Part shown: piece by piece, positions 1 to 64,000 of the stretch
Position numbering within the stretch: the first letter of the stretch is position 1
How the letters are laid out: the number at the start of each line of letters is the position of its first letter
DNA from: Paramecium tetraurelia
Lineage: Eukaryota
Direction of reading: 5' to 3'
Assembly (NCBI GenBank): GCA_000165425.1
Contig: CT868230.1
Coordinates: forward strand, 372,001 to 436,000
DNA length: 64,000 bases
Program-made: the position numbers and the translations under genes
The notes under the pieces: generated by a model
Databases searched by the model: none
Seen by the model: only the letters and a program-made list of their open reading frames with translations
What the model was told of the DNA's origin: nothing

Positions 1-571
1 TAGTCGGCTCTATTTTGAAGTCAGGCAAACGATCAATTTTTAGTTCTACCTTGCCAGTTGATCGACCTTCGTTCTTGAAGTATATATTATCCACTTTTTC
101 CTTCCCCACTCGAACAAACCCCAAATTAATAAATGGCTCAAATACTATACTAAAATTAATTAATGTAAAAAATACGCAGCTTGAGGAGGAAAGGCAAAAA
201 GCGGTACATCAATTGTATAGTTACCATCCGACACAATTTTCAAAGAGTCCTAATACTATTCCAAACTGGCTGTTTCAAATGTTACTATCAGTTTCATTGA
301 GAGACCTGCTGCTATTGCACTATAAATTCTTCATAATGGACACATACCCTTGCATTTCATAATCACATCTGAAGTTAGAATGAGGTTGAAAAACTCGAAT
401 TCGCCTAGCAGTCTATGTTAAATTTCTCACAAAGACAGTGATTTCATAAGTCTAATTTATCTATATATCTTTAAATATGATCTCGCTAGGCACAACCTCG
501 ATAGGAGGGCCGGTTGACAACTGCTTAATCCGAGTCATTGTGCTGTTAAGACTTTTATTGCTCTAATTCAT
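1..571 (-). CDS. CFAP47: 5' part of a CFAP47-like ciliary protein (ASH/Ig-like repeats), runs off the window start
   Basis: ATG at 571. Code-6 translation with two tiny introns: MNQSNKS...IEVVPSEIIFKDIQINQTYEITVFVRNLTQTARRIRVFQP...IAAGLSMKLIVTFE...IVFEPFINLGFVRVGKEKVDNIYFKNEGRSTG, resembling the CFAP47 N-terminus. Confidence 0.7.
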
Positions 572-1207
572 TATTATTAATAATAAATTGTATATTCTAA
601 AAATGTGGATAAGAGAAAACACTCAATAAATGATTTCCTATTTTCACAATCAAGAAATAAAGTGCAAATAAAATAACAATTTCATATGTCAGAACTAAAT
701 TTCCTTTTTCAAATCAATCAACTTCATATTAAAAGATGAAATTACTAATTTGATTCTTCAGCAACCTAAATATTTTGTTTCTAGATACAAATTAAAAAAT
801 TAATATCACATTGTAAAGGGTTAAAAATAAACTCAAATATTAATCAATTTCAATTGTTTTTATAATAATTAATTGACCATTTTCCTCTAGTTGTGTTTTT
901 CTTAATATTAATTTATTTATTATTATATGTTTGAATTTGCGAGTTATTAAATCATATCTATCCATCATCATCATAATAGTTAATTTCTTATAATAATAAA
1001 CAATTATGATAATCAGTTATTTAAAATGTTTTTTTTACGATTTTTTTGGAAAGTGTGTACCAACGTAGATGTAAGTCCAAATAAAAATTTAATTTAGGAA
1101 ATCTTGGGATAAAATCGTGATGGTTTGCAAGCTTTTTATGGAAATAATTCTAAAGCATTAAAAAGTGTTTAATTTTAATAGTTGACAATTTTATATTTTT
1201 CCTGAAA

Positions 1208-4200
1208 ATGAACACCAATTAAGCATTTGGTTTGAGCAACAAGAAAAGTGGCTGCATATCATTGTTTATGAGCAGAGCAAAATAATTAATCTATACAATT
1301 GCACTTCAATAACTTGGTGGAGAACAATAACCAATAATAATAAATTGCTTTGTCATCCTTATTCAATATTTCTAGTTAGCATCTCTATTGTTTGGTCAAA
1401 ATTTTTTGAGAATTTGGAAAAATTATCATGTTTCACAAGGAATCCACGATTTTCTATAGTATAAAATATTTGACAAATATTAGGTATTTTCTTATTTCTC
1501 CTTATACATTAACATTTGATTATTCGTCTCTTTTGATTATGCATTATGTCTGTGTAGGGGTTTTTGTGGTTATGACGATGTTAGCCTGTTTCATAGGTTT
1601 TAATATAAAGAAAAGGAAGGAGGAAAATAGTTGGATACTATTGATATTGAAGATTATAATAAATTTGTTCCTTTCAATTTTATTTCTTCCATTCATCGAT
1701 ATATTCATATCAATTATAGATTGCTAGGATGATGGATATGGAAATTAAGTACATTATTATTTTACAAATTAATAATGTTGGGTAGGGGCACATATACTTC
1801 ATGGAATTATCGCCATTATTATACTTTTAATCTTTTATGGATTTTGTATGATTTTAGGAGGAATTTATTATGAATTGAAATTTATCCCTGATTAAGCCAA
1901 CTCATAATAAAATGGAAAGATTTCAGGATATTTATACACCTATCTATTGATAGTGGTAATTCTAATAAGACTTATAAAAGATTAAAAATATTAGTATTTG
2001 GAAATAATAATAATATTGATAGGTAGTTTAATATTATTAAAGAAATTTCATATGGATTAACCCTATAACTCTATGATCATACAAAAGTGTTGGTCAATTA
2101 CAGTTGGATTGAATTTTTGGGGAATCCTGCTACTATGCTGTGCAAAGATTCTGGAGTAACGTTATTTTAATGGGATTATATACACTTTTCTTGTTGGATT
2201 ACCAATACTTGCAGTTTCAATATTAAGAATAGAAAAATAGAATTTTGATCTCCTTTTAATAAACCATTCAAAGGTCAAATAAGTGGAGGATATTATCAAT
2301 TAGACCAATTATTTAGTGAAATTACTAAATTTAATTAAATTTGAAGATAATACTTAAATAATCATTGATGCCTTTTTAGAAATCCATAAAGGCACATGTG
2401 TTTAAAGTGATTGTTATTTGAAAGTGAAGAATTAAGCAAATATAAAATTAAGTAATGCTTTACTTAGGGATTCATCTTTAACTGAAAGAGAGGTCGATTT
2501 AATTTGTGTTTTAGGATAGATTTATAATAGTTAGATCAAAAGATTCCCAGAATCAATTCAATTGAGAATCCAATATGCCTACCATTTATCAGATTATATG
2601 AGATAATTACAGTAGGCTTACAATGAATTAAAGCAAGTTGAATATATGAATTTATAATTTGATGAGGAATTCATAATCATGAGAAAAAGGTCTTAAATTT
2701 AAGAACAATTAGATACATTTTAGAATGAAAACTTCGGGAAGGTTGACACAGAAACTGAGATCACATTTCAGAATAATTATCGATAACTTCAATAATTAAT
2801 TGAAGAGACAACCCTGATCTAAATGGATTTTTGGTCTTTATTACAAGAAGATTTCCCAGATTTTCAGAAACTCTATAAAAATGGCTAAAATGTAAGTAAA
2901 CTACTTCTTTAAATTGAGTAATTGTGGTTCAAAATCGAAAAAACAGCTTAGAACCTATCAAAAGCCTTAAGACTCTATGGAACTTTTATAAAAGAGGTTA
3001 TCTAAGATGAAGAATATGGTGATGAAATGTTAAAACAATCCGTCCTTAATTCACTGTAATATTAATAAAGTAAAAAGTAAGTTGTTACTTTCATATCTGG
3101 AGAAGATATTGGATTCGAACCATAAGCTACTGTGATTGTATCAACTTCAGTAGAAAAGTTTGCTTAAGTGATAACTCTGAATCAGTCATGTTGTAGATTG
3201 ATTGGCTATACGAGATAAGAAATAATAAACAGAAAGATCAATCTATTTATGCCAAATTTATATACAAAATTTCATGATCATTACATGGAAAGATTTTTAA
3301 TTACAAGCGATATAAAGAATATCAATAAGGAGAGATTCATCTTTTTAAAGGATAAATAAAATTATCTAATTCCTTGTTAAATTGTTTTGCGAATATTGCA
3401 TACACTAGAAGAAAATGTAAATCTAGCAGCTCAATTTATAACCATTAAATCATTTAAACCAACTTGTTATTTTATTTTGGATAATGAATACGTCATCGAT
3501 TCTATGTCTGCATCTGTATTTTCATTCTTTGGGATTGAAAACAGACATTTAACACAAAAAAAGGCATATTTTTAGTAATTATTCCCAGATTTCTTTGATG
3601 AGTTGGAGACTTGTAAAACCAAATTTGGAGGTCGTCTCAAATATTTCCCTGATAATCTCAAAAGAACAGTCCATTAATCTCTTTCGAGTATAAATGCATT
3701 AGAAAAAGAACTTGAGTTTAATTGCATATTAAGAGAAATTATGAATGCATCAGTTAATGAAATAACAGGATATTATGTAAAGCTAGAATTAATTAATGAG
3801 ACCTAGTAATAATAACGGTTAGCATCTGTTAAAAAAATAGGGGTAAGGAATTTATAATTTAAATATATGATCAATGAATAGATTTATCTAGGGGATTTCA
3901 TTCTAGAAGAAAATTCAAAATTATCAAATAGTATTCAATCAAATTCAGTGGATCATTCCTTTGAATCTTAGAATAATCATCATAATGAACATACACATAA
4001 GGAGTCTAGTAGACGTAGATCAACAAGGTTTGGAGACAGATTCTAAGTAATGATAGATTATTCAGAAAATATTAGAACTTTAAGATTATTTGATAATAAA
4101 CTCCAAGAAGTAGAGGATGAGGAAAGTTAACTTTCTGATGAGGATGAAAGAGAAAGTGTCTTTTAAGATTAGATTGAAATTAAATCAAGTTAATCATAGC

Positions 4201-6154
4201 TCTATGAATTTGATAACAATATATTTCATTCTAGGAAGAAATTATAGAAAATCATTGCTTCCTCAAATACACCAAAGGCCATAATCAGAGTTACATGGAT
4301 TGCTAATATTATTGCCCTTATCATACTAACATTGTCTATTATTGATTATTCTATATCGAATTCACAATCAGATCAAATTTATGATACAATCCTTTTAACA
4401 AATCAAGGGAATATTCGAAATAGTGAATTAGGTATCATATTAAGTTCAGTCTTAAATTTGTAGCTCTTAAGCAGAAATGTTTTCAATATGAATAAAACAT
4501 AAGCTACTTAGTATGAATAACAATAGAAATAATTCATTAATGATTCAATTTCGATGATTAATGATATCAATTAGCAAATTCTACTATTGGTAGACAGTAT
4601 GACTTCTTCAGCCTTTGAATTTGAATACAACTTGATTAATATCAAAATTAAATAGAATTAAGAAACTATTCAATTATATAACCTAAATTAAGCTATCCAA
4701 TAAATTCTGAGTAAGTCATTAATACTAAAAGATAAGAGTATCTCATAATTTAATTATTAAGATTTAGATGTTTCATTTGTAAATTATAACTTACTAAATG
4801 ATATATATTAGTCTTTAAAATAATCTTCCAATTATTTTATTGACAATCTCATTACAAATGCCTCCAAAAAGTATACAGCCATTCTATTACTGTTATTAAT
4901 ATCAATCTCAACAATTAGTATTGGTATTTTACTTATCGTGATTGCAATGTTATCGGTTTCAAAGTCTTAAACTGAAATTTTACAATTATTTTTGAATTTA
5001 CCAGACAAGACTATTAGATATTTGTATAGATAAAGTGAAAATTTCTTATCAAATCTGTAAATAGGGGAAGATGGGGATCTCACTTCTGAAAATGATAGCA
5101 ATTAAGATCAAGAGGAGAAACATGATCATAAACAATTACAAAATACTTTAAAAACAAAAAGAACAAAAAAGAAATTTAAAAATAATAATGGTGAAGATAA
5201 TTATCATATCTATGCAATCATTATTACAATGCTCTTAATTTAATTTTATTTCATTTTAGCCTTCATCTTTAGTAAAACATAGGTCGATTAAATTGAAATA
5301 GTTTGTTCTGAATTCAATTTAACAGCAAGAAGTGAATCCTACTTTCGCTTTTCAGAAATAAGTTAAAAGTCCTTGTTTTATTCAAGAAATATGAATATTT
5401 TGAATTCTGATCCTTACGACCACGTGATGCAGAACATTGATGAATTATTCAACCATGATTCCATTTTTTAAGAATATCATTCTCAAAACATTGAATTACT
5501 TGATTCAGCCTATATTGATGCTTTTACCTCTTTATATGTATATAATCCTTGTGATATACTAAATGATTAAGACTAATAGATCGATATTGATATCTGTAAT
5601 TAATTTATGGACAAAGCATTCTCATAGGGTCTTAATGTAGGATTACCAAGATTCATAGAAAACCAAAGGTATTTGATGACTATCTATAATTAATTCTATG
5701 GTAATCCATCAGCAAATTTTACTCTCTTGGCTCGTGGATTCACGAGTTTTAGAAATATTACCAAAACAAGTGACAATAGTACCAATTTTATACTTAATTT
5801 AAACAACTTTGTATAAGCTTAAGAGAATAGAGAAGTCCAGCATTTGTATTTTAAAAGTAATTTGATGTAATTTATTTAGGTGCATTTAGATATTTAACAA
5901 ATAAATTTATCCTAGGATTCAAGAATGATTTAAATACTTTAAAATTACAAAGACTGGCTATTTTTATAGTATTTTTAATATTCTTAATTGTGATTTATTT
6001 TTTATTTTGGCTTCCTTTGAATTTAACTCTTACTAAGAATATGCTTGATGCAAGAACGATGATATTGATGATCCCTTTGAGAATCATTCAAAGAATCAAA
6101 TAATTGAAAGATTACATAAGATATAATATTCAAGAAGTAGGTTAGGATGTTTGA
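1208..6154 (+). CDS. Large multi-pass membrane protein with PAS domain (TmcB/TmcC-like)
   Basis: About 1600-codon ORF in code 6 with one intron near 5858-5879. N-terminal hydrophobic helices, PAS-like segment (VITLNQSCCRLIGYTRQEIINRKINLFMPNLYTKFHDHYMERF), C-terminal TM helices ending MILMIPLRII. Confidence 0.8.
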
Positions 6155-6231
6155 TTTTATGTTTCATAATTAATATTATATTAAATACATTAACTAAGTA
6201 CAAAATATAAAAATTGGATTAAGTGTAATAT

Positions 6232-6922
6232 TCACTGTTTACTTCTAAATGATAACTGAAACAAATTTCCAATTTCTTTAGCTTTATATGGGTTCAATTT
6301 TAAAGGATAATAGATGTCAGATGTTTTATCTTACTTTTTTATACTTTTGTCACAACTATTCAAAGTATTTCTATGAGAACGCTGTTATTAAAACCCTTAG
6401 TAATCTTCCTCATTTAACTTTGATCGCTAGCTAAGTTGGGGAGATTGTTGTTTCAGTAGGTTCTTGGAAGAGTTTGAGACATTGAGCTTAAAAGTAAATT
6501 AAGGAGTGTTGTCATAGAGATTTCTAGCTTTGTATATGGATCTGTCAAGCTATTTACTCAAAGTCTATTGAAATGGAGTTTATTTAGTAAATAATTTATA
6601 GATCTTCTAAAGTGATTATAATTATTTATTTTACTTATTGTATTATTTATTATGATTATTATTGGTTAGTAAAGGAATACTGGGATTTTTAAGATTCACT
6701 TGTTTAGAATGGAGGTTTTGATTTAAATTTGTGTGTGTCGATTGTTTTTATTAGTTTTTTGTTTTTTTTAAAATAGGATGAATTTTATTGACCATAAAAC
6801 TCTTAACTTAATTATCTATAAAAATCATCGTCATTATTTATTTTAAATTTATTTTCAGTAGGTTAAAATTAATAAGAATCATCTTTTTCCATCATAAGGC
6901 TAACAAATCCTTCTGAATTCAT
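6232..6922 (-). CDS. Hypothetical low-complexity Q/N/S-rich protein
   Basis: Open code-6 frame MNSEGFVSLMMEKDDSY...EIGNLFQLSFRSKQ*; no recognisable domain. Confidence 0.55.
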
Positions 6923-6964
6923 TAAAAATTAATTATTATTATTATTATATATATATTTAACTCA

Positions 6965-7726
6965 TCATTACTCACTAAGAATGGATAAGTTCTTAACCTA
7001 TTATTACTTGAGCAACATCTCTAATTAGTTAATTTAATCAAATGTCTTAGCATTCTCCAATAATTTTTTTATATGTTCTTTGTCTAAAGTAGCATCTTTC
7101 AAATTAATTAAATTCATATAATCAGTCAATTCATCAGGCTTGAAAGATTCCTCAGCCTTTTGTCTTTCCTAAATTGAATTTATTAATTTAAATACTTAGT
7201 GTGTAACTTTATTGAAATCAAGTATTTTTAAATTAGGTAAAATTGCAATAACTTTATATCTATAATCAGGCTATTGAGTTATAAGATTCCCATGCAAAAT
7301 TAAACGCTTGAGCTTTTTACAATGCTTTAATTGATATAATTCATTGATATCAGTGAGTCTGTTATTCATCAAGATTAAATTTTCAATATTTGGTAATGAA
7401 TCAGATACATCTGTCAATTTAGTGATTCTATTGTTGGATAAATTCAGAGTCTTGAGTCTTAGATAAAAGTGATAAATGATAATACCTCTTTAATAAGGTG
7501 AGATTCCCTAGCTTTTTGATATCATTATCCCCTAAATCAATGTGATCAAAAAAATCCTACATAAAAGAATCTTGATACCAATGTAGCTCCTAAGTTTTCA
7601 ATGGCTGTAATTTTCTTTGCTAAAATGTTTATATTAAATTCTAGTACCTCGTAGATCAAGCTATCTTTCATTTAATGGATTAATAAAGTGATGTGATCCT
7701 TATATTAATTCAGAATTAATTTTCAT
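6965..7726 (-). CDS. SNRPA1: U2 snRNP protein A' (leucine-rich repeat)
   Basis: MKINSELIQGSHHFINPLNERQLDLR..KITAIENLGATLDFFDHIDLGDNDIKKLGNLPLLKRLKTLNLSNNRI...PDYRYKVIAILPNLKILDFNKV; several ~25-nt introns. Confidence 0.93.
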
Positions 7727-7749
7727 TAATATATTTATATATAATATAA

Positions 7750-8834
7750 TCAACCTGTAAATTGAAAACAATAAAAACAAAATGTCTATTAGATACCTCT
7801 AACATCTACTTACCATGCATACTAGAATTCGCATTGGGGACAGCTTCCAAATGAGCCTCTAAATAAGAATTTCTCAATTATTTGCATTCGAACCAAAAAT
7901 GAATGTGCAACATCGCTTTATCTCATTGTTGACTATATATGCTCCATAATAAAATTAGTTTAGTGATCCTTATCTTAATGCAATTTAGTACTCCTAATTT
8001 CCGAGCGCAATAAAATGGACATGTATTTCCCCTGCAATAACTTGAATGATGAATATCTTGAAATAATTGCTCAACCTTTTCATGGCAATCTTAACATTCT
8101 ATTTTTTATTCACAACCTAAAGTAATAGTAAACATAAATCTAATTACAATTTCGATAATGATTCTAAACAAATTCTGGATACTTGACTACCTATTTGCAA
8201 TTATCATTAGGACATTTTATACTTAAATTTTTTATTAAAACTTATGCTCTCAAACTATTTGGAGGTGCTGGTAATAATTCTTATTTACAAATTGGACACG
8301 CCTGTCTCACATCTTCTATATTTCTGATATTATAATAACAATCTTTGCAAATTTCATGACCTTACATGCAAACTATAATTGGAATTTAATTGAATTCTCT
8401 ACAAACTGGACATATTAATTCAAGCTTTGTGATTTCTTCATTCAGTTCTTATTACGATTCCAAATTAATAAGAGTTTCAAATTTTAGCAATTTAGAATAA
8501 TAATTGATTTTTGCTATCTCTTCTATTTCACTTACGACACATTATCCGCAAGTATAGGATTATTCTACATTACAACGTTTACATGTATTTGGCAATGTTA
8601 AATATTTTAGTAGTTCTTTTAGGTCGATTTGGTGTTTGCATGAATCAATGGGGCACTTAATTTAAAATTTAGATTTCTTAGATTACACAGTATTGGTTAA
8701 TATCTGCTTGAAACAATCCTAACAGAAATGATGTTCGCATTCTATCAATAAATTAAATATGAACATCCGAATGAATAAGAAGGATCCATTGCTTCACATT
8801 AAGCACACTATTTAGTCTATTTAATTTTATGCAT
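7750..8834 (-). CDS. Multi-RING/zinc-finger protein, probable E3 ubiquitin ligase (RBR-like)
   Basis: CAQC...CEHHFCQDC...KCPIDSC; CPVC...GHEICKDC...CPICK; C-terminal CPQC...CFYC. Confidence 0.75.
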
Positions 8835-8869
8835 TATTAATTATTAAATAAAATTAATAAAATCATTTC

Positions 8870-11383
8870 ATGTTTTTAAAGTATGATCTTGGCTTTATAG
8901 TAGTTTTGGTCGATTTTTGGGATTCGGATTCTAATCTAAAATGGACACATTGCTAAAATAAGACAACCTAACCTTAGAAGCCATTTTGAATGAGGAAGAC
9001 ATATTATCTGAGTTGAAAAATTAGAGTTCAAGCAAATTTGCTGATTTGTAAAATTTACATACAAACTATTCTCTAGCATTGTTTAGCATCCAAATGAATA
9101 CTCTAAAATGATTTATTACATCACCAATGATGTTACTGATCGAGAGTAAGATAGGAATACATGCATAAAGTAAAAATAATATATATATATAAATTTATAG
9201 ATATCCCTTTTTGATAAGCGAAGTATTGGGTTCTGAAAATGAGAAATTGATTAATTTCCTATTTGAAAAATAAGGAGACATCTCCCAAGAGGAAATACAA
9301 AATCCTCTTGAAGATTAACCAACAGAAAGTTAACCTTAAGAATTCCAAAATGACAACGAAAATTTAAGATAGAAGCTTTTACCTGACCTTCTTTCTATAT
9401 TGGAACATGATAGTCTCTTAATTACATCAGCAGGATATTTTACGAAGATTATTTCAGCCATAATTCATAAAAGAGGATATGATGTATTGATTTTAATAAA
9501 TTAAGTTTTGGGAATATTTAAAAAGCAATCCAGAAATAATTTCAAATTTATTTAAGCATGCAAACATTAGGCATATTACAGAAATATTTGAAAAGTTGAT
9601 CATTTTAGATACATGTTAAGAAGAGCATGATGAGAGGTTGTTTATACAAGAGAGACAACTTTTAATAGCTAGATTACTCAAATACCTTAAAGGATAATCA
9701 CATTAAAACTCAATAATTACAAATATATGTGAATCACTCATTGAAGTTTATAAAAGAGCATTGATGTCTCTTGATACTATGGAAGTTTTGAGAGAAATCT
9801 TATTAACCATTGAAAAACCAGCGTTCTTTATGAGTTTAGCTTTCGATACTTAAAATAGTTCTTTGTATAATTTACTCAATGTTCAATATGAGTTTTATAC
9901 CAAAATGTCATAGCTTGAAGAAAAACACTACGATATTTAATTCTCTACTCTTTATAGTCCAGTAATTGATGAATCAATAAAGGCTCTAATTCAATAGGAT
10001 ATATTGAGAGCATCCTTTTAAACAACCTATGGAGCAACAGTTAAACCACTAGGCGATTCAAAATTATCTTTAATATAATTAATTGTGTAGTTAATCTAGA
10101 AATAAGAATTGGCAATCATATTTTAATAAGGACAAATATTTCAATAAGTAATTAATTTAGTGCTTGACTATTCGACTAATAATTAATTGCATATTTTATT
10201 TGAAAAAATGATAGTAGCAATTATAAATTCCAAACAGCCTCATTTGCATGAACTCCTTTTCCAAACTAATTTTTTGAATTTCCTCATAATAAATAACGGC
10301 TTAGAGGAAAGGAAAAAAAAGCATGGATATCAAGGTATACTAACTAAAATAACTAATTATATTAATTCTCCTAATGTCCTTGAATAATATTTAGTAGTCT
10401 AAACCGCAATCGCCAATATTCAAAATGATTGGTAGAAATATATTGAAGAATTAAAAGTAGTTAATTAAATTGAATAAGCATGGTTACTGGGTATAAATCC
10501 AAAATTCAGAGAATAAGTTAATGTAGATTCGTTTAGTCCTCCTCTTTTATGGCCTGAACCTTTAGGCTCTGGCTAATATCAAACCACTAATAACCAAACT
10601 GCTGAAACTAGTGAAAATAGTGAAACCCAACAAGACTCCTAAGAAGAAAATTCAAATCATAATTAATACCAAGATAGTAATGAATATAATCAACCAGCAG
10701 ATTAATTCGATTCAGAAGAAGCCTAAATTGATAATGAAAAGGAAGCACCTTTAGAAGTTGTTCAAGTGAGGGAAGAAAATTTAGAATAATTAGAAGAATA
10801 ATAAATTTAAAAGCATGAACAATAAATTTTAGATTCACCAGTATATGTTACAGATGTTTAGCTTTAATTTTAATACGAGAATATTCCTGAATAAACTAAA
10901 GAAGTTTCAGAATAATAACCAAATTTGATATAAGAAGAATAACCATAAGAAATGGCATAACATAAAGAAGAATCTAATTAAGAATAACAACAATAAAGTA
11001 AAGATTAAATTTAAGAAGAATAGAATTTACATCAAGAATAACAAAAGCAAGAAGAATAATAACCATAAAAGGATGAATAATTACCAATGCTAGAAGAATA
11101 ATAACCAAAGCAAGAAGAATAATAACCAAAGCAAGAAGAATTATAACCATAACAGGATGAATAATAACCATAACAGGAAAAATAATTACCATAAAAGGAT
11201 GAATAATTACCATAAAAGGATGATTTATAACCATAAAAGGATGAATAATAACCATAAGAGGAAAAATAATTACCATAACAGGATGAATAAAAACTATAAG
11301 TGGAATAGTAATTACCCTAGACAGAAGATCATGAGAATAAAGAATAAATTGAGCAACCAAAATAACCCTAAGAGGAAGCTTGA
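8870..11383 (+). CDS. SIT4/PP6 phosphatase-associated protein (SAPS family) with acidic Q/E-rich tail
   Basis: MFLNFGRFLGFGFQSKMDTLLKQDNLTLEAILNEEDILSELK, KYPFLISEVL, AGYFTKII, TTYGATVKPLG, HGYQGILTKI: SAPS/PPP6R motifs. Confidence 0.85.
11040..11300 (+). repeat. Coding tandem repeat, 21-nt unit (e.g. TAACCATAAAAGGATGAATAA) encoding about (Q/L)PQKDEQ / QPKQEEQ
   Basis: About 12 imperfect 21-nt copies visible in the SAPS 3' region. Confidence 0.9.
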
Positions 11384-11625
11384 AATAATATTATTATTAA
11401 TATTATATTTTGAATTTACAAATGTATGCATTTATGAGATTACGATTATTAAAATTTATTATTTCTAACTGGATATCTTGGTTTCGTTATACAACCCAAA
11501 AACTATCAAAAGAGCAAACCTTATATTAGTTTTCTTTAATAAAGTATAAAATTAAGATTAATCAGAATATATTATAGATTACCTAAGTTAATATGATAAA
11601 TTAATTTATCAAATTATATATATAA

Positions 11626-14600
11626 TCATTATTCTGCCTTTTAAGTCTTTTTCCTTTTAATAAATTTGTTATGTTTTAAATTCTTCATTCTAAGTGCTGC
11701 AGTTTTTCTTGCTTCATTCATTATAGCTAGATATCTGTGTTTGAGTTCAGATTGATATTAATTAAATAGCCTAGACCATTCATTTTGATTTAATCTCATC
11801 TTAAATTTTGGTTTTGTGTCAGAACACATGTTCTCAGTTAATTTTAAAATTAAATTAGGAAAAGGTTATTAATCTTGTGGTAATTGGCGAATTTTATTAA
11901 AAATAATATCTTTAAAAATTATAGAATTTTATCCATTTCTTCTCCTTGAAAGTTCTCTTTTTAGTAAAATTAATTTAATATCTTAATCATCCTTTGCTTT
12001 CAGTTATTTAATTTCAGGACCATCAGCCTTAAATCTCATCATTAGTTTACCCCTGTCTATGTTTATCTATTGCCTATGGGTTTCTTTGTATTCATTTAAT
12101 TTTGTATAGAACTTAAATAATATATATAGATAGATTACATCTCTCATTTATAAAATGAATTCTCTTCTGGTTTTTACAAGATGATGTGTGAGAATTTCAT
12201 ATTTTACTATTAATTCTTCCATGAATACTTTTTCATGAACTTACAACTATATCATCATTTGATAGTCAAATCTTATTTTGGCTGTTACGCTAAGAGCTAT
12301 ATTATCATGATATCTAGTATATGGAAGGAACACTCTTCCAAGAATTTTAGGATCAATGTCTTTAATTTCTTCATCTATTTATACAACGGCTTTAACTTTT
12401 CTTAACAAGTTTGTTCTCAATTCTGAAGCTTTACAGACTGGTTTTAATTGAAATTTCAAATCGTTCCAGTTTAACTACTTTTATGGAGTAGTTAATTTCT
12501 ACAAAAGATTCTACTGTTTTTCCATTAGATCAGGTATTTCAAATTATTTTAATTCTTCCTTCTCCTTTTCAGTCATTTAGCCTTTAAAACTTTATCTCAA
12601 ATATTCATCCCATTTATAATTGAGATAACTCAATTGAACTTAAAAGTTATGATTATACCATCTACAAAAACTTTAAAGTGATTATGTTTTAATCAAGATT
12701 GTTGATAAGTTGATTCTAAATTTAACAAATAAAGAACTTTTTAGATTAAATAGATTAATTTTTCTAATATATGTATATTTAGATTTAATTCTAAAATGAA
12801 TTTTGAATCTAAAAATGAATGATAACAAAATCTTCTTTTATCTTAAACCTAATTTCAATTTAATTTTCTTAATTATATTTCTTTTTCTAATTGTATTTTA
12901 GATGACTCTAGCTTTCATGTGCTCTTTAAACATTAATCGTTTCAACTCTAAACCTCTTTGAGATGTATCCTACATCATTTATTAAATATTTTCCATATTA
13001 AAATAAGTCAAAATCATCCCAAAAACCTACATGTTCTATTATTATCTAATTATTTCTAATCTTTTTTTGAATCTAAATTCTGGTGATTTTTCTTAGATTT
13101 ACTATTGAATATGTTGAATCTTCTCTAAAAAATTATCCTACTTTTTTTATTGGACTATTTTTAACTTCATGTTTCTTTCAGATGCTGAAGCTTAGATACC
13201 CTTTATAATTTCTTCTTTATTTTGGATGAGTACTTTTGTTAACTGCATTTTCTCAGCTATTTCCCTGTTAAATTCTTCTCTTACCTTTTGCTTTTTTATA
13301 AATATTTCTTTCCTTTTTTATGACAATGCTTTTAAATCCCTTTTCACAGTGTGGAGAAAATAAGGATCAAACTGATCAAATTTATCATGATACTTCTTTC
13401 TATCATTGAGATAATCGCTTTTTCTTTTGCAAATCTTAGAGTTCAATTAAAAGTAATTTTGATTTTCAATTGATTACTTATTGTTATCATTCAATAAAGT
13501 CTTCATAAATTTGGATTCATCTTACGACTTAACCATGAGGATGTATTAGTACTTCAAAACATCATTCTCATGACTTAACAATTGATCTATGTCTTAACGC
13601 TATTCCCAATTTTAGGATTATGTTGGAGTAGTATTGCAAACAGGAATGTAAAGATAATTTTGATATTCTAATTATTTTAATTTGGATTACACATCATCAT
13701 AATCCTAATTTACTTGAGTATGAAAGTTAATCATCTCAGTGTCCAACCTTAAAGATTTGGCATTCCATTTATTCTTTGGAACTCCTTTCAGAGAATCAAC
13801 TTAACTTTTCATCTTCTTTAATAAACCTGCTGTCTATTCATATTAAGTATTCTTTGAGGGTAATTCCAGAGTATCATACAATATGTGATTCGAAGTTGGC
13901 ACCTATACTTAATCAATCTTATTCTTTTTATCAGCAAAATCTTTAATAAATGCAGCTTCCTCTCTAACTCTTTTTTATTAATGTGAAGTATAGGAATCAA
14001 CATTCAAACTTGGTATTTTGTACTTTGAATTAGCTGGAACTATAAGAACAGTAGATGTGCTACCCATTGCAGCATCGATTACTTTGATATTGTTTAATTC
14101 TATCAATTAAGGATACCTGACTTTGTCGCCTAAATCCCCTAAACAATTTTTGACATTTATTCCCCATCCATACAACTAACCTGATAAATCTAAGGCTCCA
14201 AAATGAGAATCCCCAGCCATAATTTTGATAAAAGGCTTCTGCTTCTAACAAAGTTTGGATGGTATGACAGCCTTAGATAAATCGATCTAAAATGGACCTT
14301 TACCCCATCCATAAATATCTCCCTTCACATCGAGTGCTATGCTATAATTGGAACCACAAGCACAAGACATTATTTTCGTTTAGAAATCATCAATCAATTT
14401 TGGACTTAATTGTTCTTTCTAATTAAAATCCATGTAACCCAATTTTCCATCCGAAAAGTCTCCCCAACTCCACACTTTACCTTACTCATCCCAAGCCAAC
14501 ACATGCTTCTAACCGCAAGCTATACCGATGAACTAAACTGTAAATTATTGATGCAATCCCAAGCAAAATAATTTACTTGGAGTTAAAAGATAAGTTGTTG

Positions 14601-15250
14601 TACCTACGCATTTTAGTGACACAACTTCAGCTTAATGAACAGGCATATGACTAGATCTTCTTTCTAATTCCATATATCTGTTGATAGAAAAATTATAAGT
14701 AATATCTAAACTACTAATCTAATAAAATGCGTCAATTTATTCTGTGAAACCTTATTTCTCAGAAAGCTTCAAAACTTCGCCGTAGTTTAATTAGTGCCAA
14801 TTTCCCCAAACATATATCTTTTTATTTGTTGAGTATGCAACTACAAAACCAGTTCCAGCATTCACTAATTTATAAGAATTTTAAGTTATTTATGAAATAT
14901 TTATCGGCATATTAACAGAAGGCTGTTATAAACCTAATTAGGCAAATTGAGAATTCCCAAATGCCCAAAGATCATATTATGCTACCTTATGATAAAACTG
15001 TACTATCTATCAGAAAGGTGTTTTATTCGCAACAAATAACACTTATAAAACATAATTCTTGTTCTCCTCTTTTTGTGGCTTTAGATGGATCTCTAGAATA
15101 TTTATTTTATGGGAACACTATTCTTTACAATCTGAATAACTATTTAACAAATTACTTCTAATTATTATTCATTATTGTCTACATCTATAAAGCAAAATCT
15201 CCTACTCCAAAATAAAGTACTAAATTACAAATCATAATACCATGAGTCAT
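11626..15250 (-). CDS. RCC1-repeat protein with long helical/coiled-coil C-terminus
   Basis: RCC1 repeats (ACGQKHVLAWDEQGKVWSWG, ACGSNYSIALDVKGDIYGWG, AGDSHFGALDLSGQLYGWG). The frame continues through an IQ-like segment (KARVIQNTIRKR) to TGA at 11626. Confidence 0.75.
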
Positions 15251-15307
15251 TATTGAAGAAAAACTGTATTATAATTTTCAATTTTTTATTTATAAACTTT
15301 GTTTTAA

Positions 15308-15628
15308 TCAAGAAATAAAAATAAAATACAAATTGATCCTAATTTCAAAAATCAATTTAGAAGTTTTTTTGATCAAACCAAATATTTAAATTGTTAATTC
15401 ATAATTACAAAGAATGCACATTTGATGATATGATAATAATCCATTATATAACTAACGTAAATGATTCACTTTATAATGTATCCAAGTAACTTTAGATTTA
15501 TCACAAGGCTTAAAAGTACTTAACTATTCTAGACTTTTGTTCACATTAAGCTCTCGTGTTTCATTTACATTAGGTTGATTGATGCAATAATCTTCTTTAA
15601 TAAATTTAATTTCTACATTCTTAAACAT
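15308..15628 (-). CDS. Short hypothetical ORF (~106 aa), possibly a gene remnant
   Basis: Open code-6 frame MFKNVEIKFIKEDYCINQPNVNETRELN...; no motif. Confidence 0.3.
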
Positions 15629-15707
15629 TTAAGTATTTTTAATTTTATCTTAAATCTAATGAAATATGCAAAAATGAATATATAATTGATTATAAATATA
15701 AAACATG

Positions 15708-17414
15708 TCAACTAACATATAAATCATGCTACCAAGTTCCTATATAGCATTCTTTACTTTAGTATTCAAATTGACCTTTTCCATGTGCCTAATCACATGA
15801 AAAAAGTCCCATAAACTTTGAACCATCAGCAAAATAGAGAACTCCAATGCCATGCTTCTATCCGTGTTTGACTTACCCCTTATATTAAATCCAATCTTTC
15901 CTTGATAAATTCTTATGTGATTTATCTAATTCTTATTTTGGGCTATTATAAAAGATTACTTCGCCATCAGGAACATCAAAAACCCACATTCCTTCAGTTA
16001 CCTTATGATTATCAGAATCATAGTATGTTCCTTATCCGTGCCTTTTTCGATTGCATATTTACCCAATATAATAAAAACCATTTGGATAATGCAACTTCCC
16101 TTGAGTGACACTATTTTCGAAACCTGGTTTAGATTCTTAGGTTTTACCTTCTTACCATCTCTAATCTTTGATTGAAGCCTGGCTAGTATCTTGTTGTCTG
16201 TATCTTTGTTACTCTATTTATTAGTTTTTCAATAAATTTTAATTAGATTTGATCATAGTTGGAGATTAAGGATATTTAGATTAAAAGATATTTTAACCGA
16301 GTAGATTATCGTACGAAGAAGGCTTGTTATACCCAGCAACAAAGAATTCTTATGGTTAATATTATTCTAATAAACGATGTCTTTTGATGCCCTGAAACAA
16401 CTTATTGACCATTTCATCTAATTGTATAAAATCAGGTCGTTCGTGTTCATCTACATTTAACATTATTTCAATCAAGTGTAATATTTGCTCATTAAAATTG
16501 GTTGTTATCAAATCCTCTTGAACCTTTTTCAACGCGAAATCATCTATAGCCCACCTCTTCCAATCATACACTTCTGGTTTCTTTGCTTCAATTAAATATA
16601 TAAGCATCAATCCAAAATTGAATACGTCTGATTTATATCTATTATGTTTAAGATACTAGTGAAATTAATAACTAAAAGATTTACTTTGTCCTTTCTTGGA
16701 ATAGCTGAGATTTATGCTGGAGATAGAAAGGCTGTCTTTTTCATTTCATTCAACGCTTAAAATTCATAAAGATTGTTTAGTACTTTGCTTATCATCATAG
16801 AGTGATATAAATTCTTGAAACAAGTTTTATCTAATCGGTTTTTAATATCTATCAACCAATTTGAAAACATCAATATTAAAAGGAGTTTTAACAGTTATGA
16901 TATCATCTATGTCAAAACCAGACGGATATATTTTATTAGCTTATTAAAATGCAAATCCTGAAACTACACAATCCATAAGGAATAGGATTTCATCTTGAGT
17001 GAATTGCTATTTCATAATGACTTTCTTATGTCGAGATAGAGGCTCCACTGGCTTATCCATGAGAAGTATGATTTCAGTGTATGGGATAAAGACCTTCATT
17101 GATTCGATGATGGAAATGTTATGAATCGATAGTAAATTAGGATGGTTATGCTATTCATACTTTGTTCTCCATTTCTTAACAAATTCTTTCAATTTATTCT
17201 AAGAGTCTGCTGCTTTTGAATAGATCAACCCAAAATTTGGTATACTATTATGTTGTATTCTATGATTAAATCTTTGTTACATTTCCAACCATTTCAAGGT
17301 TTAAAATATTTAATACTCATCTGTATAAGGCATTGGAACCTGAAATTGTGACATTATCTCTCTCATTCGTAAATCTTGCTAGATATCTTAAGTCGTCCCT
17401 TAACAAGAACCCAT
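15708..17414 (-). CDS. Pseudokinase fused to C-terminal MORN repeats, N-terminus MGSC
   Basis: Kinase-fold motifs NHPNLLSI, AFLSP, KSDVFNFG, MLNVDEHERPDF; MORN repeats YIGQICNRKRHGQGTY, YKGQVKHGQKHGIGVLYFADGSKFMG. Confidence 0.8.
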
Positions 17415-17621
17415 AATTCCAATAATTTTAATATTATTATTAAATAAACTATCTAACTATTTTAAACTTACAAGAACAACTAGTGTTCCGTGTTCAAAAC
17501 ACTCTAATCTATTTATTCCTAACCAAAATCTATTTTCTTTATTTTTTTTAATTAGATAGCTATAAATTATAAGAAAATTAGAAATATAAGAATTTATTTT
17601 TTAATACTTTTAATAATTTAT

Positions 17622-18612
17622 TCATATTCTCTTATTTAACCATTATAGTACTTTAGGAATGATATCATGTATCTCTTCTTCATGCCAAACATCATGCCTA
17701 ATCATATATAAAATAGTATATATACCATAAATTTTCATAATATAATACTGTTTTATCTTGCGACGGCGATTCTCTTTCTAGCATATATGCCAAATCTGGA
17801 TCAACCAATTTATCCAAACCTCCTTGTATAACTACCCAGGGAGTATGTAATTATCGATAGAGGGATTCACATTCTTTCATACTTACAGTGATTGTTGAAA
17901 TAGTTCTAGGAAGGAGTTCCTCTTAGTATGTGTAAGGATCTTTCATTAGATCTTCAGTTATTTAAGGATTCTTAGTAGTTTAACCTCTTTTTGGTTTTAT
18001 GAGTTTATATTTTGGGATAATATACCCCACAAATTTTATTGTACCAATTTATAGATTACTAAATAGTGTCTTAATTGCAGGTGCGTATAGAATGATTCCT
18101 TTAAGATTCGGAATATTTCCTCCAACAGCCAATCTAAAAGAAGTCATTCCTCCCATCGATAAGCCAGATAAAAAGACAGGAATATTAGAATTCCCTTACA
18201 GTTCTTAAACTTTCTATATAAATAGACGACAATCAGATAAATGAATTTCAAGACTCTCTAAATATCCTCTTATTCCTTCAGACTTTCCAAAACCTCTGTT
18301 ATCAAAACCAACTACCAAGAATCCATCTTATGCCATTTTCTAAGCTATATGAGCACAATGATTAATATGTGCACATAATCCATGAAACATGAAAACTATG
18401 GCTTTAGGTTTTCCAGTGGCTTAAAATCTGTAGGTATTTAATTTGATCATTTTTCCTTCCTGTTGAACTATCATTTCTATAAAGTTTTCTTCTGGAAATG
18501 TAACTTAACATGGATTTGGTTTCCTATACTTCTCCTCTTATTAAGCGGCATTGATTCGTTATAGTTTTTATTCGATTCTTATTTATTCCTGAGACTTTTG
18601 AAAAAATTACAT
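17622..18612 (-). CDS. Alpha/beta hydrolase, monoacylglycerol lipase/lysophospholipase type
   Basis: IVFMFHGLCAH, GFDNRGFGKSEG, nucleophile motif GLSMGG, QGGLDKLVDP, HDVWHE. Confidence 0.9.
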
Positions 18613-19137
18613 TAAATAATAAATCATGAAGATTATAATTTAGAAAAGCAATATACTGAATATAAAGTTAAAATAATATTGTTAAAGGACAAAGGTAACT
18701 TATTTTTTACAATTAGTATTGCAGCAATCCTAAAACCAAAAATAAAGACTCAATAAATAAAATTTATGTAATGATATACATTATTGTTTTTAAAATTTGT
18801 AAATTCCGCAAATTTAATGTGTTAATTTATATAATAGTTTATAAATTAATTGGTTCATGTAAATTGATAAAATCCATTAATAAAGTTGAAGTAAAGTGAT
18901 GGACAAAACGAAGAAAAATATCTTAATAAATCTTTTAATATAAAAATATAAATAATATGAGAGATAATTGTATATGGAATAAATATTTGACTGATTTGAT
19001 TATGTATATTGAAGAAGTTAATGAAAAACAAGTGGATAAGATTAAAAAAAATAAAAAATGGGAACTTGCCTTAAGGTCTAAGAGAAATTAAATAGAAATT
19101 TAGAAGATTTACCATAATTTAAAATAAATTGTCATTT

Positions 19138-19919
19138 TCATGATAAATGTCTTGCAACAAACTCTTTCATCAATTTAAAATTATCCAACATCATTGCATG
19201 TTCTATTCCTTTTAGTTTAATGAATTCCAAATTGTTTTCGAATTTAAGTAAAGGTTAAATAGATTTTTCAGCAAATTCATATGGGATTACTTCGTCCTCT
19301 ACACCATGTAATATCTGAATAGGAGTCTTATTTTTGATTTCAGTGAATGGGAACAAATATCCTGAGTTTCCAAGTATTCCGCCTAAGGATTCTCTATTTA
19401 TAATTAACAAAATAAAATAACTTGTATCCCAATCCTGCCAATAATGACATGCAGCATCCTTAAGAAAAACCTCCAATAAAAATGTTATTCTTTGGAATAG
19501 GCTCCTAATCAATCAAGCTCCAAATGAAATTTCTAGATTCGATAGCTTAATCAACTCCCCACAATTCTTTATCAGATTTGATTCCCCAAAACTACTTCCA
19601 GTTTGGAATCATAATATCATACCATGATGTCATCATTTCTCCTTTATTTTTAGTTAGTGGCCTCACAGGGGCACAAAGTAAAATCACTTTAGTAGTCTAA
19701 TTGTCAAAAGGGTTTAATTCAGGATTATTGAATCCAGCCAAAAAACTATCAGGAACATCTTCCAATCCATGCATCTAATTTAATAAATGGTAGTATTACC
19801 CATATGAAGGTGTATTTATGTTCCTTTTTGGGTTGAATATAGATATGCTTATCAACTCGAGTGATTCCTTATGTGAAATCTTTAGTAAGGGCAGGAATGA
19901 CTTCTTTGAGAGATAACAT
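19138..19919 (-). CDS. Phospholipase/carboxylesterase (acyl-protein thioesterase-like)
   Basis: MHGLED, APVRPLTKNKGEMMTSWYDI, IFIGGFSQG, ILHGVEDEVIP. Confidence 0.9.
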
Positions 19920-19942
19920 TATAAATAATTAATAAAAGTAAA

Positions 19943-20405
19943 ATGGGGACTTGCTCAAATAGACCAGAGCACAAATAGATTTCAGAAAATTTAAGGCTAA
20001 AAGCAATAATGATATTTCAAAAGATTGATATTTAGAATAAGGGTTATATTGATAAAGAAAGAACATTATAATTTTGGAAATCGAATTTTGCAAAAATAAA
20101 CACAGATGCTTTATTTTCCTAAGTGGATTATAAAAAGACTGGGAACATAACAGTTTAGGAATGGTTGGCCTTCTGGGATATAGTAAAATAGTAGGGTTAC
20201 ACAGAATAAGAGATATCAGATGAAGTATAATCAATCTATGAGTTCTTAGCTAGAAGAGTTGCAACAAGGAAAGGCTTGGGTCTAATTTTATAAGGTGGAT
20301 GCCTTTATCAGGGCTGATACCCAAAGACACAAAACATAAATAGATCAAATCGTTTAGATGGAGAAAAAAACATTACTCAAATCAAAGTCTTTTAATTATA
20401 ATTGA
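19943..20405 (+). CDS. Small two-EF-hand protein with MGTC N-terminus
   Basis: IFQKIDIQNKGYIDKE and LFSQVDYKKTGNITVQEWLAFW; one 25-nt intron. Confidence 0.8.
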
Positions 20406-20826
20406 AATAAATAAATTTAAGATTAATTATGTCTTCTAAGTTTTATTATTATGTAAAAAAGTACTTCAATATGAAATAAAATTTAAGTAAATTCGAAATC
20501 AACAAATATTAATTAGAATAAAAATATTAGTGAAACAATTAAATTTTTGAGAAATCAAAATAAAAATGATTATTCGATATGATAATGTACCCAATTAAAA
20601 AAATAAGTGGAACACATATCCATGTAGTACTTGTAGTACTTGGTAATCAAATCATTCAAAAACAGAATATTGTTAAATAACTAAAATTAATGTTTAATAA
20701 AATTAAAGATGGAATAAAAAATGTTGTTTTAGAAAAGTGAAGATGAATCTATAGCTCAACCATTAATAACCAGAGTTATGTGGTATTTAAGCGAATAAAA
20801 TTTATAGATTAAATTATTAAATAAAA

Positions 20827-23691
20827 TCACTTTCGTTTAATTACTATTTCTAATTGAACATAATTGATTTCTTCTTCACTTTAAGGTCGCAAGTTCTCAA
20901 GTAGTATTTTCAAATCCTTATTGACTTCTCCTTACTCAGATTTCAATATGTATGAAATTATGGCTTAACTGACTAATTTAACTTTCTGTGCTGGTTTATC
21001 TTTTCCCCAACTTTTTTGTAATGTTTAAAAAATTAATTCTTCCAATTCATTTGAATTCACTTATTTTTTCAATATTAACAGTAAAATTTAAATTACTTAA
21101 AATACTATTGCAGGATTTATATCGCTAATTGACATAAATATGGTAGAGACAACCCTTACCACCAAGGGATTGAAATACTCTTTACTATTCTCTAAAGACT
21201 AAAACAAAAATCTAATTTATTTTATAAGATATTATACTTAAAAAAGTGTAAGATCTCTCTATGCATTTCAAAAGAGCATAAATTAATAAAGGCATCGCAG
21301 ATTACATCGATAATTTTTTACAAGTAAGGTGATTCAAAGAGAACCTATGGACAACATCTAATGCACTCTTTGATGTATTCAACATAAACTTTCATTAGAT
21401 CGGGATCTTTCCAACGATTAAAGGATTCTATGCAAAACAAATGAATTTAATGATCATTAACCATTGCCCACTAAACAATAAATTAGTGATCGATAGATCT
21501 ACTGATTACTTAGGTAATTAATTATAGCCAATGATGCTTCTGAATTGGATCAGAATGAAATATTTAATAAGATATTTACAAGAGATGAATTACCTATTAT
21601 TAATTTGAAAAGTTTGACACTTTGAGTATAATTTGAATTAATTTGAAAGTATCATCAAAAAATGAGAAAGTATATTACCCTTTTAAAACAATTAACAAGG
21701 GTTCAAAAATTGATTGACATAACAGTTCCAAGAGTTACTTGATCTAATCATTCTCTTTCGCATTCAAGTTCACCCATTAGAATATTGCGACCACCAAAGA
21801 ATTATTATAATGAAACTACTTCTCAGTCACTTGGGGATTACAAACTTATTAAAACTGATGATTTGCAAATTTAAATAACTAATATCTTATAAATCATTAC
21901 CTAAATTAAACAATCCGGCTTACCTTCTTCAAATAACCGAAAACACAGCTTTATTATTCCCTCAATATAGTTACTTACTTGGGATTGATTGATGAACTCA
22001 TAGAAATGCAACTCTAAGAATTTGACACTTTCAGATATTAGTTCAACATTATCCATACTGCTTAAGTTGCAGATCTGTTCGAATGCTCTAAAATAATTTT
22101 TTTTTATATTAGTACACTCCTGCCAAAGGTCCTAGCAATGGATGAAGCATGTATTTGAAAAAATATTAAGTTAATTAAAGCAAAACGTCATTATGTAATT
22201 GTAATTGATTAGTAAACTCACTAAATAGTTATAAAGATGTTTTAACAATGATATCAAAGTTAGAATGAACAGGTAATGATAAAATAACTTAAATTATTTG
22301 CAATATTAATTGGTTATTGACTGAAATATCAGCCTGTTCGATGATTGAATACAATGAAAATAATGCAGATTCACTTTGAAGTATCTGATTGTGAGCAAAA
22401 GAATTGGGTATGATCAAATTGTTTAATACAACTTACAAATATTGATCTGATTCCATATTAATTTCGGCACTCTTATAAATACTATAAAAGATATCTTTGG
22501 AATGCTCTCTAAAATCAGATGTTGAAATTTAATGTTCTTCTGTTTCATTACAATATTTAAGATTATAATCATTCTCCTCTTCCTCTTCACGTTCTCCTTA
22601 AATAAATTCCTTTGTTAATTTTATTGTTTTCATTCTACATTTATCAATCATAGTTTATAATATATTTAAACCGAACCCTTATAAGTTATTATATTCTCTC
22701 ATCTGATTCCAAAATTCAAAAGTTTAAAATGCAATATTCCTTGATGGATTACTAATAATATTACCCATCAAATTAAAAACATCCTTTTCATATTTCGAAT
22801 TCAACACAAGTACATAGAAATCACATAAAAATTTGGTGGTGAATGAAACATATCCCTTTGAAGACAGAGGATTGTATATTGATATGATAAACTCAAGAAT
22901 AAAGTTTAAATTCTATAACACTTAAGAATCAATCTAGTTTACATTTTATTGTCTATTGTATTATGAGTAAATAACACCTTCATTTAACAATGCAAATAAT
23001 TTGTCACTATATTTTAGGGCATTATTTATTACTGTTTAATATACTAAGTTTAATATTTCTCTAGTTAATTTTAAGTCTTTGAATAGATTATATGAGAATT
23101 ATACCCAACATTCAATACATTTCACTGTTTAATTAAATATACTCAAGTCTTAAACCTAAAGTAAACTAATGAATATTTCTGATAAAGTATTTTCCTGAGA
23201 AATAAATTCTTATTGCAATCTTAATTATTCACTTTTTTTATACCATTCCTTTCCTTGTATTGCAATTTATGTTAAAATTTCTATCCCAATTGCCATCCTC
23301 GATTTCATTAACTAAATCAGTTCCTACAATATTCTATCATTATTTTTAATAATACCCTCCCCATAATGATCTATTTCCAACAACGATCACAGCTAAAGAA
23401 GAACATACCTAATTCATGGCAACATTTGGTAAAGGTCTAGCCAATAATTTCTAGAAGATATTATTAAATTTAAATATTGCACTCTTCTTTCAATCTTCTG
23501 TATATCATCTAACAAGCTATGAATTAATATTCCTATTAAATATTTGGTTAGTCTAATAATTATTTTGCAATCCTCAAGGCTTCCTTGCTTTATTATAATT
23601 TAAGAATGTATTAATTTGCTTAATGGCTAATTGTTTTGTCTGGATTAGCAAGCTTCTAATACTGTAGAATGAATTCTTCTGTACTAAACAT
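20827..23691 (-). CDS. Importin-beta family karyopherin (importin-13/transportin-3-like), one apparent frameshift near 23445-23490
   Basis: N-terminus (ANQYILKLQQSKEALRIAKQLL...QFIACQMIYRRL), VAMNQVCSSLAVI, TFEFW; HEAT-like helical sequence. Confidence 0.7.
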
Positions 23692-24537
23692 TTTAGTTAA
23701 TTAATTAAAATTAATAAATTTAACACCCTTTTTAATAATAATATTTTATATAATATAAATTATAATTCTACTAAAATTTGCATTACTTTTCAATTTTCAT
23801 TTTGGATATTATTTTATTTTAAGGCTTGTAATTCTGTTGTAAGGACAATGAACTTTTTAAAAAATTAATGTTGAAACCAATTTTAAGATTTTCATTATTT
23901 CTATTGATATTTCTTTTTGAAATTATTTAAATATTAGAATATCATTGGAAAACTAAATCTATTTATTTAAACATCATGAATAGCATTGATAGTAGTCAAC
24001 CTAAGAAATGTTGATACTGTATTACTTAAGAAAAATTTATATAATTTGAATTAAATACATTTACAATTAGGAAATAGATCTTAAGATTATTTTACTCAAA
24101 TAAATGAGAATTAACCGTAAAATTGTTGTATATCATCATGAGAATAGGATGACTCATTTAGAATACAATACATCAAGAAATTTAATATATTTATTTTTAT
24201 AATCTCGTACAAGAATAATAGAGTAAGTTCTTATATTCAAAAGATGATTCATTAATATATACTTTCATATCTTTATAATAGTGAAAGCATGTTTATCCCT
24301 ACATTTGTTCACATTTTGAAATAAAATAAACTAGCTGTTTTATGTAAAAACAACTCATTAAAAGTTTTTTGTATCAAATGCTTTTTCATATGTTTTAAAT
24401 AAAGGATATTATTCATAAATTCATGTTTTATAATTGATTATTGGGTGTATTAGAATGATATGAATAATTTTCAATTATTTTATTGAAATAAGTATTTTGC
24501 TTTGGTATTAAGATTTTATTTAAATTAATTTCAAATC

Positions 24538-25300
24538 ATGGATTAACCATAAAAAGAAGCTCTCTGTATTCATGTGCATTATCATAGAGTGGGATCAAAT
24601 TTAGGATGAAGAATCCCAGCCCCAATAGCCATAGTAAAAACATTACACAAGTAACAAACCAAAACCCAAAATGCAATCCAGAGGAGAGATTGAGAGATTA
24701 ATTGATGAATGTCCTGATGAGGAAATTCTACTCAACATAGTGAAATGCCATTTTGATGCTACCATTGAAGAAGTGAAACTAGCTTTCCCTAACTTCGAAT
24801 TCCTCAAAGTTGAAAATTACAATCCAGGAAGTTTTAGCTTGCTCTTCAAGAATAAGGAATAAGCCAAAGAATTCCTGTTCACAACCAAGGAAACTGTATA
24901 AACCCATCTCCTATCATCAGAAAATTAAAGACAGAGGCTTTTGGATCAAATTCCCACCTAGGTTTTAAAAGTCCTCATAGAAAATACCAGATAATGTGAA
25001 TAAGCAAAATCCATTACCCTCAACAGGCAGCAAATTTGTTGATGCTCCTTAGAAGAATAAAGATCATTATAATAGAAAAGGTACACTTCATTTAAATTGT
25101 AGAGCATGATGGAAAACAATTCAATAGAAGTGATGGATAGAAGAACTATAAAAAGAAGGACGAGGAAGATGATGTAATAGTTTTATGAATAAAATAAGGG
25201 TTGGGAAACAGTTATGCCACATAGAATGCCAAAGCAATTCAAACCATACAGAAAACCTTAATAATAATAACAATAACAATAGGGAGTTAAGAAGAATTGA
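24538..25300 (+). CDS. RRM-containing RNA-binding protein (eIF4B/4H-like layout)
   Basis: RRM-like ILLNIVKCHFDATIEEVKLAF...GSFSLLFKNKEQAKEFL, N-terminal WDQIQDEE, C-terminal GWETV; four tiny introns. Confidence 0.55.
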
Positions 25301-25711
25301 GACAATATTTATCTTTTAACCAATAAATTTTATATAGTAATAACAACCAAATAAAGGCAATTATCCTGTATAAAATAATTAATTGGAGGCATTCTTGATT
25401 CTATAATAGATATCCCTCTCCATAAACTCTTTAATCAAACATCATGGACATTAATTTAATAGTTCTATCTTGATATAAATTAAGTCATCTTAATTCCCTT
25501 TGAAATAAAGAAAAACACGATATTGTTTTAATTTTTAATTAAAATTTGATTTTAAAATATTTATATAAAAAAGAAGTCATATTGTGTTGAAATCAATTTT
25601 TAATTTAATAGATATAGAGGAAATCTCAGGATTTCTCATTTTAGAGATTAATTGTTCAAAATTGAATATTTTATGTATCTCATATTCTAAATAGTATTTT
25701 ATAAATTGAAA

Positions 25712-26490
25712 TCATTTATTTGATTCACAAATATGACAATAGGGTTCATAATTATTTGATAAAGGTAATTTAATCCAAAAAAAAGAAACATTTTTTACAT
25801 CTCTCAAATTTTACTGAATTGCGATATCTTGAAAATATGAAGTTAATTTAATATAAGTAGTATAATTCAATCATACTCTTGTTTAATAGATTTCTCAACT
25901 AATAGTTTTGTATTCTTCGTTGCAACTAATACATTTATATGGGATTATCCTTAATTAATTTATTAGTAAAGTTAATCTTTCAAACAATCTTTATGGAAGC
26001 TGTGCTTGCAATGTAATTAAAAGTTATCATATTCAATATATGTGAAGCATATTTTGCATTTAATTATATCCTAAAATGATTATCTTGCTTAAATTCTATA
26101 TGAATTACAAGTCTTAATATTAGTATTTATACTTAAAGACAAATTAGGTAGTTTCTATTAATTGTTTATATAGCTTTCACTATCTAAAATTGTATTTTTT
26201 CTTGGACTTCTTAAATTTAATAGGTTTTAACAATTCCAGTAATTTATATTGAGAATTCTATACTTATTAATATTCCCATTATTATTTATAGGGATTCTAC
26301 ATAATTACATCATTGATTGAGTAAATATTAGACAGTTTATCTTTCTATTTTTTGGTTATTCGTTAAGTGAATTCTTATATTCAAAAGATTTTATGATTGG
26401 TGCTATATTTTTTTAGCATTTAGTTTTGTACTGATTGAAGGGAGGTTCTATATAATAGCAAATACATTAAATTACTTCTTGTTTTCATCA
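25712..26490 (-). pseudogene. Disrupted RING-finger gene
   Basis: In-frame CKICFTYIEYDNFQLHCKHSFHKDCL. The closing CISC, the later CKKC and the terminal CHIC do not stay in that frame; 5' boundary uncertain. Confidence 0.6.
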
Positions 26491-26679
26491 TAGAAATCAC
26501 TACATTAAAGTAAATTATTAAAATATAAAATTAATTTTCAATAAATTTTATTATTTAGATTATTTAAAACTAGAGGATGTAAATATGTATTGAAATTAAT
26601 AAAGCCAACATGTATAAAATTAAATATAAAAAGTAAATTATAAGTAATTTCTTTATAATTATTTTTTCTTATATTATAC

Positions 26680-27961
26680 TCATCTAATTTTAGCTCTTAG
26701 AGCTTCAATTTCAGCACACATAAGAACTATTAATGATTACAAATCTTAGATTTGTCTTCTTAACATTCTGTCATCAAAAGGTTTAGCATTTCTGAGTTTC
26801 TCTAATTCCCTCAATAATTCTTGAATTTATCTTTCATAATCAGCTATAATATCTGTAGGATATGGTTATTATTTAACATTGTTATTATTATTGTTCATTT
26901 AGGATTATAACAATTATTAAGCTTTTAATCTATCTTGTGCCATTTAATTTTATAATTCTAAGTCCTTGAGTTATCTTTCTAATTATTTAATTCTGTTTTC
27001 AGCATCTCTAAGTTTATTGAGTGCATCTTATAAATTATCCTCTGTTTCTCTTAATTATTTTTAAAGACTATAAATTAAATCTTACATCTAATCAACCTTT
27101 TATTGATCAACTCCTTATGGCACTGTTTATACTACTGGTTTGACATCAGATAATTATTTTTTCAATTTTTCTATTTCCTCCAAAGCTTTCTAAAGATCAA
27201 GCTCAGCTTTCTTTGCCTTTTTCTCATTTGCTTCAGCTGACGTTCTCAAATCATCATTAGCTCTTAATTGATTATTGTATTTAATGTTTAATTCATCTAT
27301 TTCTTATTGTAAGTATTAAATTTTATTATTCAAACTTTGAATCACCTATTACAATCTTATTATTTCTGTTTTTTGAATTAGAATTTGTTTGAGTGCTTTT
27401 TCTGTTGGAGTTTCTGATTCCAACTCAGCTAGTCTGTCTTCAAGCAATTTAACCTTATTTCTTTCGTCTTCTAAGTCTTGTAGAGCTTAATTGAGCTCAA
27501 TTTGAAGTTGCTAGTAGTCTAGCTATTTTTTTGTTAATAAATCTTTCAATCTTTCTACTTCTTCTGCCAATCTAGTTGCCTTGAGAACCATGTCTCTATT
27601 GCTTAGTTCGAATTATTTGTATTCTTGTAGGGCTAAATCTAAGCGTTGTGCTTTGTTTTTCCATTCCTCAACTTCATTTCCTTATTGAAAAACGATAACA
27701 TTTAATCTCTCGATTTCTGCTATCAAGATATCATTTCTATGATTTGCATCTCTTAACAATACTTCTGCTTAAGAAAATGAATTCATTTTATTCTCAATTT
27801 GTCCAATTTATGTCTTGTAACTTGATATGATTTATTTGTATTGATTGATATCTTCCTATTAGGCTTTTATATTTGTTTATAAGATTACTTTTAATTATCT
27901 GGTTTTGGTGATCCACTTAGGCTTAAAGATCAACCCATCTCTCATTATCAAGTGCTTCCAT
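26680..27961 (-). CDS. Coiled-coil protein (probably cytoskeletal)
   Basis: MEALDNERWVDLQAQ...LIAEIERLN...LIVLMCAEIEALRAKIR*; heptad-rich, one 25-nt intron. Confidence 0.75.
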
Positions 27962-28014
27962 TTAATGAAATAATAAATTTTATTTTAATATTAATATAAT
28001 AAAAATAGATATAT

Positions 28015-28671
28015 TCAATTTCTTCCATAATAAATTTTTTATATATTTGAATACATAGGTTATTACTATTACAGATATTAGTGTTATTGAGGCTAATAAA
28101 CCTACTACTATTGATTACTTATATGCTTAGACAATGAAGGTTTGTATTATTGTTATTGTTATTGGTATGAATACGATTAATATTATTATTAAATTAAGGG
28201 AGGCTATTACGGTAGCTAATTTGGATTTTATATATAGTTTGGGTTTCCTTTTTGTTTAACTGTCGACAATAGGGGTGAGACTTGACAATTTTAGGTTTGT
28301 TATTTTTACTACGATAACTATTGAATCAATTTTTGATCTATTAATAACTAATATTTATGTTCTTTTTTCGATTAAATTTAAATGGAAATACTATCAATTT
28401 ATTTTTAGAGTTGTTGATTTTTTTGTTTTTCTTGGTTCAGTTCTTGAACTCGCTATTCTAAGATTGAATCCTTTTGATTCAGGGCTTCTTTAAGCTGTTT
28501 TATTTATTTTTCTTATTCTTTAATGTATTGATTATCTTTATTAGAATTATTATAATTCTTCTAAATTTCATCTTTGGATTTGATAATTTATCTCTCATAT
28601 GCCATTTTATTCAATTCCATTGTCAATAGTAGCATTTTAGGATCTTCTGGGATTGGCTCTGATTATTCCAT
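28015..28671 (-). CDS. Hypothetical coiled-coil/Q-rich protein
   Basis: Uninterrupted code-6 frame MEQSEPIPEDPKMLLLTMELNKMAYERQ... with Q/P-rich C-terminus. Confidence 0.65.
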
Positions 28672-28689
28672 TATAATTAATTTATTTAT

Positions 28690-29659
28690 ATGTAATAAAG
28701 TGATCAAGTTTAATATGATTTACCATCCAATTCATCTGAGTTGATGCTATAAATCTCTCAATGCCATAATCTAATGCTTTTAGACAAAGTAAAAATTTAT
28801 GAAATAGACAGGCTTATGAGATTGTGTAATTTTATATGACAAGACACAATTAAGATAAAGACAACTTTCCAATCAACAAAGATTTATTTCACGAAATTCA
28901 AACCTTTCATAAAGAAGCCACATTTTTGAAATAGTAATTATCAGATAATAAAGACTGGATTCATGATTGCAATACTCAATAGTATTTATAGATTTGAATT
29001 AAGCTTTTAGATGAGTTATAAGTTCATTCCAAATTCAACAAATGTTGCATTGAAATTCGAATCTGTAATGAAATTACCCATAATTAATGCTTGTGCTTTA
29101 ATATATCAAACAGAACTTTTCAATAATTGGGTGCCATTTTGCAAAGTTAGCAAAGGAGTAAAATCTAATTCAATAATAGCTTAAAACACCTGGTTTAGGT
29201 CATAAAATTTGCTATATCATGATGGATCTTCCAGTTTTATCTAATAGAGAAGCTTATATTAGAGGATACGGAGTAGATAAATTAGAACAATCAAAATCAT
29301 TTTTGATATGTTGTTAGACAATCCATCATGATAAAGAATATCAGGCATTGCATTAAATTAATACTACCTAAGTTAATTGTGTGTAAGTAGAAATCAATTT
29401 CTTTGCTGTTGAAGTCACGCTCATTAATGCAGGAGAGTTTGTTATGAAAAGCGTTGCGAATTTAGATCCTAAAATGAAGTTTATTCCTTAAACAGTCATG
29501 AATTTTCTAATGAAAAAAATAGGGAAATTTATGTATGAAAGATTTTGCAAGTTGGCTTAGAACATCAAAGGAACTCAATGGGAAAAGGCAATTCAAGAAT
29601 AGCCTCAATTTTATGAACATGTCAGAAAAAGATTTGAATAATATTTAAGTAAATATTGA
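28690..29659 (+). CDS. START/SRPBCC lipid-binding domain protein
   Basis: LIYQTELFNNWVPFC, MDLPVLSNREAYIRGYGVD, VANLDPKMKFIPQTVMNFLMKK. Confidence 0.75.
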
Positions 29660-29713
29660 GTTTTCATTTTCTATTTTTTTAAATATATTTTATACAAACT
29701 ACACAATTATCTA

Positions 29714-30272
29714 TCATAACATTTAATCTATTAAATATTCCACAAATATCTTTGCATTAGGAGTCGAAGCGCGTTGTGCGATTGAATTTACAAGGTCATT
29801 TCTCTCCTAATGCAATAGGCTGCTGATTTTTTTTTATTTTTCACATAATATTTCATAGGATTCATTAGAATGGTGGTTTTGCTTGTTTGTTTCTTTGTTT
29901 TATTCAGTTATATTATTTTATTGATCAAGCACTTCCCACCTATATCTTAAATATTTATAATATCGGTTCTTCACCATGGCCAAAGTTTTGCCAGGGAAAT
30001 GTTTATGAATTTTTTAGAATTTTGGCCCAATACTCTGAACCAATTCTAAAATCAATCTATCCTCTTCCGGTGTGAATTTTTATCCTGGCTTCCTATTGCT
30101 AAGACCTTCAGTAATTCGTCTATAATAATTTTATTATTAAATACTCATATTTTTTAGTTTATTTCTTTTTTCCAGATAAGGTTCTATCTTGTTCCTCTTA
30201 ATCTTCTTAATCGCACCCATTTTCCTGTTCTTAATCTAATTCTTTGTCTATTTCTTATTCTTGACTAGACAT
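29714..30272 (-). CDS. Single Myb/SANT-domain protein
   Basis: KFTPEEDRLILELVQSIGPKFQKIHKHFPGKTLAMVKNRYYKYLR. Confidence 0.85.
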
Positions 30273-30420
30273 AAAAATTAAATAAATTTGTTTATTATTC
30301 AAACGCAATTATTTATTAAAAACAAATATTATTGAACTTGTTTCCAACCAACACCCTGATTTGCTGGACAATTAAGAGAGTTATTATAATAATTTAATTT
30401 GACATTTATTTAATATAAAA

Positions 30421-30701
30421 TCATTTGTTTCCTAAAACTTTAACCATCAATTCCCCCAATCTCTAAAATTCTGTTCTGCTCACTTTACTGTCATTATTTG
30501 TATCCAAATAGGATAACATATAATCAATTTCCTTTTTTGTGGGTTACTAATTTATTTTACAATACAAACCTAAGAATTTAATTCCAATGCCAGATTATTC
30601 AACAATGTATCTAATTCATCTTTTTCGATATATCCTGAACGATTTTTATCATAACGATCAAAAACACGGTTTGAGAACTCAGTTACTTAAATGCTGTTCA
30701 T
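30421..30701 (-). CDS. Small two-EF-hand calcium-binding protein
   Basis: VFDRYDKNRSGYIEKDEL and LDTNNDSKVSRTEF; one intron. Confidence 0.85.
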
Positions 30702-30767
30702 ATATAATTTGTATATTATTTTAATAAATATACATAATATTTTATTAGTTTAGAATCTAGTGATTTC

Positions 30768-31942
30768 TCATAATTTAAATGTCTAAATCTTGCTATCAAA
30801 TTTCATATGCATCTCCTGTATAAAGGTCTTACTAATTTTAACATTTATGAGAAAGCTTACAAGCAACTCATCCCAATCTACTTCAAGGTCATTGTCATCA
30901 ATTCTATAATTTTATTGGCTCAATATGCATATAATTCCAGTCATATCTTCACTCATCAAAATCTCTTAATGATAAAGAAGAAAACCAATAATCAATTGAT
31001 AGATGTATGTCCAACCATACCTGAAGATACAATCGAACAATTTCACTTGTTTCTGGATGGGGATCATCATCCCAAATAAGGAAAACAACCATGAGGCACA
31101 AAACATGTCGACTTTGACTCCGTTGATGCAAAAATGTGAATATAAATCTGGCATTTTGGTTAGGATTAGATAATCAATCAATTAGATATGCTTCGATAAA
31201 CCAGGAGACCTACTATTATATTAACTTACATTGGGGAATATAGATCGTTCATTTACAGTAAATCAATCAGTTTTCTGAGTAATTCAAAAGCCACATAATT
31301 ATCAGCATGATATATTAACCCAGCAGCAACAAAGTTCATTCCTTGCATGTACCCAACAATTTTGTTGTATTTGGAATACGCAATCAAAACCTATTATAAA
31401 TCTTATAATTTTTGGGGGTAATTCTTCAGAGGATGTGTTCTTTCAACATCAAGATTTATTTGTTTAATGATCTTTGGTTCGCATTTGCTTTCCAATAAAT
31501 TAGAGTATTTAGTCTTTAATTTATCAGCATCATAATTGCCTAACCATTCTTTAGCCTTGATGCAAGTGTTATTTTAATAAGGTAAGCATTTACAAGGATC
31601 AACTTCTCGAGTAAAGAGTCTCATAATTTTATTAATTACACTCTCTTCTTTTTCTTTTGGTCTAATATCATCATATGTTAATGTACTAAATCCCTAAACC
31701 GAACACACAGTTTGGTTACTTCCACATCTTTAAGGAACCTTGATTATTTATATCTGCTAAATGAAACTCAAGTGGATTACCTTAGGTTATTTTGGATAAT
31801 GTATGGTTTTTGAAGAATCTCGATTTACCCCTGTCACATGGATATCTCTAATCTGCTAGGTAGGTTTGGGATTCTCAACTGCTGGTTCAAATTTCCTTTC
31901 CAATTATCCGTGAGAGGACCTCCCTTAAAATTGCTAGGACAT
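30768..31942 (-). CDS. TBC-domain Rab GTPase-activating protein
   Basis: IKQINLDVERT, LIAYSKYNKIVGYMQGMNFVAAGL, MFCASWLFSLF, LFDCIFRYG. Confidence 0.9.
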
Positions 31943-31971
31943 TCGTTAAAATATTAATTAATTATAATATA

Positions 31972-33006
31972 ATGCATACAAGTCGATCAGCTCCCTCATG
32001 TAACTTATGAATTAATCTAGTGATGACTATTGAATAAATGTATAGTGTTGTGAGAGGTGAAACAGGGGCTTGGGGTATCGAAGGATATGAAGTCCCCAAG
32101 AAGTATTGTGACCCTCTCAAGTAAGCCTAAGAAAGAGAGTTCTTTGCAGGCAAATTAAAGAAACCTCCCACAATTACAAAAAGAGGCCATTTCTTGGATG
32201 ACATAGCCAAACCATTTAGAAATCGTAAGGTCCCTGTTTAATATAATGTTGAATACAAGTGGGTAAATGAGAAAGACAAGGAGAGGAAAAGGTAAAATGC
32301 CTACTCAACCCATTATATAGATCAAAAAGTGAATTGTTAAAGAGAAATACATTTATAGATGACATTTTCCTTTAGAACAGTAAACAAAACTACCCTAAAC
32401 CTGGTCCTGGAAAGTATGATGAAAATAGATCAATTGAGAATCAGGCTAAAAAGTGGAATGGCAAATCTAAAATTCAATATGGAGATAAACCAGACTTTGT
32501 TTAAGATTATTAACACTTAGGAGCTGTTTTACCTGCAGGTCCAGGCAGCTATAATCCTCATGTATTCAATATATTTTAATAAATATAGCCAATTTTACCC
32601 AAATTAAAACATAACAATACAAATCCCAAGGTTATGATTGCTAAACACAAAGATTTTGACAAGTTTAAGTTGGAAATGATTAAAAATTATCCTAAACCAG
32701 ATTGTACTAAATATAAGCCATATCCTGTTGATTATAATACTTTTGGTAGATCCTTAGAATTGCTTTATGATAAAAAAAAAATAGAGCCAGCCAAAATTAA
32801 ATATTGGGTATGATAAATTGTTAGTCAAGGGAAATCCAAGTAAGCCAGTTACCAGGAATAAGTCTGAGGCTAAGTTACCTCCCTAATATAATTTAATTGC
32901 TTATTGGCCTGGAAAGGAAGATGGAAGTGGTAAGAACAAAGAGCTGAAAAAATTTAATTGGATGAATAAAGTCACAAAGGGAATTTAATAATCAATATAT
33001 TATTGA
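31972..33006 (+). CDS. SHIPPO/PGPGxY-repeat axonemal-type protein
   Basis: PKPGPGKYD and AGPGSYNP motifs; N-terminal WGIEGYEVPK. Confidence 0.65.
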
Positions 33007-33043
33007 AATAAAACATTATATTAATTAATTCAATTTCTATTAC

Positions 33044-33716
33044 ATGTCAGAACTAAATGCTGTCGTCGAATTTATTAATAATCCAACTATAAACAAGACT
33101 TCTCAGGAAATAAGTAATTTGATTTAACCGTTAATGGAAAAAAATATAAACCTCATATATGATGGACTAACATATTGTTAACTATCTGGAGAGATAATAG
33201 GGAAATAAAAAAAAGTTGAACTGAAACTGCCTGATAATCAAACATTTAGTGTTTTACAGGAATAGTTAAAGAAAATAATAGAAACCAATTGTTTTATTAA
33301 TGGAATATTTGATCCATTTTATTCAACACTATATGGAGTTTAGTTTATTTAGGAATCCTAAAAAAAATAAGCGTTTACTGATCCCATAAATATAGAAATC
33401 ACAGATGATATTCTTAGATTAGTTTATGAAGATAAATTCGATAAAATAAAGGAAGAGTATTTATTAAATATATAGTAATAGCACTAAAAATTTTTATGAA
33501 GAAAGCCATAGAAATTTGGAAGATTTTGTTAAGACTCTACCTATAAAATGCCATAAAACTTAGAAAGAAATTCAAATCTTAAAGGATGGATTTAACATCC
33601 AAAGTTTATGGTTTAGTCTGGAGGGAGCTCTGAAGTTGTTAGAAACTAATAAGGAAGTATTCTTCACTCATCAATGCGAATTTTTGGATAAATATAAGAA
33701 AATGATGTAAATTTGA
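33044..33716 (+). CDS. Hypothetical protein
   Basis: Open code-6 frame MSELNAVVEFINNP... with one tiny intron; no motif. Confidence 0.6.
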
Positions 33717-33842
33717 TGCATAATAGAAATATAATTGCAATTTTATTCTTCTATTAAAATGAGTAAATGTTGCCTTTTAAATTATGTTAAATGTTAGAAT
33801 ATAAAATAATTTATTAAAGATTTTTTAAAAATTTAAAATAAT

Positions 33843-34258
<416 letters not shown>

Positions 34259-34326
34259 TATTATTATGAATAGTACAATAATAAATAAATATGTTTAATA
34301 ATTCGAATTCATTTATTTAAATAGTT

Positions 34327-34709
34327 ATGAATTCTCAACAATAAACTAATCCAGAATACTTCCCACCTCCGACCTATTATTGCAATAAGAATGGCCATGA
34401 ATTAACCTGGAAATCAAGTAGTGGTCATCCATGTGCAGAATGTAAGATTAAAAATTGCAGATCTCGTTATTGGTGCTAGTAATGCTAAGAAGCATTCTGT
34501 TTGCAATGCATGCCTCCACCATTGTTTGGAATTATGTGTGGAGCAGGCCATCCGTAAACTCTTAATTACTATTTTAAAGAATGAAATTGAGCATTGTACC
34601 TCATCACGTGTGCGATTATTGCAGTGAAACAATTTAAAATTAAGCACATAGATGTTAAATCTGTGACTTCGACATATGTTTGAATTGTCTACTGCAAAAA
34701 GAGGATTGA
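34327..34709 (+). CDS. Small protein of two Cys/His-rich zinc-finger repeats (C1/ZZ-like)
   Basis: CNKNGHEL..CAEC..YWCQQCQEAFCLQC and CGAGHPM..CDYC..HRCQICDFDICLNC. Confidence 0.75.
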
Positions 34710-34746
34710 TTTTTTGTATTAAATAGTGCAATTATTTTACTAATAA

Positions 34747-35309
34747 ATGTCTCAATTATAATAATTTGCTACTCTCACTAGTAATAAGAAAATAATAAAA
34801 CTGCGATTCCCCTCTCTGTAATAGTTTTTATTGACTTTATTATCCTTAAATGGTTCGATTGAGTTAGGAGTGTATAAAGCAACGGTAAAAACATATAAAT
34901 AATAATATCTGAATAAGTTATATATTGAATCAATAAGAACATCTAGTGAGTTAATACCTATAACCATTTATTTATTCTTTAAACAGCTTAACAATGCAGA
35001 TTCTCAATTGTCTTAGGTGCAAAACATATATACGCACACCTGTCTCAGTTGTAATAGCAATCTCAAACATGTATTCTGCGCATTTAGTATTAACTCTGAG
35101 GAATGTATACAGGCTTCATCGAATGCTGGACATATGAGTAATATGTAGGGTCCTAAGCATTGTTTGACAGGGAATTATTGATATATACAAGTTGTGAGAT
35201 CGCACAATTGGAATGGGAAATTTAATTGGTCGATCCTAATAGGAAAGGGGCAGAACCCCGGAGATCACTACTTAAAGGGATGCTTCATTCTTTGGGGGAA
35301 GAGATTTGA
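34747..35309 (+). CDS. Hypothetical protein
   Basis: MSQLQQFATLTSNKKIIKLRFPSL...; removing a 26-nt intron (gtattaac...tacag) gives an open frame to ...HSLGEEI*. Confidence 0.55.
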
Positions 35310-35424
35310 GTCCAAAAAGAGGGAAAAAATGATCAATACTAATCTTTTCAGGCGGGGTTGTAGAAGTTATTTCAATATCTTTTTTAATGTAAATATCAAA
35401 TTGACAAAATTTGTGTTTTCTTCA

Positions 35425-36951
35425 ATGTCTGTGTATCGAGATGAAAGCATATTAAAAGGGCTTCTTCAGGGTAAAACTATAGAGTAGGGGGCGGAGTTAC
35501 ATTTATTCATATTGGTTGAATAGAATGTGAGGAAGATCATTCAAGTGAATATTGTTATGATGATTAGGAGGCAATAAAATATCAAAGACACTTCAGAAAA
35601 AAATAACTTAATTCCCAAGACATTGAATTGGCTATCAAGGATCAAAATATGCAGAAGGTACTCTGACGTAAAATGATTTTAGTCTGAAATCTTTGGATTT
35701 TAATATATGGATAGTATTAATTTGTGCAAAAGGATGGATGAGTATGTGCTCAATGATCAGGTATGGAATCTCAATATTCAAGAGCTTGGATCTAAGAGAT
35801 CTAATTTCGCATTAGATGAGGACAGTTAAAATCCCTCTCGGATTTCCCTCTCTTTCCATATTCAATGTGATGAAAGATTATTAGATGATCAATTCGTAGG
35901 AGACTCAATCCATAAGTAAATTCCCCTCATTTAATATCAGTGCAATACAAGGACATCATATAAACGGAGTCATTCCAAAGCATGGAAAACAAAAAGTCCT
36001 TCAATATTATTAAGGATAACGTAATAAGCATATTGACAGTTCATCAATAAAGCATTGTGAAGAACTTTAAGGATTTATTTGAAAAAGAAGTAATAAGTCT
36101 AAAATTTAATTTCTCACAAGAATTTGTTTAATGTAAATCTTCATTTCATGATTTAGTGCTTTCTGATTTGGAGAGCTACAAAGACGTGGCTTAAATCGTT
36201 CCATTCATAGTCCAATATTTATATAGTTAGTAGGATTAAGTTTAACTGTTTTATTACAAACATAGATGTGTGATAATTGAATGCTTGAGTCGACTGATAA
36301 TGAACAATTAGATAAATCTGGAGTTTTAAGTATCTGCCATAATAATACATAATAGTTGCATTAGATCATAAAAATCTTAGTTAAATTTTTGACTGCCAAG
36401 ATAATTGAAATCAACTTAAAATTCTAAATCGAACTTCAAGTGAAGACAGCCAAATGTTTGAATTATTTGCTTGATAAATTTAACTTGAAATATTAAGCAT
36501 TAAGGTAGAATGTTGACCTTGTAATTTTGAATAAATTAGATAGAGTCACAAGTAAAATTGAGAAGAAGAACTCTCACAAATCATTATTGAAGGCGTATTC
36601 GATAATTTAATACTTTATTGAATAAAATATTTGTGTTCAGCATTTGAAGTTTGTGGAATAAATGAGTGTATTGATCCGAAAAATAGAAAAAGGGAGATAA
36701 TCAATCAATTAATATAATCCAGATTATGAACATCTAGCTGGTTTAATATCTTTATCTTTAGGAGTAATTATTACATTGAATAATCATAGAGCATTTTGAT
36801 TAAAATAATCAACGGATTGCAATATTTGTAGCCTAATCATGAAAACCAAATTTTGCACATTATTAATAATACAAGAGAATTGATGTTAGAATTGGGATTA
36901 TATGAAATGTTTGTAATGTAATAACATGTTGTGGAGCACATGATTTTATGA
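35425..36951 (+). CDS. TAF6: TFIID subunit 6
   Basis: Histone-fold segment (VRKIIQEAIKYQRHFRKKQLNSQDIELAI) plus HEAT region (IVPFIVQYL, LIMNNQINLEFQLHQII); the frame is restored by six tiny introns. Confidence 0.8.
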
Positions 36952-37008
36952 TTATTATTACCTTAATTTTATTTGAACACCAGTATACATTAATTTAAAT
37001 TAAATACA

Positions 37009-37806
37009 ATGTCAAGGAGATACGACTAAAAAACTAATACCTTCACTCCAGATGGCAGATTGAAATAAGTGGAATATGCAATCGAGGCAATTAATCAAAC
37101 AGGCTCAGCACTTGGAGTACTAACTAATGAGGGAATGATTTTGGCTACAGAAAAACAAGAAGTATCACATCTCTTAGAACATTCAAAACATTCTGAGAAA
37201 ATCTATCCAATCGATAGACACATCTTCTCAGTTGTTTCAGGTCATACAGCTGATGCAAACATTTTGATTAATTATGCTAGAGAAGCTGCTGCCAATCATA
37301 GGTAAATTGTGAATCAAATCCTAGATATTAGTTTTAAGATAACATTGCCTTAGAATAATTGATAATAAACATATGCGATTACAAACAGAATAAAACCTAA
37401 GTAGGTGGGTAGAGACCTTTCGGAACAGCATTCCTATTTGCTGGTTATGATAAAAAAAATGGTTTTCAATTATTTAGCACTGATCCATCAGGTAATTATG
37501 CTGGGTGGAAGGCCACTGCAATTGGAAAGAATAATTTAGCAGCTAATAGCTATTTAAAGCAAGATTACAAAGAAAATTTAACCTTAGAATAAGTACTATA
37601 ATATAAGAGTTTTTTAGGGATTAGATATCGCAATAAAAGCACTCGTGAAAACTATGGATACATCGTCTCCTTAGCCTTCTAAAATAGAGATTGTCGTTAT
37701 CAGTTAATAAGGAAAAGAAGTCAAGAGTAAAACCTATAATGAAAAAGAAGTTTTGAGTTTACTTTAAAAAAATGGGTTTAGCAATGAACAAATGTAACAG
37801 GAATGA
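37009..37806 (+). CDS. PSMA4: 20S proteasome subunit alpha-3 (PSMA4/Pre9)
   Basis: [64 protein letters not shown]. Confidence 0.95.
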
Positions 37807-37985
37807 TATAATCAAATGTGTTTTAAAATAAGTGGTCAAACCTTCTTAATTATTTTTATAATACTTTCAATTTTATCAGAGGAATGACTATTAAAGATAT
37901 ATAAAGTTTTTGAGTAATATCTTACTCCAAAAATGATAGAGTTCAAATTTATCATGAATTTATTGATTAATATTTTATTGTAATT

Positions 37986-38915
37986 TCATTACTTCAAATT
38001 TGCTACTAGTTTGTGAACATTTTCATTCCAATTCATCTTTGTACCTGTAATTGGTAGGGGTCTTCTCATTGCTTTAAAGAATATGTCTGGCATGGAATTA
38101 TATAAATTATCCATTCCTGCTAAATGTCTATTCTCTAATCTAGTGATTGTGTGAATAATCTATTTGGCACTCTCGCTTGCAGTAGACAAATCTACATTGA
38201 TTCCTTCTGAGAAGGTATTTACATTTTTTAATTACACATTTCCATCTTCATAATAATGTGCTTGCACTTTCAAATCACCTTTCAATTGTGTTTTTGTGAA
38301 TTCCCAGGTTGAGATCCAACTTCCACAGCTATTATATTATGCATTAATTTACAAAAAGTTTGGCAAGTTAATTGTTTTTGCAGTAATTCCAATATAGAAT
38401 GTAAAATCTGAAGCGTCACCTTGATACATAACTAATTTCATGTATTTAAATTATACCATAAGCTCCACAAACTTTCTCATTAAATTGCTAAGTCAAATAA
38501 AGATTGAGTTATTATTCAAGGGCATCTCTAAGTTGATTCAATTCAGGATCTGAAGGTAACTCAACTTAGGATCTGGATATGACTTCTAATTTTTCATGAT
38601 CCACTTAAATTGTCTCATTGTTTTTCTAATCTACATAAAAGTCCTCTTAAGAATTCAGAACGCTTGTAAGGATCTATTGATGTCATCAGAGACACTTACT
38701 TAAGTGCTTTAGCCTTTAAACAAAGCCAAGTGTTCCTCATTATGATCCCTCAATGCTTGTAGCATAATAGAATGCTATGGATTAATATTCCCAATGATTT
38801 TACACAAATCCTTAATCACTAAATTAGCTTATCCAAATGGTGTATTCTTTACGATATACTTGACTACTTTCTCATGTTGTTCAAGTTAGTTGACTTCTCC
38901 TTCTTCTTAATTCAT
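37986..38915 (-). CDS. CAPZA: F-actin capping protein alpha subunit
   Basis: [52 protein letters not shown]. Confidence 0.92.
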
Positions 38916-38987
38916 TATATATCTTTTATAAATTAAATATAATCATCTTTAATAGTTTCAGAGCAGATATTCAATATCATATAATAT

Positions 38988-39118
38988 GTTTGTTTGTGTT
39001 CTATTCACATAGATGTTTCATTCCTTTAGAACAATCTACTCAGAGAAACACAATTAATCTTAGAGATCAATGCTAATTGACTACTATAGAAATAACCAAC
39101 CATCGCTTTATCTCTCAT
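38988..39118 (-). ncRNA. Candidate box H/ACA snoRNA (two hairpins, H box AGATTA, 3' ACA)
   Basis: Minus strand: hairpin 1 (lower stem AGAGAT/ATCTCT, 12-bp upper stem with G-U pairs), H box at 39060-39055, hairpin 2 (TGTGTT/AACACA and TAGAT..ATCTA), ACA at 38993-38991. Confidence 0.7.
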
Positions 39119-39200
39119 ACACAATCACCAAAAGTTAATATTAATATTTAATTATTATTATATTTATTATCCTCTTAATTATGTAGTACTAAATATGATG

Positions 39201-41592
39201 TCATTTATTCTGTTTTTGTTTCAATTTTGAATACCAAGAAGGACCATCTTCCTATTTTTATTAACTACTTTGAATTCCACCTTGCAATTAATGCAAATTC
39301 ATACCCTTTTTTTAGATCGCACTTTGAGGATCAATATATGTCTTTGTATTTAAGGCTTCCGACATCTCATTTATGGCACTTCTCAGATTTTATCTCATAT
39401 CATTCTAACTACCAGTGGCAATACCAATCAAAATGTTCTAAATGTTTTGTAGGTTCTGTCTTTTAATTCTCAATCTCTATAGATCCTCTTCAGCTCGCAT
39501 GAATCTCTATTAAATTTATACACTAATAATTACATTGGCTACATCATCGTTTTCTGCTTTTAGGATCTAATAATCCTAATCCATTTTCTTTAAAAGGGAT
39601 TTATATTTCAAAATTTCTCTATCCTTTTCCTCAATATGGGCTACGAGATAGGAATGACTAAAATAAAAGATATTTAATGAATATTTACGGTTAATGTGTT
39701 TTGTCAAGTACATCTCTTTATAATTTGGTCTCTTCCTATAGTCTCTCAATCTCTTATGACTTATCTCTTAATTGTCTTTGCAATTCCTCTGATTCTCTTT
39801 ATTTTGCTTGCAATCTCTAAGCGAGATTTAATGCCTGTTGAATCCTTCTTTTTGAAGATGTAGGTACAGTGCCCATGAATCCCAATAAAGGATTCATTGC
39901 ATCATATTCATTGCCTGCTGATTTCATTATGGCATCATCAATTTCTTTTTCAATTCCTTCATAATTAGTTAATTGTTCTTTTGCAACTTGCAATTAAGCA
40001 TTTATGCTGCTCATCTATTCCTTAGCCTCTACCTAACACTTATAATACTCTGCCTTCAACACGTTGATCTTCTCCCTTAACATTTCATTTTCATGCTTTG
40101 TAGCTTTAAGATTGGCCAAAGTATCTTCATAGATATTCTATACTCTATCCAACTCTTCCACCTTCAATCTTAATTGAATTCTCTATTCAGATAAGTCCCC
40201 ATCTAATTTTCTTTATAAGTTTCTATAATCAATTAGCAAATGATCATATAAAGTTGATTTTTCCTTCACTTGCCCTTCTAGATTATCTTTTCGAAGTTAA
40301 ATTTCCTCCTTTGCATCCTTCAAGAATTTGATTTGAGTCTCATAAATATCAACTAAATTCTATTTGGCAATTTCCAATTCATGATGATGCTTCTCTTTAA
40401 GATCTGCAATTTCTGAGTAAATTCTTTTTTCATAAGCCTGAGTCTAATCTGTTTTAGAATTGAGTAATTAAAATAGATATTCTTAAGCTTAGTTTTTTGC
40501 TTCCAAATACTCCTTCTCTGTCCTATCTAATTTGTCCTCCAATCTCTTAACCTTCTCCAAAAGTTAAATATTCTCCTTAGTCAAATATTCCTTGTCTTAT
40601 TGCAAAAGGTCTCCCTTCCTCTTGGCGTCATCCTATGCCTTGTATTAATCACCTGCCTTGTCTCCGGCTTAATTATTTTGATAGAAACCAGCCTTCTCTT
40701 CCAATAAAAACTTCTCTTACTCCAATCTCTTATAATCCCTACTTAATTCATCAAATCTTGCTCCCTTCTCTCTCAACAGGGCTAATTCCTCTTAAGATTT
40801 TGTTAATTCTAACTCCAAAGCCTTTCTAGCATTATCATAATTTAATTTATGTCTTCTAATATCCTCTTCTCTGTCTACCATCATCTTTTAGCCATGTTCC
40901 AAATCATTCAATAAGAATTAATGCTTCTCTGTTATCTATCTGAGTTCTTCCCTTAAAGCCAATATTTCCTTTTTCTAAAACTCCCCCTCCTTTTTGAATG
41001 GATACACAATTTCCCAAACCTAAACCAATACCCAATCTTGAATGGGCATTTCCTTCTCATTCATATCTCGCAACCTCAGATAAACAGCCTCTGGGACCAA
41101 TCCAGCAAGCATATCTCTAACTTAAGCCAAAGCTTCTCTTATGCCTGGTAATTGAGACTCTTGATAGATCATCTTAGACTTTAGTTATTTGATTTCACTT
41201 AAAAGTTTATCTGTTTCAATTCGATGATTAGCAAAAACTCTTTGTCTATCAGCGTCATTGGCTGCTTGGATCCTTTTGATCTCAGCATTTAGAAAAGCTA
41301 TTTATTTTTCCTGCATGCCCACAACGGATGAATAATTCTAAAAATGGATCGATTACAATAATACATTTTTCATATTGACTGTATCATGAGTGTTCCCCCC
41401 TCTGTTATGTTTAGTCTATTGATAATTCTCAATATCAGCTATGGATACCGAATCCCTCATACTATCTGATTCACTGTCACTCATCATCACTTAGCCTTAT
41501 TCAAATTATCTTATATCTTCCTCAGAAAATGTGGTTGGATCTATATTCATCGATTTCATAAGTTTTATGATGTCTTTTCTCTTCGTACTCAT
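39201..41592 (-). CDS. PIBF1: PIBF1/CEP90-like basal-body coiled-coil protein
   Basis: EAVYLRLRDMNEKEMPIQDWVLVQVWEIVYPFKKE, long coiled coil, C-terminal PSWYSKLK. Confidence 0.75.
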
Positions 41593-41862
41593 TTATCAGT
41601 TAATTAATTCAAATTTAGTTTATTAAATATTAAATGATTAATAAAACTCAATTAATATAGATCTCTCAATTTTACAATTCAAATAACAATTATTCAATTT
41701 ATAAATTCAGCATAAGTGTCGCATGGGTCAATGTGGTGAATCTGTTTCAATTTAAAATTGCCCTCTACTTTGCGAGAATAGGTTTAAATAATAATGTGTA
41801 AAATAAGTTTAATTTTATTAGTAATCTGAAAAATTCAAATTTTAACAATATAATTAAAATTA

Positions 41863-44548
41863 ATGTCTTAAACAAGGACGAGTTAGAGCTCGAAACATCA
41901 AAGAAAAGGCGATAATCGTTTTTTACAATAAATCAATAGTCTCTTACAAAATGTAAGCAACCCACCTCTGAATATCTCAAAACGATGGATTAAGGATAGA
42001 GAGGGAGAATAAAAGAGTTTATTTGAAGAAGTTAAACAAAATGAATTCACAGGCAAAAGTCAGACACTGACACAATTGACTGATATAGGAAAGAAATTAG
42101 CAAAAATGAAAAAGAAACTTAGAACTTTCACTGCTGATGATCGTCTAAAAACACCAGTCTCAGAAAATAAAAGCAGAAAATCAACTAAGTCAAAGAAGAG
42201 TTAAAGTAAAAAGGGGTAGAGCTCACATAGTCAATCAAGAACTTAATTAAAGAGTCTTGAATAAAGCAGAAGTAAATCTTCAAAGAAGGCTAAAAAACCA
42301 TTAAAGTCTTCAAAAACTTAAAACACCCCAAAATTCAAAAAGAAGACCTTTGAAAATAAATTGGGAAGCTTCTCAAAGGAAATGTAACAACAAAGAGATA
42401 GTTCAAGACCTAATGTTAGAATTTTGGAATCAAGAATTGCAAAGAACACTGTTGATAGAAGCTCAAGGTAATTAATTAAATTAATTCAAGTCCGTCTCGT
42501 TCAATTGGGTCTTCCAAAAAATAAGTTAGAAATCGAAGAACTGAATCTCCCTGTGAGGAATCAAGTTCATTGACAGATTCTAGTGACACAAAGGAAATTA
42601 TGAAATTGAAAATGAATCCCACTTATGCATAATCTAAATATGAAGTATTTATGGATAATGAGAAAAAAATAAAAGAACTCGATGCAGGATAATTGAGCAG
42701 AGAAGAGAATTTGATGTTAACAACTAAATTAGAATCTGTAACTAAAGAAAAACTATTAAGAGAATATAGGATATTGTATTATAGAAGCAAAGAAGTCAAA
42801 AAGTTGTTAACCGAATATTATGAACAGAATTTACGTTTGACTGAAGAAATCAACGAATTATAATAAATTATTTATGATAAATAACTTGAAAATAAGTAAG
42901 TCAAAAAAGAATTAAAATCTCAAACCAAAGAAATGAAAATAATGTAATCAGAATATAGTACAAAATTAGACCAATTGGGAAAATCTTATTAGTAGCATGA
43001 AATGAACACTGTTCCATTAAATGATTATGAAAGATTAAAACAGGAGAATGATAAAATTTTAATTGAAAATGAAATGTTAAAGGAAGATTATAAAGGAATC
43101 AGTCTTAAAATGTAACAAATAGAGAATGAGATATACTAAAAAAGATAGTATGAAATTCCAGAGTAAGAAATATCCTAAAGATTACAGAGAGAGTTAGAGT
43201 CAGTTAGAGATTAAGCAGATAGAATAAAAGAAGAAAATATGAAATTGAAATTACAATTAGACAAAGAATAAATTTCTAATCGGGAATTATCATAGTAAAT
43301 CTATTAAAAAAAGAATGAACTTGATGGAAATGTTGAATAAAAATAATATGAATTAACTTCATTGAAATCTCATTTGTAGACTGCTAATACGAAAATTTAA
43401 AAATTAGAATAGTAGATAACTTAAATGAAGTATTAAATGATTTCAGAGTAAGAATAATCATTTTCAATCAGAGAGAAGATAATTAGATAAGAGGAGGAAC
43501 TAAGAATAGCTAATCTGAAGGTAGAAAATAGGGAGAAAGAAATAAATGAATAAAGATCAAAGGAATTGATATTAAAGAAAAAGATATTAGATTTAGAATC
43601 TAAAATTGAAAATCAATTCTAGTAATCTCAACCATATTTTGAACCTATCGTTACAATCAATAAACCGATCAATTCTGACTCATGTATTTTAACACATATA
43701 TATATTAGTTATTAATAAGGAATTATAAGTGGAAAGACAGCTATTAGCCAAGACTTAAGAGCAATTATAAAATATTTAAGGAGAAAATGATCAATTAAAG
43801 CGAAATCTGAAATAGATTGAATTAGAATTGTAATATGAAAGACAATAGAATGAATAAATCAAACTAAAATTCACTTAGTTACAATAAGAAAATGAATTCA
43901 CACTTCAAAGAGCATAGAAACAATTTGAAGAAACTGAAAATCATCGTTCTAAGGAATTCTAGTTAACAGAATAACAATACAAAAATTAAGAGAACTTGTT
44001 GTTTTCTGCATAATAAAGAATAAATGAATTAGAAAATGAACTTAGAATTTTGTAAAATAAGGAATTAGAGAATAAGAATTCAATAAATGATTAGAAATTA
44101 TAGATTGAGAAATAATAATTAAAATTAGAGTAAAATTTGACAAAAGTTAATGAGTTTTAGAATTAGATAAAAACGTTGGAATATGAGAATGCATAATTAT
44201 CTGAAAATAATCGGTAGTTAAAAGTGCAAAGTCAATAACTAACAAAAGAATTAGAATAAATAGATAGGATAAAGGACAATTACAAAAATAAATATTTGAA
44301 TAATAGATACGAAAATAAAAAATTGTTAAATCAATATAATGAAGTAATTGCAATCTAATATTTAGAAAGAAAATATTATGAAGTAAACTTTTACAAATGA
44401 ATTGGAGAAAGTAAAATGTTAAAAGGAGCAATTAGAAAAGATAAAGAGTCAAGAGGAATGCTAGAGATAGCAGAAGGATAAGAAGTTAAAAGTCATAAAT
44501 GATCTATAATAAATGATCAAAGGACACAAAATGGCACTAGATAAATGA
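41863..44548 (+). CDS. Long coiled-coil protein with basic S/K/R-rich N-terminus
   Basis: Open code-6 frame with two tiny introns, E/Q/K heptad-rich, ending SHK..LNDLQQMIKGHKMALDK*-type tail. Confidence 0.7.
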
Positions 44549-44604
44549 AAATTAAATTAATTATTAAATTTAAGCATTAAAATCTTAATAAGATATTTAC
44601 TGTT

Positions 44605-45339
44605 TCAAGGTTTGTGCAAGCCTTTTTTACAACCTGGATTGCAATCTCTACACTAATTACAGCATGTAAAGTATTCATCTCCTCCACAAGTTCTGCAAGA
44701 AAAATACTTGAGTTTACCGGGATGAAATATGCAAGTCTCATATAAAATAGTTAAGTACTTCCTCATTAAAGCCCTCTTTTAATGTGACATTACAACGAAC
44801 ACAGTTCCAAAAAGCCCCTGATTGTCTTAGAAGCTTGGTATCTTCTTCAATTTCTTATAATTAGGCTTAAAGCTTAATAATTGATGTTTCATCGTTCTAA
44901 ATGGTTTTTAATAGATCTTCTCCATACTGTTTTTTCTTTGGTTAAAAATGCTGAATTTCTTTATAAGCAGGATTAGTTGAGATATCAATTTCAAAGGAAT
45001 GATCTTTGCCACTAATTAAATCGATTAATAATGTGAGCTATTTCAAAAGTTAGGATTTCTCCTTCAAGTAGAATTCCCATTCATCATTTTCTCTTCTCAA
45101 GAGTCTTTCTTCTCTTTCAAAAGTTAAAATTTTTTAATTAACTTAATGCATTTTGTCAGAAACAATAGAAAACATTTTTTTTAATTCCTGCTGTTCAAGC
45201 TGGGTGATCTCTTTTGATAGGTATAATAATTACCCAATGTCTATTCGCATTTTTAGATTATTTTATTTATGGGTAAGATTTCTTCTCTCTATTCTTTTGG
45301 TTTAGTTTTAGTTTTTTCCTGCTTCATTTAATTTTGCAT
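44605..45339 (-). CDS. Hypothetical protein with C-terminal Cys/His zinc motifs
   Basis: C-terminus CIFHPGKLKYFSCRTCGGDEYFTCCNQCRDCNPGCKKGLHKP*. Confidence 0.65.
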
Positions 45340-45386
45340 GTAAATTAATGATAAATAATTTAAATTTATATTAATACATAGATAGA

Positions 45387-47067
45387 ATGAATTCCTCTGA
45401 TCACTAGTAATAGAATTCAGTTGGTTGGTTGTTAAATCTAGTGGGTAAATTTTCTCCAAAAGATTTGGAAAAGTCAAATCTTAAAGAAATTGGAGAAGAA
45501 TACATGAAAAAGATTTTACTCTATCCTTAACTTCAATCTGGGAATGTTTTTACCTACAATCAATAGAAGTAGGAATTCTCTGAGAAACTCTTTCATATCT
45601 ATCCTAATATTCTAATATGCTAACATGATAGAATTCATACTCATTTGATACTGAGTAATTGCAGTATCTAAAAGGAGCTAATTCAATACAAAGAAGCGAA
45701 AACCTATGGATTAATAATTTCTAACAATTTGGGAAACACTTACTTATTCTTCCCATAATTCATTCAGTATAGAAATTGGTATAAATTAATGAAACAATAT
45801 TGTAAATTAAATGATTTCTTTGGGAAGTACAAATTAACCGATAGAATGTTACCTGGAGTATATCAATGCTATAAGAAATCTGTAAGCATTTTATTATCGA
45901 TACATAGAACAATGCTTAATTCACTGTTCAAATTTATAAGATGGAAGATTTTGAATAATGGCCTGAAATAGAAGAAGTAGTACATAATGAGATTTAAATG
46001 CTCCGATCTATTAAGCATTAAAACTTGTTGTAATTAAGGAGAGTATATGAAGATGACTCATATTTATTTATCCTATATGAACATTTCAAAGGAGAGTCCC
46101 TTTATAATTTAATAATAACCAATCCCTTACACGAAGTTCAAATAGCTTCAGTAATTACCATCTCTATTCAATTAGATTGTTTACTAAATCTTACAACTAC
46201 TTAAATTCTTAGATAAACATCAATTTTATCATGGAAATCTAAATCCTCTCAACATAATCATCAACTCTAATAACTAACTCCTTTAGATCTTTATGATTAA
46301 CTTGTCCTTCAAGGTATCACCTCTTTTCTTATCTCTAGCAATACAGAATAAATGATAAATTAGATTGGATTTTGAATAGACAAATCGAAGGATTCATAGC
46401 TCCTGAGTTCTACAATGGAGTACCGCCAAACATCACTTCCGATCTATATAGTCTTGGTGTCTTGCTTTACTTTATGACATTCCCGTCACAATTACCAAGT
46501 GAGAAGCATTTTGACAAATATGAAATTGACACTACCAAAATCTAGAAATTATTGTAAAAGAAATTTTCCTAAAATCCTATTGAGGGCAACTCTCCACTTG
46601 ATAAATCAATTGAAAAAAACATTAGTTTAAGTGAATTAGATTTATTATCGAAATTGCTATACACCAATCCTAGTATTTATTTCTTAAATAATAGAGCAAA
46701 GAATTACCATATCTGATAGTATGAAACATCATTGGTTTGTGAATATCAAGAGTAAAATCAAATAACTGAATGTTGTTAAGAAGAAAAAAGTAGAATTACC
46801 TTCATTAAGAACTATCATAGAATTAAGATCCTAAAGTGAACTGGATCTAAAGGTTCAATCTTAACTATCCAATAACAGAAGGCAGTCAAGATTAGCTGTT
46901 AATTAGGTTGACGATTTTGATGTAGGTAATCTATTGAAATATTAAAGTTAGTTCCTGATGAAGGACATCCTTTAGAGTAGGTTGCTGATCTAGATTTTTG
47001 TTAATTACTAAGAAGCAGCACTTAATTAAGAAAATTGTAAACACTAAGTAACAAATCCATTGGATGA
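45387..47067 (+). CDS. PH-like domain plus CAMK-like pseudokinase
   Basis: YEDDSYLFILYEHFKGESL, FYHGNLNPLNIII, GFIAPE, SDLYSLGVLLYFM, MKHHWF. Confidence 0.75.
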
Positions 47068-47494
47068 TTTAATTCGATTGCATGATTCATAAAAATATAT
47101 ATATAAGATCTCCTAATTATCAGTTTAAATCTAATATATTTAACTCTTCTATAGATGTATCAAATTATTAATGTAAAACATTAGCAAATGCAGATTTGCA
47201 GTAGAAATTATCAAAATAATTAGATGAACATTAACAAGTTCCAATATATTTGCAAGAATAAATAAATATTTATTAATAATAGAGATTCAATATTTTAATA
47301 AATTATTTTCTCTATAGGAATTAAATTCTTAAGTATTCAAATGTTAGTTTTAACATAAAATTGTATGATTAATACTAGTATTTAGTTAAGTTAAATATTT
47401 AGCATAGATAGTTCTTCAGAATAACTTATCATTCTGTTAAAATTATGTCAATATAATTAATAATAAATAAATAATCATATTTCTATAAATATCT

Positions 47495-48251
47495 TCATTC
47501 ACTACTTGAAGAAAGATTGATTTAAATTAATAATTTTGTCATCCACAATTTGAGGCATTCTTGGAGTGGAATTTATTATTTCCAATCACTTGTTATTGAT
47601 TGAAGAGATTTCAATCTGAATTATAACGAACTAGGCTAATAGAAAACTGTTTATGATTTGTAGTCTCTCTTAATTTGTTCTACGCTTCTGCTCTCATGAA
47701 TAAATTAACATCGAGCTCCATAAAAGCATACCTAATGATACTAATTGATATAACATATTCTTAATGAAAAGATCTACATAATTTAGACTTGTATTTAGTA
47801 TTGGATTGTCTACTCATCTTCTCATTTTCGCCATGAGCAAATTAGCATTTATTACTATAATTGCATTTACCAACAAGACTCCAATTTTTACACATTTCTG
47901 TTTTGAATTTCATCTTATGCTAAGATTCATCACTTGAAGAACTCATTTCTTCTATTGGATCATCATCCTATACTTAAAAGTCAGTGCTCATTGTTGTTAA
48001 TGTTGCTACAGTGCTCATGGATCCTCTCTTGTCTTATTCATTGGAATCATTGATTGAACATCTTTTAGCATTTTTAATACACTTTTATGTCCAAGTAGGT
48101 TGTTTGGGTAAATAATTATTCAAATCTGTATTCAGAGATCGTCTATTATTAATGATTGATAATTTTCTAACCTTTCAGAATTCAATTTTTAAGTCTTCTA
48201 TTGAACAGAAGTTCTTTATTTATAAGTTCTTAGCTTACTTACATCTGACAT
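47495..48251 (-). CDS. Tandem CCCH zinc-finger protein (TTP/ZFP36 family)
   Basis: KFKTEMCKNWSLVGKCNYSNKCQFAHG and KYKSKLCRSFHQEYVCFYGARCQFIHE. Confidence 0.88.
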
Positions 48252-48333
48252 GAACAGGATGAGTTTATTTAGTAAACAGAAAGGAAAATGTTTATATAAA
48301 TAATATATAGATTTTATATTAAAATTTATATCA

Positions 48334-49411
48334 ATGATTGTCAGGATGCATCTAAACACAATCAAAATGGCTTATGCTATTTCAAATAAATTGGCTGCAA
48401 ACAAGATCACCAAACTCTCTTCAAGGATTAAATAAAAACAATCTATAGAAGATGTTCATAATCTATAAGATTTCTTAACCACTCAAATCTAAGAAAGTAT
48501 CACTACCCGCTATTTACTTTAGACAAGCTCTATAATACAATTCATAGAACGTCCAAATATGATGATGGATTTGATGAATTTTTAACAGAATACAAAAAGA
48601 AGCATAAAAATATATTAGATTTAACTCGCTATGCAACATCTCCTTTGAACAAAACCAATTAAATAAGAGAGGAAGAATTCAGACAATTACAATCATTTCT
48701 TGATAAAAGAAAAAAAGCATTAAAAAATGAAATTATCATCGATAACAATTAAGTGAATGATGAATCAGATCCTCAAAATGATAAATTTGTAGAGACCCAA
48801 AAAATGTAAATCGTTCAGGTTTCAAAATCAGGGATCAATTTTTTGTTATTCTCATTGATAGAGACACTAATACTTAAGTAACTACCCTATAAAGAATCAA
48901 CTCTTTCAGACAAGTGATTTTTATTGGAAATGGAAATGGTGTTATAGGATATGGGTATCATATTAAATTTTGAATATAGAAAAGGAAAGGGCAAAGATTT
49001 TGAAACTGCATTACGAAGAGCAAAAATAGATGCCAAGAGAAATTTAGTACCAGTAAGTCTTGATTTATGGCATACATGTCCTATTCCACTAACTGGAAGA
49101 TTTAATGATGCAGAAATTGAAATAAACCCAAGACCATTAGGATTCAACGCTTATGGTAATCCCTAGATTGCATCAATGCTAATGCTGACTTGAATTCATC
49201 ATTGTAGCTTCAAGGTTAGATCTAGAAATTAAGTTCCTTATTCTCTACTTTATGCATTTATGTAGGCTGTAACAAAGTAATAAATACCTTGAATTCTTTT
49301 AGTAATGCTACAGCTGAAGAATTAAGTGAAGCCTCAGGTATGAAAATATATAGACAAAATTGGGGTAAGAAAATTGGCAGAACAGCTCCTTTAACATTTG
49401 ACGGTATTTGA
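48334..49411 (+). CDS. Mitochondrial-type ribosomal protein S5 (uS5m) carrying an in-frame TGA at 49191-49193
   Basis: RINSFRQVIFIGNGNGVIGYGKGKGKDFETALRRAKIDAKRNL...PRPLGFNAYGNPQIASMLMLT*IHHCSFKV; four tiny introns. Confidence 0.8.
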
Positions 49412-49788
49412 GATTCTTTGTTTAAAATATGTAATATAGATAAATTAAAGCACTTTTATTTTTGCTATTATTTCTGGAATTTATTGTAATTATTATTGTA
49501 ATTATATAATTATCTCCTTGAATTAAGATAGTCAACCTTTATTAAAATTAATATTTTTGCTTTTGTTAAATAGTAATATGCTATTATAATTCTATTTACT
49601 ATAATATTAAAAGAATAGAATTTGATAAATTCTAATACACGAATGTTACAACTTAATCCAAATTTAGGGAAAATTTAATATAACTTTAACAAAAATAATT
49701 ACTTCAATTATAATTTCTGATCGATCAGTTATGCAAAATAATGGGAGTTTGGATATTTCATAAAAAATTTAACGTATATATAATAATA

Positions 49789-50301
49789 TCATTACATCGA
49801 TTTCTAGAAAGGTTATAAAACTCTGTATGATCTTTATTCGCCCATAGTATTGGGTCTTTTTACTTAAAGATCAGGATTAAATTGAATCGTCCAAGCGACT
49901 GGAGCGTATTCTACATCTAGCTCTTTGATGGTGTGAGCATATTTACAATTAGCTCCCATTCTGCATTATTTAGTTTTAATGTATTGACGACAAATTCTAG
50001 TTTTTGGAATTTTTTATTTTTCTTTTAAGATTGTTGCAATATCTTTATTATGATTTTGCTCTTGTTTTGATTGCTCATATTCTTTGAACTTAGATAATAC
50101 CATTGATTTTCTGGGATTGAATGCAGTAACTTCCTCCAATTTCTTCTCGAATTATTATAGATATAAATTTTTATTGCTTATAGTTTATCTGCTTATGTTA
50201 AATTTCTTAGTTGCTGTCTTATTCAAACTCTGAGTTCTATAGAAGTCTTGTATTTTGTTTAAAATATCCGAAACTTATTTTGTTTGTTTTACTGTGCTCA
50301 T
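49789..50301 (-). CDS. Single CCCH zinc-finger protein
   Basis: PKTRICRQYIKTKQCRMGANCKYAHTIKEL. Confidence 0.75.
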
Positions 50302-50614
50302 AATCTTAATATTTATAATGTTTCAATATTAATGTAAAAATAATTAATACTATTTTTAATATTCTCATTGATAATCTGAACAAAAACATAGAAATATGTA
50401 AATAATAATTATCTATTCTCTACTCTGATTTCTGTTTTACTATAAACAAATTATTAAACTTTTGATTTTAAATAGTCACAAAAATCTTTAATGAACCTCT
50501 TAAACAATTGTGAGAGATTGCATCTAATAATTAAGACGTATTTACATCGTTTATATTTCTTTAATTATATATACATGATATTATGTAATCATTATTGCAT
50601 TATTATTAATTGAG

Positions 50615-52105
50615 ATGAACGATTAATTCAACCAAGCTCATTATGACATAAAACAGGAGATCTAACATTATGAGCATGACTTGGATCACTTTTGGACAGC
50701 TTTAACTGGGTAATTTGCAGAATTAAATTAAGTGCCGTCGTTTTGATTATGCAGTTAGGGTTTGCATTTCTAGAGGGAGGGTGTGTACGATACAGGAACA
50801 TTCAAAGCATCATAATCAAGGTTTATGCGAACACTGCCATAAGTATCATTATGATGTGGATTGTATGAAAACATCGTAATTTAGGTTGGATATGGTTTAA
50901 TGATGGGTAAGACCAATGACACATAATTCAATGGAATAAGTGGATTTGCAGGATTCAGATTCAAGGATCATCCTGAATCTTATGCTGATTTTATATTTAA
51001 TGCAGCATTAGCAGCAGCAGCTAACAGTATTGTTTCTGGAGGAGCAGCTGAAAGAATGTCTATACCTGGCTATATTGCTCTAAGTGCTTTATTCTCTGGT
51101 TTTATATATCCTATTTGTATCCATTGGGCATTTAAAGGATGGTTATATGATTTGGGTTATCATGATTTCGCTGGAAGTGGTGCCATCCATCTAACAGCTG
51201 GAATTGGAGCTCTTGTTGTCACTTATATGCTTAGGCCTAGAACAAATAGATTTAATCCCTAGTTTGAATCTTAATTTAAACCAGCCAATACTACTTTTAT
51301 TTGTTTGTCTTGTTTGACTTTGTATATGGCGTGGATGTGTTTCAATTCAGGGTCTACCTTGGCCTTATCTGATGGTTCAGTTTTTACAGTTGGAAATTCA
51401 ATTGCTAACACTATGGTCGGTGGTGCTAGTGGAGGATTGTTTGTATTCTTCTATCATTACTTTACTAATCGAAATACCGATAATCAGTTTAGTTTAGTGA
51501 TGGTTTGCAATGGAAATTTGGCAGGCCTTGTAGCTGTAACAGGGTATTCAATCAATTGATGATTTTAGATCTAATGATGAAATTGAGTAATGGGCAGCCT
51601 TTGTAATTGGAATCATAGGAGGAATAATATATGTGTTGGTGGCAAAAATATTACATAAATTACATATAGACGATCCTGTAGATGCGATTCCTATTCATGC
51701 TGGATGTGGCTTAGCGGGGGCCATGTGTCCAGGATGGTTTGATAGAAGGAGAGGAATATATTATGAATAGGGAGCCTATTAATGGGGAGTTTAAGTGCTC
51801 GGTTGTGTTTGCTTTGTTGCGTGGTATTCTTTAAGTTTTATCATAGGTCTGCTGCTTGGCATTATGCAGCTTGTAGAATACTAGAAAAGATGGGTTTGCT
51901 TAGAGTCAATAATACTATAGAATTAGAAGGGTTGGATCCAACCATTTGTGGAGGACATGCTTTCTTTTATGAATCTATTAGAGAATAAGAAATGAAAGAA
52001 CCTTTTTCATTTTAAAGAGATGTTTAACAATAAGAATAGGCAAAACTCAATGAGATCGAATTTGATGATAGAAACTTGTCCATTATCAAACAGGGTGATA
52101 AATGA
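50615..52105 (+). CDS. AMT: Ammonium transporter (Amt family)
   Basis: MQLGFAFLEGG, SIVSGGAAER, YPICIHW, YHDFAGSGAIHLTAG, CFNSGS, NGNLAGLVAVT, IDDPVDAIPIH. Confidence 0.95.
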
Positions 52106-52264
52106 AAATATTATTTTGATGAATTCAAATTCATAAATCTATATTTATTTTACCTTCTTTTTCATTCACAAACGCAATCTACAAGTACAAATGATAATAG
52201 AATTCGGTATGTGAGGAAGATTAATATGACTTTTATAAATATAAATTTAATATTGAAAATTAGG

Positions 52265-53980
52265 ATGGAAGATAATAATTAATTTATTGAGGATTTTGTT
52301 CGCGTCTAGGGGTTATACAGAAAAGCCTAGCAACTTAGACATATACAAAAATTTAAAATAAGATAGTCTATGGATATGTATAAAACATATATATTTGATG
52401 TTTGCCCTACAGTGAAAAATTTTTAAAATAAATTGGAAAGTTTATTGCCTAATCCTAATGAAAATAAAAAACTCATGAAGAAGATAATTAAGCATAAATG
52501 GGTTAAAATATATTGCAACGACTAATAATTATAATCTATCTTTCACGAGGATTATTGCACTTATTTAATTTATAATAGAATACCTATTCCAAATGGTAAA
52601 TAGTATCAAAACTTTTAAAATGATATTCTAGAGATTTTTCAAAATAGAGTTTGCCAATAAATAAAACAGATTAATCAAGGTTTTTATGAAAATTTCATGG
52701 AATAAGACATAAATTCTCAATATTTCAGAGAGGAATAAGTAGATAACTTTGATTACACCGAGCTTGTAGAGTATATAAATTATGATCTAAATGATATTAT
52801 ATCAGAAGAATAAGAATACAATATCGAAGATTTCATGAGAAGAACTGTCTCAGACATAATAAGTAAGGAGTATTTAGCAGTAAGTGCATTCATTAAGAAA
52901 TTTTATAGCGATCTTATAACAGAAACTGCAATAAACCCCTCCTAATAATACCCTCAATAGTTTTCATACGGCAATTTTGGTCGTGGTTTCTCAGGACTAA
53001 CACCTAGAGAAAATAAATAAACAAAAATACAAGAAATTCAAGAGTGTTAAGAATTAAGCAAACTTGATGTCGGGATCTACTCTATTAAAGTAAAAAAGAC
53101 AATCATTATTCTTGATATTACAACTAAATATAAAATAGCCTACATAATCAATTACTTTGACCATTATAAAAATAAATCATCCATTTTTAATTAATTAAAG
53201 GATTTCAAGATTTAGAAAATAAAGACTATAAAACTAAGTGTTGAAGAGGCTTATGCACTTATTAAATATCTAAAATAAAAAAACCCTTCATATAAATAAC
53301 TTTGGGATGGAACTATAGAATTTTATAAGCAATAGGACTTTGATGAGTTCAATGAGTATTAAAAATAGAAGGAATAAAATTATTATAAAATGTTGGTAGA
53401 TATTAAAAGGTTCATATCTATAATTTCTCCTCAATCAAATAACTATAAAGACATCTATTCTTAAGCATTTGTTTAAACATTACAATAGAATCAAAGATAT
53501 AATTTGGATTTAATACCAACTTTAGAGTTTGATTATGTTCTAAAGAATCTTAAAGATTCAAAAAAATAAAAGGCTGCTATTTTAGAAGATAAATAAAATT
53601 TAACAATCGGGGTAGTTTTATTTCTAAATCAAAATCAAACCATTCTTTTGTTAAAAAATTATAACAATTTGAAAACGTCTAACGAGTGCTTTTTAGAGTC
53701 TTCTAAATAAATGAATTAAAATGAAAAAATTCTCATTTCTGATTCAAATTCTCATGGGGAGGAGTACAAGGATTTCTACCTCTAGATTAAAAAGATCAAT
53801 GCTGATTAAAAGACCACGATAATTTTTGATGTAAATATTTAAGGAATTTAATCGTCAGTAGCTCAATTTTATGTGACATTAATACTCACAAGGACAGAAA
53901 ATGACTAGTTGAAAAATATTAAAAAGTTTTTGGAATTAAAAGACAGTGCTTGGGCTAGTATTTTAAAGATTTTAGGCTGA
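52265..53980 (+). CDS. Hypothetical protein (~570 aa), apparently intronless
   Basis: Long open code-6 frame MEDNNQFIEDFVRVQGLYRKAQ...WASILKILG*. Confidence 0.65.
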
Positions 53981-54011
53981 ATAATTCTATATAATATTTT
54001 ATCGTTAAATA

Positions 54012-55158
54012 ATGCATAATAATAATTCATTTTTCTAGAATGACATAAGTTAACAATAAATTGATTAAGCCCTTTTGAGATTGAATGCGTTACTTAAGGA
54101 GGAACCTCCAAAATTAGAAAAATAAAAGTTTAAAAAACCAACCCTCATTAATTAAGAAGATGCATCAATTGTAGTTTCATCTTAACCTAACTATACATCT
54201 TAAACTAAAATGACATCTGAATAGATCAATCATTTTGTGGAAAGAATGAATGATAAATATAAGCAGTAAATAGTATTTTAAAGTCATTCATAGAACTTAG
54301 AATAAAATTATTGAGCAGAGGAAAGATAAAATATATTCACCTATTAAAGTCAATGAGAAGAGCTAATCAATTCTTAAATAAAAAAATCAAAATGGCGAAT
54401 ATTAATCATTATATGAAAGAGCTAAAATCAGGCAAATTGAAAAATAAGAGAAGATTAAAGAAAATGAAAAATTGAAACTTTTAGAAGAAATGATGAGTAT
54501 TAAAATAAAATAAAGTGATTCAAAATCAGTAGATTCATTTTTACAGAAAGTTGATTTTTGGAGAGAGAAGAAAACATAAAACATATAGAATTAGTAATAA
54601 GAGAAAATTTAGAAGGAGTTAGAAGGAGTCACATTCAAACCAAGTCTTAATCCATTATCCGCAAAGATAGCCAAAAAATAGTATAGAGATAATGATGTAT
54701 TAGAAAGGTTTCAGAAGTCAAATCAAAACAAATTGATAAATGAGTAAAGATTATTAATGGATGAATTAAAAAAAACACCATTTACACCAAAATTAAATAA
54801 GAACTCAGTTCTAATTAACAATTAAATTTAAAAATAATCATAATCCAAAAATCATAACTATTTTTTGAAGTAACAAACAGAGAAATAATAAAAGGATACA
54901 AGTTTTATTAATGGAACTCGTCAAACTTTAAAAGAAGCTTATAATTCAAAATAATCAAGATCCTTAACACCTGATCGCATTAGTTCTAAATATTCAACTG
55001 AAAAAATAAAGGATGAGAATTAACCTAGAAAGAGATCCACTACTCCATTGAAATAAAACAAAATTATCCCTAATGTATAAGAAGTAAAATACAATCCAAA
55101 TCTGAAGTTTTTAATGACATTAGCTTAAAAGGAATTGAATTATTCATCCTTATTTTGA
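54012..55158 (+). CDS. Hypothetical coiled-coil protein with (T/P)FxPxLN motifs
   Basis: GVTFKPSLNPLSAKI and TPFTPKLNKNS; such motifs are typical of ciliary/microtubule-associated proteins. Confidence 0.6.
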
Positions 55159-55339
55159 GTTGATTGATAAACATCTCTAATTTATATATATTTAAATATC
55201 TTCTTATAATTAAGTTGTTTATATTGACATAATCATTTTTTAGAATTTTATTATACTTTTTAGCAATTAATTAAAATTTATAAGATCAATCTAAATTAAA
55301 ATTTATATATCTAAATTATTAAAAATAAAAATCTTTTTA

Positions 55340-56161
55340 TGACTATATAAAAAAATCCATCTGGATTGAAAAAGGTTGACACTAATAATCTTATTGGAAA
55401 ATCCATATTTGCTATCTGACCTAATACATTGACTTTTAATCCATTGTAATTCAACTCTATAATAAAATATCATATAATACCTTCCTCTAAAATTGGGTAT
55501 AAGACATTTAAAAGAGCTTCTTTCACATCTTTCTAGACATGGGATCTTTAAATCATATTTCCATCAATAAATATTCTTATTGGATTACTTAGATAATATT
55601 CTTTTTATAGACTGCTTAGACACCAAATTTTGTGAAAATATTCATAAAATTGAGGATTGAAATTATGATCAGAATAAGTTTGGAACATTTTAAATTATTG
55701 TTCTATAGTGATAGTTTGAAAGATTTGTCTTTCCCATTTATCATCATACCTAATCATGCAAGATTATTAAAGATTCCAAAAATATCAATTCTTGGTATCA
55801 ACTTAGATGTTGTATGAAATAGGTAAAACATTTTCTGGTCTTTTTTTAAAATGAACACAAATTTCTACTTATTCATTAATTTTATCTATCTGAACAAAAA
55901 AGGAAGATGCCATTAAATTGGTTAATCATTATATGATAATCATAAAGAAGATTTCACTTTATTTGAAAATCTGATAAAATGGTTGAAAATTGATTCAAAA
56001 TAGAATCCAGGGTATTTGTTGTTATAAACAACGCAAACACAAAGTAAAATTTGTGATTTATCTTCAACATCCTAGATGATAAATGTTCCAAGAAAAGATT
56101 ATTCATTAATTTATTTGTGAATATCTTCTATATTAATTTCTTCTTATGCTTAATTATCCAT
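55340..56161 (-). pseudogene. ATG5: Autophagy protein 5 (ATG5) homologue, disrupted
   Basis: SSL*LSYNDQPIQWHLP (TGA at the conserved Trp), PIRIFI, and C-terminal FNPDGFFYIV; frameshifts downstream of WHLP. Confidence 0.7.
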
Positions 56162-56595
56162 TCTATAAAAATAATAATAATATTTATATTACTATTATTA
56201 GATAGCTTACTTAGTATCTTATCACAAACATTCATTTCTTTATGGGTAAAAATAAAAAAGATAAAAGCAAAACAAAAAAGGGAATTTTAAGCATCCTTAA
56301 TCAAATTTAAATAAGAGTTTCAAATTTTAAAGTGAATTAATTCATTTAATTAGTATAATTAGATAATAGCAGAAGATTTATAGTTGTTTTATAAAACCTT
56401 CTATTTTATGTTGTTGGATAAAGAACAAACTTAAAATTTGAGATGATTAAAATAAATATTGTTATGGTATTTGGAATTTTTGGACTAATCATTGTATAAT
56501 TCATTTTGAATATATATAGTATAATAAAAGTTTTGTATTCTATTGTTTATGAAAATTGGGTGAGAAATTAAATCTTTTTTTAAAATATAAAAAAA

Positions 56596-57279
56596 ATGGT
56601 TAAAAACTCAGCACAAGACCCATAAGATAATTCACTCTAAATGAAAGTAATTGAAATAAGCGCTATTGGTTTAGATCAGATAATATTTGGTTTCCGGAAG
56701 AAGACTTCCATCAAAGGAAGATCCAAATCCCAAAGTGATTAGTATGAGAATCTTTGCAAGAAACACAGTCGCTGCCAAAAGCAGATTCTGGTATAGCATG
56801 AGTTAATGGTTAGGTGGAATTTGAGAAGGTTGAATAAACTCAGACCATCACATGGATAGATCTTAGCAGTATAAGAATTATTTGAAAGAAGAGACACAAA
56901 CGTTAAAACATACGGAATTGTGCTTAAATACTAATCAAGAACAACCATTCACAATATGTACAAAGAATTTAGAGACACAACCTTAAATGGAGCAGTCTCT
57001 TAATTATGTAATAATATGAGCTGAACAATATTTTAGATCAAGAAATGGCTGGAAATCATAGAGCTTAACCATAAACAATTCACATTCTCAGAACAACAGT
57101 ATTAACAAAGAGTGCTGATATCAAGAGAGCAAAGACTAATTAATACAGAGTAAAATTTGAAAATTTAGTTTTAGGGTGACTCAATCAAATTCCCAATTGT
57201 CAAAACAGTTCCAAGAGCTAGTCACAAAAAGTTCAGAACAGTGTTCAAAGCCAAAAGACCCAACCTCTACAGATCATGA
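56596..57279 (+). CDS. RPL18A: 60S ribosomal protein L18a (eL20)
   Basis: [67 protein letters not shown]; four introns. Confidence 0.97.
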
Positions 57280-57493
57280 AAATGTTATTTTAGTACAATA
57301 ATCATCATATAATAATATTTAATATAATTCATAATTTAATTAAAATTGGCACCAATGCAATAAACTTTATATATTAATTTCTTAAATAATTTCTTTGATT
57401 GGGATTACTTAAAAAGTATATAATTTATACCATAAATCTATTAATAAATCATTATATCGAGGTTTTAATTAAACTAATCATTATAACTTTATA

Positions 57494-59162
57494 TCATTAT
57501 TTATCAATCAATTTTTTGAAATTAGGCAATTATTAGACAGGTTCATGATGATGGAGGATCTAAATTGATGTCGATACTGCCACTGAAGGGATTTTCATCA
57601 AATTTAAATAATTTAAAGTTTGAAGTGCACTAATTCTTTTTTCTGGATCTTTTTCTAACATTTATGAAACAAGAATTCTAAAGTCAGGATGTTTTATTTT
57701 GGACAATATTTAATTGCTTAAGTTAAAGTTCTTGTTATTTTCCTATATTAATTTTGAACTACTTCCAGGTATTAATTTTTACCCAGTCAACCTACAATTA
57801 TAAAAATGCTTACATTTAGTAGAGCATAACACCACAAGCAAAAATATCTACTTTTTCGGTTATTTTTTATTTGTAATCAAAAATTTCAGGTGCCATGTAT
57901 CCAGGAGTTCCAAATTTCATATCCTTTTCTTTTTCCAAATCCTCTATCCTTTTTGTAATTCCAAAGTCAATTATTTTTAATTGTGAAAATTAACCCAAAT
58001 CATTAAATACTATATTATCTGGTTTCATATCTCTATGTACAAATCCACTTTAGTGAATGTAATTAATTCCCTCCATAATTTACTAATGAGATTACAATAA
58101 GGATTATACTTGTATTATGACGTCTACCTCACGATTCTTCAATTTACAATACTTAAGACACTGATTTAATGAACCACCTTTTAGATATTCCATCACTATC
58201 GAATATTATTCTTCAGATTCATAGACTTCAATAAGCTTTACCAAATTTTTATGAGACAATTATTTCAGTGCTTCAACTTCATTTTGAAATAACTACAATA
58301 ATAATACATTATACTAATTAGGAATATTTTTTCAGTTTCTTCATCTCCTTACAAACAAAAATTTATTCATTCTCATTTCTCTATACTAATAGAATCTAAT
58401 TATTAAAGATATTTAATTACAGAACTTTATTGGGTGGCTTCTATTTTTTCCGTAATAGTAAAGAAAGAATCCATGCTTTTATACGCCACTTTTCTATCCA
58501 TATGTTCCTTAACTCTTAGTAATACATTCTAATCAGCATAAAAGAACTTCCATTTTCCCTTCCAACGCACTGCAAATGCTTCCAATTTTTGATTTTCTCT
58601 GTTTACTTTCCAATCGATTATAGTTTGTAAATTCATTGGGATCGCATACTTGATTTTTTAATTAGACTTAACTATTAACCAAAATATTACTTCCCCGATA
58701 TCTATGCTGTCTTGGTTAATGTATATAAAATAGCTTTTATCAAGTAAAAAGTGCTTTCTTATGCAATACATCAATTTGAATATTAATGAATTTGGAATAA
58801 AAAGATTCTCTCCACTATAAATAGCAAGACTTCTTAATACAGTTAGATCTTTAGTAGAGCCTATTATAGAATGAAAAACTAATCACTCTAAAAAATATAA
58901 CTAAAACTTTTAAAATGTATCCAATTTTTACTAGTCTTCTACTTCAATAAATGAAAAATACTTCTCAATTTTCATTGAGTACCCTGAAATGAGAGAATAA
59001 ACAAAGAGAAAGAATAAATTACATTTAAAAATACTTAAACCAAAAAATTCAATCTATAGACTTACATATTATAGCATTTTTCTTTTACTAATCTACTAAC
59101 GATATCTAATTGATGACAATTGTTGGCAATTGGAGAATAATTGTTAATGATTTTGACCTCAT
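57494..59162 (-). CDS. Ser/Thr protein kinase (CAMK-like) with N-terminal PH-like region
   Basis: VHRDMKPDN, IIDFG, FGTPGYMAPE, KVDIFACG, DPEKRISA; 5' exon structure uncertain. Confidence 0.88.
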
Positions 59163-59207
59163 TACTATTGATTAATTAATATTAAATATTATTATAGAAT
59201 TATACAC

Positions 59208-60756
59208 TCATACAAAGCTAACAAATTTATAAACTCAAGGGAATAATTCATCTTTTATAAATTTCTACATAAAGATTTCTGATTCCTCTCTTTTGTCCAA
59301 TGGCACCATATGACCTGCATTCCTTATTGTTAACAATGTAAGACCGTCCAAATCCAGAACATAACCAGCATTTTGATCTGGATCAACATCTCTCTAAGCA
59401 TGAACAAACCAAGGTCTCCAAGGTTTCAAAGTAGCCAAATCTTCATATTTATAAGGAAAGTAATACATAATTCCTTCTACAATTTATCAACCCAATACAT
59501 AGTTCCTGTTAAGGGGACAACTGCATCAACATCACCGCTGAATTTCAAAATTCTTATTTAATTCTTCAAGATCTTCTGATATAAATAGTAAGATCCTTTA
59601 GGATTCACATGATAATTGCCCAAAGTTCTTGAACAGACAGCCCATTAAGCAGATTATTGTCTGATTTTGAGGAGCTAACTTTAGGTAGGATTAATACATT
59701 TCTGACTTCGGCGGATCTCAAATGATGATATAATCCTTGAACATCAGCACAAGGAGGAATATCAGAATCTTCGTTTGGTGACCTCATACCACCAAATTTC
59801 TAACTCATCTTACTACCTTCTGGAGTGTAGGTGAAGCAATACCCATATATATTATAAGGATTGAATTTAATTTAATCTTATTCTTTTCCACTAACTTCAA
59901 CTTCTACTTTATCAGCCAATTCCTTGCACTATCCATCTTTGACTCCATAACAATCATTTTAGACTGTCAATATTTATTCATATAATTCCTCACTAATAAA
60001 ATTGTGTCTTCCGTAAAATTTGTAAACATGAATTTGGAATGGATCAGCGTCATCAGTGCATTCAGTTGGGTCTGTACAACCATTTCCTATTGCCAAACCT
60101 TATAAATTAATTCGGCTATCTGCAGCCAAACCAGCATTATAATCAATGATTTCATTAGCTAGAGTTGGGATGTAAATTCCAGCATAGCTTTCACCAGAAA
60201 TGAAGAATGGTAATTTTTTATATTCTGTGAATCTACTAAAAAAGTCAACCAAGGCATTAATGTTATATTTTGCTGTAGATTCGTCAGACTAGTCACCTTA
60301 AGGACCATATGAAAATCCTACTGTAATTGGAGATTCAATATAGAGCATATTGGCCTTAATTATAAGATAAGGAATTTTACAAAATTTGTCCAAGAAAACT
60401 GATTCATCTCAAATTCTGCAGTGCCTGCTTTAAATACAAAAGGACCATTCTCATTAAATGCACCTTGTAATGAAGAGCATCCTGGACCGCCATTCAGCCA
60501 AAGAATTACAGGTTTATTTAATGCATCAACTGGAGCTGGATAAAACATGTAATGAAACTAGGCTGTTCCTTCAGTATTTGCCTTAAGGTAACCTGAATAG
60601 CTAAAATATTAATTAAGAATCTTACACTTTTCCATCGTAGTTTATATTGAATAATCTATTCAACTCATTTTTATCGACTAAATCAGCTTCGTCGTCTAAT
60701 GCTTGGAGACAAAGAGATATGGAAAGAACGCTCAGAAATAGAACAAATTTATTCAT
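59208..60756 (-). CDS. Serine carboxypeptidase (peptidase S10) with signal peptide
   Basis: LWLNGGPGCSS, ENGPF, IESPITVGFSY, ISGESYAGIYIP, FSGDVDAVVP, TIRNAGHMVP. Confidence 0.95.
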
Positions 60757-60829
60757 TCTTTATTTTTAATATTATGTACTCATCGATGATTTAATTGCAT
60801 ATGTAATAATATTTATTAATATATTCGTA

Positions 60830-61696
60830 ATGGGAAATGGTACCATTTATTTATATTTAAAAGATGCTTTGAGCTCCTGCACAAAAAAATCGAAATCGTC
60901 CTTAACTTTGAGGGAATCCAATTTAACAATAAGGAGACAGTTCAATTAAACTACATGTTCGATCTTGTAGGGAGATATATTTGTTAGTGGATTAAATATA
61001 GGTATTACAATTGTCTATCGTAGTGAATTGTTCATATGAGCCTGCTGATTCGTTAATCGTTAAACAGTATTTTATTTAAAAAAATATCTAGAGATCAGAA
61101 TATCAAAAAGAAATAGAGGGATGAGATCAGAGCAAGTATATTCTTCCTTCTATCTAGTGCATGTAGGTGACGTTATTTTAACAGAAAGATAGAATCTTTA
61201 TCTACTTCATGCTAAATTACCGATGTATTCCGAGGTTAAAGATTTATAAAAAGTGTATTCAACTTATGAAAAATGGTATCTATGTATAGTTGATGTCTAG
61301 TTTGCAAGTTGCAGAAGAGAATATTTTGTCAGAAATCACTTTTACTGAATAAAATGCTTTAAATTTTACTATCCCAAAATAGTACAATGCAGAATGCTTA
61401 ATCAGAAGTATCATAAATCATATAAGTTTAAATCCTTAAACGAATTTAAAATAAATTAATTTTCTAAGTAACGATTATACTACAGTAAATTCAATCAAAT
61501 ATTGTCTTAGATCAACATTTTTAAACTAGAATTGGATAATATCTTGGAAGAAATGAAGGTACCCAATTTGGCAGAGAAAAATAGAAAAACATTTCTTGAG
61601 TTTTTAAACTCTACAAATTGTGAAGAAGCTCCATATTTCCTAAGTACTGGGTTAACAACAAGTTTTGTTCATCTGGCTGAGAAAAGCACAGAATGA
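60830..61696 (+). CDS. Degenerate macrodomain-like protein
   Basis: CSILQGDIFVSGLNIVNCS, VGDVILT...YLLHAKLPMY, VYSTYEKCLQVAEENILSEITF follow macro-fold order; five tiny introns. Confidence 0.6.
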
Positions 61697-62988
61697 AGTA
61701 AATTTATTTATACTATTTTCTATTTGTAAATTAATTGCAATTATTCAATTAACAGTAAATATAGATTCTCACCAGTTTTTCATTTAATTATTCCATAATT
61801 TAATTAAATGAAACTATGTGAACTAATGAAATTAAATATTAAATACTCTACATTTCAAATTGAAATATTTTGAACTCCTTCTTAAACAATTTCTGAACTA
61901 TTAACATACTCTAACTTACCATTTTTTTAGCTTAAACTCTAACTTTATTAAGAAATTCTTAAACCACTTTCTTTGATTCTGGGTTTCATATCTCTGCTTT
62001 ATTAATTACTACTCATCATGAAAAGTGATGATAAGTAATATGTTTCTTTAGAATTCAATTATCAATTAATACTCAGAAGCTCTATTATAATTTTAAATTA
62101 AAGTAGCTTGAGTAAATAACTTAATTTCAAATTTTATCATCAAATATGGGAGTTCTCTGTTGTTATACTCTTGATTAAACTTATTTATTATCATTCTTTA
62201 TCAAAAAGTTAGTCATTAAATGAGCAAAAATAATATATCATATTTTATTTTTAATTTCAATATATATTTTTAATAGTGGAAAAACAATTAAAGCAAATTA
62301 AAAGTTGATAACTTGAAATATAAATATTATTTGCCTCTAATATCAAAGAATGAAAATTTGTAATTACAAATAAATTTATAAATTATATTGAACTATATAT
62401 ATTTATGATAATATAATCAATTTTGTTAGAATTTGATGTTCATCCAACTTAATTTAACTGAAAGAATAATATTTCTTCATATTTTTAATATATATTTGAG
62501 GTAGGAATCTGCATATATTGAAAATCAAATATTTTAATGATGGAATATTCATTTCATTCCTCATTCGTTGTATTTAAAAAAATATTGAATATAAATGCGC
62601 ATCTAGTTAATTGAATTTATCTTCCTACGAAAATGTAACCATTTTGACAGAATCCTAAAAAGTGATAATGTTTGAAAATAATGAAATTTGTAAATCCTAC
62701 TATAAAAATAATGAATTACACTATTAATAGAAGTATTGAAAATTCACCTTTTATAAAATGCCAAGATTTCAGAGGAAGCTTCAAATATTCCCAAAATAAT
62801 TGAAGACTTGATTAAGTGTAATCTTTGGCTAATGCGAAACTTATCATTTGAATTGCCATTGCTTTATAATATCCTAAAGATTAAGGGTTTATAAATACAA
62901 ACAAATAGAAAGAGCATCGGTTCTCTTTATAATAAATTATTAAAAATATATAATAATAATAATTCTGATTATTAGATTAAAATTTAAA

Positions 62989-63894
62989 TCAAATAACAGA
63001 CAACTATAAAATTTTCAAGTGTTATATTTAGTAAGACAAATTCATAGATCGGTATTGAGGTTTCCTTTCATAAGGAGGATCTATAAACCATGGTGCTAAA
63101 GAATCCTGTGACATTTGATCAAAATCAATATTAGTTTCAGAAAGTTCATCTTCAAACTCATTGTGATTCCCATTTAGCATAGCTTGATATTCCTCTAGAC
63201 ATTTATTATAAAACTTTCTATACTGTTTCCAGCAATGGTGAATTAAATTTTCATTAATTTCTTAATTCAAGGGTTCTACCTCATAGAGCATTTTATTAAT
63301 TAAATTTGGTGCAATATATCGATGTTATTTAGTTTAATGTATTACAAAATTGGTAGTGGTGTCATTAGTTTAATAAAATTCAATATTTAGATCCTTTTTA
63401 GACTTTGATTCAAGTTTCATAGTCTTTTTGAGTTATTTCATTCCACTCAAAATTTATTGTATATTTCTAAAATCGACATTTTTTTCGTGAATGATTTTGC
63501 ATTAATATAAGTTATATTTCGATTATGGAGGCTTTATGTTGTATTCTAGAATTCAATTGTTATTTAAGATACTTTTAAATGCTTCGTCTTCAAGGAGGAT
63601 TCCATTTTTATTGCAATGTTTCAAATAATCATATATATCGTTGAAACCAAGTGACTCTAGATGCTTGATAAAGAGGAATTCATTTTGAATACAGCTTTTG
63701 TAAATAGGGTCTGAGAATAATTGATCATAGAGGGATTTATTTAATGGGCAATTTTTTCGTTTCCTCAAAATCCTTTCAGTAAGTCCATCAAGCGGTTTGT
63801 ACTATTATGAGTCCTCTACTAGTTCTTATTGAGAATCGGTGAGATCTATTATATTACCGGGAAAATTATAATCTTGCTTAAAAGCTTATTCCAT
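62989..63894 (-). CDS. Hypothetical protein
   Basis: MEQAFKQDYNFPGNIIDLTDSQ...; the internal TGA lies in a 27-nt intron (63546-63572). Confidence 0.65.
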
Positions 63895-64000
63895 TTATTT
63901 GAGTATTAAATAATTATTTTAATTGTATATACGTTTAAAATTATAATTCACTTCTAGTTTGATATTTATTAATTTATGTGAACAGGTTTGATTGTAACAG

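What the first reader, a model, noticed from the sequence alone, without database searches (positions are those of the whole stretch)
38988..39118. Hidden two-hairpin box H/ACA snoRNA candidate between PIBF1 and CAPZA
Seen: the 285-bp gap between two minus-strand genes is long for this window. Its minus strand reads AGAGAT-AAAGCGA-TGGTTGGTTATT-TCTAT-AGTAGTCAATTA-GCATTG-ATCTCT, where the upper stem pairs at all 12 positions, five of them G-U. Next come A-AGATTA (ANANNA H box), a second hairpin TGTGTT...TAGATTGTT...AACATCTA-TGTGAAT...AACACA, and A-ACA-AAC. Upper-stem-to-box distances are about 13 and 16 nt. Known: this hairpin-H-hairpin-ACA layout with ~14-16 nt spacing defines H/ACA pseudouridylation guides, and the G-U pairs work only on this strand. 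Inference: a stand-alone guide RNA of about 130 nt. I could not assign a target.
Basis: partly seen in the sequence, partly recalled or inferred. Interest (0 to 1): 0.7.

Follow-up and report, generated by a model that had tools for sequence, protein, structure and literature searches.

The report
Expressed box H/ACA RNA in Paramecium
A real, expressed 130-base guide RNA of the well-known H/ACA kind sits between two Paramecium genes; it probably directs a chemical change (pseudouridine) in ribosomal or splicing RNA, but its target is not settled.

Summary
Window 39117-38988 (minus) folds as hairpin, H box, hairpin, ACA+3. A public small-RNA run lays 366 reads, all on the minus strand and only on this stretch; 244 begin at 39117, and cloning-linker tails join at 38987-38989. 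Poly(A) reads show empty gaps on both sides. A genome-duplication twin on contig C114 keeps hairpin 1 (20 of 20 pairs), changes only N positions of ANANNA, keeps ACA+3, and is expressed too. No Rfam family matches. Against: hairpin 2 keeps only 13 of 19 pairs, there are no double-sided compensatory changes, and the snRNA-type upstream element is absent. The target is unresolved: the genome lacks rDNA, so another Paramecium's rRNA served as proxy, and best hits changed with the method (hairpin 1: LSU D2 or U1; hairpin 2: U2 U46/47 here, LSU helix-81 loop in the twin; 3-12% of shuffles do as well). Verdict: a new or merely unlisted member of a known class; it may be among 142 annotated snoRNAs I could not see.

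The parts
38988..39117 (-). mature box H/ACA RNA, 130 nt
   Evidence: 366 small-RNA reads, all minus strand; 244 start at 39117; linker tails at 38987 (4 reads) and 38989 (12 reads); no single read spans the whole (longest read 75 nt)
39062..39115 (-). hairpin 1: 6-bp lower stem, pocket (39109-39103 and 39073-39068), 12-bp upper stem, 5-nt loop
   Evidence: 20 of 20 window-predicted pairs kept in the twin, 2 one-sided changes
39055..39060 (-). H box (ANANNA) in the single-stranded hinge
   Evidence: AGATTA here, ATAGTA in the twin; only N positions differ
38995..39052 (-). hairpin 2: 6-8-bp lower stem, pocket (39046-39040 and 39008-39001), interrupted upper stem
   Evidence: 13 of 19 window-predicted pairs kept in the twin; right pocket strand differs at 5 of 8 positions
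38991..38993 (-). ACA box, followed by 3 nt (38990-38988)
   Evidence: twin keeps ACA+3; read 3' ends at 38987-38989
39130..39150 (-). AT-rich stretch conserved in the twin just upstream; possible promoter element (inference); no AAACCCAT USE
38655..38915 (-). first exon frame of F-actin capping protein alpha; poly(A) reads begin in 38905-38925
   Evidence: PF01267, E 1.5e-6

Best explanation
A two-hairpin box H/ACA guide RNA. Shown: a discrete 130-nt minus-strand RNA with the hairpin-H-hairpin-ACA+3 anatomy, retained and expressed in two copies after the last genome duplication. Inferred from the known class: each hairpin plus its box binds the Cbf5/dyskerin, Nop10, Nhp2, Gar1 core, which protects the ends, and the pockets pair on both sides of a uridine 14-16 nt from the box to have it isomerised to pseudouridine. 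Hairpin 1 is the constrained, surely working guide (pocket identical in both copies). My best guess for its substrate is rRNA, at the bulged U in the LSU D2 expansion (U526 of the proxy), with U1 snRNA U114 second. Hairpin 2's pocket has diverged between the copies and is either decaying in this copy or has changed target.
For: Expression and ends. Conservation: (hairpin 1 plus H box 59 of 63 identical; flanking spacers 55 of 73 and 68 of 84; flanking coding 79-84%). Layout rarity. Size inside the 124-136 nt range of Tetrahymena H/ACA RNAs, which are mostly intergenic single genes (PMC3273799). LSU D2 U526 of a congeneric Paramecium pairs 6+5 nt (3 G-U) at distance 14; rank 1 by energy (3 of 100 shuffles as good) and rank 2 by pair count.
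Against: No target is significant by both methods; six pocket-by-method tests were run, so 3-4% tail values are weak. The species' own LSU was not available and D2 is highly variable. No double-sided compensatory change; paired columns are not more conserved than unpaired ones (11 of 78 vs 9 of 52, p 0.63). Hairpin 2 plus ACA (48-51 of 67) is no better conserved than the spacers. Near-invariance of hairpin 1's upper stem is more than a plain guide needs. Protein binding, location and modification were not testable.
Confidence: 0.85

Rival explanations
1. An H/ACA RNA that guides spliceosomal RNA (scaRNA-like): hairpin 1 targets U1 U114 at the stem III / closing-helix junction, and hairpin 2 of this copy targets U2 U46 or U47 through a three-nucleotide-unpaired pocket. 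This is a sub-case of the best explanation with a different substrate.
For: U1 site uses the genome's own sequence, is the same in 4 of 4 U1 genes, pairs 6 + 3 (+2) Watson-Crick at distance 14, top by pair count (3 of 150 shuffles when only snRNAs are scanned, a post-hoc subset). U2: 7 + 6 pairs, -14.3 kcal/mol, 4 of 100 shuffles; the twin's right strand pairs 8 of 8 with U2 36-43. Three-nt-unpaired pockets work on U2 (PMC5733568); T. brucei has an H/ACA-guided U2 pseudouridine 46 (PMC6698659).
Against: U1 hit: 37 of 300 shuffles as good over all targets and it fails the energy filter (right arm -2.3). U2 hit scores only 7.7 by pair count, below the null mean 10.6, and is not kept in the twin. 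No UGAG CAB box in either terminal loop; GAAG only in the twin (consensus ugAG, PMC4041459). Vertebrate U2-47 has a methylation guide (mgU2-47).
Confidence: 0.2
2. An orphan or non-modifying H/ACA RNP (RNA chaperone or other role): the core binds, but the pockets pair with a substrate without making pseudouridine, for example 5.8S rRNA, where both arms of hairpin 1 fit around a GA rather than a UN.
For: No convincing UN target. In the proxy 5.8S sequences the right pocket strand matches 6 of 6 and the left partly, with GA at the apex (read by eye). 8 pockets in 5 Tetrahymena H/ACA RNAs also had no target.
Against: The closest proxy (L019) has a mismatch in the left arm; the fit was not tested against a null; the own LSU, tRNAs, U3, SRP, spacers and mRNAs were not scanned, so absence of a target is not shown. 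No U17/snR30 motifs.
Confidence: 0.1
3. Not a functional RNA: a stable piece of read-through from the upstream gene or of the capping-protein 5' leader, the fold being chance.
For: Modest folding z-score; no USE; twin identity over the whole RNA (82-85%) close to the background of the duplicated block (80-92%).
Against: Sharp 5' end (244 reads), 3' ends at ACA+3, zero small-RNA reads on the flanking mRNAs and zero poly(A) depth on both sides; box-specific conservation.
Confidence: 0.04

Closest known systems
[quoted passage not shown]
   Same: Size 124-136 nt, two hairpins with pockets, ANANNA hinge, ACA+3, mostly single intergenic genes.
   Different: 22 of 27 intergenic single snoRNA genes there carry the AAACCCATAA USE; this one does not. 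By eye none of the listed sequences or predicted targets matches this RNA or my candidate sites; no alignment was run.
Annotated P. tetraurelia snoRNAs (142 loci, PMC6735861; going back to Chen et al. 2009, recalled, not held)
   Different: I could not see the list, so cannot say whether this locus is in it.
Box H/ACA scaRNAs guiding U2 (SCARNA15, SCARNA8; T. brucei TB11Cs6H1)
   Same: A pocket that can pair with the U2 branch-recognition / stem IIa region, possibly with 3 nt unpaired.
   Different: No canonical CAB box; positions 46/47 rather than 34-44; not conserved in the twin; untested.
U17/snR30 processing H/ACA RNA
   Same: H and ACA boxes.
   Different: 130 nt against 243 nt in Tetrahymena, no inserted helices, m1/m2 motifs absent.

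Membership tests
box H/ACA RNA | two hairpins joined by a single-stranded hinge | tested here: met
   MFE and centroid agree; twin folds the same way, z -2.54; upper part of hairpin 2 differs between copies
box H/ACA RNA | H box ANANNA in the hinge | tested here: met
   39060-39055; twin changes two N positions only
box H/ACA RNA | ACA three nucleotides from the mature 3' end | tested here: met
   ACA 38993-38991; linker-joined ends at 38987 (4 reads) and 38989 (12 reads, consensus agreement 0.69); linker identity recalled
box H/ACA RNA | pocket apex 14-16 nt from the box | tested here: met
   hairpin 1: 13, or 14 with the terminal U-A open; hairpin 2: 15 here, 14 in the twin
box H/ACA RNA | discrete stable transcript of about 130 nt | tested here: met
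   one small-RNA run; continuity from overlapping reads, none full length
pseudouridylation guide | bipartite complement around an unpaired UN in a substrate | tested here: inconclusive
   method-dependent hits; proxy rRNA only
pseudouridylation guide | binds Cbf5/Nop10/Nhp2/Gar1 and directs pseudouridine | not testable with these tools
   needs pull-down and modification mapping
scaRNA | CAB box (ugAG) in a terminal loop | tested here: not met
   no UGAG in either loop; GAAG only in the twin's hairpin-2 loop
scaRNA | snRNA target | tested here: inconclusive
   U1 U114, U2 U46/47 candidates
U17/snR30 | m1/m2 motifs and about 240 nt | tested here: not met
   (exact motif search; motifs partly recalled, partly read); length 130
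any Rfam 15 family | covariance-model score at gathering threshold | tested here: not met
   0 hits in the window; best E 3.1 and 7.6 in the gap
USE-driven ciliate snRNA/snoRNA gene | AAACCCATAA upstream | tested here: not met
   present before 10 of 10 snRNA loci printed, absent in 120 nt before both copies; none of the window's 4 exact 8-mers lies upstream of the RNA

The most novel reading that the evidence does not exclude
After the last genome duplication the two copies kept hairpin 1 but split hairpin 2: the twin still guides the first loop uridine of LSU helix 81 (6+4 Watson-Crick pairs, distance 14), while in this copy three right-strand changes turned those pairs into G-U wobbles and created a new 7+6-pair match to U2 snRNA U46/U47. 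That would be a caught-in-the-act retargeting of a guide from ribosome to spliceosome, in a USE-less gene, in an organism with 25-nt introns.
Probability: 0.12. Interest if true: 0.6.

Novelty: new member of a known kind. Interest (0 to 1): 0.3.

Why it matters
It adds a read-supported H/ACA RNA that Rfam misses, in a lineage whose pseudouridine map is not in the papers I could search. The class is well known, so the surprise is low. The useful part is the pair: one pocket frozen, one diverged after a genome duplication, which makes guide retargeting or decay directly testable by modification mapping, and a gene without the usual upstream element raises the question of how it is transcribed.

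Tried and rejected
Rfam: nothing. Own rDNA: not found by family, motif or DNA search; the first two used a stricter first look. Ciliate rDNA in viral and prokaryote collections: one short or unrelated locus, nothing usable. Metagenome scan gave 10 loci; 4 hold a full LSU; only L019 looks like a Paramecium (by eye), so (Frontonia-like proxies) were redone on L019 plus 5 own snRNAs, 6,040 nt, 1,586 U. Hits to variable regions of the other proxies were dropped. SSU helix-23 U (window hairpin 2) is in the P. tetraurelia row but scores below the null (178 of 300). Older paralogues: none by DNA search at E 10 or by the model over 14 held sources, 111,745 bases; the whole genome was not searched with the model. 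No homologue in viral contigs. No RNA holder was listed on record; the two contig runs laid (X8, X13) had no depth on the RNA, which shows nothing. Earlier scan findings: none. Chen et al. 2009 not held. Paper searches for a known pseudouridine in helix 81 or U1 stem III, or for a P. aurelia LSU alignment, gave nothing usable; 5.8S motif search in a supplement found nothing (blocks and gaps may hide it). siRNA/miRNA hairpin rejected: depth stays about 330-340 for over 60 nt from the common 5' end, single strand. Telomerase RNA and Arisong RNA rejected on anatomy from recall, not by alignment.

Full report
Setting. The genome has 72,094,543 bases in 697 contigs and reads in code table 6; with the assembly figures I recall, this is Paramecium tetraurelia. 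The stretch lies between a stop at 39201 and an ATG at 38915, both minus strand, 285 bp apart. Published mean stop-to-start distances for this species are 287-332 nt (PMC5485702, passages), so the gap is ordinary in size.

Observation. The sequence is as quoted. MFE and centroid give two hairpins with an open hinge holding AGATTA and a tail ending ACA+3. The energy alone is unremarkable (16 of 200 shuffles as low), though the plus strand is clearly worse. A layout scan of my own found this as the only site in the window at -10 kcal per hairpin, against 2 in 23 shuffled windows; at -7 kcal real and shuffled counts are close (3 against 20 in 23). The thresholds were set knowing the candidate. 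Rfam has no match.

Expression (4 of the 24 runs listed). Small-RNA run X24: 366 reads of 16.45 million, all on the minus strand, with depth only in the 8 bins from 38968 to 39135; 244 begin at 39117. Depth is 328-340 over 39052-39114, falls where 75-nt reads end, and is about 25 down to 38989. Loose tails at 38987 (4 reads) and 38989 (12 reads) read, on the minus strand, as one or two extra A and then a small-RNA cloning linker (identity recalled), which places 3' ends at ACA+2 to +4. A further 12 loose ends at 39060 (agreement 0.59) look like a mix of twin reads and fragments ending at the H box. No read is full length. Oligo-dT run X21: both flanking mRNAs are seen in the same orientation, depth is 0 at 39136-39156 and 38926-38967, and 1-5 on the RNA. 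The two contig runs had no depth there, which shows nothing. So the mature RNA is a separate 130-nt species. This is one small-RNA run.

The twin. One other copy exists, on C114, in a block co-linear at 80-92%. Hairpin 1 plus H box is 59 of 63 identical, above the spacers (55 of 73, 68 of 84); its two changes turn G-U to A-U and U-A to U-G, and the H box changes only at N positions. The twin's two alleles occur in 17 of 340 and 14 of 334 small-RNA reads and in 4 of 4 and 4 of 5 oligo-dT reads, so it is expressed; the 95% filter makes the ratio meaningless. Against: hairpin 2 plus ACA is 48-51 of 67 identical, only 13 of 19 window-predicted pairs survive, paired columns are no more conserved than unpaired (p 0.63), and no pair changes on both sides. 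The 32 of 32 pairs use a structure chosen with both copies in view. The twin folds better than this copy (z -2.54; hairpin 2 z -3.36).

Transcription. AAACCCATAA precedes 10 of 10 snRNA loci printed but neither copy. In Tetrahymena 22 of 27 intergenic single snoRNA genes have it (PMC3273799, section 21). Either the conserved AT-rich stretch at 39150-39130 is a promoter, or the RNA is trimmed out of run-on transcript beyond the upstream gene's poly(A) site, its ends protected by the H/ACA core. I cannot decide; both are inference.

Targets. The assembly holds no rDNA that I could find. A peniculid primer from PMC5161471 (passage) fetched 10 metagenome loci, of which L019 matches the P. woodruffi / P. 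nephridiatum rows by eye and has a full LSU. With L019 and five own snRNAs, a pair-count scan gave: hairpin 1, U1 U114 (37 of 300 shuffles as good), then LSU U526; this copy's hairpin 2, nothing (178 of 300); twin's hairpin 2, LSU U2642, first loop base of helix 81 (13 of 300; helix name recalled). An energy scan gave: hairpin 1, LSU U526 (3 of 100); this copy's hairpin 2, U2 U47 or U46 (4 of 100); twin, nothing (17 of 100). Numbers count from the model start, not from mapped ends. Only LSU U526 ranks high in both, and it lies in the variable D2 region of another species. At the helix-81 site this copy's right strand keeps three pairs as G-U and loses two pairs in all, the picture of a decaying or switched pocket; but that loop differs among the four proxies. 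Three-nt-unpaired U2 pockets can work (PMC5733568, passages), T. brucei has an H/ACA-guided U2 pseudouridine 46 (PMC6698659, passages), and C. elegans U1 showed only position 5 (PMC1276797, passages). The same U2 paper warns that predictions often fail. tRNAs, U3, SRP RNA, spacers and mRNAs were not scanned for pockets.

Mechanism. Most likely an H/ACA RNP guide (0.85): anatomy, ends and conservation are shown; core binding and catalysis follow from the class and are inferred. Within that, rRNA is my preferred substrate for hairpin 1; an snRNA substrate for at least one pocket is about 0.2.

Comparison and novelty. It meets every H/ACA feature that could be tested, fails the CAB-box, U17 and USE tests, and matches no Tetrahymena H/ACA RNA by eye (supplement parts 1, 2, 4, 5, 6 of 7 read). 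P. tetraurelia has 142 annotated snoRNAs (PMC6735861, passages and its one held supplement); the source paper, Chen et al. 2009 (recalled; cited in PMC3177221, passages), is not held, and its tables bear directly on novelty. Ten paper searches (listings only) showed no description of this locus. Other papers touched: PMC9143557 (passages), PMC8351944 (term search, no hits), PMC4041459 (passages). Verdict: real, expressed, a new or unlisted member of a known kind; interest 0.3.

Noticed in passing
L002:1556-1683 minus (G000:C114): The duplicated copy is expressed, folds better than the window copy, and supplies nearly all of the few oligo-dT reads over the RNA (4 of 4, 4 of 5), which may mark a polyadenylated precursor of that copy.
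   Followed up: partly
window 50321 minus (ACA position): A weaker H/ACA-like layout (-9.8 and -7.8 kcal) in very AT-rich sequence; it overlaps long stop-free frames and such hits occur about once per shuffled window.
   Followed up: partly
window 24881 plus (ACA position): Another weak layout hit, inside a long open frame and not two-hairpin in the full fold; likely chance.
   Followed up: partly
window 39107-39097 minus: The left pocket strand and the start of the upper stem resemble, in the same sense, a stretch near the 3' end of the genome's U6 genes (seen by eye); probably coincidence.
   Followed up: no
window 39080-39071 minus: A 10-nt perfect complement to U4 snRNA 56-65, the longest found; one base is changed in the twin and it overlaps the upper stem, so it has no guide geometry.
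   Followed up: partly
L021: A metagenome contig whose SSU differs sharply from all other peniculid loci at helix 23 but looks Paramecium-like further 3'; possibly a chimeric assembly.
   Followed up: no
window 33759-34400 and 37009-37806 plus: Neighbouring genes read as a ubiquitin-ribosomal protein fusion and a proteasome alpha subunit (by eye; names recalled).
   Followed up: no
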